Position numbers and translations under genes: made by a program. A stretch of DNA of 42,652 nucleotides from a virus. Lineage: Duplodnaviria; Caudoviricetes. The DNA lies in IMG/VR virus record IMGVR_UViG_3300047440_000108, positions 1 through 42,652 of that record; one strand, 5' to 3'. Position 1 is the first letter of the stretch. Each line of letters begins with the position of its first letter. The notes below the pieces were generated by a model. It was given only the letters and a program-made list of their open reading frames with translations. It searched no databases and was not told where the DNA came from. Below are positions 1 through 42,652 of the stretch, in pieces.

Positions 1-124
1 GACTTGAGGGCTGGGAAAAGCTGCTCGGCGAGCTTGACTGACATCGACTTGTCTTCGCCGCGCAGGCCCATGGCGGGCTTCCACTTGCTTGAGCTGACGT
101 GGGTGATCGGGATGCCGGCTGCTT
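1..124. repeat. Terminal direct repeat, copy 1 (circular assembly overlap)
   Basis: Bases 1-124 are identical to 42529-42652; an ORF reads through the junction, so this is most likely assembly overlap rather than a virion terminal repeat. Confidence 0.95.
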
Positions 125-404
125 CGAGAGCGCCCAGGATGCGGCCGTAGTTCACGCCGAACTGGAACTGGCCGCCCTGGCGTGGGCGGGACTGGACTTG
201 CTCAACGAAGGCGCGGACGAGCGAGAAGTCTGCGGCGGCGTCGAGCTGGGACATCAGTGCTGCGGTGTCTACGTCCAGTGCTGTCTTGCCTCGCTTGGCA
301 GCTACCGTGGGTGTGTCGAACACTTTCGCGCAGCCGTACCGATCAAGGAGGGCCCACCCACCGCTGGTGCCTGGGTCAATCCCGAGAACGATCAAGCGGC
401 TCAT
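1..404 (-). CDS. RuvC-like Holliday junction resolvase, 5' part (continues across the origin to 42441)
   Basis: Manual translation from ATG 404: MSRLIVLGIDPGTSGGWA...AFVEQVQSRP...FQFGVNYG...WK; GIDPG, VE and WK are RuvC-fold motifs; absent from the ORF track because it spans the junction. Confidence 0.85.
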   Translation of the reverse strand, partial: MSRLIVLGIDPGTSGGWALLDRYGCAKVFDTPTVAAKRGKTALDVDTAALMSQLDAAADFSLVRAFVEQVQSRPRQGGQFQFGVNYGRILGALEAAGIPITHVSSSKWKPAMGLRGEDKSMSVKLAEQLFPALK

Positions 405-499
405 CTCATCACCCGGTTGATCACCAGCGCAGCAATACTCAAGAACAGGACGAAAAATCCCACGGCGATAGAGAACCAATCGAGCCAGTCGCCGCTCAT
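401..499 (-). CDS. 32-aa single-transmembrane microprotein
   Basis: MSGDWLDWFSIAVGFFVLFLSIAALVINRVMR; ATGA overlaps with both neighbours. Confidence 0.6.
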   Translation of the reverse strand: MSGDWLDWFSIAVGFFVLFLSIAALVINRVMR

Positions 500-822
500 A
501 CAGCCGCCTGGTGGAACACCGAAGGCACGCGGCGCTTCCACTGCGCGCGGTCCATCAGCTCGCGTGCGCCTTCTGGCTTCTTGGCGTCGGGTTTGCGCCC
601 CACCCTGTACTCGGCCACCATGTAGCGGCCCAGGCTGTCGGTGGTCCAACGCTCGATGAAGGTCACCTTGCCGTGCAGCGCGTTCACCAGCTTGCGCGTG
701 GTGTTGACGTGCAGGCCGGTGATCTCCTGCAGCTCGGCCACGGTCATGGGCTCGTCAAGCATGGCGCTGATGACTGTGGCGAAGGCTGTTGCGTTGGCGA
801 GGTGTCGCTTGATGGTCGGCAT
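496..822 (-). CDS. HTH DNA-binding protein
   Basis: PMTVAELQEITGLHVNTTRKLVNAL winged-HTH pattern; lies in the early operon. Confidence 0.7.
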   Translation of the reverse strand: MPTIKRHLANATAFATVISAMLDEPMTVAELQEITGLHVNTTRKLVNALHGKVTFIERWTTDSLGRYMVAEYRVGRKPDAKKPEGARELMDRAQWKRRVPSVFHQAAV

Positions 823-904
823 GGGGCGGGCTTCCAGTTAAGGGGTGGAGCGAGAGGTGTGTTGGGCGCGGTCTGGGTGGCCCAGTTGCTGGTGCGTTTC
901 TTGG

Positions 905-1183
905 TCAAGCCGCCACCTCGTAGTCGATCCGCTCTGCGCGCCAGTCTTCGTCGGTGAGGATGATCCCCTCCAGCCGGGCAGCGCGCTGCACCTTGTCGAC
1001 AGCTGAACTAGGGATCAGCCCGTCGGCGCCATAGGGGCGAGCGTATTGCCACCGGTAGGCTGTTATGCGGGAAACGCCGGTGGCTGCGGCCAGCTTGGTC
1101 TCGCCCCCGAACTTGGCGATGACCTTCTGGGCCTGGTTATACGCCGGACGGCCATGTCGGCCTTCCCCACGTTTGATGGGCAT
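905..1183 (-). CDS. cro: Cro-like repressor
   Basis: VIAKFGGETKLAAATGVSRITAYRW...GLIP Cro/CII-like HTH; divergent from the CI-like gene. Confidence 0.75.
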   Translation of the reverse strand: MPIKRGEGRHGRPAYNQAQKVIAKFGGETKLAAATGVSRITAYRWQYARPYGADGLIPSSAVDKVQRAARLEGIILTDEDWRAERIDYEVAA

Positions 1184-1210
1184 GATTTGGGTCCTTGTGA
1201 AATTGCATGC

Positions 1211-1239
1211 ATGTTACTTAAATCGCAATGTTTTAGCAA
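1211..1239 (-). promoter_or_regulatory. Sigma70-like early promoter with overlapping 17-bp operator (1213-1229)
   Basis: Minus strand TTGCTA-17 nt-TAACAT; operator GTTACTTAAATCGCAAT. Confidence 0.55.
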
Positions 1240-1357
1240 GCACTGGCGGGCCTTTGTCTCAACTTGGATCGATTGATGTGGATCAACCATCAGGATTTGG
1301 GGCGTACGAAAAACAGGAAAGCGAACGGGAGGTGGTCAGTGATGCGCGTTGAGACCG

Positions 1358-1386
1358 TTGCATTGTGTTACGAGAATCGTTACGTT
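1358..1386 (+). promoter_or_regulatory. Putative repressor-gene promoter with operator (1367-1383)
   Basis: TTGCAT-17 nt-TACGTT; operator GTTACGAGAATCGTTAC lies in the spacer. Confidence 0.5.
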
Positions 1387-1435
1387 GTTCCTGATTGGAA
1401 CAGCGGGAGGACTGGAAGTGCCTACGAGAGCGTTA

Positions 1436-2053
1436 GTGAAGCCATCAGGCAAGCAGGTAGACCGTGATGGTGGGGTCAACCGGGTGTGGTTTGTGGATCG
1501 CCTGGCCTCCCGCAACATCAGCCAGCGTAAGTTGGCGGGGCTGATGGATATGGATGCATCCGCGGTGTCATTGATGCTCTCGGGCAAGAGGAAGATGAGC
1601 GCACAGGAGGCAGGCGATGTGGCCAGGCTGCTGGGCGTGACAGTGGACGAGGTGCTCCGCCATGCGGGCATTGCGGTGCCGGTGAACGTGGAGAAGTCGG
1701 TGCCGGTGGTTGGGTATGTGGACGACCGCATGGAGGTGCGGTTCGGCCGTGCCAAGGGACCGCAGACATCCGTTGCGCCACCGGACTGTGGGAAGGGCTG
1801 CCAAGCCCTGCGGGTGCAAGCCGCCGGGATGATGGAGGGCTGGCTGGTGTTCTATTTCCCCACCGAAGGTGTCAGCTTGGAAGCTGTGGGGCGCCTGTGC
1901 GTGGTCAAAGTGGTGGGTGAGGACGCCCAACGCCTCAAACTGGTAGCCCGAGGGTACGAGGCGGGCTACCACGTGCTTTCGTCATTGAGAGGTGGCGAGC
2001 CCCTGCACGTCAGGCTGGAGTCGGCTGCTCCAGTGGTGTGGCTGAAGCAGTGA
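1436..2053 (+). CDS. cI: CI-like XRE-family repressor (start uncertain; ORF is open from 1349)
   Basis: ISQRKLAGLMDMDASAVSLMLSGKRKMS HTH_3 pattern, then VPVVGYV and a degenerate S24-like C-terminal domain. Confidence 0.8.
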   Translation: MKPSGKQVDRDGGVNRVWFVDRLASRNISQRKLAGLMDMDASAVSLMLSGKRKMSAQEAGDVARLLGVTVDEVLRHAGIAVPVNVEKSVPVVGYVDDRMEVRFGRAKGPQTSVAPPDCGKGCQALRVQAAGMMEGWLVFYFPTEGVSLEAVGRLCVVKVVGEDAQRLKLVARGYEAGYHVLSSLRGGEPLHVRLESAAPVVWLKQ

Positions 2054-2330
2054 GCCCAGGGGCGGCGTTTGACTCAGTGACCTGGGGTGAGGTGTGAGCG
2101 TAGACGCCGTATTTGATTGAGCGGGCCCGCCCATCGGTCTTCAGGTCGTCCAACAGCGCGCCCAGGTTGGCCTCGGTCATCTCGATGTGGAATTCCTTGT
2201 CGATCGCAGGTGCGAGGTCGCAGCGACGTATCGGGCTTTGTCGCCACAACACGTACTCGACCATGCGAATGCGGGTCCAACGGTAGGTTTCGATGTGGGC
2301 AAGGATGAAGGATGTGCGGGCTGGGGTCAT
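2010..2330 (-). CDS. Winged-helix hypothetical protein
   Basis: AAGGAA SD; LDDLKTDGRARSIKYGVY wing motif. Confidence 0.55.
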   Translation of the reverse strand: MTPARTSFILAHIETYRWTRIRMVEYVLWRQSPIRRCDLAPAIDKEFHIEMTEANLGALLDDLKTDGRARSIKYGVYAHTSPQVTESNAAPGLTASATPLEQPTPA

Positions 2331-2345
2331 GTTGTTTCCTTTGGT

Positions 2346-2858
2346 TCAGCTGAAGATGTCGATTTCGGGGGTGGGGTTTGTAGGCTCGGTCGCGTACCAG
2401 TCGGGCAGGCTGACGACCAACGCAGACGGGCGGATTGACCAGTGCATGCGAGTTTTGAAGACCACGTCATACCGCTGCAGTCGCCTCAGAGACTTCATTA
2501 CGCCGTCGCGGCTCCAGGCGTGACTGAGTGGCAAGACCGCGGCGTAAACGTCGTCGGCGTGAACGCCGAAGTGCACCTGGGGCGCTAACAGGTCGACGAT
2601 CGCGCGGCCAATCGGATCGTTGTGCGTGACGCCGTCGGCCAGCGCAAGGCGCGCCACCGCCAGCGCGTAGACGCCACGTGACAAGCGCTTGACCCGACCT
2701 TCTCGGCACAGGATGGCCAGCGCGCCCTGCATGGTCTGCACACTGGATTGCGTCCTGCGCTTTCTTGGAACAGCCTTGGCCAACTCGACAGCTGTCGCCA
2801 AACCCAATTCACACAGACGGTCGATGATGTAACGCTTGTGGTTGATGTGGTAGGCCAC
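2346..2858 (-). CDS. Tandem winged-helix protein
   Basis: AAGGAG SD before GTG 2858; LCREGRVKRLSRGVYAL resembles AbiEi-type wHTH, followed by a second wHTH-like segment. Confidence 0.6.
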   Translation of the reverse strand: MAYHINHKRYIIDRLCELGLATAVELAKAVPRKRRTQSSVQTMQGALAILCREGRVKRLSRGVYALAVARLALADGVTHNDPIGRAIVDLLAPQVHFGVHADDVYAAVLPLSHAWSRDGVMKSLRRLQRYDVVFKTRMHWSIRPSALVVSLPDWYATEPTNPTPEIDIFS

Positions 2859-2869
2859 GGGGGCTCCTT

Positions 2870-3240
2870 GTCTTGGTTTGAAAAGTGACCTGTGACAGCG
2901 CAAACCCTTACGCTGCAACGGCTTGCTGGGCATTGTAGTACAAGCGACGATAAATTGCGAATTCAACACAGTGCTGGGAAAGCCGCATCGGCGCAGGCTG
3001 TGACCTGTGTTTTAGTTGAACTCATGTAAAAAGTTGTCTCGCTTCCGGGGAGACGCGCAGCGTGTTACGGGCGCTGGCTGGCGCCCTCTGCATACAGCTT
3101 GATTTAATTTATAAGAAAGTAATAGAGACAAACAAGAATTCTGTGCAAAGCCAGCATCCATGCGGGTTGCACAGACTCACAAGCGCCTTAGAAGGAAGCG
3201 ATATTTGAGACAGCCCCCCGGCCTGTTGGCGATCCAAAGC
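2870..3240. other. Putative replication origin / structured non-coding region
   Basis: Largest intergenic region; AT-rich core at about 3099-3140; repeated G(A/T)GAC pentamers; several palindromes. Confidence 0.4.
2932..2960 (-). promoter_or_regulatory. Sigma70-like promoter
   Basis: Minus strand TCGCAA-17 nt-TACAAT upstream of the wHTH genes. Confidence 0.5.
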
Positions 3241-3242
3241 AG

Positions 3243-3265
3243 AAAGCTCCCGATTGGGAGCTTTT
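3243..3265. terminator. Intrinsic terminator, possibly bidirectional
   Basis: AAAGCTCCC-GATT-GGGAGCTTTT hairpin downstream of minus-strand ORF 3288-3488. Confidence 0.65.
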
Positions 3266-3287
3266 CAATTTATGAGCCGCGGGAGTG

Positions 3288-3488
3288 TTAGACGATCGCT
3301 GCCTTGGTTGGCAGGTACAGGTCCCGCGTCGGCCCGCAGAAGTAGATGCGGATCCGATTGGCTGGAGCGAAGTCGACTGCGTGATAGCGCAGGCAGGTGC
3401 CGTGCAGGTGGCAGGTGACGCCTAAGCAGACTGGGGTGATCTCGTCTGCAGTGGGCGGGGTGAATTCAGGGGTTTGGTGCATGGTCAC
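3288..3488 (-). CDS. Small Cys-rich hypothetical protein
   Basis: CLGVTCHLHGTCLRY motif typical of small phage proteins. Confidence 0.6.
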   Translation of the reverse strand: MTMHQTPEFTPPTADEITPVCLGVTCHLHGTCLRYHAVDFAPANRIRIYFCGPTRDLYLPTKAAIV

Positions 3489-3687
3489 AGCTCCGGTTGA
3501 CCCGCCAGCACGTGACGCGTTCCAGCGCGCCCTCGTTCTTGAGGATGCTCAAGGCGTTGCGTGCGTAGCGAAGTGAGACGTTGAACTTGAGGGCCACGTC
3601 CTTGGCTGCCAGCATTTCGGTCGGGTTCGACTCGAAGAAGGTGTCAAGGCGGGCTCGAAGGCTGGGCTGGGTCACGTTCAACCCCAA
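3466..3687 (-). CDS. Small winged-HTH protein
   Basis: AKDVALKFNVSLRYARNALSILKNEG. Confidence 0.6.
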   Translation of the reverse strand: MGLNVTQPSLRARLDTFFESNPTEMLAAKDVALKFNVSLRYARNALSILKNEGALERVTCWRVNRSCDHAPNP

Positions 3688-3869
3688 AGGAGGACGATCA
3701 CCGTGCCCGCGATCGATGCCAGCAGTGAGGCAGCCAGGACGATCTTGTCGTGCTTGTGGAAGTGGTTGACCGAAGGGGCTGAGAAAGGGTCAGCGTAGTC
3801 CGCGCGGCTTGTGAGGGTTCGCGGTGTGCGCATGGTGAAGCCTTCGAGTACTGCTGCGTTGTCAGACAT
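3678..3869 (-). CDS. Small protein with C-terminal transmembrane helix
   Basis: GGAG SD; IVLAASLLASIAGTVIVLLWG. Confidence 0.6.
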   Translation of the reverse strand: MSDNAAVLEGFTMRTPRTLTSRADYADPFSAPSVNHFHKHDKIVLAASLLASIAGTVIVLLWG

Positions 3870-3900
3870 TTCGTTCTCCGTTTCGTGTTGCGATGATGTG

Positions 3901-3930
3901 ACTATAGCAAAGCGTTACGATAATCGCAAC
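3901..3930 (-). promoter_or_regulatory. Strong sigma70-like leftward promoter with operator over the -35 (3914-3930)
   Basis: TTGCGA-17 nt-TATAGT; near-palindrome GTTACGATAATCGCAAC. Confidence 0.7.
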
Positions 3931-3947
3931 ACTGTTGTGAAAGTATT

Positions 3948-3975
3948 TTGTAACAGCGTGTCGTGTTGCTAAACT
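3948..3975 (+). promoter_or_regulatory. Putative terS promoter (leaderless geometry)
   Basis: TTGTAA-16 nt-TAAACT ending 7 nt before ATG 3983; no SD. Confidence 0.45.
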
Positions 3976-3982
3976 GCGACGC

Positions 3983-4591
3983 ATGTCAGCAGTGCTTGAG
4001 CCCAGACCTAAATACAACGCAGTCAATCGCGTGGTCGCCACAGACCCCGAGGTTATCGCTCAAGCTGAGCACGCAATTTCGTGCATCGAAGAGGGCGATT
4101 TGCTGAAACATGCACTAGGAAAGGCCGGAATTGGCCGTGCAATGTTCAGCGCAGTGCTTGCAGGACAGCGAGAATTGGCTGCTCGTGTCGCGCGTGCTCA
4201 AGAAATCAGCGCTGACTTCTTGGTTGACGAGGCAATCGACGCTGCGCGCAACGAGCCAGACGTGATGCGCGCTCGTGTGATCGCTGAAAACAATCGCTGG
4301 GCAGCGAGCAGGCGCAACAGCAAGAAGTATGGCGATCGCATCGACCTCAACGTGACGCAGACGCTGGACATCAGCGGCACGCTGTTGGAAGCAAAGCAGC
4401 GCATGCTGCGTCCAATGCGCGACCAGCTGGACGTGACTGACGTGCAAACGCTTGATTTGCCTAGCGTTGCGCTGCTTGGAGCACAAGATAGTCAATCAAT
4501 GACTCCGATTGAGCCTGACATATTCGCAGCGCCTGAGCCCGTGAAGGTTGAGGCAGCACCGGTGAGCGATGAGCCTTCGATCTTCGATTGA
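3983..4591 (+). CDS. terS: Terminase small subunit
   Basis: Sf6/P22-like pattern ARAQEISADFLVDEAIDAA...NRWAASRRNSKKYGDR; upstream of terL. Confidence 0.8.
   Translation: MSAVLEPRPKYNAVNRVVATDPEVIAQAEHAISCIEEGDLLKHALGKAGIGRAMFSAVLAGQRELAARVARAQEISADFLVDEAIDAARNEPDVMRARVIAENNRWAASRRNSKKYGDRIDLNVTQTLDISGTLLEAKQRMLRPMRDQLDVTDVQTLDLPSVALLGAQDSQSMTPIEPDIFAAPEPVKVEAAPVSDEPSIFD
4405..4427 (+). repeat. Dispersed 20-22 bp motif, copy inside terS
   Basis: TGCGTCCAATGCGCGACCAGC (4407-4427) is the exact reverse complement of 31215-31235; 4405-4426 matches 31403-31424 at 21/22. Confidence 0.9.
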
Positions 4592-4770
4592 AGTGAAAGG
4601 GGTCCCACGTCACGAGGGGGTGCCCCCATGCCGGGTGGGGTCGGCGAATGGGCCGCGAGCGCGACTGCGGGGGACCCGTTTGGCAACCGCCGAGCGGTTT
4701 TGCTGAAATTTTTCGGTTGCTTAAAACGAAAGCTGTTACGATTCCCGCAATCAAACCTTTCACGTGAAAC
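4592..4770. other. Probable packaging/terminus region with tandem operator-like sites (4716-4732, 4735-4751)
   Basis: G-run-rich non-coding stretch followed by AAATTTTT between terS and HNH/terL; GTTACGATTCCCGCAAT matches the operator consensus. Confidence 0.4.
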
Positions 4771-5370
4771 ATGCTGCGGACGAAAAAGTGTTCTGACTGC
4801 GCTTGCCACCTACCGCTGTCTGAGTTCAGCCCTCGCGCAGACGGCTGCGGGGACGGCTACCGATCCAACTGCAAGTTCTGCAAGCGCATCCAGTTAGCGT
4901 TCTGGAAGGCGGCCAACCCCGAGAAGGTGAAGGCGAACAAAGCGCGTCACCGAGCAGGCCAGTTTCAACGAGATCCCGAGCACGTTCGTTCGCTGCGGCG
5001 GACGGTGAAGACACGTGGCAGGGCCAAGCTAAGGCAGACCGCGCCGGAACGCCTGACTGAGGCTAGGCGTCTCGAAAGACTGCGCGCCAAGGAGCGGGAC
5101 CCGGTAGCGTGGGCGGCTGCAAAGCGTTTGCAGAAGCTGGCTCGTGAGGAGTTCATCAAGCAAGCCACACCGGCATGGGCGGACTTCGATGCGATGCGTG
5201 TGTTCTACGAACGGGCGAGGACGTTGAGTGATCGGGGTGAGCCCCACCACGTCGACCACATTGTCCCGTTGAAGGGTGAACGTGTATGCGGCCTGCACGT
5301 TCACACGAACCTACAGGTGCTGCCGGCCCGGGCCAACATCCTCAAGAGCAACAAGTACCATGCCAGCTAG
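4771..5370 (+). CDS. HNH endonuclease with N-terminal zinc ribbon
   Basis: CSDC...CKFC; TPAWAD...HHVDHIVPLKGERVCGLHVHTNLQVL...NILKSN. Confidence 0.9.
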   Translation: MLRTKKCSDCACHLPLSEFSPRADGCGDGYRSNCKFCKRIQLAFWKAANPEKVKANKARHRAGQFQRDPEHVRSLRRTVKTRGRAKLRQTAPERLTEARRLERLRAKERDPVAWAAAKRLQKLAREEFIKQATPAWADFDAMRVFYERARTLSDRGEPHHVDHIVPLKGERVCGLHVHTNLQVLPARANILKSNKYHAS

Positions 5371-6922
5371 CCAACCCATCTACTCCACAGCTGGCGAACA
5401 AGCCCTGATGCTGGAGCTCTGGGATCCCCGCCTGGCCGACAACCCCCAGGATTTCGTCCGCTTCGTCTACCCCTGGGGCAAGGCCGGCACGCCGTTGGAG
5501 CACCTCACCGGCCCGCGCAACTGGCAGGACAAGCAGCTCAAGGACATCGCCCAATACATCCGTGAAGCCCGCACCCAGCATCAGATCACCAAGATCATCC
5601 CCACCATGTACCGCGAAGCCATCGCTTCCGGCCGCGGCATCGGCAAGTCGGCCTTCTTCGCGATGATCGCCCACTGGCTGATGTCCACGCGGATTGGTTC
5701 TTCTACCTGGGTCACAGCCAACGGCGAGCCCCAGCTCAAGACCAAAACCTTCCCCGAGATCGCCAAGTGGATCACACTCAGCATCAACAGCCACTGGTTC
5801 GATGTCTCGGCGACTAAGATCGAGCCTGCCGGGTGGTTGAAGGAAGCGGTGCAGCGGGATCTGAAGATCGACCCGAAGTACTGGTACATCGCAGCCCAGC
5901 TGTGGTCCGAGGAAAATCCTGATGCCTTCGCCGGCGCGCACAACGTCTACGGCGAGATGTACCTGTTCGACGAAGCATCGGGTATACCCTCCCCGATCTG
6001 GACCGTGGCCCAGGGCGTCTTCACCGAGCAGATCATCGACCGCTACTGGCTGGCGTTCTCCAACCCCCGACGTAACAGCGGAGCCTTCTTCGAGTGCTTC
6101 CACAAGGCCCGCGACCAGTGGCGCACCCGCCAGATCGATGCCAGAACGGTAGAGGGCCTGGCCCAGGATGCCTATGACGCGATCGTCAAGAAGCACGGCG
6201 CGGACTCGGACGAAGCCAAGATCGAGGTCTACGGCCAGTTCCCCTCCAGCGGCACCAACCAGTTCATCCCCAAGGATCACGTCCTTCAGGCCGGCGAGCG
6301 CGAGGCGATCCCCGATCCGGGGGCTCCTCTCCTAATGGGGGTGGACGTGGCCCGCTTCGGCAAGGACTCATCCGTCATCGCGTTCCGCAAGGGCCGCGAC
6401 GCAGCCAGCATCCCATGGCAGGTCTACCGCGGGCTCGACACGGTGCAGCTCGCCACCCGGGTGGCCGATGCCATCTCTAAGTACAAGGTCGACGCCGTGT
6501 TCGTCGATGGCAACGGTGTCGGCGGCGGCGTGGTCGACAATCTCAAGGCCTGGGGCCACCGCGTGATCGAGGTGCAGGCCGGTAGCTCACCGAGTGACCC
6601 AGACAAGTACCAGAACAAGCGGGTGGAGATGTGGGCCCGGATGAAGGAGTGGCTGACGATCGGGACGATCCCCAGAACAGCCGACCTGCTCAACGACCTG
6701 ATCGGCCCCGAGTACTCCTACCACCCCATCACCAACAAGATGGGGTTGGAGACCAAGGAGAAGATGATGGACCGCGGGCTGGCATCCCCGAACGAAGCGG
6801 ATGCGCTGGCCATGACATTCGCCCAGACCGTGGCACGCAACGACACCCGGACTTCCAGATCGCACAGCCGCACCAGGCAGGCGACCGGGTTGGACTACGA
6901 CGTGTTGGGGTCACAACGATGA
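5360..6922 (+). CDS. terL: Terminase large subunit
   Basis: Walker A SGRGIGKS, Walker B YLFDEASG, nuclease motif MGVDVARFGKD. Confidence 0.95.
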   Translation: MPASQPIYSTAGEQALMLELWDPRLADNPQDFVRFVYPWGKAGTPLEHLTGPRNWQDKQLKDIAQYIREARTQHQITKIIPTMYREAIASGRGIGKSAFFAMIAHWLMSTRIGSSTWVTANGEPQLKTKTFPEIAKWITLSINSHWFDVSATKIEPAGWLKEAVQRDLKIDPKYWYIAAQLWSEENPDAFAGAHNVYGEMYLFDEASGIPSPIWTVAQGVFTEQIIDRYWLAFSNPRRNSGAFFECFHKARDQWRTRQIDARTVEGLAQDAYDAIVKKHGADSDEAKIEVYGQFPSSGTNQFIPKDHVLQAGEREAIPDPGAPLLMGVDVARFGKDSSVIAFRKGRDAASIPWQVYRGLDTVQLATRVADAISKYKVDAVFVDGNGVGGGVVDNLKAWGHRVIEVQAGSSPSDPDKYQNKRVEMWARMKEWLTIGTIPRTADLLNDLIGPEYSYHPITNKMGLETKEKMMDRGLASPNEADALAMTFAQTVARNDTRTSRSHSRTRQATGLDYDVLGSQR

Positions 6923-7212
6923 CTGATCGTGAACTTCTCGAAGCGGCCGCGAAGGCGGCGGGGGTGTACTACTGGATCGAAGACGACGTTGCGCTGACCC
7001 ATGGTCATGAAGGGCCCGGCAGCATTCGGGTGTGGAACCCCCTCACCAACGACGGCGACGCGCTGCGGCTGGCGGTGAAGCTGCGGCTTCTGGATGAGCA
7101 CGCCGCGTTCACGCATGAGCTGGCGGTGCAGATGGGGGCGACGGACAACCCATATGCCGCCACCCGCCGCGCCATCGTCCGCGCTGCCGCGGCGTTGGCG
7201 CCCAAGCGGTGA
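6919..7212 (+). CDS. Conserved phage hypothetical protein (WNPL..DGDALRL family)
   Basis: ATGA overlap with terL; MTDRELLEAAAKAAG...WNPLTNDGDALRLAVKL...ATRRAIVRAAA. Confidence 0.8.
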   Translation: MTDRELLEAAAKAAGVYYWIEDDVALTHGHEGPGSIRVWNPLTNDGDALRLAVKLRLLDEHAAFTHELAVQMGATDNPYAATRRAIVRAAAALAPKR

Positions 7213-7258
7213 TGTGGTATCGTCCCCACGGTGTGAAACCCACATGCTGGAGGTGACG

Positions 7259-7465
7259 GTGTCCGCTCTATTTTCAAAACCCAAGACACCGACGCCTCCC
7301 CCGGTGGCGCCTCCCCCGCCGACGATACAGAACTCCAACACGGACGTGGCGGCCCAGCAGCTGCAGGAGAGCCTGCAGCGCGGCCGCTCGGCCACGTTGC
7401 TTACCGGCGGTCAGGGCCTGGCCGATACCGGCGAGACCACCAAGAAGAAACTGTTGGGGGCGTGA
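7259..7465 (+). CDS. Small pre-portal virion protein, paralog 1
   Basis: GGAGG SD before GTG 7259 (alternative ATG 7244); Pro-rich; ends TTKKKLLGA. Confidence 0.7.
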   Translation: MSALFSKPKTPTPPPVAPPPPTIQNSNTDVAAQQLQESLQRGRSATLLTGGQGLADTGETTKKKLLGA

Positions 7466-7671
7466 TGGGCGCTCTGACCCGGAAGGTAGAGAACCAGGCA
7501 AAGGGTGCTGCCGCGGCCAATTCACCACCTCCCCCGACCGCGAGCGGGCAGCAGGTTGAAGATGCGTCTTCCCGCCAACGGATGGGCGGCGGGTCGTCCA
7601 CCGTGCTGACCAGCAGCCAGGGTCTGTTGGGCGTGGGCGACACGACCAAGAAACAACTGTTGGGGAGCTGA
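7465..7671 (+). CDS. Small pre-portal virion protein, paralog 2
   Basis: TGATG coupling; STVLTSSQGL...TTKKQLLGS. Confidence 0.7.
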   Translation: MGALTRKVENQAKGAAAANSPPPPTASGQQVEDASSRQRMGGGSSTVLTSSQGLLGVGDTTKKQLLGS

Positions 7672-7672
7672 C

Positions 7673-8020
7673 ATGTCAGGTGTATTCCGCGGGGCGCAGA
7701 GCATCGCCAACAAGGTGTCCGGGGTCGTCAAGAAGGTTGACCCGATCGGTTACAAGATCAACTCCAAGCTCGACGCTGGGGGCAATGCGATCGGCGTTTA
7801 CGGCTCGGACGCGCCGGCTCCGTTGTGGGATGGCGCAGGTGACGCGACCGGCATGTACGGCAACGACTCGGCGGCAGCTCGGGATGCCACCATGAACAAC
7901 GCGCGCATTTCGGCCCTGCAGCAGGGTGACAACGACATGGACGCGGTGAACCGGCGCACTGCCGCCAGCTTCGATGCAGAGAACCCAACCCGCAAGACCC
8001 TGTTCGGGCGACTGGGCTGA
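7673..8020 (+). CDS. Small pre-portal virion protein, paralog 3
   Basis: Ends TRKTLFGRLG; abuts the portal gene. Confidence 0.65.
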   Translation: MSGVFRGAQSIANKVSGVVKKVDPIGYKINSKLDAGGNAIGVYGSDAPAPLWDGAGDATGMYGNDSAAARDATMNNARISALQQGDNDMDAVNRRTAASFDAENPTRKTLFGRLG

Positions 8021-8023
8021 CCC

Positions 8024-9739
8024 ATGACTACCTCCAACGTTGTCCAGCTTGATACGGCCCAGCGCAAGCAGGGTGACCGCGAGGCCGCGATCGTCAGCGA
8101 GGTGCTGCGCGAGTTCGGCCAGCTCGAAGGCGCGCGTGGCATCTGGGAGCAACACTGGGAGGAAGTCTCCCGCGTGGTGTTGCCCTACTACTCGACCAGC
8201 TTCAACACCCAGGGCATGGTCACGCCGGGGCAGGAACGCAGTCAGCATCAGTACGACGTGACGGCCAACCTCGCGCTGTGGAAGTTCGCGGCGGCGATGG
8301 AGAGCATGCTGACGCCAGCGAACGGCAAGTGGCACAAGCTGCGTCCGACCGACAAGGCGCTGATGAAGGACAGGGAAACGGCCTTGTGGTTCGAGCAGGT
8401 CAACGACCTGATGTTCCGCTACCGCTACGCCGCGCATTCGGGGTACCAGGCGCAGCAGCACGACGCCTATGTGAGCATCGGCGCTTTCGGCACCGGCTGC
8501 CTGTTCACCGACGAGTACAAGGACCCGACCCGTCCTCAGACCAAGGGTTTGCGCTACCGCAACATCCACCTCGGTGAGCTGTTCTTCGCCACCAACTTCC
8601 AGGGCCAGGTCGACAAGGTCTACCGTCGGTTCAAGATGACACTGAGGCAAGTCGCCCAGAAGTGGGGCGAGCAGGTCCTTGGCGACAAGTACCGCGGTCA
8701 GCTGAAGGAAAAGCCCGAGACCGAGATCGTCGTCATCCACTGCGTCAAGCCCAACACCGAGTTCGACCCGCGGCGGATGGACCAGAAGGGCAAGCGCTTC
8801 CTCAGCTACTACGTGCTGAAAGAGACCCAGACGCTGGCGCACTCGGGTGGCTACCGCTGCTTCCCCTACAGCGTGGCGCGTTACCTCACGGCGCCCGGCG
8901 AACTGTGGGGCCGCGGCCCGGCCATGAATGTGCTGCCCGGCATCCGGGTGCTTAACGAGGAAAAGAAGACCATCCTCAAGCAGGGTCACCGTGTGGTGGA
9001 CCCAGTGTTGCTGGCGCACGACGACGGCATCCTGGAAGGGTTTTCCCTCAAGCCGGGCGCGGTCAACTACGGCGGCGTCAACTCCCAGGGCCAGCGGCTG
9101 GTGCAGACGCTTGAGACCGGCAACATCGCCATCGGCAAGGAGCTGATGGACGACGAGCGGTTGGCGATCAACGACTCGTTCCTGGTCACCCTGTTCCAGA
9201 TCCTGATCGACACGCCGCAGATGACGGCGACCGAAGTGCTTGAGCGTGCGCGCGAGAAGGGCGCCCTCCTGTCTCCCACCATGGGCCGGTACCAGTCGGA
9301 GGGCATCGGCCCCACCATCGAGCGCGAGTTCGACCTGCTGATGTACCAGGGGCTGCTGCCCAAACCGCCGCGTGCGCTGATGGAAGCTGGTGGGGAATAC
9401 CAGGTCGAGTACGACGCGCCGCTGAACCGCGCGATGCGTTCGGAGGAAGCGGCTGGCGGCATGCGCACCTTCCAGTGGGCGTCCGAGATCGCGGCCCAAA
9501 CCCAGGACCCGTCCGTGCTCGACTGGTTCGACACCGACGCGATGATGCCTGAGCTTGCTGACATCAACGGCATGCCGTTGCGTTGGATCCGCGGCCAGGA
9601 AGACGTCGATGCGATCCGCGAGGATCGTCAGACACAACAGGCTACGGCGCAGGTCACCCAGGCTCTGCCGGGGATGGCCGCAATGCTCAAGGCCAGCGCG
9701 CCTGAAGGCACCAGCGCCAGCCAGGGGCAACCGGCATGA
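8024..9739 (+). CDS. Portal (head-to-tail connector)
   Basis: T7/BPP-1-type motifs GAFGTG, GELWGRGP, QMTATEVLERAREK. Confidence 0.95.
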   Translation: MTTSNVVQLDTAQRKQGDREAAIVSEVLREFGQLEGARGIWEQHWEEVSRVVLPYYSTSFNTQGMVTPGQERSQHQYDVTANLALWKFAAAMESMLTPANGKWHKLRPTDKALMKDRETALWFEQVNDLMFRYRYAAHSGYQAQQHDAYVSIGAFGTGCLFTDEYKDPTRPQTKGLRYRNIHLGELFFATNFQGQVDKVYRRFKMTLRQVAQKWGEQVLGDKYRGQLKEKPETEIVVIHCVKPNTEFDPRRMDQKGKRFLSYYVLKETQTLAHSGGYRCFPYSVARYLTAPGELWGRGPAMNVLPGIRVLNEEKKTILKQGHRVVDPVLLAHDDGILEGFSLKPGAVNYGGVNSQGQRLVQTLETGNIAIGKELMDDERLAINDSFLVTLFQILIDTPQMTATEVLERAREKGALLSPTMGRYQSEGIGPTIEREFDLLMYQGLLPKPPRALMEAGGEYQVEYDAPLNRAMRSEEAAGGMRTFQWASEIAAQTQDPSVLDWFDTDAMMPELADINGMPLRWIRGQEDVDAIREDRQTQQATAQVTQALPGMAAMLKASAPEGTSASQGQPA

Positions 9740-9897
9740 ACGAACACATGCCCAATCTCCGCGCCTACGTCGAGCCAACATGGAACGGGTTCGCGTGGGT
9801 GGTCGAGGAACACAACGAGGAAGGTGAAGTCGCTGCCATCTACGGCTACCCCACCGAGAGCGCGGCCTGGGCCGCCTACCGGATGCTGACCGCATGA
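9736..9897 (+). CDS. 53-aa hypothetical protein (not in ORF track)
   Basis: MNEHMPNLRAYVEPTWNGFAWVVEEHNEEGEVAAIYGYPTESAAWAAYRMLTA; ATGA overlaps at both ends. Confidence 0.65.
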   Translation: MNEHMPNLRAYVEPTWNGFAWVVEEHNEEGEVAAIYGYPTESAAWAAYRMLTA

Positions 9898-10175
9898 GCT
9901 TGATCGAGCACGCAAAGCAGTATCTCGCGCGGCGGCGCACCGCCTACGTCAAGACATTCTTCAACCCGATGGGCGAGGAAGTGCTGCGGGATCTCGCCAA
10001 GTTCTGCCGCGCCCACGAGACCACATTCGCCACTGACGCCCGCGCGCATGCGGTGGCGGAAGGCAGGCGTGAAGTGTTCCTTCGGATTTCCAGCCACCTT
10101 CGATTGACCGACGAAGAACTGTGGCGGCTGTACGGTCAAGCTTCCCAACCCGTAAGGACAAACCCCAATGAGTGA
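9894..10175 (+). CDS. Bbp19-like conserved head-region protein
   Basis: YVKTFFNPMGEEVLRDL...AEGRREVFLRI; position between portal and scaffold. Confidence 0.8.
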   Translation: MSLIEHAKQYLARRRTAYVKTFFNPMGEEVLRDLAKFCRAHETTFATDARAHAVAEGRREVFLRISSHLRLTDEELWRLYGQASQPVRTNPNE

Positions 10176-11049
10176 AACCCTCACCCCCACCGATGGTGGA
10201 CAAGGTGCAGCCCCAGCGGCCGCATCAACCACGGCCGCTGTCACAACCCCACCCACGTCTACAGCACCGCCCGCGCCGCCAGCTGCGCTTACCTGGCTCC
10301 CCACCGCCGACGAGACCACGGTGGGCTACGTCCAGAACAAAGGCTGGACTGAACCCGGGCAAGTGCTCGACGGGTACCGCAATCTGGAGAAGCTGTTCGG
10401 CGCTGACAAGGCCGGCAACACCGTGCTGCTGCCGAAGGCCGACGCGTCTCCGGAAGAGATGGGCAAGTTCTACGACCGGCTCGGCCGACCTGCCGCAGCC
10501 GATGGCTACAAGCTGGAAGTGCCACAGGGCGGCGATCCCGCGTTTGCCAAGCAGGCCAGCGGTTGGTTTCATGAGCTGGGCCTGACCCAGAAGCAGGGCG
10601 AGGCGCTGACCCAGAAGTGGAATGCGCACATGGGCGGGCTGACGCAGGCGCAGCAGCTGCAGGTGCAGCAGAACTTCCAGGCTGACGATACCGCGCTGAA
10701 GAATGACTGGGGCCAGGCGTACCAGCAGAACGTGACCCAGGCGCAAGCCGCGGTGCGCGGGCTCGGCGTCTCCGGTGACCAGATCGAAAAGCTGTCGAAC
10801 GCCATGGGCCACAAGGCCACGATGGAGCTGTTCCAGAAGATCGGCTCCCGCATGGGCGAGTCGGACTTCGTCACCGGCGACAAGCTGGAGAAGTTCGGGA
10901 ATGCCCTGACCCCGGGCCAGGCCAAGGCTGAGATCCAGTCGCTGCGCGATGACAAGGCCTTCGTGTCCAAGCTCTTGAGCAAGGACGCTGAAGCCACGGC
11001 GAAGTGGACTCGTCTGCACCAGTTCGCTTTCCCGGAGCAGAAGGAGTGA
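10168..11049 (+). CDS. Capsid scaffolding/assembly protein
   Basis: Low-complexity N-terminus, YRNLEKLFG, LGRP...Y, LKNDWG; precedes the capsid gene. Confidence 0.85.
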   Translation: MSETLTPTDGGQGAAPAAASTTAAVTTPPTSTAPPAPPAALTWLPTADETTVGYVQNKGWTEPGQVLDGYRNLEKLFGADKAGNTVLLPKADASPEEMGKFYDRLGRPAAADGYKLEVPQGGDPAFAKQASGWFHELGLTQKQGEALTQKWNAHMGGLTQAQQLQVQQNFQADDTALKNDWGQAYQQNVTQAQAAVRGLGVSGDQIEKLSNAMGHKATMELFQKIGSRMGESDFVTGDKLEKFGNALTPGQAKAEIQSLRDDKAFVSKLLSKDAEATAKWTRLHQFAFPEQKE

Positions 11050-11249
11050 GCCCGGAGGAAATGCAGCTGGAGTGCCTGAAGCTGGCGATGGAGCAGGCCC
11101 GGCGCGAACTGACGCACGATCTGATCCGTGTTGCGGAATTGCAAGCGTGGTTCTACAATCGCATCGCGATCGCCCAAGTCTCCGACCAAAAGTCGGTTGG
11201 CAAGGGCAAAGCCAAGGCAGCGGACAAGTCGAGCGATCCCTTCGCTTGA
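11046..11249 (+). CDS. Small hypothetical protein
   Basis: GTGA overlap with scaffold; QLECLKLA motif. Confidence 0.55.
   Translation: MSPEEMQLECLKLAMEQARRELTHDLIRVAELQAWFYNRIAIAQVSDQKSVGKGKAKAADKSSDPFA
11131..11159 (+). promoter_or_regulatory. Sigma70-like promoter upstream of the capsid gene
   Basis: TTGCGG-17 nt-TACAAT. Confidence 0.6.
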
Positions 11250-11276
11250 CCCTGTAGCCGGACCCGCAGTACACAG

Positions 11277-11303
11277 CGGCCCCTCCAAGTTGAGGACAAG
11301 CCG
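11277..11303 (+). promoter_or_regulatory. ACAA-bulge RNA hairpin, copy 1 (capsid leader)
   Basis: CGGC-C-CCTC-CAAGTT-GAGG-ACAA-GCCG. Confidence 0.6.
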
Positions 11304-11358
11304 GGAGCAGATGACGCCCAAGGTCATCACTTTCGGTTCAACTTGACTCGGAGGACAC

Positions 11359-12276
11359 ATGTCCAATCAGATTACGACTGCTTTCGTACAGCAGTACAGC
11401 ACCAACATCGCGATGCTCCTGCAGCAGCAGGGTTCGCGTCTTCGCAACGCCGTCAACGTTCAGTCGTTCGTCGGCAAGGCCGCTTCGGTGGTCGAACAGT
11501 TCGGCCAGGTTTCCCCGGTGAAAAACCAGGGCCGCCACACCGACACCCCCCTGATCTCCACCCCGCAGGATCGTCGCTGGGTCTACCCGTCCGACTACGA
11601 CTGGGCTGACTTGATCGACAACCAGGACACGCTGCGTTTGCTGATCGACCCCACCGGGCCGTACACGCAAGCCGGCGTCATAGCCATGGGCCGCGCGATG
11701 GACGACGAGATCATCAACGGCTTCTTCGGCTCCAACAACACCGGTGAAAACGGCTCGTCCGCTACCGGCACGCTGGGCGCCTACAACTCGGCCAGCCAGG
11801 TGGTTCTCGCCAACGTCGGCGCTTCTGCCAACACCGGCCTGAACATCGCCAAGCTGCGCGCTGCGAAGAAGAAGCTGATGGCGGCCGAAGTCGACATCGA
11901 CAACGACCAGCTGTTCATGGCAATCACCGCTGAGCAGCACGACAACCTGCTGAATGAAGCGCAAGCGATCTCGCTCGACTACAACACCCGCCCGGTGCTG
12001 GTTGACGGCAAGATCACGGCCTTCATGGGCTTCAACTTCATCCCCTCGGAGCGCATCCCTGGCGGCGCGTCTTACGCTGGTTCGCTCTCCACCGGCGGCC
12101 AATACTTCGTGCCGTTCTGGGCGAAGTCGGGTGTGGCGCTCGGCATCTGGAACGACATCCAGGCTTCGGTCGACAAGCGCCCTGACAAGCGCAATTCCAC
12201 GCAGGTCTATGTGACCGGCACCTTTGGCGGCACGCGTCTCGAAGAGAAGCGCTGCGGCTACATCCAGTGCGTGTAA
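11359..12276 (+). CDS. Major capsid protein
   Basis: GGAGG SD; MSNQITTAFVQQY...LLQQQGSRLR...AMGRAMDDEII...FMGFNFI, typical of this podovirus capsid family. Confidence 0.92.
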   Translation: MSNQITTAFVQQYSTNIAMLLQQQGSRLRNAVNVQSFVGKAASVVEQFGQVSPVKNQGRHTDTPLISTPQDRRWVYPSDYDWADLIDNQDTLRLLIDPTGPYTQAGVIAMGRAMDDEIINGFFGSNNTGENGSSATGTLGAYNSASQVVLANVGASANTGLNIAKLRAAKKKLMAAEVDIDNDQLFMAITAEQHDNLLNEAQAISLDYNTRPVLVDGKITAFMGFNFIPSERIPGGASYAGSLSTGGQYFVPFWAKSGVALGIWNDIQASVDKRPDKRNSTQVYVTGTFGGTRLEEKRCGYIQCV

Positions 12277-12288
12277 GGAGCAACCAAC

Positions 12289-12726
12289 ATGGCACAAACC
12301 TTCTCCACTGAACTCGCCGGCATCGACAGCGTTCCGTCTGTCAAGCCTTCCGCAACGGCCGCTTACGGGGCGCGCATCAAGCGCTTCCGTGCCACGGTCA
12401 CGCTGGCCGCGCAGGCAGCCGCCGACACCATCGTGTTGTGCGATCTGCCCGCAGGCTACACCTTCGCCTATGGCGTGATGACGGCGAGCGCTACGCTCGG
12501 CGCCACTGCGACCGTGGCGATCGGTACCGCGACCACGCCGGCCAAGTACAAGGCGGCTGCGATCTTCACTGCGGTGGACACGCCCACCCTGTTCGGCACG
12601 GCTACCGCCGGCGCCGGCCAGGTGGCGGCCACGGCCACCGAGCGCATCATCGCTACCGTCGCTGCGGCAGCGCTGCCTGGTGCCGGTACGTGGGTGGTCG
12701 ACATCTACGCGAGCATGCCGAACTGA
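12289..12726 (+). CDS. Capsid-associated (decoration-like) protein
   Basis: AAGGAG SD; Ala/Thr-rich beta protein between the capsid gene and a terminator. Confidence 0.7.
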   Translation: MAQTFSTELAGIDSVPSVKPSATAAYGARIKRFRATVTLAAQAAADTIVLCDLPAGYTFAYGVMTASATLGATATVAIGTATTPAKYKAAAIFTAVDTPTLFGTATAGAGQVAATATERIIATVAAAALPGAGTWVVDIYASMPN

Positions 12727-12733
12727 TGCAGTT

Positions 12734-12768
12734 GTCCCCCGGGGCCTTCCGGCTCCGGGGACTTTTTT
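12734..12768 (+). terminator. Intrinsic terminator
   Basis: GTCCCCCGGGGCC-TTCC-GGCTCCGGGGAC-TTTTTT. Confidence 0.85.
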
Positions 12769-12782
12769 AAGGAGAGCCACGC

Positions 12783-12974
12783 ATGGCTACGATCTTCTAC
12801 AGCATCAACAACGGCCAGAACGAATACCAGGCGACAGTCGCCGCGGTCACAGCGTCCAAGGACGTTGAGATCGTCGTGAACTCCACGACCAACATCCCGA
12901 CGCGCGAAGAGCTGCTGCTGGCCGTCGAGAAGTTGACCAACTTCATCGTTCGTCAACCCTACCAGCCGCTGTAA
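12783..12974 (+). CDS. Small virion-region hypothetical protein
   Basis: AAGGAG SD; typical codon usage. Confidence 0.7.
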   Translation: MATIFYSINNGQNEYQATVAAVTASKDVEIVVNSTTNIPTREELLLAVEKLTNFIVRQPYQPL

Positions 12975-12977
12975 GCC

Positions 12978-13244
12978 ATGGCCCGCGCAGATTCAGCCCA
13001 GTACGCGTTGGTGGCAGCCACTCCGGTGCAGATCAAGGGCGGCGTCTACGCGCTCGTGGGCAAGGCCGCCGGCGGGAACCTGCAGATGGCCGCACCCGAT
13101 GGCACCTTCGTAGCGGTGACCACGGTCGACACGCCGGCCACTCCGGTGTCCGCGATCGGCGGTTCGATATCGCCGATCTACCTGCCGGCCGGCAGCGTGC
13201 AGATCGCCAGCGGCGGCAACTGCTGGCTCGTAGGTATCGGCTGA
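12978..13244 (+). CDS. Small virion-region hypothetical protein
   Basis: Fills the gap in the operon; beta-rich. Confidence 0.65.
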   Translation: MARADSAQYALVAATPVQIKGGVYALVGKAAGGNLQMAAPDGTFVAVTTVDTPATPVSAIGGSISPIYLPAGSVQIASGGNCWLVGIG

Positions 13245-13245
13245 C

Positions 13246-13860
13246 ATGGCCCAGTCGCAGACCGATCTCTGCAACAGCGCGCTGCAGCGGGTCGGGGCAG
13301 CGACGATCATGGACATCAGCGACAACTCGCGCGAGGCGCGGGCGTGCGCGGTGGCCTACGACGCGACCCGCAAGGCTGAACTGCGCAAGCGCAAGTGGCG
13401 CTTCGCGCTGAAGCGCGCGACGCTGGCGCCCGACACCACCGACCCCATCTTCGAGTACGCCTACGCATTTACCCTGCCCGCGGACTGCCTGCGGGTGGTT
13501 CTCCCGGCAGACAACCCCGAACTCGACTGGTCGCTGGAGGGGCGCAAGATCCTCACCAACACGATGCAGTCGCCGTTCCTCGGCGCCAGCCCGCAGCCAA
13601 CGGTCACCGGCGCAGCGTTGTTTTTGCGCTACATCTCGGACATTGAGGACGCCACTCTGTGGGACGCGGCGTTCTACGACATGTTGAGCATCGCCCTGGC
13701 GGTCAAAATCTGCGAGCCGCTGACGCAGTCCAACACCAAGAAGTCTGGGCTTCTCGCTGAGTACCGCGAAGTGTTGCTGGCCGCGGCCAAGGCGCAGGCG
13801 TTCGAGACGCTGCCGGCGGATCCGCCGGCCGATGGGTGGTGGCTGGCGAGGGTGCGCTGA
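13246..13860 (+). CDS. Tail tubular protein A (adaptor)
   Basis: DLCNSALQRVG...WRFALKR...YAFTLPADCLR. Confidence 0.9.
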   Translation: MAQSQTDLCNSALQRVGAATIMDISDNSREARACAVAYDATRKAELRKRKWRFALKRATLAPDTTDPIFEYAYAFTLPADCLRVVLPADNPELDWSLEGRKILTNTMQSPFLGASPQPTVTGAALFLRYISDIEDATLWDAAFYDMLSIALAVKICEPLTQSNTKKSGLLAEYREVLLAAAKAQAFETLPADPPADGWWLARVR

Positions 13861-16133
13861 TGCCCCGCGCAACCTGGCTACAAACCAACTTCAACGCCGG
13901 CGAGTGGTCTCCGCTCACCTACGGGCGGGTGGAGCTGGCCAAGTACAAGAACGCGCTGGCCACGTGCTTGAACTACGTGCCGATGTTGCAGGGCGGGCTG
14001 ACCCGCCGGCCGGGCTTCCGCTACGTGGCCGAGGTCAAGAACTCCGCCAACGCGGTGCGCCTGCAGCGCTTCGAGTTCTCGATCACGCAAGCCTACGTGC
14101 TGGAGTTCGGCCCGAACTACATCCGCTTCTACACCAACGGCGGGCAGCTGTTGAACCTCGGCGTGCCCTACGAGGTGGCGACCACCTACACAGCGTCTGA
14201 GTTATTCCAGCTCTCTTTCGCGCAGTCGGCCGACGTGCTCTACATCGCGCACCCGGCGCACCCGCCGGCCAAGCTGCAACGTCTGGGCGCGACCAACTGG
14301 ACGCTGACCAACATCAGCTTCCTTGATGGCCCCTACCTGCCGGTCAACACCACCGCAACCACGCTGACGCCCTCCGGGGCGACGGGCGCGGTGACAGTGA
14401 CCGCGAGCGCGGCCACCTTCGCGCCCACCGATGTCGGCCGATCGCTGCGCATCAAGGCCGGCGGCGTGTGGCTGTGGGGCACGATCACCGCCTACGCCAG
14501 CCCGACCAGCGTGACCTGGACGATCTCGCCGCCGATCGGCTCGCAGGTGCCGTCCACGGCGCTGGCCACAGCCAACATATCGGCCGGCTCGGTGTTCTCG
14601 ATCACCATCACCAACGGCGGGGGCGGCTATGGCGCCAGCCCGCCAGCGGTCGGCATCGCGGGCGGCGGCGGCGCTGGCGCAGTGGCTTTCGCAACCGTCA
14701 CCAACGGCGTGGTCACCGCGATCACCATGTCGGTTACCGGCGCAGGCTACGCCACACCGCCCACGGTGACGGTGGCCGCGCCCGCGGCGATCGTGCCCAG
14801 CTCGACCACCTTCTGGCGCATGGGCGTGTGGAGTTCGACGCTGGGCTACCCTGCCTGCGTGGTGTTCAATCAGGATCGGCTGATGTGGGCTGGCTCGCCG
14901 TCATACCCCAACCGGATCGATGGCTCCAACACCTCCGACTACGAGAACATGGCGCCGAGCAGCGCTGATGGCACCGTGGTCGATTCCAACGCGCTGGCGT
15001 TCTCGCTCAACGCCAACACCGTCAACGCCATCCGCTGGATGGTGTCCGACGAGTGGGGCTTGTTGGTGGGCACGGCTGGCGGCGAGTGGGTGGTGTCCCC
15101 GTCGAACCTGCAGCAGGCGATGACGCCGACCAACATCAACGCCAAGCAGACCACCAGCTACGGCGTGGCCAACATCGCGCCGATCCGCGTTGGCAAGTCC
15201 ACGATGTTCGTGCAGCGCACCGGGCGCAAGCTGCGCGAGATGACCTACGAGTACGTCATCAACACCTTCCGCTCGCCTGACATCTCGCTGGTGTCCGAGC
15301 ACCTGACCAAGTCGGGGCTGAAGCAGATCGCCGTGGCGCTGGCCCCACAGCAGCAGGTGTGGTTCTCGCGCAACGACGGCACGCTGATCGGCATGGCCTA
15401 CGACAAGGACCAGGAGATCTCCGGTTGGCACCAGCACGCGGTCGGCGGCACCAACGCGTTGGTTGAGAGCGTGGCTGCGATCCCCTCGCCCGATACCACG
15501 CGCGACGACCTGTGGGTCAGCGTCAACCGAACCATCAACGGCGTCACCAAGCGTTACGTCGAACTGGCCTCGAAGTACTGGGAAGATGGGGACGCCATCC
15601 AGAACGCCGTGTTCCTTGACTCCTCGGCGGCCTACACCGGCGTGCCGACCACCACGGTTTCAGGGTTGACCTGGCTGCCGGGCGAAACGGTCGGCGTGCT
15701 GGCTGATGGCGCCACGCACCCTGACTGCGTGGTCTCCGGTGCCGGCGTCATCACGCTCGACCGTTCGGCCAGCGTCGTGCAGGTCGGCCTGAAGTACACC
15801 AGCCGCGGCAAGACGCTTCGCATCGAAGCTGGCGGCGCGGACGGCCCGGCACAAGGTAAACTCAAGCGCATTCACCGCATCATCGTGCGGTTCTTCCAGA
15901 CCGTCGGCATGATCCTGCCGGGTAACGCCAACGGCTCGCCGGCCATCCCCGAACCGTTCCGCAGTTCGGACATGGCGATGGACCAGCCGGTGGGCCTGTT
16001 CACCGGCGACAAGCGCTGGGCCTGGGAGGGCAGCTACGATCTTGAAGGTCAGGTTACCTGGGAACAGACAGACCCACTGCCCAGCAATGTGCTGATGGTG
16101 GCGGCGCAACTTGAGACACAGGACGGCGGATGA
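13860..16133 (+). CDS. Tail tubular protein B (nozzle)
   Basis: QTNFNAGEWSP...GGLTRRPG, FAQSADVL, YPACVVFNQDRL; TGATG coupling. Confidence 0.92.
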   Translation: MPRATWLQTNFNAGEWSPLTYGRVELAKYKNALATCLNYVPMLQGGLTRRPGFRYVAEVKNSANAVRLQRFEFSITQAYVLEFGPNYIRFYTNGGQLLNLGVPYEVATTYTASELFQLSFAQSADVLYIAHPAHPPAKLQRLGATNWTLTNISFLDGPYLPVNTTATTLTPSGATGAVTVTASAATFAPTDVGRSLRIKAGGVWLWGTITAYASPTSVTWTISPPIGSQVPSTALATANISAGSVFSITITNGGGGYGASPPAVGIAGGGGAGAVAFATVTNGVVTAITMSVTGAGYATPPTVTVAAPAAIVPSSTTFWRMGVWSSTLGYPACVVFNQDRLMWAGSPSYPNRIDGSNTSDYENMAPSSADGTVVDSNALAFSLNANTVNAIRWMVSDEWGLLVGTAGGEWVVSPSNLQQAMTPTNINAKQTTSYGVANIAPIRVGKSTMFVQRTGRKLREMTYEYVINTFRSPDISLVSEHLTKSGLKQIAVALAPQQQVWFSRNDGTLIGMAYDKDQEISGWHQHAVGGTNALVESVAAIPSPDTTRDDLWVSVNRTINGVTKRYVELASKYWEDGDAIQNAVFLDSSAAYTGVPTTTVSGLTWLPGETVGVLADGATHPDCVVSGAGVITLDRSASVVQVGLKYTSRGKTLRIEAGGADGPAQGKLKRIHRIIVRFFQTVGMILPGNANGSPAIPEPFRSSDMAMDQPVGLFTGDKRWAWEGSYDLEGQVTWEQTDPLPSNVLMVAAQLETQDGG

Positions 16134-16561
16134 TCCTCGTTCCCTACCAGGCAGAGCACCTGCTGGCGCTGCAACTGCAGCCCGGTCAGGAGTACTGCGC
16201 GACGCTGCTGACACCGGAGTACGCCAAGGCGCTGGAAAGCCAGTACGCCTTCACGGCGATGGCCGACGGCCTGCCGGTCGGGGTGGGCGGTGTGATGGAA
16301 CTGTGGACCAACCGCGCGCTGCTGTGGTCGTTCATCGACGCCCGCGCTGGCCGACACTTCATCGGCGTGCATCGCGCCACCCTGCGCTTCCTTGACATGC
16401 TGCCCTACAAACGCATCGAAGCTGAATGCGATTGCGATTTCGGCCCCGGCCACCGCTGGCTGGAGAAGCTGGGCTTCGTGATGGAAGCGCCGCGCATGAA
16501 GGCGTTCCGTGTCGATGGCGGTGACTCGGCACTTTACGCGAGGGTGAAGCAATGGCAGTAG
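16130..16561 (+). CDS. GNAT-like virion assembly protein (T7 gp13 position)
   Basis: HRWLEKLGF motif; conserved position after the nozzle gene. Confidence 0.75.
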   Translation: MILVPYQAEHLLALQLQPGQEYCATLLTPEYAKALESQYAFTAMADGLPVGVGGVMELWTNRALLWSFIDARAGRHFIGVHRATLRFLDMLPYKRIEAECDCDFGPGHRWLEKLGFVMEAPRMKAFRVDGGDSALYARVKQWQ

Positions 16562-17016
16562 CCTCAGTCGTGCTGATGGCGGTGTCGGCAGGGGTTGCCG
16601 CGCTGGGCGCCGTTCGTTCGTCGCAAGCGCAGGCGGCTGCCGCCAACTACAACGCCCAGCTGGCAGACCAGAACGCTCAGGTCGCCAACGCGCAAGGCGC
16701 GGCTGCGGCTGAGGCGCAGGAGCGCGACAGCAAGCGCCGGATCGGTTCGATGTTGGCCGCCTATGGCGCCTCCGGGGTGCAGACCGATACCGGCTCGCCG
16801 ACCGACGTGCTGGCAGACAGCGCACGCTCAGCCTCGCTCGACAACCTGACCATCAAGTACAACGCCAAGCTCCGCGCGATGGGCCTTGAGGCGCAAGCGG
16901 GGCTCGACCGTTCCACCGCGTCGAACGCCACCCAGGCCGGCTACATCAACGCCACGTCCGCAGTGCTGTCGGGGGCATCGAAAGCCTACGGCACCGGCGG
17001 CGTCTCACTGAGCTGA
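16552..17016 (+). CDS. Internal virion (ejection) protein, gp14-like
   Basis: Hydrophobic N-terminus, Ala/Gln-rich, AYGASGV...GSP motif. Confidence 0.85.
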   Translation: MAVASVVLMAVSAGVAALGAVRSSQAQAAAANYNAQLADQNAQVANAQGAAAAEAQERDSKRRIGSMLAAYGASGVQTDTGSPTDVLADSARSASLDNLTIKYNAKLRAMGLEAQAGLDRSTASNATQAGYINATSAVLSGASKAYGTGGVSLS

Positions 17017-17019
17017 CCC

Positions 17020-19152
17020 ATGCCCCAGATCCAAACCTACGACGACCATGTGACCGCGCAGGGCGGCATCGCGGCGCAGGCGACGCCGAACTCTTTTGGC
17101 GCGCAACTCGGTCAAGCTACGCAAGGGTTGGGCGGCGCGTTGATGGAAGCCGGCCTGTCGGTGCAGCAGTACAACCAGACGCAGGACGTGACCAACGTCC
17201 ACGTCAACATGGCCAAGTCGCGCACCGAGTGGACTAAGACGGCACAGGATCGCGCCAACGCCGCGCAGCCTGGCGACGAGACTTACGCGCCGACGATGAT
17301 GAAGGACATGGAAGACTACTTCCAGAAGGGCATCGAGTCGGCGCAGACGGCCAAGGGCAAGCAGCTGTATCGCTCGCTGGCCGCCAACATGACCAGTGAG
17401 TTCACGCAGCGCGCCATCGGCGTGCAGGGCGACCTGGCCGCCAAGGACGCGGTGAACAAGTACGAACTGCTGGCTGCATCGGCAGGCGTTACCGCGGCCC
17501 AGGACGTGACGCAGCTGAACGCGGCGATCTCGGACGGTGTGCGCGCGATCGACGATCCCGATGGCATGTTCGCCAAGATCCCACAGCCGGCGCGTGACAA
17601 GCTCAAGCAGCAGTTGGAGCAGGATGTGAAGTTCGCCGCCGGCAGCGGTTTCGTGCGCACGCCCGAAGGCTCGGCGGCGCTGCTGAAGTCGATCGCCCCG
17701 GAAATGCTGCAGCAGTTCAAACCAAGCGAAGGCCTGGTCAAGGCGAACTCCGCGCCCGGCGCGACCGCCAAGATCGGCGCCAGCACCATGAAGTGGGCGC
17801 CGCAGGTGCAAGCCGCGGCGGCCAGCAAGGGGCTCAATTCCAACATCCTGCTGGCGCAGATCCAGCAGGAGAGCAACGGCAACCCCAACGCGGTGGGGCC
17901 GCAGACCAAGTACGGCACGGCCAAGGGGCTGACCCAGTTCATCGACGACACGGCTAAGGCCTACGGCGTCGACGTGGCCAAGCCTGAGTCCGCAATCGCC
18001 GGCCAGGCAGCGATGATGAGCGACATGCTCAAGAAGTACGGCGGTGACTACTCCAAGGCGTTGGCGGCCTACAACTGGGGCTCGGGCAATCTCGACGGCG
18101 CGTTGCAGCGCTGGGGCAACGACTGGCGCAGCCACCTGCCGAGCGAGACCACCGACTACGTCGCCAGCATCTTGGCCAACTCGGGCAGCGTGACGGGCAA
18201 CCCGACGCTGGCCGAAGCCACGCCGGGAGTGACCGGACAGTCGCCACCCGACACGTCACAGCGACCGCCGGTCTCGTCCACCCTGCCCTTCATGAATGGG
18301 CTGACATGGCAGCAGCAGGAGCACCTGGTCACGAAGTCGGTGCAGATCCAAAGCATGCAGCTGTCGATGGCCCACCGTGCGCGCGAGGAAGCCGACTACC
18401 AGCTGAAGAAGCAGCGCGAAGCCGCGTCCACCCAGTACATCAACCGCATCATCGACCCGGCGGCCAATGGCGGCACGCCCACTGACCAGGAGATCACGGC
18501 CAACCCGGTGCTGTCCTGGCAGGAGAAGCAGCACATGGCTGACTACAAGCTGACGCGTCAGCGCGAGCTCACCGCGGCCTCGGAGCCGAAATCGAACCCG
18601 GTGGCGGTGCGTCAGTTGATGCTGCAGATCCACGCGGCCGACGACGACCCAACCAAGACCTACAGCTTCGATCCTGTCATGGAGGCGTACCGCAACGGCA
18701 GCATCTCCACGCCTGAGATGAAGCTGCTGCGCACTGAGGTCGAGCAGATGAAGGACGGCACCGGCAACAGCTTCCAGAAGCAGATGCAGATGGCGCGCGA
18801 GAAAGCCTACGGCACATTCGCCAAGTCGTTCGAGGCGGGCCTGCCCGGCGGATCGGCGATGGCCAACGACGCCTACTACCGTTTCACGCGTGACCTGAAC
18901 GACAGAACGGACGCGCTGCGCAAAGAGAACAAGGACCCCGGCGTGCTGCTCGACCCGAAGTCGCGCGAGTACATGCTGTCGCCAGAACGCATGCAGACCT
19001 ACTGGCCCAACGCTTCCACCATCATGGCGCAGCAGGCCGGCAAGACCGTACAGCAGACGGTGAAGGCGCTCCCAACGCACAACGACTACGACAAACTGAA
19101 GAAGGGCGACTCGTACACTGACCCCAAGGGTAACGTGCGGGTGAAGGGCTGA
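17020..19152 (+). CDS. Internal virion protein with lytic transglycosylase domain
   Basis: SLT motifs QESNGNPNAV, AKGLTQF, ALAAYNWGSG, ETTDYV. Confidence 0.9.
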   Translation: MPQIQTYDDHVTAQGGIAAQATPNSFGAQLGQATQGLGGALMEAGLSVQQYNQTQDVTNVHVNMAKSRTEWTKTAQDRANAAQPGDETYAPTMMKDMEDYFQKGIESAQTAKGKQLYRSLAANMTSEFTQRAIGVQGDLAAKDAVNKYELLAASAGVTAAQDVTQLNAAISDGVRAIDDPDGMFAKIPQPARDKLKQQLEQDVKFAAGSGFVRTPEGSAALLKSIAPEMLQQFKPSEGLVKANSAPGATAKIGASTMKWAPQVQAAAASKGLNSNILLAQIQQESNGNPNAVGPQTKYGTAKGLTQFIDDTAKAYGVDVAKPESAIAGQAAMMSDMLKKYGGDYSKALAAYNWGSGNLDGALQRWGNDWRSHLPSETTDYVASILANSGSVTGNPTLAEATPGVTGQSPPDTSQRPPVSSTLPFMNGLTWQQQEHLVTKSVQIQSMQLSMAHRAREEADYQLKKQREAASTQYINRIIDPAANGGTPTDQEITANPVLSWQEKQHMADYKLTRQRELTAASEPKSNPVAVRQLMLQIHAADDDPTKTYSFDPVMEAYRNGSISTPEMKLLRTEVEQMKDGTGNSFQKQMQMAREKAYGTFAKSFEAGLPGGSAMANDAYYRFTRDLNDRTDALRKENKDPGVLLDPKSREYMLSPERMQTYWPNASTIMAQQAGKTVQQTVKALPTHNDYDKLKKGDSYTDPKGNVRVKG

Positions 19153-19153
19153 T

Positions 19154-22100
19154 ATGGGTTGGCAGGATGACGCGATCGTAGAACCTGCTGCAGCGCCTGC
19201 GGCCAAGCAGCCGTGGGAGAACGACGCCATCGTGGCGCCGGCCGCCGGCCCGCGCGTCGCCAGCGGCATCGGCGAAGCCTGGCAGGCCGGATACCAGGGC
19301 TCGATCCCCGGCCTGGTCGATCGCGGCAAGCTGCCCGACATCGTGCTCGACCCCCATCACTCGACCTGGTATGAGAAGCTGACCGCCAGTGCCTCGCACA
19401 TGGTCAACGAACTGCCCGAGATGATGGCGGGCGCTGCGGCGGGCGCTCCCGCTGGCGCAGCGGTTGGCGGCGCGGGCGGCGCGCTCTTTGCTGGCGTTGG
19501 CGCTTTGCCCGGCGCAGCCGTTGGCGGCATCGTCGGCGGCGGCGCAGGCGCCTTCGCCATCCCCACCGCGATCCGCGAGAGCCTGGTCCAGTACTACGAG
19601 CAGCGCGATGGCGTGAGCTCGGCCGACTTCCTGACGCGCGCCGGCATCGTCATCAAGGCCACTGGCAAGGACGCGCTGATCGGCGCAGCCACGGCCGGCG
19701 CTGGCGCAGGTGTCGGCAAGCTGGTTGCGCCCGTGTTGGGCGGAGCTGTAATGGCGGGCAAGATCGGTGCGCGAACGGCACGGGTCGGCACGGACGTGGC
19801 CACGGTCGGCGCTGAAGTCGGCACGCTGACCGTGGCGCCCGCCGCGCTCGAAGGTCGCCTGCCGGAGCCCGAGGACTTCATGAACGCCGCCATCCTGGTC
19901 GGCGGCCTGAAGGGCGCTCACGCCACCGCAAGCCGGCTGCGCCAGGTCTACGCCGAGACCGGCAAGCGGCCCGAGCAGGTGCTGGCTGATGCGCAGAAGG
20001 ATCCGACGATTGCGGCTGAACTGAGCGCGCCTCCTGCTGTGGAGCCACAGATTTTCGCCGTGCTCGGTACGCCCGGTGAAGTCGGCGCGCAGCGCGTTAT
20101 GCCTGACGGGACAAAGCAGCGGCTGCTCCGCAAAGAAGACGGCACGATGTTCTGGGGCGAGCACCGTGAAGTTATCGACTACACCGGCGCTAAGAGCGTC
20201 GAGGGCGCTGACGCTTTAGCAGAGCCCGCCGTATTCAAGACTGCCAAGGAAGCGCGCGAGGCCGGTGCCGCAGTAGAAGGTGGAGCCGAAGCAAAGACGC
20301 CCACTGCGCGCGACGCCAAGGCAGAGTTGGCTGCAGCCACCACCGCGCTGCCAGAAGGGCTGGCGCTCAAGGAGACGCCCAGCGGCTTCGAGGTGACCAA
20401 CGCCGAAGGCCAGCGGGTCGGCTACCTCAACGACAACCTGAAGCGCGGCCAAGCCGCAATGATCGACGAGAGCGCCAACGTCGACATGGTGCTGGTGAAC
20501 GAAGACGCCCGCGGTCAAGGCGTGGGCCGCGCGCTGTACGCCGCCTTCTACGAGAAGCATGACGGGCGCATCCTGCCATCCGGCAAAACCGAGCAGGCTG
20601 CGTGGGACACCTGGAAGCGCAACTACCCGGAGAAGGTCGACGTTTTCGTTGAATCGGAAGCCGCGCGCATCCGCGATGGCGCCAGCTCTGAGCTGGTGCT
20701 GGGCAACATCAAGGACCCAGAGATCCGCACCCGCGTGGCCGAAGCAGCCCAAGGCCCCGCACCCGAGGAGGCAGCGAAGCCCACGGGTGAGCTGAGCCTG
20801 GCGCCGATGGAAGCCGCACACAGCCCTTGGTTTGCCGGCAGCAAGGTTGTCACACCGGAAGGTCAGCCGCAGGTCGTCTTCCATGGTACGACAGCGGACA
20901 TCAAGACGTTTTCTAGCGAGCACCTTGGCGCGACCACCGCTGCCGACAGCGCAAAAGGCGGGTTTTTCTTCACTGACCACCCAGGTGTGGCGTCCACCTA
21001 CGCCACAGATTTCATGGGCCGTTCGACCCACGAAGCCAAGCGAGCACTGGACGCAGCCAAGGCTGCGGGTGACGAAGTAAAAACGGCGGAGGCGCAGGCT
21101 GCTCTTGACGCAGCGCTAGCCTCAGAGAAGAAAACGCGCGTGGCCGAGGGCGCCAACGTTGTCCCGGTATACCTGTCGCTCAAGAACCCACTGGAGATCG
21201 ACTTCGCAGGCAAGCCGTATGCGGAAGGCGCCATTACAGACGCCATCGCCAAGGCGAAAGCAGAGGGTCGCGACGGGGTTATCTTCAGGTCGATCAACGA
21301 CGACCCGAACGAACGGCGCCCCTCGACGGTCTACGTAGCGTTTGACGCCAAGCAGATAAAAAGCGCGATCGCTGAGCGTTCAGCGGTCTCTGAAGTCCCC
21401 CGCGCCTACCAGGCCGAAGCGCTGCAGAACCGCGCCAACGACATCGTGCCTGGCGTCAAGACCGAGGAGGTTCGCACCGAACCATTCGGCCCGGTGACAC
21501 AGGTAGCCGGTGAGCCGGCCAAGCCGACCGAGATCAACTACAACTTCATGCACACGACGGAGGACGCCAAGGCTGCACTGGCCCGGCTGTCCAAGGTCTA
21601 TGAAGCTGAGATCCAGACCCAGCGACGCGGCACGGTGACATGGGAGCAGACTCAGGTCGAAGCTGGCCAGCACATCGCTGACCTGCTGGGTTCAACCACG
21701 CCGTTCGAGCCGCGCGCACCCGGCCAGGCCGCCGGCGCTGCCGAGCTGCTGGCGCGCAAGCAGATGCTGCAGGGCGCCGCCGAGGACATGGCGGTCAAGG
21801 CGCGCAAGTTCCTGGAAACGCCGGAAGAGTTGCGCACTGCGCTGCAAACCGCCGAGTATCTGGCCAGCATCGAGCGCGCCGCGATGATCCAGGCCGAGTT
21901 CCTGGGGGCCCGCGCCGAGACCGGCCGCGCGTTGAACATCCTCAAGGAAACCAAGCTCACCGCCGAGCGCGCCGAGCACATCCAGGAGCTGATCTCCCGC
22001 TACGGCAAGGACCCGGCCCAGCTCGCCGAGATGATGGCCGCGCTGGACAATCCAGCCGCTGCGCTGAAGTTCGCCAAGGAAGCCCAGAAGTCGACCACCT

Positions 22101-23755
22101 GGGAGAAGTTGATCGAAGCGTGGAAGGCGGGCCTGGTGTCGGGCCCGATCACGCAGGTGGCCAACGTCGCCGGCAACACCACCTTCATGGCGGTGCGGCC
22201 CGTGGTCGACACGGTGGCGGCCAGCATCGGCCTGGTGACACGGGCACCGGACCGCGTCCGCATGGTCGAGCCGCTGGCCCGCGTGGTCGGCAACCTGCAG
22301 GGCGTGTCGGATGGTCTGCGCATGGCGCGCGTCGCGTTCATGGAAGACGCGCCGGCGGGCAAGGCGGACCAGTTCAAGCAGGCGATCCCGGGCACGGCCG
22401 GCTACGTGATCCGCACCCCGTTCCGCGCGCTGAGTGCGATGGACGCGATCTTCCGCAGCATGGCCGAGCGCGGCGAGGCCAACGCCATCGGCGCCCGCGA
22501 GGCAGCGCGTGAGGGTTACAACCCGGCGACCCGCGAGTTCCGCGAGCGCATGGCCGAGATCGCGCAGAACCTGACGCCCGAGCAGACCAAGCTGGTCGAG
22601 GACTTCGCCACCCGGGCCACCTTCCAGGCCAAGCCTGGCGCCAAGGCGATGTGGTGGTTCAAGGCCCTCAACGAGACCCCAGGCTCCGAGCTGATCGTGC
22701 CGTTCAAGACCACGCCGCTCAACGTGTTCAAGGAAGCCGCGCGCATCAGCCCGCTGGCGCCACTGGTCGGCGAGTGGCGCGCAGCGCTCGCCAAGGGCGG
22801 GCCTGAAGCGCAACGGGCCTGGGCTGAGCTGGCGGTGGGCACCGGCATCGCCGCGCTCACCACGGCATGGGCGGTGTCCGGCAACATCTCGGGCAACGGT
22901 GACCCGGACCCCAACAAACGCCGCGCCATGATGGCCTCAGGCTGGCAGCCCTACTCGATCAAGGTCGGCGACACCTGGTACAGCTACCAGCGCATGGCGC
23001 CGCTTGGCCTGGTGATCGGCGCGGCCGCGGACGCTGCCGACATCTACCAGCACGCCACACCAGAAGAGAACGGCAAGATCGCCAAGATGGTGGCCGCGAT
23101 GTTCGCCAACGCGGTGACCAACGCCACTTTCCTGCAAGGCGTCACCCAGCTCAACAACGTCATCAACGATCCGCAGCGCTACGGCCCGGCCTGGGTCCGC
23201 AGCCTGGCAGCCAGCCCGATACCGGCCGTGGTGTCGCAGACGGCGCAGCTGATGGACCCCTACCAGCGCGAGATCGGCAGCGTCACCGAAGCGATCAAAG
23301 GCCGCATCCCCGGTTTGAGGGAAGGGTTGACCCCTACCCGTGACATCTTCGGCGAGCCGGTGCCGAACCCCAACACCATCGCCGCAGTCAAGGTGTCGAC
23401 CGAGAGCGACGACCCGGTGCGCAAGGAAGCCGCGCGCCTGGGGGTCGGATCACCGGAAGCGCCGAAGACGATCGAACTCCCCTCCGGCGGCACCAAGCTT
23501 GGCAAGGTGCAGCTCACGCAGGAGCAGCGCGACGTGTTCGGCAGCGAGGCTGGCCACATGGCGCACGACATCATGACGCCGATGGTCAACTCGCCAGGCT
23601 GGCAGTACATGCCCGACTTCGCCAAGCAGAAAGCCTTCAAGATGGTGTTCGAGAAAGCGAACGAGTTTGGCAAGTACAAAGCGCTGAGTTCGGAGCAGAG
23701 GCAGACCGAGATCCAGCGCATCACCACCGACATCAGCAAGAAGCTCACCCAATGA
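19154..23755 (+). CDS. Large polyvalent internal virion protein (GNAT-like and ART-like inserts, LPD38-like C-terminus)
   Basis: ARGQGVGRALY acetyl-CoA motif; VFHGT...GFFFT...YA...VPVYLSLKNP...DGVIF...VAFD..QIKS; WQPYSIKVGDTWYSY. Confidence 0.85.
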   Translation: MGWQDDAIVEPAAAPAAKQPWENDAIVAPAAGPRVASGIGEAWQAGYQGSIPGLVDRGKLPDIVLDPHHSTWYEKLTASASHMVNELPEMMAGAAAGAPAGAAVGGAGGALFAGVGALPGAAVGGIVGGGAGAFAIPTAIRESLVQYYEQRDGVSSADFLTRAGIVIKATGKDALIGAATAGAGAGVGKLVAPVLGGAVMAGKIGARTARVGTDVATVGAEVGTLTVAPAALEGRLPEPEDFMNAAILVGGLKGAHATASRLRQVYAETGKRPEQVLADAQKDPTIAAELSAPPAVEPQIFAVLGTPGEVGAQRVMPDGTKQRLLRKEDGTMFWGEHREVIDYTGAKSVEGADALAEPAVFKTAKEAREAGAAVEGGAEAKTPTARDAKAELAAATTALPEGLALKETPSGFEVTNAEGQRVGYLNDNLKRGQAAMIDESANVDMVLVNEDARGQGVGRALYAAFYEKHDGRILPSGKTEQAAWDTWKRNYPEKVDVFVESEAARIRDGASSELVLGNIKDPEIRTRVAEAAQGPAPEEAAKPTGELSLAPMEAAHSPWFAGSKVVTPEGQPQVVFHGTTADIKTFSSEHLGATTAADSAKGGFFFTDHPGVASTYATDFMGRSTHEAKRALDAAKAAGDEVKTAEAQAALDAALASEKKTRVAEGANVVPVYLSLKNPLEIDFAGKPYAEGAITDAIAKAKAEGRDGVIFRSINDDPNERRPSTVYVAFDAKQIKSAIAERSAVSEVPRAYQAEALQNRANDIVPGVKTEEVRTEPFGPVTQVAGEPAKPTEINYNFMHTTEDAKAALARLSKVYEAEIQTQRRGTVTWEQTQVEAGQHIADLLGSTTPFEPRAPGQAAGAAELLARKQMLQGAAEDMAVKARKFLETPEELRTALQTAEYLASIERAAMIQAEFLGARAETGRALNILKETKLTAERAEHIQELISRYGKDPAQLAEMMAALDNPAAALKFAKEAQKSTTWEKLIEAWKAGLVSGPITQVANVAGNTTFMAVRPVVDTVAASIGLVTRAPDRVRMVEPLARVVGNLQGVSDGLRMARVAFMEDAPAGKADQFKQAIPGTAGYVIRTPFRALSAMDAIFRSMAERGEANAIGAREAAREGYNPATREFRERMAEIAQNLTPEQTKLVEDFATRATFQAKPGAKAMWWFKALNETPGSELIVPFKTTPLNVFKEAARISPLAPLVGEWRAALAKGGPEAQRAWAELAVGTGIAALTTAWAVSGNISGNGDPDPNKRRAMMASGWQPYSIKVGDTWYSYQRMAPLGLVIGAAADAADIYQHATPEENGKIAKMVAAMFANAVTNATFLQGVTQLNNVINDPQRYGPAWVRSLAASPIPAVVSQTAQLMDPYQREIGSVTEAIKGRIPGLREGLTPTRDIFGEPVPNPNTIAAVKVSTESDDPVRKEAARLGVGSPEAPKTIELPSGGTKLGKVQLTQEQRDVFGSEAGHMAHDIMTPMVNSPGWQYMPDFAKQKAFKMVFEKANEFGKYKALSSEQRQTEIQRITTDISKKLTQ

Positions 23756-23757
23756 TG

Positions 23758-23792
23758 TTGAGCAACCCCCAACGGCTTGCGATAATGCCAAC
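23758..23792 (+). promoter_or_regulatory. Sigma70-like promoter for the tailspike/lysis block with operator-like site (23776-23792)
   Basis: TTGAGC-17 nt-GATAAT; CTTGCGATAATGCCAAC. Confidence 0.6.
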
Positions 23793-23799
23793 CACCCCC

Positions 23800-23820
23800 G
23801 GCCCCCGAACGGACAAGGCC
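23800..23820 (+). promoter_or_regulatory. ACAA-bulge RNA hairpin, copy 2 (tailspike leader)
   Basis: GGCC-C-CCG-AA-CGG-ACAA-GGCC. Confidence 0.55.
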
Positions 23821-23843
23821 CGCACTCCTACGCAGGAAATGCC

Positions 23844-26423
23844 ATGACCGTTCAATCAACGACAGCTCGCGCGGACTACGACGGCAACGGCGCAACTACG
23901 CTGTTCCCCATCCCGTTCTACTTCCTGTTGAACACTGACCTGACGGTGATCCTGACCGACGAAGGCGTGTTGCCCGTTACGGTGGTCACGTTGGCGCTGG
24001 GCACGGATTACACGGTGGCCGGTGTGGCCAACCCGGCGGGCGGTTCGATCACCACCACGTTGGCGCCGACCAGCACGCAGCGCATCTCGATCCTGCGCAG
24101 CGTTCCCTACACACAGCTCAAGCACTACGTTCCCAACGACCCGTTCCCGGCGGCCAGCCACGAGGTGGCGCTGGACAAGCTGACGATGGAGACGCAGCAG
24201 TTGGCCGAGGTGCAGTCGCGTGCGCTGACGCTACCACCTAACACCGATCCCAGCACAGTGTCGCCGGTCCTGCCGCCTCCCGAGTCCAACAAACTGATCG
24301 GCTGGAACCAGGCTGCTGACGCGCTGCAGAACGTTGACGCCGGCACACTGGCTACCATCGTTGCCTACGGGACGGCAAACGCCGATCTGTTCAGCGGCAA
24401 CGGCGTGCAGACCGCGTTCGCGTTGACCGCCAATCCCGGCGTGCAGGCCAACCTTGACGTCGCGATCAGCGGCGTCACACAGCGCCCCGGCATCGACTAC
24501 ACCTGGGCTGGCGGCACCACGCTGACATTCACGGTCGCGCCTCCTGTCGGCACGAACAACGTCCTCGCGCGTTACATGCAGGGCCTGCCGCAGGGGTTCT
24601 CGGACAGCGGCGCGTCTGCGTTCTCGCACACAACGCTGTACGGCCCAGGGTCGGTCGGCCTGGCGTTACAGACCGCCATCAACATCAAGAACGCGCCGTA
24701 CAACGCCAGGCTTGATGGTGTGACGGACGACACCGCCGCGCTGTTCAGTGCCAACGCACGCGCCGTGGCGGTCGGATCGCTGCTGCTTATCCCAGGCCCG
24801 TGTCACGTCGCGTCCCCAATCACTGTGACGGCCCCCCTAGTCGATACGGTGAACTCGATGTTCTCGCTGACCAGCCAGGTCACGATCGACAACGGACTTC
24901 CGGTACGACCGGAATGGTTCGGCACTGCGGCCAGTCCGTACCGCGCAGCACAGGCGTTGCCGCAGCCAAGGGGTGGGGTGGTGGCGCTGCGGAACCGCAC
25001 CTACCCGAGTTGTGGGTTTGCGTATAACGGCGTCTTCATGGACCGCGACAACCTTGTGTTTCGGGGCGAGCAGATGCCGCAGCTCGCCAACGACTGCCGT
25101 TCGCTGACTGGCGGAACCATCATCAACGGCACCTTCTACGTCTACGCGAACAACGTGACGATTGAAAATCTTGGGATAGACACCGGCGCCGCCTACCTCG
25201 GGGCAGGCGTACCGAATGATGCGATGATCTGTAGCTACGGAAATGACGCACTGAAAACAGCAGGCACGCTCAAGAAGGGCCTGCGCCTGCACAACGTGAT
25301 TGGGCTGTGCAAGACGCCGTCAGGGCTTACGCACTCCATGCTGGCTGGTGAGGGCTACACAGACGTTACGCTGACTGGCGACATCACGGGCTGCTACGGC
25401 ACGCACGGGGTTGTGCTGAAGTGCAGGCAAGTCAAAGGGGCTGGTGCCAGCATCAATGGCTACTTGAACGACACCGAAGGGTTCATCATCAAGACAGATT
25501 CCCACGGATCGGATGCATCGACTGATGTCTCGATCGGTAGTGTGAACGTCTTTCAGGATGGGCCGGATGGTTGGGCGCCTTACCTTACTTCAGCATCTGC
25601 GTCGAGTATCGGCGTGCTTATCCATGCCTTCGCTGGAAACATTGGGAACACTAAGGTTGGGCACATCAATGAGCGTGGGCATTCCTACGGGATGAAGTGG
25701 CAGATCGATGGTAACTACATCATCGATAACGTGCAGATCGATAGCGTGACAACTGAGACTAACTCCATCAGTGGGGTCAGTATTGAGACCGGCTTTGCCT
25801 TGGCCTCTTACCAACGTTGCCAAATTGGTCTGGTTGTTGCTAGAAATGCCCCGCTCGGCGCAGTCTTTGTGTGGCAAACAGCGGCAGACGTCTCTATCGA
25901 TCAATTGCGGGTTGTCAATTGCGCTACTGCCGCGGTCGCTGCGAGCGCCGTAGCTAATCCAGTCATCCACACACTGATGGCTGAAAACTGCGCTGCTGTG
26001 TGGCAGATTACTAGCACAGCAAAGCCGCGATGCGGTCAGCGCTTTATGCTAGGGTCAACCTCCATCGACTACACATCAGCCGGAGGCGGGCAAGTTCCGA
26101 CCCTGGCAGGTACGTGGGCGCAGTTCCCAGGAGAGCAGACTTGGGGTGTTGAGCTAAACAATTACGGTGTGCGCTTGCGTGGGTTGCTGTCCCCGGGCGC
26201 GGGTGTCCCCCCAGTCAACAACGTCATCAACCTTCCGCAGTTCGCCCGACCCCCGCAGAACCTACGCGTCATTGGTGTGGGAAGCGGCGGAGCTGGCTAC
26301 GGCCCGGTTCCAATCACAGTCGGCCCTGCAGGTATCGTAGTGATCAACGAGGCCGCAGGCGGTGTCGCTAATGCCAGCACTTGGATGTCGCTCGCCGGCA
26401 TTGCCTGGGCGATGGACCTGTGA
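23844..26423 (+). CDS. Tail fiber / tailspike with probable beta-helix depolymerase
   Basis: T7-fiber-like anchor YDGNGATTLFPIPF...LDKLTM; INIKNAPYNARLDGVTDDTAA start of a pectin-lyase-like fold; less GC-biased C-terminal half. Confidence 0.88.
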   Translation: MTVQSTTARADYDGNGATTLFPIPFYFLLNTDLTVILTDEGVLPVTVVTLALGTDYTVAGVANPAGGSITTTLAPTSTQRISILRSVPYTQLKHYVPNDPFPAASHEVALDKLTMETQQLAEVQSRALTLPPNTDPSTVSPVLPPPESNKLIGWNQAADALQNVDAGTLATIVAYGTANADLFSGNGVQTAFALTANPGVQANLDVAISGVTQRPGIDYTWAGGTTLTFTVAPPVGTNNVLARYMQGLPQGFSDSGASAFSHTTLYGPGSVGLALQTAINIKNAPYNARLDGVTDDTAALFSANARAVAVGSLLLIPGPCHVASPITVTAPLVDTVNSMFSLTSQVTIDNGLPVRPEWFGTAASPYRAAQALPQPRGGVVALRNRTYPSCGFAYNGVFMDRDNLVFRGEQMPQLANDCRSLTGGTIINGTFYVYANNVTIENLGIDTGAAYLGAGVPNDAMICSYGNDALKTAGTLKKGLRLHNVIGLCKTPSGLTHSMLAGEGYTDVTLTGDITGCYGTHGVVLKCRQVKGAGASINGYLNDTEGFIIKTDSHGSDASTDVSIGSVNVFQDGPDGWAPYLTSASASSIGVLIHAFAGNIGNTKVGHINERGHSYGMKWQIDGNYIIDNVQIDSVTTETNSISGVSIETGFALASYQRCQIGLVVARNAPLGAVFVWQTAADVSIDQLRVVNCATAAVAASAVANPVIHTLMAENCAAVWQITSTAKPRCGQRFMLGSTSIDYTSAGGGQVPTLAGTWAQFPGEQTWGVELNNYGVRLRGLLSPGAGVPPVNNVINLPQFARPPQNLRVIGVGSGGAGYGPVPITVGPAGIVVINEAAGGVANASTWMSLAGIAWAMDL

Positions 26424-26436
26424 ACCAAGGAGCAAC

Positions 26437-26556
26437 ATGAAACCCATCCGTACTTTGATCGCCAACGCCCTGCAGCGGCTCGCTGACAAGATCCGCCCGC
26501 TGCCGGCGCCTGGCCCCAAACCACTAGGCGGCGGTGGCGGCCATGCTGAAGAGTGA
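26437..26556 (+). CDS. 39-aa peptide (amphipathic helix, Pro linker, GGGGGHAEE tail)
   Basis: Strong AAGGAG SD; TGATG coupling to the next gene. Confidence 0.75.
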   Translation: MKPIRTLIANALQRLADKIRPLPAPGPKPLGGGGGHAEE

Positions 26557-26948
26557 TGCGGCTGAACATCATCGTCCTGCTGCTGGCGGCATTCGTGCTG
26601 GTAGCGCCTGACGTGATCGCGATGGTGTTCTATGCACCCGCCGAACAGCTCCGAGCCGTCAAAGCCTGGGAGTACATCACCCATGGGCTTGGGGCTGGCG
26701 CTCTCGCTGGTCTTGTTGGGGTACTTGCTTGGGGGCGGACTGGACTTCTCAGCGCGCTGCCTGTCCCGATGTGGCTTGCGTTTGAAGAAACTCAGCGCGG
26801 TGTGTGCCGCCTGGCTTACCCGATAGGCAGCGCACCGCCGCCTGCCGTCGAGTTGTTCAACGGGTTGTGTGGTCAATTCTGGTACTCGGCGTGCCTCCTG
26901 GCGCTGGCAGTATTTGCGGCATGGATTGCCTACAAGGGGGAGAAGTAA
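26556..26948 (+). CDS. Multi-pass membrane protein
   Basis: About four hydrophobic segments; FEETQRGVC and GLC; TAATG coupling downstream. Confidence 0.75.
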   Translation: MRLNIIVLLLAAFVLVAPDVIAMVFYAPAEQLRAVKAWEYITHGLGAGALAGLVGVLAWGRTGLLSALPVPMWLAFEETQRGVCRLAYPIGSAPPPAVELFNGLCGQFWYSACLLALAVFAAWIAYKGEK

Positions 26949-27352
26949 TGAGTGAACCAACAACCATGGCGGCAGCCACCTGCACGCTCGCCAGTGGAGG
27001 GCTGACGGCAGCCTGCATGGCGGCCATGGGCATCAACCCCACGGACATGATCGCGGGCCTGCTGGGTTGCATCGCTGTGCAGTCCCTGTTGCATTCCGCT
27101 ACACCTCGCCCGTTCAGGCAAATCGCAGCCATTACCATTGGCGGCATGGTGCTTGCGTCGGTTCTTGCGCCCCTGGCGGCGCCCTGGTTTGTCGACCAGT
27201 TCGCCAGCTGGGCCCCGAAGGTGGCTGCAGAGTCGGTACGCGCAGCCATGGCGGCGCTGATCGCTGGCTTCGCACAGGGTCTCTTGAACCGCATCGCGGG
27301 CTACGTCCGCGGCGAGAAGATCTCGATTGTCGAGGAGGCGAAAGATGCTTGA
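26948..27352 (+). CDS. Putative holin
   Basis: MSEPTT N-terminus, 3-4 TM segments, charged C-terminus, upstream of spanins. Confidence 0.6.
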   Translation: MSEPTTMAAATCTLASGGLTAACMAAMGINPTDMIAGLLGCIAVQSLLHSATPRPFRQIAAITIGGMVLASVLAPLAAPWFVDQFASWAPKVAAESVRAAMAALIAGFAQGLLNRIAGYVRGEKISIVEEAKDA

Positions 27353-27716
27353 TGTGCTCACGTTGGTAGCGTCGTTCACTCTACTGGGCTACGCGCTCTA
27401 TGCCAGCGAGAAGCTGGTGGTCAAGCGCAAGCCACTTGAGACTGTCGCGCTGTGGGGGCTGTGCGCCACGGTGGGGGCCGTCGGCGCCTCGCCCTGGGCG
27501 AAGTGGCTCCCTGAAACCTCCTGGCCCGCCGACATGCTGGTCATCATGCTGGCCGTCATCGCCACGATCTGGCGCAGAGAAGCGGCCACCTTCGTGCGCT
27601 GCAAGTTCGGTGGCACTGACCCCCAGCACCCCGTGCGGCGGACCAGCGACTTCCGTGCGTTGAGCAACAGCGAACTCCCCCGTGTCAACGGCGGCAAAGC
27701 TGGAGGCGAGTGGTGA
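27345..27716 (+). CDS. Membrane protein (holin-associated)
   Basis: GAGGAGG SD; three TM segments; basic C-terminal tail with RRTSD. Confidence 0.65.
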   Translation: MLDVLTLVASFTLLGYALYASEKLVVKRKPLETVALWGLCATVGAVGASPWAKWLPETSWPADMLVIMLAVIATIWRREAATFVRCKFGGTDPQHPVRRTSDFRALSNSELPRVNGGKAGGEW

Positions 27717-28198
27717 TTGTCACCCTGCTTCTGCGATACTGGTGGGCCGTCGTCATCGCGATGTTGGTGGCCATGCTGGGTGTGCAGCAGGTGCGCCTGT
27801 CGAACGCTCGCAGCGAGTTCAATTCTTACCGACTGGAGATGGCAGATGCACAGCGCAAGCAGGCCGAGATGGCTCGGCAAGAGGACGCCCGGCGTCAGCA
27901 GGCTGTCGATGCCGAAGCCGAGCGCGCACGCATCGAGAACGCCGCTCTACAGGCGGATCTGGCTCGGGCTGATGGTGCTCGTGACGGGCTGCAACGCGAC
28001 CTTGCCGCCTTCAAGTCCCGAGCCGCGCGTGCCTGCCCTGCCAACGGAGGCAAGGCCCAGCCTGGTGTCCGTGCCCTCGATCTGCTTGCCGAGCTGTACG
28101 GTCGGGCAGACCAAGAGGCGGGAGAACTCGCGCAGTACGCTGACAAACTTCGATCCGCCGGCGGCGGCTGCGAGCGCTCCTACAACGCGCTGAGGTAA
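27710..28198 (+). CDS. Inner-membrane spanin (Rz-like, DUF2514-type)
   Basis: N-terminal TM, coiled coil, LAQYAD...GCERSYNAL. Confidence 0.85.
   Translation: MVIVTLLLRYWWAVVIAMLVAMLGVQQVRLSNARSEFNSYRLEMADAQRKQAEMARQEDARRQQAVDAEAERARIENAALQADLARADGARDGLQRDLAAFKSRAARACPANGGKAQPGVRALDLLAELYGRADQEAGELAQYADKLRSAGGGCERSYNALR
27909..28193 (+). CDS. Embedded outer-membrane spanin lipoprotein (Rz1-like)
   Basis: Alternate frame inside the i-spanin: RRIWLGLMVLVTGC lipobox, then Pro-rich region with CLPSC. Confidence 0.75.
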   Translation: MPKPSAHASRTPLYRRIWLGLMVLVTGCNATLPPSSPEPRVPALPTEARPSLVSVPSICLPSCTVGQTKRRENSRSTLTNFDPPAAAASAPTTR

Positions 28199-28202
28199 CC
28201 CC

Positions 28203-29039
28203 ATGTTGCGCACCGTCTACAAGATCGCGAACGGACAGACGACCACGGAGCTGATGTCGCCCGAGTACGACGGCGCTGTGGTGCTCGTGTTCTTCTACAA
28301 CGGCACGACCCAGGTGACACCGACCGGCACGCCGACCGTGTCGCGCCAGGTGGGCACGCGCTACGTCGCGGTGGCCCAGTACGGCCAGGACGAGTGGCGC
28401 TTCAACGGCCCGGCCGACAAGGTGCAGATCAGCGTGTCCGGTGTGTCGGGCTACACCAGCTACGAAGCCTTCGTGTGGCGGGCGTCGCACTCGGTGAACA
28501 TGGAACCGCCGGGGTTGTTCTCGGGCACGCGCGCCATGACCACGCAGAACTACGTGGAAGCCAACGTCAAGAGCGGTGTGCAGTACGAGCTGAGCGCGCA
28601 GACTGCAGCGCTGGCCGCCGCCGCAAATCAGGATTTCATCATCGTCACCGGCGCCAAGCCCGTCATCATCAAAGCGCGGGAAGTGCAGTTCACCGGCGCG
28701 AAAATCGAGTTGCATGGGTACGTCAACCCGGTTTACACGGGCGGCGTCAACATCCCGTATTACAACTTGAACACGCGCAACCCGGTGACGGGCACAGCGC
28801 AGTTCAAAGGCGGCGTGACGGTCTCAAGCGTGGGCACTGAAATCATGGCGCCCACCTACGGGCTCGGCAGCACGACGGCCGGCCCCAGCATGGTCGGTTC
28901 AGTTCGCGTCGCGGGTTCTGAACGCCTGCTTGCTGCCAACTCGACGTTCCTCTTCAGAACCACGAACACCGACAGCGCGGCGCAAGCCGTCGTCGTGTAC
29001 GCCACCTGGTTCGAAGGCGACACCGACCTTCCTCTCTAA
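28203..29039 (+). CDS. Putative virion structural protein
   Basis: Beta-rich, strong codon bias; GTRAMTTQNYVEANVK segment recalled from other phage virion proteins. Confidence 0.65.
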   Translation: MLRTVYKIANGQTTTELMSPEYDGAVVLVFFYNGTTQVTPTGTPTVSRQVGTRYVAVAQYGQDEWRFNGPADKVQISVSGVSGYTSYEAFVWRASHSVNMEPPGLFSGTRAMTTQNYVEANVKSGVQYELSAQTAALAAAANQDFIIVTGAKPVIIKAREVQFTGAKIELHGYVNPVYTGGVNIPYYNLNTRNPVTGTAQFKGGVTVSSVGTEIMAPTYGLGSTTAGPSMVGSVRVAGSERLLAANSTFLFRTTNTDSAAQAVVVYATWFEGDTDLPL

Positions 29040-29047
29040 AGGACCCT

Positions 29048-29854
29048 ATGCAAACCGTTCCCCGTACCCTACTCGCCGACACCACCGGTGACATCGCCGC
29101 TGCCGTCACAGCCGCCTTCCGCGGCCACATCTCCGGCCTGACGCTCTCGGCAGCGGGTGGCACCAACACCTGGGGCATCGCGGCGGGCGCGGCCGTCAAC
29201 AGCACCGCGACTGATGCGCTGTCGCTGCCCAGCGCGCTCTCCAAGAACGGCGGCGTGGCTTGGGGCGTCGGCACCGCCAACGGGTCACTTGACACCGGCG
29301 CGCTGGCAGCCAACACCTGGTATCACGCCTTCGTCATCAAGCGCCTGGACACCGGTGTGGTCGACGCGCTGATCTCGCTATCGGCTACGGCGCCGACGCT
29401 ACCGACCGGCTACACCGTGTTCCGCCGCGTCGGCTCGATGCGAACCAACGGCTCGGCGCAGTGGTACAAGTTCGTACAGATCGGCGACACGTTCATGCTG
29501 GACAGCCCGGTGCTCGACGCCAGCGCCGTGAACGCGGGCGCGGGCCTGACGGTGACCCTGACCGTCCCGAACGGCGTGCCCGTGGAGGCCGTCTTCCACA
29601 TGGCGCTGAACTCGACGGTGGTCGGGGCTTTCCTTACCGTTCATTCACCGCTCGTGGCTGCGCAGACCGTCGGCGTGCCGACCACCAACTACCAGATCGT
29701 CAACCCGCTCGCGGGGCAGACCGATCCGTCGTCGATCATGCGGCTGCCGACGATCACCGGGGCGCTGCGCCTGGTCAGCGGCACGCCCGGTGGCGGCACG
29801 CAGCAGGCGTACCTCGTCACCCACGGCTGGATCGACACCCGCGGCAAAGACTAA
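29048..29854 (+). CDS. Tail-fiber-like protein (second receptor-binding candidate)
   Basis: ISGLTLS...GSLDTGALAANTWYH...SATAPTLPTGYT..RRVGS pattern of phage fiber domains. Confidence 0.7.
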   Translation: MQTVPRTLLADTTGDIAAAVTAAFRGHISGLTLSAAGGTNTWGIAAGAAVNSTATDALSLPSALSKNGGVAWGVGTANGSLDTGALAANTWYHAFVIKRLDTGVVDALISLSATAPTLPTGYTVFRRVGSMRTNGSAQWYKFVQIGDTFMLDSPVLDASAVNAGAGLTVTLTVPNGVPVEAVFHMALNSTVVGAFLTVHSPLVAAQTVGVPTTNYQIVNPLAGQTDPSSIMRLPTITGALRLVSGTPGGGTQQAYLVTHGWIDTRGKD

Positions 29855-30963
29855 CCCAGCATCTTCTCGGCCACCAACCCAGCGGCATTGGTGGCGGTGT
29901 CCTCCATCAGCCAGGCGTAGACCTTGGTGGTCTGCGCGCTGGTGTGGCCGAGCATCTGCATCACCTGCTCGAGCGACAGCTGGCCGGTGGAGAGCGCCAC
30001 GCTGGCGAAGGTCCGTCTGAGATCGTGCATGGTCAGGTCGGGCAGGTTCTCTTCCTCACACACCCGGGCCCAGAACTTCTTCGGTGACAGCAGCCCGGTC
30101 AGCGTGCCTGACGTGACCGGCAGGTACTTGTCGATCACCTCGCGCGCTGCCGGCGGCAGGTAGATGATCCGCGCGTAGCCACCGTCATCGGTCTTGTGCT
30201 CGTCCAGCAGGATGCGGTTGCCATGTAAGTTGTTCCACTTTGCTGCGGCGATCTCCCCCTTGCGCGCACCGGTGAACAGCAACAGCCACACGAAGGTGGC
30301 GCTGGCCACGCTCGGCCCATCCAGCTCCTTGCGCAGCCGCGCCACGATGCGCGCCACTTCCTCGCGGCTGGCCTTGCGCCGGCGCTTGGTCTCCTTGTTG
30401 CGCTCGACCCCCTTGCACGGGTTGTCGGCCACGGCTGTCCACTTCAGCGGACGGTGGGCGAAGTTGAACATGGTCGAGGCGAGCGCCAGCGCGCGGTTGG
30501 CGGCGATGGGGCCGTCCTCGCTGATGGCTTCGTGCAGATCGCCCATCACCTCGTAGGTCACCTCGGACAGCCGCAGCTTGCCGATCGCTGGGGCCAGGTG
30601 GTTGGTCCAGTTCCGCTGGTCGCTGTCCGAGGATTTCTTCTTGCTGGCGCGGCGCTTCCAGAACTCGGCCCACAGCTCGGCCACGGTCGGCTCGTTTCGG
30701 GCGTCAGACCGCACCAACTGGGGGTCCTTGCCGGCGGCCACGTCCTGCAGCATGGCCTTGGCCACGGTGCGCGCCTGGGTCAGCGTGAGCTGGCCGTAGT
30801 TGCCGATCTTGGGCCGGCGCTGCTTGCCGCCCTTGGTCCTGAAGAACAGGTAGAACACCTTCTTGGTGGGGAAGCAGCGCAGGTGCAGCCCGTGGATCTC
30901 GGCGTCCCGCAGGATGTCGCCGTTGACGGCCGACTTGATGTTGGCTTCTTTGAGTTCAGCCAC
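29851..30963 (-). CDS. int: Tyrosine integrase with N-terminal arm-binding domain
   Basis: FTGARKGEI, HDLRRT, LGH...Y; N-terminal GLHLRC...KIGNYGQLTLTQAR; GGAGGA SD before GTG 30963. Confidence 0.95.
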   Translation of the reverse strand: MAELKEANIKSAVNGDILRDAEIHGLHLRCFPTKKVFYLFFRTKGGKQRRPKIGNYGQLTLTQARTVAKAMLQDVAAGKDPQLVRSDARNEPTVAELWAEFWKRRASKKKSSDSDQRNWTNHLAPAIGKLRLSEVTYEVMGDLHEAISEDGPIAANRALALASTMFNFAHRPLKWTAVADNPCKGVERNKETKRRRKASREEVARIVARLRKELDGPSVASATFVWLLLFTGARKGEIAAAKWNNLHGNRILLDEHKTDDGGYARIIYLPPAAREVIDKYLPVTSGTLTGLLSPKKFWARVCEEENLPDLTMHDLRRTFASVALSTGQLSLEQVMQMLGHTSAQTTKVYAWLMEDTATNAAGLVAEKMLG

Positions 30964-31252
30964 GGCGCTGTTCCTCCGTGAGGCCCGCCCACCAGCGGCG
31001 AAACTCAACCGGGTCGTACCAGTGGTTTGCGTGGACCCTGTTACCACTAGAGTGGTTCAGCTTCGCAGTCGGCCCTTTGTAGTGCATGAGCTTGGCGCTC
31101 ATGACCCTGGGGGGTACACCTAACTCTTCGCACATCTCTCTGAACGATCGACACGGCGGCCGAGCCACCTTGCGCGGACCGGGCTTGAACCCGTAGGTGG
31201 CCTTCGTAACGAGCGCTGGTCGCGCATTGGACGCACTCGAACTTGATTTCAC
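30956..31252 (-). CDS. Excisionase-like HTH protein
   Basis: SFREMCEELGV...WYDPVEFRRWW; overlaps the int start. Confidence 0.55.
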   Translation of the reverse strand: MKSSSSASNARPALVTKATYGFKPGPRKVARPPCRSFREMCEELGVPPRVMSAKLMHYKGPTAKLNHSSGNRVHANHWYDPVEFRRWWAGLTEEQRRG

Positions 31253-31424
31253 GTGATGCCCCTTGTCTATAAGTTACTGAAAACGTTACAGACGTGATGC
31301 TACATGAACCCCCGTGATCTTGTCAAATAAGACTTTTAAACAGGAGGGCTATCGCCGGGAAGCCCAGTGTTTACAAGGGTTTAAGCCGAGTACGGAGATT
31401 CACTGGTCGCACATTGGACGCAGC
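31215..31424. mobile_element. Putative attP: arm-like direct repeats (31216-31235, 31403-31422) flanking core GACTTTTAA (31331-31339)
   Basis: CTGGTCGC(G/A)CATTGGACGCA twice (19/20 identical); core equals a tRNA-Lys(UUU) anticodon loop; AT-rich; adjacent to int. Confidence 0.65.
31273..31326 (-). promoter_or_regulatory. xis/int promoter with downstream operator-like site (31273-31289)
   Basis: TTGACA-18 nt-TAGCAT; GTTACTGAAAACGTTAC. Confidence 0.65.
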
Positions 31425-31425
31425 C

Positions 31426-31500
31426 GGACCCCTAGCTCAATGGTAGAGCACAGCCCTTTTAAGGCCGAGGTTCAGGGTTCGAGTCCCTGGGGGTTCACCA
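31426..31500 (+). tRNA. tRNA-Lys(UUU)
   Basis: Cloverleaf: GGACCCC/GGGGTTC acceptor, GCTC/GAGC D-arm, CAGCC-CTTTTAA-GGCCG anticodon arm (one A:C mismatch), CAGGG-TTCGAGT-CCCTG T-arm, encoded CCA. Confidence 0.93.
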
Positions 31501-31501
31501 C

Positions 31502-32272
31502 TCACGACATCAGCCACGCCAGCTCGATTCGTTCCTTGGCGACTGCGAAGTAGCCGGCGTCCTGCTCCATGCCGATGAACTTGCGGCCGGTGCTGGCGCA
31601 TGCCACCCCGGTGGTGCCGCTGCCCATCGTGTTGTCGAGCACCGTGTCGCCTTCGCCGGTGTAGGTCCGTACCAGGTATTCCATGAGCGCCACTGGCTTC
31701 TGCGTAGGGTGCAGAACTTCACTGTTCGGGTTGGGGAAGTCGAGCACCTGGCGCGGGTATCCGGTCTTCTCTATCACCCGACTTAGCTGGTGGGACGCCC
31801 GCGCAGGGTTCACGCCCTTGTCGCCGGTCAGGTATCTCTGGGGTCTGCTCCACGCGGTGTTGCAGTCTTCCAGCCCTTGAGGAAAGTAAGGCATGTTCTT
31901 CTGCGAGCCGTTCGCGGTGGCCCCGCTGCTGAACACAGTGATCGTTTCAACGTCTTTAAGAGGCTTCAGCTTCGCGTTGGTGAAGCCCGCCGGCCGTGAC
32001 TTTCTCCAGTACCAATCGTACTTGTACCAAGCCAAATTGGAGAGCCGCAGATTGGACGCGAACGGCTCGTCCCCGAACAGGACGACCGCGCCGTTCGGTT
32101 TGACGACACGTTTGTACTGCGCCCACAAAGCGTCAAACGGGATGACGGAATCCCACTTACACGCGGTTGTGCCATATGGTAGATCGCACAGCACCAGATC
32201 GACGCTGGCAGCCGGTAGGTCGCGCATCAACCTAAGGCAGTCGCCTTGGTAAAGCTGCAGGTCATCGGTCAT
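31502..32272 (-). CDS. Orphan N4/N6 DNA methyltransferase (beta class)
   Basis: DLPY, HPTQKP, VLDNTMGSGTTG. Confidence 0.93.
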   Translation of the reverse strand: MTDDLQLYQGDCLRLMRDLPAASVDLVLCDLPYGTTACKWDSVIPFDALWAQYKRVVKPNGAVVLFGDEPFASNLRLSNLAWYKYDWYWRKSRPAGFTNAKLKPLKDVETITVFSSGATANGSQKNMPYFPQGLEDCNTAWSRPQRYLTGDKGVNPARASHQLSRVIEKTGYPRQVLDFPNPNSEVLHPTQKPVALMEYLVRTYTGEGDTVLDNTMGSGTTGVACASTGRKFIGMEQDAGYFAVAKERIELAWLMS

Positions 32273-32456
32273 ACGTTCCTTGTGTCGTATTCGTTCTCAA
32301 ACACCGATCCTCAAACGCCTCGATCTCGCGCTCGGGGTACAGTACCCGCCGGCCGAACTTCATGAACCGCGGCCCCTCCCCGGCCACCCGCCAGTTGGCG
32401 AGCGTTCCGGTGGAGACGCGCAGGCGATCGGCGGCTTCTTTGGGCAGGAGGTTCAT
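32262..32456 (-). CDS. AlpA/Xis-like HTH protein
   Basis: LLPKEAADRLRVSTGTLANWR..GEGPRFMKFGRRVLY. Confidence 0.88.
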   Translation of the reverse strand: MNLLPKEAADRLRVSTGTLANWRVAGEGPRFMKFGRRVLYPEREIEAFEDRCLRTNTTQGTYDR

Positions 32457-32665
32457 TTCTCGAACTCGTCTCGTGCGTCGCTGTACCCAGCGTCATAGCC
32501 TTCATCGTAGGACTCCTGGCGTTCCTCGCGGACCCCGGCCGAGTCCTTGAACTCGTCCTGCCGCTTTCGCAGCCACGCGCCGAGCTGGGCTTCCTCGTTG
32601 CTGCCGTTCTCCCAGTGGTGGATCTGTTCCTCGAAGGTGAGGTTGGCGATGTATCGGATGGTCAT
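32453..32665 (-). CDS. Small acidic hypothetical protein
   Basis: ATGA couplings at both ends; YDEGYDAGY repeat. Confidence 0.7.
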   Translation of the reverse strand: MTIRYIANLTFEEQIHHWENGSNEEAQLGAWLRKRQDEFKDSAGVREERQESYDEGYDAGYSDARDEFEK

Positions 32666-34830
32666 GCATCCTCCCACTTTTCAGGGTGCCCAATGAAGTT
32701 GTCCCAGTCGGCGCGTAGCGTCTCCAGCGGCGGGAGGATGTAGAACCAGGGCTTGTGCCCGCTGCTGTCGCGCTGCTGCTTGCTGCCGACCGACGGTGCC
32801 ATGGCCTTAAGCAGCCGGCCGAAGGCCCGGTCATCTGGCAGCCGGGAGTGGATGTTGTGCTGCTTGACCCAGCGCAGGCAGGCATCGCGGAAGCGCTGCC
32901 GCAGCACGGTCTCGGGCCACTCACCGCCGAAGTCGCCGTGGGCGATCTGGCCTTCCAGCAGGCTGTCGTGCCACCACTTCTGCGCCGGCTCCAGGCTGGC
33001 CAGCTTCTGGTCGAGCAGGCCCTGCGTGGCCGGAGCGTCGTTCACATCGACCGTGGCGAGATCGAAATCGAGCAGGAAGCGCAGCAGGTGGGCGTTGCCG
33101 CCCTCCTCGTCCAGCCCGACGCGGAGCTCGTGGAAATACTTGCGGTCCTGACGGCGGCCGTCGCCGACGTTGAACACGGCGTAGCGGCGCTCGTCCTCGC
33201 TGGCCGGCACCACCCACGCCTCGTTGCCGATGATGGCGACGCGCGTCAGGTTGGCCACCTTGTAGGGCTCCTTGCCCTTGCGCTCGATGTTGTGGTCGCC
33301 GCCGGTGATGAGACCCTTCAACCGGCCCTCGGCCTTCTTGTCGCCGGCCCAACTCGCTTCGTCCAGCACCAGCAGCAGGCACGACTCCAGGTGGGCATTG
33401 AAGTTGCCGGTCAGATAGCGCTCGTCATCAGCGACGAAGAAGTGCGGCTTGAACAGCGCGCCGATGCGCTCGATCAGCGCGTTCTTGCCGGTGCCCTTCT
33501 TGCCCTTGAAGACCAGGGCTACCAGCGGCTTCTCCCACGGGCGCTGCACCAGGTGGGCGAAGAAGCCCATCAGCCAGCGCGCCAGCTTGGCGTCCCCGCC
33601 GCAGACGTTCTCGCGGCAGTGCTCGATGAAGCGCGCCACCATCGGGTGCTCGGCCGTGTCGGCCGGCTGAACCGAGAAGCCGCGCCACAGGTTGTACCAG
33701 CGGGGTCCGCGATCCTGCTCGGGGGCGAAGATCACCGCCTCGTACTCGCGGCGCTGCGCTGACTTCACCCACAGCCGCGACATCGGGATCTGCTTGTCGC
33801 CCACGCCCATGGTCTTGTTGTTGAACCAGCCGTGGAACTCGTCGGGCGAGAGGTGGTTGGTTGTGAATTCTTCGCGGTGGTCGGTGGTCTCGTGCAGGAT
33901 GAAGGCGCCCTTCTTGACGTAGGCGTATTCCCTGTTGAGCTTGTCTACCGGGTTCTCGTCTTCGTCATCGCCCGGCGGCGTGGCCGGCGCTGCGGCGAAC
34001 ACGGCTTCCGGCGCGGCGCTGCCCTGGGGCTCGCGACCATAGCGGTAGGCGTGGCTGACCTTGGTGGCCAGCTCGTCGTCATCCCACGGCGGATCACAGT
34101 CCTCGTTCCAATACTCCAACAGAAGCTGCAGTGCCTGGTCCTCGGTGCAGCCCAGATCCTTCAGCTTGGCGGCGGTGACGAAAGCGGTGATGTCGCCGCC
34201 ATCTCCCTCAGTCGAGCGGGCCGCCGTCTTCAGGAAAAGAACAGCCCGATCGTGTGCGCGATCAGCGTCCACACCAGCGAGCACCACGCCAGGGCTACGG
34301 TCCACATGCCGATCGACACCCAGTCGGGTGACCAGCCACGCGGGGGCTTCGGTGAGGGTGTCGTGTCCGTTGATCTGGGCGTACAGCTTGCCGTCGATCT
34401 CACTGCCGGGACCGACGATGTAGCCGCCCTTGCTTCTGATGTCGAGACCGGCGCCGAGCACGTTGACCCCCTGCTTGAGCGCTTGGTCGGCGGTGTAGAT
34501 GATGTGCCGGCCGCCGCTCGGGGTGGACTGTTCGTAGGAGACGGGAAGTTCACAACCTTGGAATTCGAGTTCGATGATTGATCCATCGCCGCTCTTCCCC
34601 TTCTTGTTATCTACATCTACCGCTAGGAGCGCCATGCTGTTCTGATAACGCGATGTGGAAATCCCAATGTTGTAGTCGCGCGAAGCCCACCAAGCTTTGA
34701 TCTGCGCAGGATCTCGTGTAGCTGCATTGGGCCAGTCGTTGATGGCAGGTGTTTTCGCTCCGGGTGCCACCGGAAAAATCCAGAAACCGCGGGCGGCCAG
34801 GGCAAGTGCGCTCTCAAGCCGATTGACCAT
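32662..34830 (-). CDS. Bifunctional primase-polymerase / helicase
   Basis: N-terminal Prim-Pol (IFPV, AVDVD, TPSGGRH, GLDIRSKGGYIV); primase C-terminal segment; P-loop GKKGTGKN, VLDEA, ERRY. Confidence 0.92.
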   Translation of the reverse strand: MVNRLESALALAARGFWIFPVAPGAKTPAINDWPNAATRDPAQIKAWWASRDYNIGISTSRYQNSMALLAVDVDNKKGKSGDGSIIELEFQGCELPVSYEQSTPSGGRHIIYTADQALKQGVNVLGAGLDIRSKGGYIVGPGSEIDGKLYAQINGHDTLTEAPAWLVTRLGVDRHVDRSPGVVLAGVDADRAHDRAVLFLKTAARSTEGDGGDITAFVTAAKLKDLGCTEDQALQLLLEYWNEDCDPPWDDDELATKVSHAYRYGREPQGSAAPEAVFAAAPATPPGDDEDENPVDKLNREYAYVKKGAFILHETTDHREEFTTNHLSPDEFHGWFNNKTMGVGDKQIPMSRLWVKSAQRREYEAVIFAPEQDRGPRWYNLWRGFSVQPADTAEHPMVARFIEHCRENVCGGDAKLARWLMGFFAHLVQRPWEKPLVALVFKGKKGTGKNALIERIGALFKPHFFVADDERYLTGNFNAHLESCLLLVLDEASWAGDKKAEGRLKGLITGGDHNIERKGKEPYKVANLTRVAIIGNEAWVVPASEDERRYAVFNVGDGRRQDRKYFHELRVGLDEEGGNAHLLRFLLDFDLATVDVNDAPATQGLLDQKLASLEPAQKWWHDSLLEGQIAHGDFGGEWPETVLRQRFRDACLRWVKQHNIHSRLPDDRAFGRLLKAMAPSVGSKQQRDSSGHKPWFYILPPLETLRADWDNFIGHPEKWEDA

Positions 34831-35038
34831 TGCGCCTCCCGTTGCGTTGCGCGGCGCTCACTGCGCGTTCGTGATCGTCACGGCAGGCGGCGCAACACCA
34901 GCGCACGCCATCGCCCACAGGCACCTCACAGAACAAGCACAAACCGGTGGCCGCTGGGCCTTCTTCTCTCCGTGCGCGCAGCTGAAGCTGCAGCGCGAGT
35001 TCAGCCTGGTGACTGGCGTCGTCGATGATGTCAGACAT
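34814..35038 (-). CDS. DksA/TraR-like C4 zinc-finger protein
   Basis: MSDIIDDAS...GLCLFC...WCCAACRDD. Confidence 0.8.
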   Translation of the reverse strand: MSDIIDDASHQAELALQLQLRARREEGPAATGLCLFCEVPVGDGVRWCCAACRDDHERAVSAAQRNGRRNGQSA

Positions 35039-35050
35039 TCTGGTCTCGGG

Positions 35051-37039
35051 CTACTTGCGATATCGCGAACTTCTCCAGCCTTCGGCTGTGACAGGAAGAC
35101 CGCCGGCCCAATCGGGCGTAGCGGCCATCAGCTTTTCGATCTGCTTGAGGGTGCTATCCTCGCACGAGGTTGCGATTTCCGCAACGATTTCATCGTGCAC
35201 GGTGGCGCAAATAGGGAAACCACCGGCCTCGATTGTGAACATCGAGTGTCGCAGCAGATCGGCGGCCACGGCCTGGGTCACGTTCTCCGCGAGGGAACCG
35301 CCGTAGGTGCTGATGCGCTGCCAGGAGCCCTTGCTGTTGGGGTCGGGTATCAGCTTCAGCTTGCGGCTCGGATCGACCACCGTCATGTAGGTCAGCGCGT
35401 CCTTCTGCGCGCCCCACGGGGTCTCGACCTGGCGGATCTCGGGGTACGGGTAGCAGAGCACACGTCCGCTCGGCAGCCGGCACCACAGGAACGAGCCCGA
35501 CTTCACGTAGGTGGTCTCGCGGCCCTTGGCGCCGGCGCTGTGCTTGCCCCCCTTGGTGAGGGCTGCGATCGCGGCATCCTCCAGCCTGTACCAGTAGTTG
35601 ACCGTGGCCTCGTTGGCTGCGCGCCAGGCGGCCTTGATCTCGTCGGCCTCCACGTCCGGCACCTTGACACCGTAGACCCGGGCCATCGACTGGAAGGCGC
35701 CGACACCGCCGCCGTAGCCCAGCGCGAGCACGGCGACCTTGCCGATCTGGCGCTGGGCCTTGGTCACGCTCTCCATCGAGACGTGGTAGACGCCAGCCGC
35801 AGCGTGCTCGTAGATCTTGCCGTGGGTGCGGAAGATGTCGAGCACGCTTTCCTGACCAGCCAGCCACGCCAACACGCGCGCCTCGATGGCGCTGAAGTCC
35901 ATCGCCACCAGGTCCTTGCCGGGGGCCGGCACGATCATGCCGCGCAGGCAGGACGAGAGCACGTCCATCGGTTGGCCGTACATCACGTCGATGTATGTGC
36001 GGTCATGCAGGTGGGCGATCGCGTCTTCCACTTCATGGGGTTTGAGGTTGCCGCGCGGCATGTTCCCGGGCTGGATCCCGCGGTGCGCCCACCGGCCCGT
36101 GGCCGCGCCGTGGTACTGGAAGCACCCGCGCACCCGGCCATCAGCTGACGCGCGTTCCTTCATCGCGATCAGCTTGGCAGTGGAAGACTTGGCAGCCTCG
36201 CGGCGCAGGTGCAGCGCGGCTTCCACCGCCGGCGGTAGATCACCTTCCAGCGCGTCGAGCACATCCGCCTTGGCCAGGCCCTTGATCTCCACACCCTGGC
36301 TGCGGATCCACTTCACCAGCAGCTGGACCTCGGTGCACGCGCCGACCACACCGCCTGTCGTGCGCAGCATCTCAGCGTTCAGCCGCTTCTTCTCGGCCTC
36401 GACCAGCGCGATGGCCTTGTCGATGGCCGGCAGGTCGACGCGGACCCCGCGCTGGTTGATCTTGAAGTCGAGCTGCCACACCTTCTGCTCGTAGGGCGAC
36501 AGCTCCATCATGCGGTGGTGCAACGCGCGCTCCACCTCGACATCGCCGATGCAATAGTTGTGGAGCTGCTGAAACTTCTCCGGCGCTTCAGCCTGAGTCC
36601 AGAACGTGCCGTCGGGCTTGGGCTTGGCCAGCTGCAGCATCACACGCTTGCCCACCATGTCTTTGCGCTGCTCAATGCCGAGTGCGGGCGCCGCGTTCTC
36701 CAGCGCGCCAGGCAGGCCCATTGCATACGCGGCGGCCATCGTGCACCGCATCTGTTCGATGCTGACGCGCGGCCAGTCGTGGCTCGGCACGAGCACTTTG
36801 TTGATGAGCGCAATTTCGAACGCCGCGTTGTGCGCGTACACCAGACCGCCGCTGCGGATGTGGTTGAACACGGCTTCAGGCGGTGGCACAGCGGGCGTCC
36901 ACAGCTCGACCACACCGTCATCGAAGGCGTAGGCTGCGCAGTGGACACCGGTGCTCATGTCGTCCGCATAGTTGGCCAGGCCGCGGTCCTTCAGCTCACA
37001 GGCGGAAAAAGTTTCAAGATCGATGTGGAGGATGGTCAT
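35051..37039 (-). CDS. Family A DNA polymerase with 3'-5' exonuclease
   Basis: IDLETFS, AHNAAFE, DFSAIEAR, RQIGKVAVLALGY, VHDE; ATGA overlap at 37039. Confidence 0.95.
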   Translation of the reverse strand: MTILHIDLETFSACELKDRGLANYADDMSTGVHCAAYAFDDGVVELWTPAVPPPEAVFNHIRSGGLVYAHNAAFEIALINKVLVPSHDWPRVSIEQMRCTMAAAYAMGLPGALENAAPALGIEQRKDMVGKRVMLQLAKPKPDGTFWTQAEAPEKFQQLHNYCIGDVEVERALHHRMMELSPYEQKVWQLDFKINQRGVRVDLPAIDKAIALVEAEKKRLNAEMLRTTGGVVGACTEVQLLVKWIRSQGVEIKGLAKADVLDALEGDLPPAVEAALHLRREAAKSSTAKLIAMKERASADGRVRGCFQYHGAATGRWAHRGIQPGNMPRGNLKPHEVEDAIAHLHDRTYIDVMYGQPMDVLSSCLRGMIVPAPGKDLVAMDFSAIEARVLAWLAGQESVLDIFRTHGKIYEHAAAGVYHVSMESVTKAQRQIGKVAVLALGYGGGVGAFQSMARVYGVKVPDVEADEIKAAWRAANEATVNYWYRLEDAAIAALTKGGKHSAGAKGRETTYVKSGSFLWCRLPSGRVLCYPYPEIRQVETPWGAQKDALTYMTVVDPSRKLKLIPDPNSKGSWQRISTYGGSLAENVTQAVAADLLRHSMFTIEAGGFPICATVHDEIVAEIATSCEDSTLKQIEKLMAATPDWAGGLPVTAEGWRSSRYRK
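35169..35185. promoter_or_regulatory. 17-bp operator inside the 3' end of the polymerase gene
   Basis: GTTGCGATTTCCGCAAC palindrome, 15/17 identical to 40304-40320. Confidence 0.55.
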
Positions 37040-37239
37040 TTGGATCCCAGTCGCTGAAGGATCGCTTCCGCCTGCGCCCGCGCCGCCTCGCATTCAGCGC
37101 CCGATGCGTTCTCCGCCGTGTCCAGTAGCGCCTCCACCAAGCGCGCGTGGGCGCGTCGCAGCAGGGCAGCGCCCGCCTTTAAATCGGCGACGACGGCCGC
37201 CATGACCTGGGCATCGATGTGGGGCTGGTCTTCGTTCAT
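37036..37239 (-). CDS. Hypothetical protein
   Basis: AAGGA SD; coupled to the polymerase gene. Confidence 0.65.
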   Translation of the reverse strand: MNEDQPHIDAQVMAAVVADLKAGAALLRRAHARLVEALLDTAENASGAECEAARAQAEAILQRLGSK

Positions 37240-37259
37240 GACTTGTCCTTAGAGGGGTC
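37240..37259 (-). promoter_or_regulatory. ACAA-bulge RNA hairpin, copy 3 (occludes the SD of the polymerase block)
   Basis: GAC-C-CCT-CTA-AGG-ACAA-GTC immediately before ATG 37239. Confidence 0.5.
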
Positions 37260-37260
37260 G

Positions 37261-37285
37261 AAAAAAGCGCCCCCGAAGGAGCGCT
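37261..37285 (-). terminator. Intrinsic terminator
   Basis: Minus strand AGCGCTCC-TTCG-GGGGCGCT hairpin followed by a T run. Confidence 0.8.
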
Positions 37286-37302
37286 GCCTAAAGATCGAAA
37301 CG

Positions 37303-37761
37303 CTACCGGAGCCCGTTCAGGTATCCGCCACCCGGCTTGGTGGTCAGCACCTGGTCACGTGGCTTCTTGCCCTGCTCCGCGATCGCGATGTGCACCCAGC
37401 CTCCCGTCGAGCTCTCAGGGAATTCCAGGATCAGCTGATCGAACACCACGATCTCGTCGACGATCAACTGCGCCAGCTTGCGGTTGGGCATGCCGGGGCA
37501 GATGATGTCGGCGGCGCAGCCGGTGGTGTGGGCGCTGTTGGCGACGCCTCCTACCAAGTGGTTGACTTCCGGCGAGCGGTAGCCAGAGGAAATCACGATC
37601 GGCTTGCCGGCGACGGCGCGCACATGTTCGAGCGTGTTGACCAGGCGCTTCAGGTTGGCCAGCGCTGCGGCATCGGGCTCATTGGGCAGCCCGTTGCGGG
37701 CCGCCGTCTGCGATGCCGTCAGCTCGCCCAGCGTGAAATGCGGGGAGAGCTGATCCATCAA
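37303..37761 (-). CDS. Endolysin, peptidase M15 family
   Basis: SPHFTLGEL, SSGYRS..VN..VGG...SAH..GCAAD, WVH. Confidence 0.9.
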   Translation of the reverse strand: MMDQLSPHFTLGELTASQTAARNGLPNEPDAAALANLKRLVNTLEHVRAVAGKPIVISSGYRSPEVNHLVGGVANSAHTTGCAADIICPGMPNRKLAQLIVDEIVVFDQLILEFPESSTGGWVHIAIAEQGKKPRDQVLTTKPGGGYLNGLR

Positions 37762-38351
37762 TCGAACAGCGCGCCTGCGCCGGCCTTGGTGTCAGCCGCA
37801 CCGAACGCCTTGTTGGCGGGGATGCGCGTCTGACCGAGCGGGTCATTGCTGTGGCCCTTCGGCGTGTTCACCTTCTGCACGTTCTGCATGTAGAAGCCGA
37901 CGCCCTTGTTGCCGCTCTTGTCGTACCAGGCTGCGTTCACCTGAACGCGATACCACGCGCCCGAGTACAGCTCGGTCGGGTCGATCACGTCCTGCAGGTT
38001 CGCATCAACCACGCCGGGCTTCTGCGACTGGCCGTTCTTGTCGAACTCGTTCATGGAGAAGCGCATCGTGGTCCAGTCATCACCGATGGCATCCGGCTTC
38101 TTGTCGATCTCTTCGGCCGAACGGAACGGCGAGCGGAAGACCTTCGGACGCTTGGACTTGTCGTCGCCGAACTTCTTGACCAAGGCGGCCTCGACAGCGG
38201 CTTCCATCGGGCCGAAGTCGGTGTCGGGCGGGAAGTACGCCTGGATGGAGTACGCCTTGCCGTTCTCAGGCTTGGCCTTGTCCTTCAATTGCGGCACGGT
38301 GACGAACACGAAGTTGCCGCGGAACACTGGAGTGATGAGATCTGTAGACAT
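37758..38351 (-). CDS. ssDNA-binding protein (DUF2815 / gp2.5-like)
   Basis: PGVVDANLQ...ELYSGAW...GNKGVGFYMQNVQK; C-terminal LFD. Confidence 0.85.
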   Translation of the reverse strand: MSTDLITPVFRGNFVFVTVPQLKDKAKPENGKAYSIQAYFPPDTDFGPMEAAVEAALVKKFGDDKSKRPKVFRSPFRSAEEIDKKPDAIGDDWTTMRFSMNEFDKNGQSQKPGVVDANLQDVIDPTELYSGAWYRVQVNAAWYDKSGNKGVGFYMQNVQKVNTPKGHSNDPLGQTRIPANKAFGAADTKAGAGALFD

Positions 38352-38359
38352 GAGATACC

Positions 38360-39604
38360 TCAGTTGGATTTGGAAAATACCGATTTCGCGTCGAGCTTGA
38401 CTGCTTCCCGCTTGTCGGTTTGGTGTACCAGCGTGTGACCGCTGGATTCTTTCACACACAGCTCGTCGAGCAACGCGCGCTTGTCTTTCGGCAGCAGCTT
38501 CTCGATCACCGCCGGTGACTTGATCGACTTCTCCCAGATCAAGTCTGCTTCGAGCAGCAGCGAGCCGAACTCCAGCTTCTCAGCGAGAGCGTCGCCTTCC
38601 AGCCGCCACTTCCGCGTCGCGCGCTTCTCCACCAACTTGTAGTTGGGGATTTCGTGACCCTTCTCAGCCTCACTGTAGCTGAACTCGCGGACGTTCTTGA
38701 TCCAGGCTTCCAGGATCGGCAGCCAGTCCAGCGTCTCAGCCAGGGCCTTGGCATCGTAGCCGTTGCTGGCACCTGCGGCGGGTGGGGCAAACACCTGCTT
38801 CGCCAGCTCCTGCGCCTTGCCCTTCAGCTTTGGGCACACCGGCGCGGCGGGGCACCAGCGGCAGTGGTCGCCTTGCTTCAGGTAGCGCTCCTGCCAGCCG
38901 ATCGGGTCGTGCAGCGACCAGTCGCGCGTCGCCTGCTCAGTCCGATTCACCTCGTCCACCAGGTCGGCAGCCATGTCGACGAAGTAGGACACGGGCAGCG
39001 TCTTCCTGCGCGTGGCACCGTCGGCATGGAAAGCGCGAGGCTGGTCGATCACGATCTCGACTTCGACCGGCTTCCACTCGGGGAACTTGAGCAGCGCGCC
39101 AAGCGCGTAGCCTTCCAGCTGCACGTTGGCTTCGCCATCCTCGTCCTCGATCTCGACGGCGACACCGGCTCCGTACTTCAGGTCGCGCACCTGGAGCTTG
39201 CGCGCCTTGGGAAACCAGATCGCCACGTCACCGGTGCCGAACAGATCCTTGTGCAGTTGGTGCAGGTGGAACCGTTCTTCGACCAGCAGCTCGTAGTCTA
39301 GATCTTCCAACAGTTCGCAGCGGATGTTGGTGAGCACGTCCTGGATGTGGGTGGCCATCTCGTCAGTGACGATGAAAGCCTTGTCCACGCCGTGGTCCTC
39401 GTAGGCTAAGTCGGTGCCGATCATGTCGATCGCTTCGGTGCCCTTGCGCAGGCAGTATTCCTGCAGCGCGTGGGCCGCGGTGCCCTCGTCAGCGAACTTG
39501 CTCGACCTGGACGGGATGCCCTCGGACAGCTTGATGCTGCCCGGGCATTCTGACCACCTCTTGCGCGATGAGAAGCCAACTGGGGAGTGCTGGGGCAGGG
39601 TCAC
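38360..39604 (-). CDS. Cas4-like PD-(D/E)xK exonuclease (DUF2800)
   Basis: HS...RWSECPGS, EGTAAH, FGTGD, DLKYG, NVQL..YALG, HCRWC. Confidence 0.9.
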   Translation of the reverse strand: MTLPQHSPVGFSSRKRWSECPGSIKLSEGIPSRSSKFADEGTAAHALQEYCLRKGTEAIDMIGTDLAYEDHGVDKAFIVTDEMATHIQDVLTNIRCELLEDLDYELLVEERFHLHQLHKDLFGTGDVAIWFPKARKLQVRDLKYGAGVAVEIEDEDGEANVQLEGYALGALLKFPEWKPVEVEIVIDQPRAFHADGATRRKTLPVSYFVDMAADLVDEVNRTEQATRDWSLHDPIGWQERYLKQGDHCRWCPAAPVCPKLKGKAQELAKQVFAPPAAGASNGYDAKALAETLDWLPILEAWIKNVREFSYSEAEKGHEIPNYKLVEKRATRKWRLEGDALAEKLEFGSLLLEADLIWEKSIKSPAVIEKLLPKDKRALLDELCVKESSGHTLVHQTDKREAVKLDAKSVFSKSN

Positions 39605-39828
39605 GCCAGCTCCTCGTCGCCACCTTCGAACTCCGCCTTCAACGCCAGGTACTGCGCGCGGCGTTCTCCCTTGGCGATTTCTTCGCTGAACAGGCTTTCT
39701 TCCGATTCGTTGAGCAGGCTTTCAGCGATGTCGTGATCGGTGCCGTATCGTTCGTCTTTTCTGTTGTCGTCCAAGGCGCCCAGAACCAAGTCCCGGAACT
39801 CGTTGAACTGTTTGCGGCTGATGTTCAC
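39601..39828 (-). CDS. Small acidic hypothetical protein
   Basis: GTGA overlaps at both ends; ERRAQYLALKAEFE. Confidence 0.65.
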   Translation of the reverse strand: MNISRKQFNEFRDLVLGALDDNRKDERYGTDHDIAESLLNESEESLFSEEIAKGERRAQYLALKAEFEGGDEELA

Positions 39829-40262
39829 GCTGCCTCCAACACCGGGCACGCGGCCACGAAGTCGCCCTTCATGGCATCCGGCTTCTCGGCGAGTTCGCTG
39901 ATGCGGTTGCAGCCGAAGCCTTTGAGCAGTTCGATGCCGGCCGGCATGCCTTCCTTGGCCGTGAAGCGCTGCAGCGCGGCGCGCAGGTCGTCGATGGTGA
40001 GGGGCTGGGCCTTGGGAGCCGCCTCAACCCAAGGCGGGGTTTCAGCAACGGGCGCTTCTTCCTTGGCCTTGGGCTTGCGAGCCTTCGGCTTCTCAACCTC
40101 GGGCTCAGGTTCCGCGGGCGCGGCAGCTTCAACGACAGGCTCGACCACCGGCTGCGGTGCGGGTGGAGCTGCCACGGCGGCGGTGGCGGGCATGAGCGAG
40201 TTCAGGATGCGCAGAGCGATAACGCACTCGTGGGCGCTGGTCAGATCGATGTGCAGTTGCAT
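39825..40262 (-). CDS. Conserved phage protein upstream of the Cas4-like nuclease
   Basis: Pro/Ala/Glu-rich linker, then TIDDLRAAL...ELLKGFGCNRISEL. Confidence 0.75.
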   Translation of the reverse strand: MQLHIDLTSAHECVIALRILNSLMPATAAVAAPPAPQPVVEPVVEAAAPAEPEPEVEKPKARKPKAKEEAPVAETPPWVEAAPKAQPLTIDDLRAALQRFTAKEGMPAGIELLKGFGCNRISELAEKPDAMKGDFVAACPVLEAA

Positions 40263-40290
40263 GTTTTGCCTTGTCGGTTGGTGTGATTGG

Positions 40291-40320
40291 ATCGTAGCAC
40301 TACGTTGCGATAACCGCAAC
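40291..40320 (-). promoter_or_regulatory. Sigma70-like promoter with operator over the -35 (40304-40320)
   Basis: TTGCGG-17 nt-TACGAT; GTTGCGATAACCGCAAC. Confidence 0.7.
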
Positions 40321-40329
40321 GTCATGTCG

Positions 40330-41712
40330 TTAAAAAATCTTCGTGAGCTCGCGGCTTTTTCGCAACAGCGTGGCCTGGACCTGCTCGTCCACCGAGCCTT
40401 CGCAGCTGAAGTAGCGCACGCGCACGGGTCGGGTTTGACCGATGCGGTGGCAGCGCATCGCAGCCTGCGCATTGTTGCTCGGCACCCAGTCGGCCTCAAG
40501 GAACGCCACCTCGCAGCTGCTGGTCAGCGTGATGCCGGTGCCGGCAGCCTGGACGTTGCCGATGAACACCCGGCACTTGGGGTCGTTCATGAACTTGTCG
40601 ACGTTCTGCTGCTTTTTCTTGGGGTCGGTGCCGCCGTACAGTGTGACCGCGCCGTACTTGGCCAGCTTCAGTCGTGCCCCCTCGATCACGTCGCGGTGCA
40701 CGGCGAAGATCACTACCTTGTCGACCTGCTTGGACTCAAGTTCCTCAGCCAGGATGTCGCAGACGCTGGGCACCTTGGCCATACCGATGTAGCGGCGCAG
40801 CGTGACCAGGCTCTTGGCCATGGACTCCAGCACCTTCAGCTTGTCGTTGGTGGGGGTGGCCACGTTCTTCTCGCGGATGGTCTCCAGCGCGGCGCGCAGC
40901 ACGGTGTCGGCCTGCTTGATCTCACCGAGGAACTCAGGGAGGGTTTTCCCTCGCATGGCCTCGAAGAAGATGATGTCGAGCTCGACCTTGGAGCGTTCGA
41001 CGGTGACCTCTTGGTAGGTGATAGCTGGGAGTTCTTTCATCACGTCGTCTTTCTTTCTGCGCAGCATGAACTGCGCGAGTAGTTGCTTGAGTTCTTCGGT
41101 GTTCTTGTGGCCGGTTATCTTGAAGCCGTAGTCGGAATCGAAGCCGGTGCAGAAGCGGAATGTGAAGTCCCAGAAAGCTTCGGTCACCACGCCAGCGCTC
41201 TTGAGATGGGTCCACAGCTCGGAGGCATCGTTGGGCGCTGGTGTGCCTGACAGGCGCCAGATCCGATCGGTGTGAGCCGCCAGGCCGGGCGACTTGACGT
41301 TGTGGCCGTAGATGGCCTTCGTGCGCGCGGCGCTGCGGTTCTTCAGGAAGTGGGCCTCGTCGGGCACGATCACACACCACTGACGGGCCTTCAGCTGCTT
41401 CAGGATGGCAGGGTTGACCGCCAGGTCATAGCTGCAGATCACCACCCCACTGGCCGGCACCTTGTCGCGGCCGGTAAGCAGCACCGTGCACGGCCGATCC
41501 ATCGGGCTGAAGCGGGCGAACTCCCGGCTCCAGTTGACGCGCACGTTGGCCGGGCAGAACACCAGGATGTTGCTGGCGCCGATGATGTCGGCAGCGAGGA
41601 TGGCCTGGCAGGACTTGCCCAGGCCCATCTCGTCGCCCAGCAGCGCCTGCGTCTTGCCTGCCAGGAACACCGCGCCTTCCTTCTGGTAGGGGAAAGCTTC
41701 AAGCAGCTCCAC
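40330..41712 (-). CDS. SNF2-family helicase
   Basis: DEMGLGKS, DEAH, LSGTP, GITLT, QAAMRCHRIGQ. Confidence 0.93.
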   Translation of the reverse strand: MELLEAFPYQKEGAVFLAGKTQALLGDEMGLGKSCQAILAADIIGASNILVFCPANVRVNWSREFARFSPMDRPCTVLLTGRDKVPASGVVICSYDLAVNPAILKQLKARQWCVIVPDEAHFLKNRSAARTKAIYGHNVKSPGLAAHTDRIWRLSGTPAPNDASELWTHLKSAGVVTEAFWDFTFRFCTGFDSDYGFKITGHKNTEELKQLLAQFMLRRKKDDVMKELPAITYQEVTVERSKVELDIIFFEAMRGKTLPEFLGEIKQADTVLRAALETIREKNVATPTNDKLKVLESMAKSLVTLRRYIGMAKVPSVCDILAEELESKQVDKVVIFAVHRDVIEGARLKLAKYGAVTLYGGTDPKKKQQNVDKFMNDPKCRVFIGNVQAAGTGITLTSSCEVAFLEADWVPSNNAQAAMRCHRIGQTRPVRVRYFSCEGSVDEQVQATLLRKSRELTKIF

Positions 41713-41962
41713 GCTTCCCCTTCACAGCCGCACGCGGCAGCGTGGCCAGCAGCTCGATGTACTCGCGCAGCAATTCGGCATAGCCAAGCCAATACGGGTC
41801 GGTCTCGGTGGCCAGGATCTCGTCGGGTGTTCGCTTAGGTACGAACGCTTGGAAGCGCGCGGCCAGGCCCGGTGGCAGCGGATTCGGCGCGGCCCGCAGT
41901 TCTTCCATCATCTCCAGCGCGACGACGAAGGCGGCCCTGGCCACGCGTTGGTCAGGTGTCAT
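41699..41962 (-). CDS. Hypothetical protein
   Basis: MTPDQRVARAAF...; ATGA overlap at 41962. Confidence 0.65.
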   Translation of the reverse strand: MTPDQRVARAAFVVALEMMEELRAAPNPLPPGLAARFQAFVPKRTPDEILATETDPYWLGYAELLREYIELLATLPRAAVKGKRGAA

Positions 41963-42045
41963 TTGGTCCATGGGCATTTGCCGCGGGTGTGCGAGCTGCT
42001 GCCGCACATGGTGCAGCGGGTGAAGATGACGTAGCGGCCGGTCAT
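41959..42045 (-). CDS. 28-aa CCHC zinc-knuckle microprotein (not in ORF track)
   Basis: MTGRYVIFTRCTMCGSSSHTRGKCPWTK = CX2CX4HX4C; ATGA overlaps at both ends. Confidence 0.7.
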   Translation of the reverse strand: MTGRYVIFTRCTMCGSSSHTRGKCPWTK

Positions 42046-42329
42046 ACTGAAACGCCTTCCAGCCGGTCAGCCACCAGCTTGGCGTAGCCAGCGATGTCGA
42101 CCCAGCTATCCGCGTAGTTGGGGTCGCCGTTGAGGATGCGGGCAAGCTTGTGCGCGATCATGTCCATTGCTTCCATCTGGTCGGCCGCGAACGTGCGTTC
42201 AGGACGGGCGAGCACTGCGTCATGGATGACCAGCTTCAACCGGGTGGAGATGGCCGCGTGGCCGGTGAACTTGCCGTAGCGGGTGCCGCGCTCCGCCAGC
42301 GTGGCGGCGATGTCGTTTGGCTGGGTCAC
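42042..42329 (-). CDS. DUF6378-like protein
   Basis: TLAERGTRYG...MIAHKLARILNGDPNYADSWVDIAGYAKL; GTG start overlaps the upstream stop. Confidence 0.8.
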   Translation of the reverse strand: MTQPNDIAATLAERGTRYGKFTGHAAISTRLKLVIHDAVLARPERTFAADQMEAMDMIAHKLARILNGDPNYADSWVDIAGYAKLVADRLEGVSV

Positions 42330-42451
42330 AGCTGAATCCCCCGGCAGTTGCACGGCCGGCGGCCCCGGTCGCATGCGCCGCGGCATGGAGGAGCGCCACG
42401 GACGAGCCGGCGCATGAGACGGAACAGCTTGAGGAATAGGCTATTGGGCAT
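42326..42451 (-). CDS. 41-aa basic Cys-rich microprotein (not in ORF track)
   Basis: MPNSLFLKLFRLMRRLVRGAPPCRGACDRGRRPCNCRGIQL; GGAG SD; GTGA overlap. Confidence 0.65.
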   Translation of the reverse strand: MPNSLFLKLFRLMRRLVRGAPPCRGACDRGRRPCNCRGIQL

Positions 42452-42652
42452 GGTGGGCTCCGTAATAGGAAATGAGCAAAGCTTCCGCGCGGCCATCCAG
42501 GCCAGCGCCGCGTGGGCCGTACAGCTGCGACTTGAGGGCTGGGAAAAGCTGCTCGGCGAGCTTGACTGACATCGACTTGTCTTCGCCGCGCAGGCCCATG
42601 GCGGGCTTCCACTTGCTTGAGCTGACGTGGGTGATCGGGATGCCGGCTGCTT
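42441..42652 (-). CDS. RuvC-like resolvase, 3' part
   Basis: ...AEQLFP...LDGRAEALLISYYG then TAG at 42441-42443; in frame across the circular junction. Confidence 0.85.
   Translation of the reverse strand, partial: AAGIPITHVSSSKWKPAMGLRGEDKSMSVKLAEQLFPALKSQLYGPRGAGLDGRAEALLISYYGAHHAQ
42529..42652. repeat. Terminal direct repeat, copy 2
   Basis: Identical to 1-124. Confidence 0.95.

Follow-up and report, generated by a model that had tools for sequence, protein, structure and literature searches.

The window (the whole stretch of DNA analysed here, 42,652 nt) is IMG/VR record IMGVR_UViG_3300047440_000108, a complete circular record with a 124-nt terminal overlap; by gene content it is a temperate podophage, and its nearest cultured relatives are the Ralstonia phages C22, DU_RP_II and RpY1. 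Genes are arranged in the order cI, terS, an HNH gene, terL and the genes for structure and lysis, followed by int, attP, a tRNA gene, a methylase gene, xis and a primase/polymerase operon on the opposite strand. The terS gene (3983–4591, + strand) codes for an Sf6-like small terminase, an assignment that had been made in the original prediction and is supported here by matches to PF20901 and phrog_1482; its variable C-terminal tail holds the putative integrase half-site considered below. A G/C-rich tract 3′ of terS (4615–4641, +) is the presumed packaging-initiation region. An HNH/endonuclease VII-like gene (4771–5370) is inserted between terS and terL (5276–6922, +). The tyrosine integrase gene int (29851–30963, − strand) has an N-terminal Arm-DNA-bind_3 domain (PF13356), with the catalytic R, HxxR, H and Y all present; xis (32262–32456, −) is an excisionase-like HTH gene. 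Between attP and int there is a small ORF (30956–31135, −) that runs into the beginning of int; genome G011, which has no attP, also has such an ORF ahead of int.

Positions 4407–4427, inside terS, are the reverse complement of positions 31215–31235 at 21/21 bases, and positions 4405–4426 match 31403–31424 at 21 of 22, just as first noted. The 21-mer is the longest exact repeat of the window genome, followed by an 18-bp self-palindrome and then by 17-bp pairs; three copies of the 20-mer are found with four mismatches or fewer, while the next best has five. A match by chance had been called very unlikely, and indeed in 60 genomes simulated with an order-5 Markov model the longest repeat was of 15–20 bp and never reached 21 bp. 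The internal tandem structure (GCGTCCA/GCGACCA, 11-bp period) is also real. All three copies are in sense orientation to their local genes, as a promoter or an RNA motif might be; this candidate was rejected when the copies proved to flank tRNA cores.

In the window, attP consists of an int-side arm site (31215–31235, −), a core TAAGA-CTTTTAA-ACAGG (31328–31344; hyphens set off the central 7 bp here and below), an IHF-like site (31371–31383, −) and a xis-side arm site (31402–31422, −). Measured from the xis-side arm, the IHF-like site is at +39 and the core at +83; in other genomes these distances are longer, in steps of ∼11 bp. The overlap (31333–31339) corresponds to the anticodon loop of tRNA-Lys(UUU). 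The same tandem is found on either side of a core from a tRNA anticodon loop, located between xis and int, in C22, DU_RP_II and many relatives from metagenomes; the original view of the motif as an attP arm site thus stands.

The window attP lacks the tRNA 3′ half that relatives carry, its core being just the 9-bp GACTTTTAA. A complete phage tRNA-Lys(UUU) gene (31426–31500, +) sits after the xis-side arm; its anticodon stem differs from the attP core arms (region 31328–31500). This tRNA likely replaces the host tRNA split by integration, and, judged by sequence, the window attP fits as a candidate for tRNA-dependent lysogeny outside Actinobacteria. As described by Guerrero-Bustamante and Hatfull (2024; PMC10865867), that system also has a short (∼9 bp) attP core in the anticodon loop of tRNA-Lys(UUU), does not rebuild the tRNA and has a phage tRNA of the same isotype adjoining attP; however, it is known from actinobacteriophages, whereas here we deal with podophages, those in culture being phages of Ralstonia. 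The arrangement is one of attP and is a matter separate from the terS site; of the 47 records, the window alone has a phage tRNA beside attP and exhibits this arrangement.

Several observations on attP sites were made along the way. Within the one integrase family, the attP cores come from the anticodon loops of various tRNAs, including Lys-UUU, Lys-CUU, Asn and Thr; G010 apparently has a non-tRNA target, with core ATCTCA-TTCAGTT-TCATAC, whose left arm is copied by the terS core. In G008 (∼18720) attP has neither xis-side arm nor tRNA half, and the xis stop codon abuts the core. Extra arm-type sites are located 0.7–1.1 kb upstream of attP in G013 (17346), G014 (20631) and G034 (22047), three genomes where xis was not found; those of G013 and G014 directly precede a ribosome-binding site and are possibly Int-controlled operators. 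Contig G006:C188 carries a tRNA-Ile gene with an unusual AAT anticodon (9210–9282; ARAGORN).

Sequence comparison showed that the 3′-end of terS encodes a complete attL-like half-site: an arm pair, an IHF-like site and a core whose two arms enclose a 7-bp spacer. On the + strand of the window, with the arm tandem (4407–4427) at offset 0, the IHF-like site (4445–4457) is found at +38 and the core-type element CAAGA-TAGTCAA-TCAAT (4484–4500) has its spacer (4489–4495) at +82; the last two, the second of them a palindrome, had been overlooked in the original prediction. The IHF-like site is the sole exact match in the genome to the IHF consensus. In aligned terS DNA of relatives the three parts keep fixed distances with no indels. 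The mean complementarity across a 7-bp spacer is 0.91 at +82 (28 sites) versus at most 0.44 at other offsets. The arm is present in 52 of 72 distinct terS loci (scored with a matrix trained partly on these same sites), and 50 of these 52 have at least three of five core pairs at +82. Most relatives have a near-perfect inverted repeat, while the window core is imperfect (2/5 pairs); on average terS cores are more symmetric than attP cores (4.2 versus 2.95 of 5 pairs). Most genomes have the IHF-like site at +38, with a weak match (≤5/9) in several relatives. The spacer is exactly 7 bp long and is kept within lineages.

Third codon positions are invariant across the element while the encoded residues vary (R/L, P/S/L, S/C/R, D/Y/F); in three genomes (G004, G008 and G034) stop codons fall inside the spacer. 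Thus, the constraint acts on DNA rather than on protein.

In order and orientation, the terS site repeats the xis-side half of attP, i.e. an attL. Such an attL is seen directly at the prophage junction of G061, where arm, IHF-like site, tRNA half and the core ACGGA-TTAAGAG-TCCGC are followed by host DNA; the terS core of the same genome is GCGGA-TATTGAA-TCCGT. A lambda-type attL is likewise built from a single arm pair, a single IHF site and a core whose overlap measures 7 bp, and pairs of such sites recombine through heterobivalent Int without need of Xis (the ‘bent-L’ pathway). Unlike an attL, the terS element is a permanent third site within a coding sequence, and its spacer is unlike that of attP.

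The co-variation of the terS motif with attP arms that the original prediction led one to look for was found across relatives. Similarity of the terS arms to the arms of the phage’s own attP was 15.4/17, as compared with 12.7 ± 0.37 for shuffled pairs (n = 21; reached in 0 of 20 000 shuffles); for core arms the values were 4.3/5 and 3.0 ± 0.15 (n = 20; again 0 of 20 000). Both results persisted with non-redundant genomes (17 and 16, respectively). With Int, TerS and TerL tree distances removed, the partial Mantel correlation was 0.83 (0 of 5000 permutations, n = 19). The own attP was a better match than the attP of the nearest TerL neighbour in 16 of 20 genomes, worse in two and tied in two. 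Matched arms include GCTTCCA in G002, GCTACCA in G007 and GCGACCCA in G021, G035 and G065; matched core arms include ACTGG in G005, CTAGG in G042 and CTCA in G010, the phage with the non-tRNA target. Counts exclude two near-duplicates (G030, G061), four records with one attP arm or none (G008, G031, G036, G041), the non-coding copy of G044 and three unrelated genomes (G015, G016, G025). G010 was outside the core test, its core having been located later (it matches as well), and the window was outside the Mantel test; three attP cores and the arms of G047 were set by hand.

The spacer behaves differently: in all 20 genomes it is identical to the overlap of the own attP at only two to five of seven bases. 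The terS site is, therefore, not an attL of the prophage. Nor did inversion by recombination of the terS site with attP survive as a candidate, since the two spacers differ in every one of the 20 genomes and the genes have the same orientation throughout. Overlap mismatches are strongly deleterious to recombination, according to PMC10865867; with a spacer unlike the attP overlap, the terS site would thus be insulated from integration and excision.

We consider it very probable that Int and IHF bind the terS site. Only for Int would one expect both the arm repeats and the tRNA-stem core arms to matter; hence the binder would almost certainly be Int rather than TerS or a small RNA. The original idea of a site common to the integration and packaging regions holds in this respect, that the site is indeed shared; its versions with TerS binding or an sRNA are not supported.

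As to what Int does there, strand exchange between two copies of the terS site seems to us probable. We estimate at roughly 0.55 the probability that the terS site is an insulated second recombination site, next to where packaging is presumed to begin, with a recombination-based function comparable to Cre/loxP of phage P1. Int, likely with IHF, would join two copies of the site and in this way circularise terminally redundant incoming DNA; Int, whose gene closes the early operon, could perform this job. Alternatively, recombination between two copies would interconvert genome monomers and multimers. The differing spacer would insulate the site from attP, attL and attR throughout. Circularisation is a tentative assignment of function, at less than even odds; a role in handling multimers appears rather doubtful.

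Cre is an enzyme of its own, which acts without accessory factors at a site of 13-bp arms and 8-bp spacer, whereas here the integrase itself would act, equipped with an arm domain (PF13356), at a site that includes an IHF-like sequence and short core arms around a spacer of 7 bp. The terS site is, therefore, not a member of the P1 system, and the comparison is one of working principle only. The likeness consists in a phage tyrosine recombinase, a single self-compatible site with an asymmetric spacer, and the jobs proposed: in P1, packaged DNA that has a lox site at either end is made circular by Cre (PMC2841073), and Cre/loxP also resolves multimers (PMC2841073, PMC10999674).

The weakest step of the proposed mechanism is that, after a presumed pac cut in or near terS, the site would come to lie inside the terminal redundancy. 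Sf6 has its pac inside terS. In P22 as well pac is inside terS, and packaging proceeds toward the terS 3′-end (PMC8575938); if the same were true here, the terS site would sit in the terminal redundancy. These pac sites and our element have in common a DNA signal overlapping the terS coding sequence; the difference is that the signal in our case would be an integrase site, not a terminase site. On the other hand, were the initiating cut made in the G-tract, 39–159 bp past the core, with rightward packaging, the first headful would contain only one copy and circularisation would fail. Passages of PMC13452375 and PMC13197380 yielded no termini for members of the family, and the data examined here are contigs; contig breaks near the G-tract were considered as genome ends and rejected as resembling G-run dropout or graph branching. 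The window phage also has genes for an annealing protein of the Gp2.5 type and for a PD-(D/E)XK nuclease, which could provide a homology-based route to circular DNA. Counting against recombination are the 2/5 pairs of the window core, the weak IHF matches and the genomes RpY1, G046 and G044 (see below).

Mosaic breakpoints near the core hint at strand exchange, which is suggestive only. Of 30 close pairs, 26 agree at all of the inner five spacer bases, versus 11–20 of 30 for neighbouring 5-mers (the pairs are non-independent). Left and right flanks reassort near the core, between −24 and +12 in L039 and between +3 and +12 in L296. Breakpoints were located within −20 to +26 of the core in 4–5 of 10 clusters under five of six settings, a level that 0 of 841 other windows reached; this range was picked after a peak at −18 to −6 had been seen. 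At the strictest setting (k = 20) the signal was gone (152/841 windows). Intervals spanning the spacer itself came from only one to three clusters, with several breakpoints 8–18 bp to the left of it; a permissive test of the spacer alone was not significant (71/1174 windows), as was mostly the case for spacer-only tests.

The most serious competitor of the recombination reading is that Int and IHF dock at terS with no strand exchange, or with nicking only, and thereby gate or assist terminase where packaging starts or block late transcription. We regard this as possible, though less likely. Terminal redundancy is then not required, and the terS site is 39–159 bp upstream of the G-tract in all those genomes, 22 out of 28, in which the tract was detected. 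Moreover, two genomes (G038, G039) that combine this integrase and its attP with an unrelated packaging module have no third site. Against docking speak the exact, lineage-conserved 7-bp spacer with crossover scars nearby, and the higher symmetry of terS cores relative to attP cores.

Genomes that have lost one of the partners serve as natural knock-outs. G011 (43.7 kb, CheckV 100%) and the circular contig G006:C188, which are on separate branches of the Int tree, have intact Int catalytic motifs and a terS site with a 5/5 core; no second arm copy was found in them within three mismatches and no xis, and for cI there was no match in G011 and only a weak 74-aa HTH in G006. If Int were an essential packaging cofactor, its retention after the loss of attP would be explained too; however, integrases without attP have retained their catalytic residues. 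The version of docking in which a prophage is protected is inapplicable to these two phages, which have no attP; the original suggestion that Int blocks in-situ packaging before excision is weakened accordingly, and a role in recombination, absent from the original prediction, agrees better with the data.

Conversely, no PF00589 integrase and no terS site were found in G063, G066, G067 and G062, and in DSL-LC05 and MW202483 no integrase is annotated and no terS site can be seen; RpY1 is an exception, with no int found and a nearly intact terS site. In MW202898 the recombinase has no arm domain and the arm is decayed, but at the homologous place there is an 8-bp core repeat without mismatch; its genome contains six perfect repeats of this length. 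G044 has, upstream of a G-tract and with an unrelated terminase, a non-coding arm and a perfect IHF-like site (10181, −) with no clear core.

One could also think of a decoy, i.e. a sink that would tie up Int while the genome replicates and so keep re-integration low, with no significance to its location in terS. A high-quality Int site whose spacer cannot recombine with attP would suit this purpose; yet the site is retained where no attP needs protecting, and a sink needs neither exact IHF phasing nor a fixed location. We consider a decoy quite improbable.

It is very unlikely that TerS reads the tandem repeat as pac and binds the attP arms too, TerS binding to attP having been one option of the original prediction. 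The P22 precedent of PMC8575938 and an 11-bp period that could fit a TerS ring speak for it; however, phages whose terminases are unrelated (G038, G039) have the motif beside their tRNA cores as well, and the motif tracks attP with TerS distance removed. Moreover, the integrase core arms, which track the tRNA stem, are reproduced in the terS element together with a 7-bp spacer and an IHF-like site, and TerS homologs are mostly without the element where no integrase was found.

Another suggestion, of a pre-tRNA leader acting as antisense RNA to terS and xis mRNAs, we find hardly credible: the + strand of 31403–31424 is complementary to the terS sense strand, but a tRNA beside attP is found in the window alone while the terS site is family-wide, and the IHF and core parts have no counterpart in the leader. 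Equally far-fetched is the reading of the site as a coincidence or as an RPxxDQ peptide conserved in the protein: the site does lie within coding sequence with a recurring RP..DQ motif, but the varying residues, fixed third positions, internal stops and co-variation with attP already refute this reading.

Returning to the recombination reading, one could speculate that a single integrase carries out two insulated reactions, one Xis-controlled at attP and the other a Xis-independent, Cre-like circularisation at the terS site. The latter would be essential to lytic growth, and some lineages, such as MW202898, would have reduced the integrase to a Cre-like enzyme without arm domain that works at a lox-like site. 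We put this forward tentatively. If the job at the terS site were needed in lytic growth, lineages giving up lysogeny would keep the integrase. In L200–L246, G045, G046 and MW202898 (L407) we observed a relative of the integrase without arm domain and no attP arms nearby; a lox-like site in the marine clade of arm-less recombinases is represented by a single candidate, in G045, with no clear one in G046. It is possible that the arm-less relatives are a resolvase lineage.

Full-text searches, largely of open-access literature, returned no description of an integrase site in terS. The terS half-site is real and family-wide, a variant on the lambda-type att architecture, likely with a Cre-like role. 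Even if Int were only docked there, a family-wide physical link would exist between the integrase and the packaging region, one that our searches did not find in print. By its sequence, the window would extend tRNA-dependent lysogeny past actinobacteriophages.

If recombination does take place at terS, it would explain how some headful-packaging temperate phages circularise their DNA with no dedicated recombinase, and the family would offer natural orthogonal site pairs for one integrase, with >20 specificities. Two reactions of one enzyme, if true, would provide a direct evolutionary path from integrase to resolvase. Finally, an integrase gene would be no proof of a temperate lifestyle, and a deletion of int meant to yield an obligately lytic phage could cripple the phage.

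Follow-up and report, generated by a model that had tools for sequence, protein, structure and literature searches.

A loop-only attachment site beside a complete tRNA-Lys gene points to probable tRNA-dependent lysogeny in a soil phage related to Ralstonia phages

The attachment site (attP) of the soil phage described here is probably genuine, well formed and of the tRNA-replacing kind, and its sequence features make tRNA-dependent lysogeny the likely lifestyle of a member of a phage family new to this strategy; the strategy itself is already published for other phages. The window, by which we mean the whole stretch of DNA that was analysed, is a complete virus record of 42,652 bp with terminal repeats present. 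In the mechanism that we propose, the integrase would cut the host tRNA-Lys(UUU) gene in two at its anticodon loop, with a crossover placed in the loop on the evidence of junctions in relatives, and nothing would be rebuilt. The complete phage tRNA-Lys gene behind the right arm would stand in for the broken host gene. It would come to lie on the same strand as the host 5' half and 86 nt beyond it, where the host tRNA promoter would drive it, and RNase P would trim a precursor made of the host 5' half, the 86 nt, and the phage tRNA. Lysogens would be expected to depend on the phage tRNA.

The head and tail genes are of podovirus type, and the genome also codes for a DNA polymerase, a primase, a helicase, an excisionase, and a tyrosine integrase; its match to a repressor is weak (Table 1). 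The closest named phages are the Ralstonia phages DU_RP_II, RpY1, and C22 (capsid 78-79% and polymerase 67-73% identity); capsid, polymerase, and gene order in common, together with a size of about 42 kb, place the phage among the DU_RP_II/RpY1/C22-like phages, which is not an assignment at genus level. Its integrase shows 52% identity to those of DU_RP_II and C22 and 54% to one encoded on a Burkholderia lata contig, and across 45 homologues the residues R234, K257, H313, and R316 are invariant and H340 and Y349 almost so. Between the integrase start and the left arm lies an insert of about 250 bp (30956-31252, minus strand) holding a small reading frame; L183 has a different insert here, most relatives have none, and similar DNA is found upstream of the L005 integrase. 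Elsewhere in the genome, an endonuclease VII-like gene sits between the terminase subunits (4771-5370). The arm-type site within the terminase small-subunit gene, which the original prediction passed over, recurs in 21 of the 46 viral loci with the arm pattern, including L054, L017, L011, L023, and L036; since the encoded residues vary along with the DNA motif, the DNA itself seems to be kept, and the copy may link integrase binding with packaging.

Table 1. Features of the attachment region and related genes, in coordinates of the 42,652-bp window
Feature	Position	Strand	Remarks
Repressor-like gene, weak match	1349..2053	+	PHROG 4, E 1.5e-06
Third arm-type site, exact left-arm copy, in terminase small-subunit gene	4407-4426	-	IHF-like box 28 bp off
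Tyrosine integrase, 370 aa	29851..30963	-	Domains PF13356 (arm binding) and PF00589 (catalytic)
Left arm-type site, two tandem 9-10 bp repeats	31216..31235	+	Motif also beside integrase start in relatives
IHF-like box, left arm (predicted)	31270..31283	-	Kept in L047, L001, L272, L183
Putative sigma-70-like promoter aimed at integrase	31297..31326	-	-35 box just left of core
attP core: tRNA-Lys(UUU) anticodon loop (31333-31339) after GA, no tRNA 3' half downstream	31331..31339	+
IHF-like box, right arm (predicted)	31371..31383	+	CAA 34 bp from loop end, 29 bp from arm
Right arm-type site	31403..31422	+	63 bp past loop vs 85 bp in commonest relatives
Complete tRNA-Lys(UUU), anticodon TTT, CCA encoded	31426-31500	+	ARAGORN; Rfam 64.4 bits vs cut-off 29
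DNA methyltransferase, convergent with tRNA	31502..32272	-	PHROG 67
Excisionase-like gene	32262..32456	-	PHROG 66, E 4e-08; 86% to L400

The original prediction placed a core, GACTTTTAA, between two arm-like repeats, and this layout was borne out: the loop starts 117 bp from the left arm, and 117 or 118 bp is also the distance in 16 of the 34 family rows with a called loop. The 9-mer has a single copy in the 42,652 bases when both strands are searched, and its 7-mer CTTTTAA has only two, in the core and in the tRNA loop at 31456; the probability of meeting them by chance anywhere between the arms is about 0.002 and 0.03, respectively. The core had been described as the Lys(UUU) loop plus two stem bases. 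The loop does match tRNA-Lys genes, but the GA before it is found in 24 of 34 relatives irrespective of isotype (hand count) and thus probably belongs to the integrase's own core site, so that the shared core may be only 7 bp. Because the 9-mer is identical in the tRNA-Lys(UUU) genes of Sinorhizobium, Shinella, and Methylobacterium and also in tRNA-Lys-type stretches of Burkholderiaceae, it cannot name the host. Immediately after the loop stands an A, in contrast to the TC of the Lys, Asn, Thr, and Phe relatives, and the right core-type site may therefore be weakened. The two boxes flanking the core were called IHF-like by the IHF consensus, and this box pattern was found at 10 loci, 2 of them within the family. 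The putative promoter aimed at the integrase agrees with the consensus at 10 of 12 positions and is the sole match in 30900-31800 (shuffle mean 0.1), whereas the tRNA strand of the same interval showed no promoter-like site in this consensus scan, which may overlook real promoters. RNA folding from the core to the tRNA revealed nothing special in structure (z -0.06).

A short core (about 10 bp; here 7-9 bp) at the anticodon loop, arms on both sides, and a tyrosine integrase are what defines an attachment site of tRNA-dependent lysogeny, and all of them are present here. A canonical tRNA-rebuilding attP of the Boilgate or DU_RP_II type would contain the tRNA 3' half from the loop to CCA; here, at most a doubtful vestige of it was found, and the stretch between the core and the right arm gave no tRNA-like match and no T-arm motif. 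The prediction that the site could not rebuild the host gene is thus upheld; 25 two-armed relatives do have a half. These relatives come from a locus set defined by integrases of at least 39% identity, matched from the N-terminus, in viral, metagenome, and phage collections, which comprises 47 rows, many closely related to one another, in addition to this phage. A tRNA 3' half is present in 37 of the 47 (in 35 as judged by motif, and in L242 and L074 from reading the sequence). The 25 two-armed rows among them represent true attP sites; the other 12 are one-armed and look like integrase-side junctions, whose tRNA half may be the host's. The other ten rows divide as follows: three end at the contig end (L183, L063, and L204), four have no recognisable site (L005 and L067, on one contig, L070, and L072), L046 has a bare Asn loop with the right arm missing, and in L146 (= L004) and L179 two arms enclose a core unlike any tRNA loop, which suggests that these last two probably target other genes.

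The targets of the family include tRNA genes for Asn, Lys(UUU), Lys(CUU), Thr, Pro, and Phe. In the Pro-targeting relatives, the host-side and integrase-side junctions are identical only from the loop or just before it, and the crossover was therefore placed at the loop. Of 22 records searched with Rfam, only one, a host-side junction, yielded a full tRNA; the eight complete or near-complete phages (all six virus records at least 90% complete, DU_RP_II, and C22) had none. Among the members examined, only this phage joins a two-armed loop-only site with a tRNA gene, and the isotypes of the two agree. The pattern of an arm followed by a tRNA had one match in viral contigs, arising by chance, and an excisionase scan returned three loci, all on contigs already in the locus set. 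As a separate observation, the tRNA half in the DU_RP_II attP (L001, 2525-2582) resembles a tRNA-Lys stretch of Bradyrhizobium (95%) but not the Burkholderiaceae type in L032, and the DU_RP_II record annotates a 12-bp attL away from the Lys loop core.

The complete tRNA-Lys(UUU) that had been predicted downstream on the same strand was recovered by both ARAGORN and Rfam. It begins 3 bp past the right arm, with 86 nt separating it from the core, and the layout of arm, core, and tRNA supports its predicted position behind the host tRNA promoter after integration. Its anticodon stem (GCC/GGC with one A-C mismatch) had been interpreted as recoded to keep the gene from being targeted, and this part of the prediction found no support. 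The C31-G39 tRNA-Lys(UUU) pattern matched no fewer than 120 viral stretches, most of which are tRNA clusters; of the first 80 matches listed, 62 hold at least two tRNAs, and at least 4 of the 120 listed, 40 of which have short flanks, show an integrase-like frame. In addition, L301 and L111 have a loop-only core between arms and a nearby tRNA-Lys whose loop flanks equal those of the core. The stem is therefore an ordinary phage type, although it may still shield the tRNA gene from the phage integrase, as the sites have GA before the loop in 24 of 34 rows. Both of these loci deserve a description of their own: in L301 (1220-1560), whose integrase is unrelated, two arm repeats enclose a Lys(UUU) loop-only core and a complete tRNA-Lys follows the right arm on the same strand, a matching layout in another family, and L111 (2600-2900) belongs to an AT-rich phage with a distant integrase (27%), in which arms flank a Lys(UUU) loop and the opposite strand encodes a complete tRNA-Lys. 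The loop 7-mer of the phage tRNA is identical to that of the core, and the crossover might accordingly take place in the tRNA's own loop (31456-31462), with its 3' half rebuilding the host gene in the canonical way; a second integration into a phage tRNA has been speculated upon in PMC10865867. We regard this as very improbable, because both arms lie on one side of that loop with no further arm nearby at up to 4 mismatches, the crossover position of the family maps to 31333, and pairing between the 3' stem strand and GA-type host stems would fail.

The geometry of the right arm suggests that the site has been maintained. The arm is 22 bp shorter than in the commonest relatives, with 11 bp lost on each side of the IHF-like box: the distance from loop to arm is split by the box into 45 + 40 bp in the commonest relatives (85 bp), 56 + 51 bp in L165, and 34 + 29 bp in this phage, as measured where a box was called (7 of 24 relatives had no call). 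Across 20 loci with 10 distinct values, loop-to-arm distances fit a period of 10.5 bp (R 0.78; p 0.00015, which is optimistic because the loci are related), and this phage is 1.1 bp off the mean phase. Random decay would seldom take one turn from each side, and a loss of 11 bp on each side preserves the helical phase, so a working attP is favoured over a decayed one. The opposite reading is that the attP is a decayed remnant and that the tRNA arrived separately with the methyltransferase, offsetting cleavage of the host tRNA-Lys or meeting lytic codon demand. The altered right flank of the core would fit it, as would the decayed sites known from the family (L046, L070, and L005), the common phage type of the tRNA, and the fact that PrrC targets tRNA-Lys(UUU) (PMC10264068). 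Moreover, the tRNA and the methyltransferase occupy one gap that is absent in the closest relative L003, where the excisionase follows directly after the right arm. However, a remnant of this kind would hardly have shortened both right-arm segments by one helical turn; the integrase, excisionase, and repressor-like genes are intact, the tRNA anticodon is that of the core although the family uses at least 6 isotypes, and no promoter for lytic expression was found. We consider decay with a separately acquired tRNA rather unlikely.

A further question is whether the phage tRNA would be needed once the core has been used. If the host had several tRNA-Lys(UUU) genes, or if the true target were a non-tRNA sequence sharing the 7 bp, integration could proceed with the tRNA dispensable. 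Records with multiple copies do exist (up to 5 tRNA-Lys(UUU) pattern matches in gammaproteobacterial records), the cores of L146 and L179 are non-tRNA, and the secondary sites of phage Fionnbharth require little core identity (PMC10865867). Relatives that lost the half and gained no tRNA (L046, L146, and L179) also count against the main reading. A dispensable tRNA leaves unexplained the presence of a cognate gene so near the arm (3 bp), given that tRNA genes are missing from every complete relative. In addition, the tRNA-Lys(UUU) pattern gave one tRNA-like match in each of three Hyphomicrobiales replicons (3.5-4.6 Mb), and the gene is single-copy in S. meliloti 1021 according to Table 3 of PMC11476347. 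We therefore hold this reading to be unlikely and prefer replacement of the host gene. Regarding integrated copies, eight of 11 sequencing runs yielded no attL or attR of this phage; the sole run covering the core contains the free, intact attP at a depth of 21.5 and may be the source run. The integrase scan of a genome collection returned one locus, a spurious match of 40 residues, and no prophage of this lineage.

The loop-only site is very probably a derived state that arose from a canonical tRNA-rebuilding site by loss of the tRNA half, as the 25 two-armed sites that keep the half suggest. In a quick tree of 35 integrases, this phage groups with L183 (support 99) and then with the Asn-targeting L273 (98); a single base separates the Asn loop from the Lys(UUU) loop. 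A switch between these targets may have gone in either direction, as DU_RP_II-like members further out also target Lys(UUU), and we hold the loss of the half with more confidence than the direction of the switch. L183, whose integrase is 94% identical, has the left arm and the core in common, and its identity to this phage ends at 31339, six bases before the contig end. These six bases begin with GG rather than a TC-type stem and could come from the 3' half of a host tRNA with a C31-G39 pair, which leaves L183 uninformative. A possible remnant of a tRNA-Asn 3' end in the right flank reached significance with 2 of the 5 Asn rows (4 and 0 of 500 shuffles), with the signal partly driven by the IHF box, and the same test was positive for 1 of 3 Thr rows and the one Phe row, and for 0 of 10 Lys rows.

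Loci resembling the host side of such an integration were found among 121 metagenome matches to the arm, most of which are chance matches in coding DNA; three stand out. L243 opens with an amidohydrolase gene in divergent orientation and a promoter-like site; next come the 5' half of a tRNA-Lys, broken at the loop, and, after 88 bp, the same arm, followed by a second, Hyphomicrobiales-like tRNA-Lys(UUU) with a group I intron in the anticodon (347-619; Rfam 38.7 bits, below the cut-off of 50), and the stretch stops just short of the 3' end of this tRNA. L213 (1549-1832) is the same locus with most of the 5' half deleted and the intron-bearing tRNA-Lys complete. The amidohydrolase is about 70% identical to Hyphomicrobiales proteins, and the broken half of L243 has a Sinorhizobium/Shinella tRNA-Lys stem, while the intact copy has a different one. 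The intron in the anticodon would also block re-integration. In L232 (619 bp), a decayed tRNA-Arg 5' half is followed by 49 bp, the arm, and, one base past it, an intact tRNA-Arg(UCU). None of the three has an integrase in view or an IHF box, and their spacing is off-phase (by +2.9 and -4.6 bp), which means that a different element may have left them; the mechanism gains support from them where elements with this arm are concerned, but not in the case of this phage. Four amidohydrolase loci sought as empty-site controls for L213 had no tRNA-Lys adjoining. Taken together, these observations allow a broader reading, which we put forward tentatively and regard as possible rather than probable. 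The 210 bp from core to CCA would form a tRNA-swap cassette that has no promoter and becomes active only upon integration; changing a single loop base (Asn to Lys) and carrying a spare tRNA would open a new target without a matching 3' half; and after decay of the element the foreign tRNA would remain as the host's only tRNA-Lys(UUU), hence the group I intron-bearing tRNA-Lys in the alphaproteobacterial chromosomes of L243 and L213. A narrow literature search for a group I intron in alphaproteobacterial tRNA-Lys found nothing, which does not imply absence from print.

Close counterparts of the proposed strategy are known. Lo5R7ANS is a podovirus. Prophages like it in S. meliloti AK21 and RU11/001 break tRNA-Leu(UAG) and carry a replacement (PMC11476347, a case to which PMC12429752 also points). 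They resemble the present phage in being proteobacterial, with a tRNA gene broken centrally and an isotype-matched tRNA carried, and differ in the tRNA targeted, in junctions observed in host genomes, and in belonging to another phage group (PMC11476347). Since a proteobacterial tRNA-replacing case is already published there, this phage is not the first; narrow literature searches for a replacement tRNA with an integrase in Proteobacteria found nothing, from which absence from print does not follow. The original prediction had rightly pointed to tRNA-dependent lysogeny in actinobacteriophages: it is defined in PMC10865867 for Fionnbharth K4, Cluster L, Cain, Gaia, and Mollymur. As in those systems, a tyrosine integrase with arm sites goes with an anticodon-loop core (8-17 bp in theirs), no tRNA would be rebuilt, a cognate phage tRNA is carried, and close relatives use a canonical long core; tRNA-Lys(UUU) is their commonest target (PMC10865867). 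The phage described here belongs to an unrelated family (DU_RP_II/RpY1/C22-like, 42.6 kb) and is known from sequence alone. The Fionnbharth tRNA lies apart from attP and has its own measured promoter (PMC10865867), whereas the tRNA here lies 3 bp past the right arm on the host-tRNA strand, with no promoter found. In Firmicutes, the Lactobacillus johnsonii prophage Lj965 reportedly rebuilds no tRNA and carries a cognate copy (cited in PMC10865867). Closer to home, DU_RP_II and C22 share these arms, with a Lys(UUU) loop likewise at +117, but keep the tRNA 3' half and carry no tRNA gene, and in the 9.3 kb of RpY1 that was examined no integrase, arm, or tRNA of this kind was found.

The prevalence of tRNA-dependent lysogeny outside Actinobacteria and its order relative to canonical integration are left open in PMC10865867. 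What this work adds is comparative evidence that such a site would derive from canonical sites, with the helical phase of the intasome kept through the loss. The cassette is compact enough for plasmid work, and the host-side scars suggest that elements of this kind can permanently swap an essential tRNA gene for a foreign, even intron-bearing, one.
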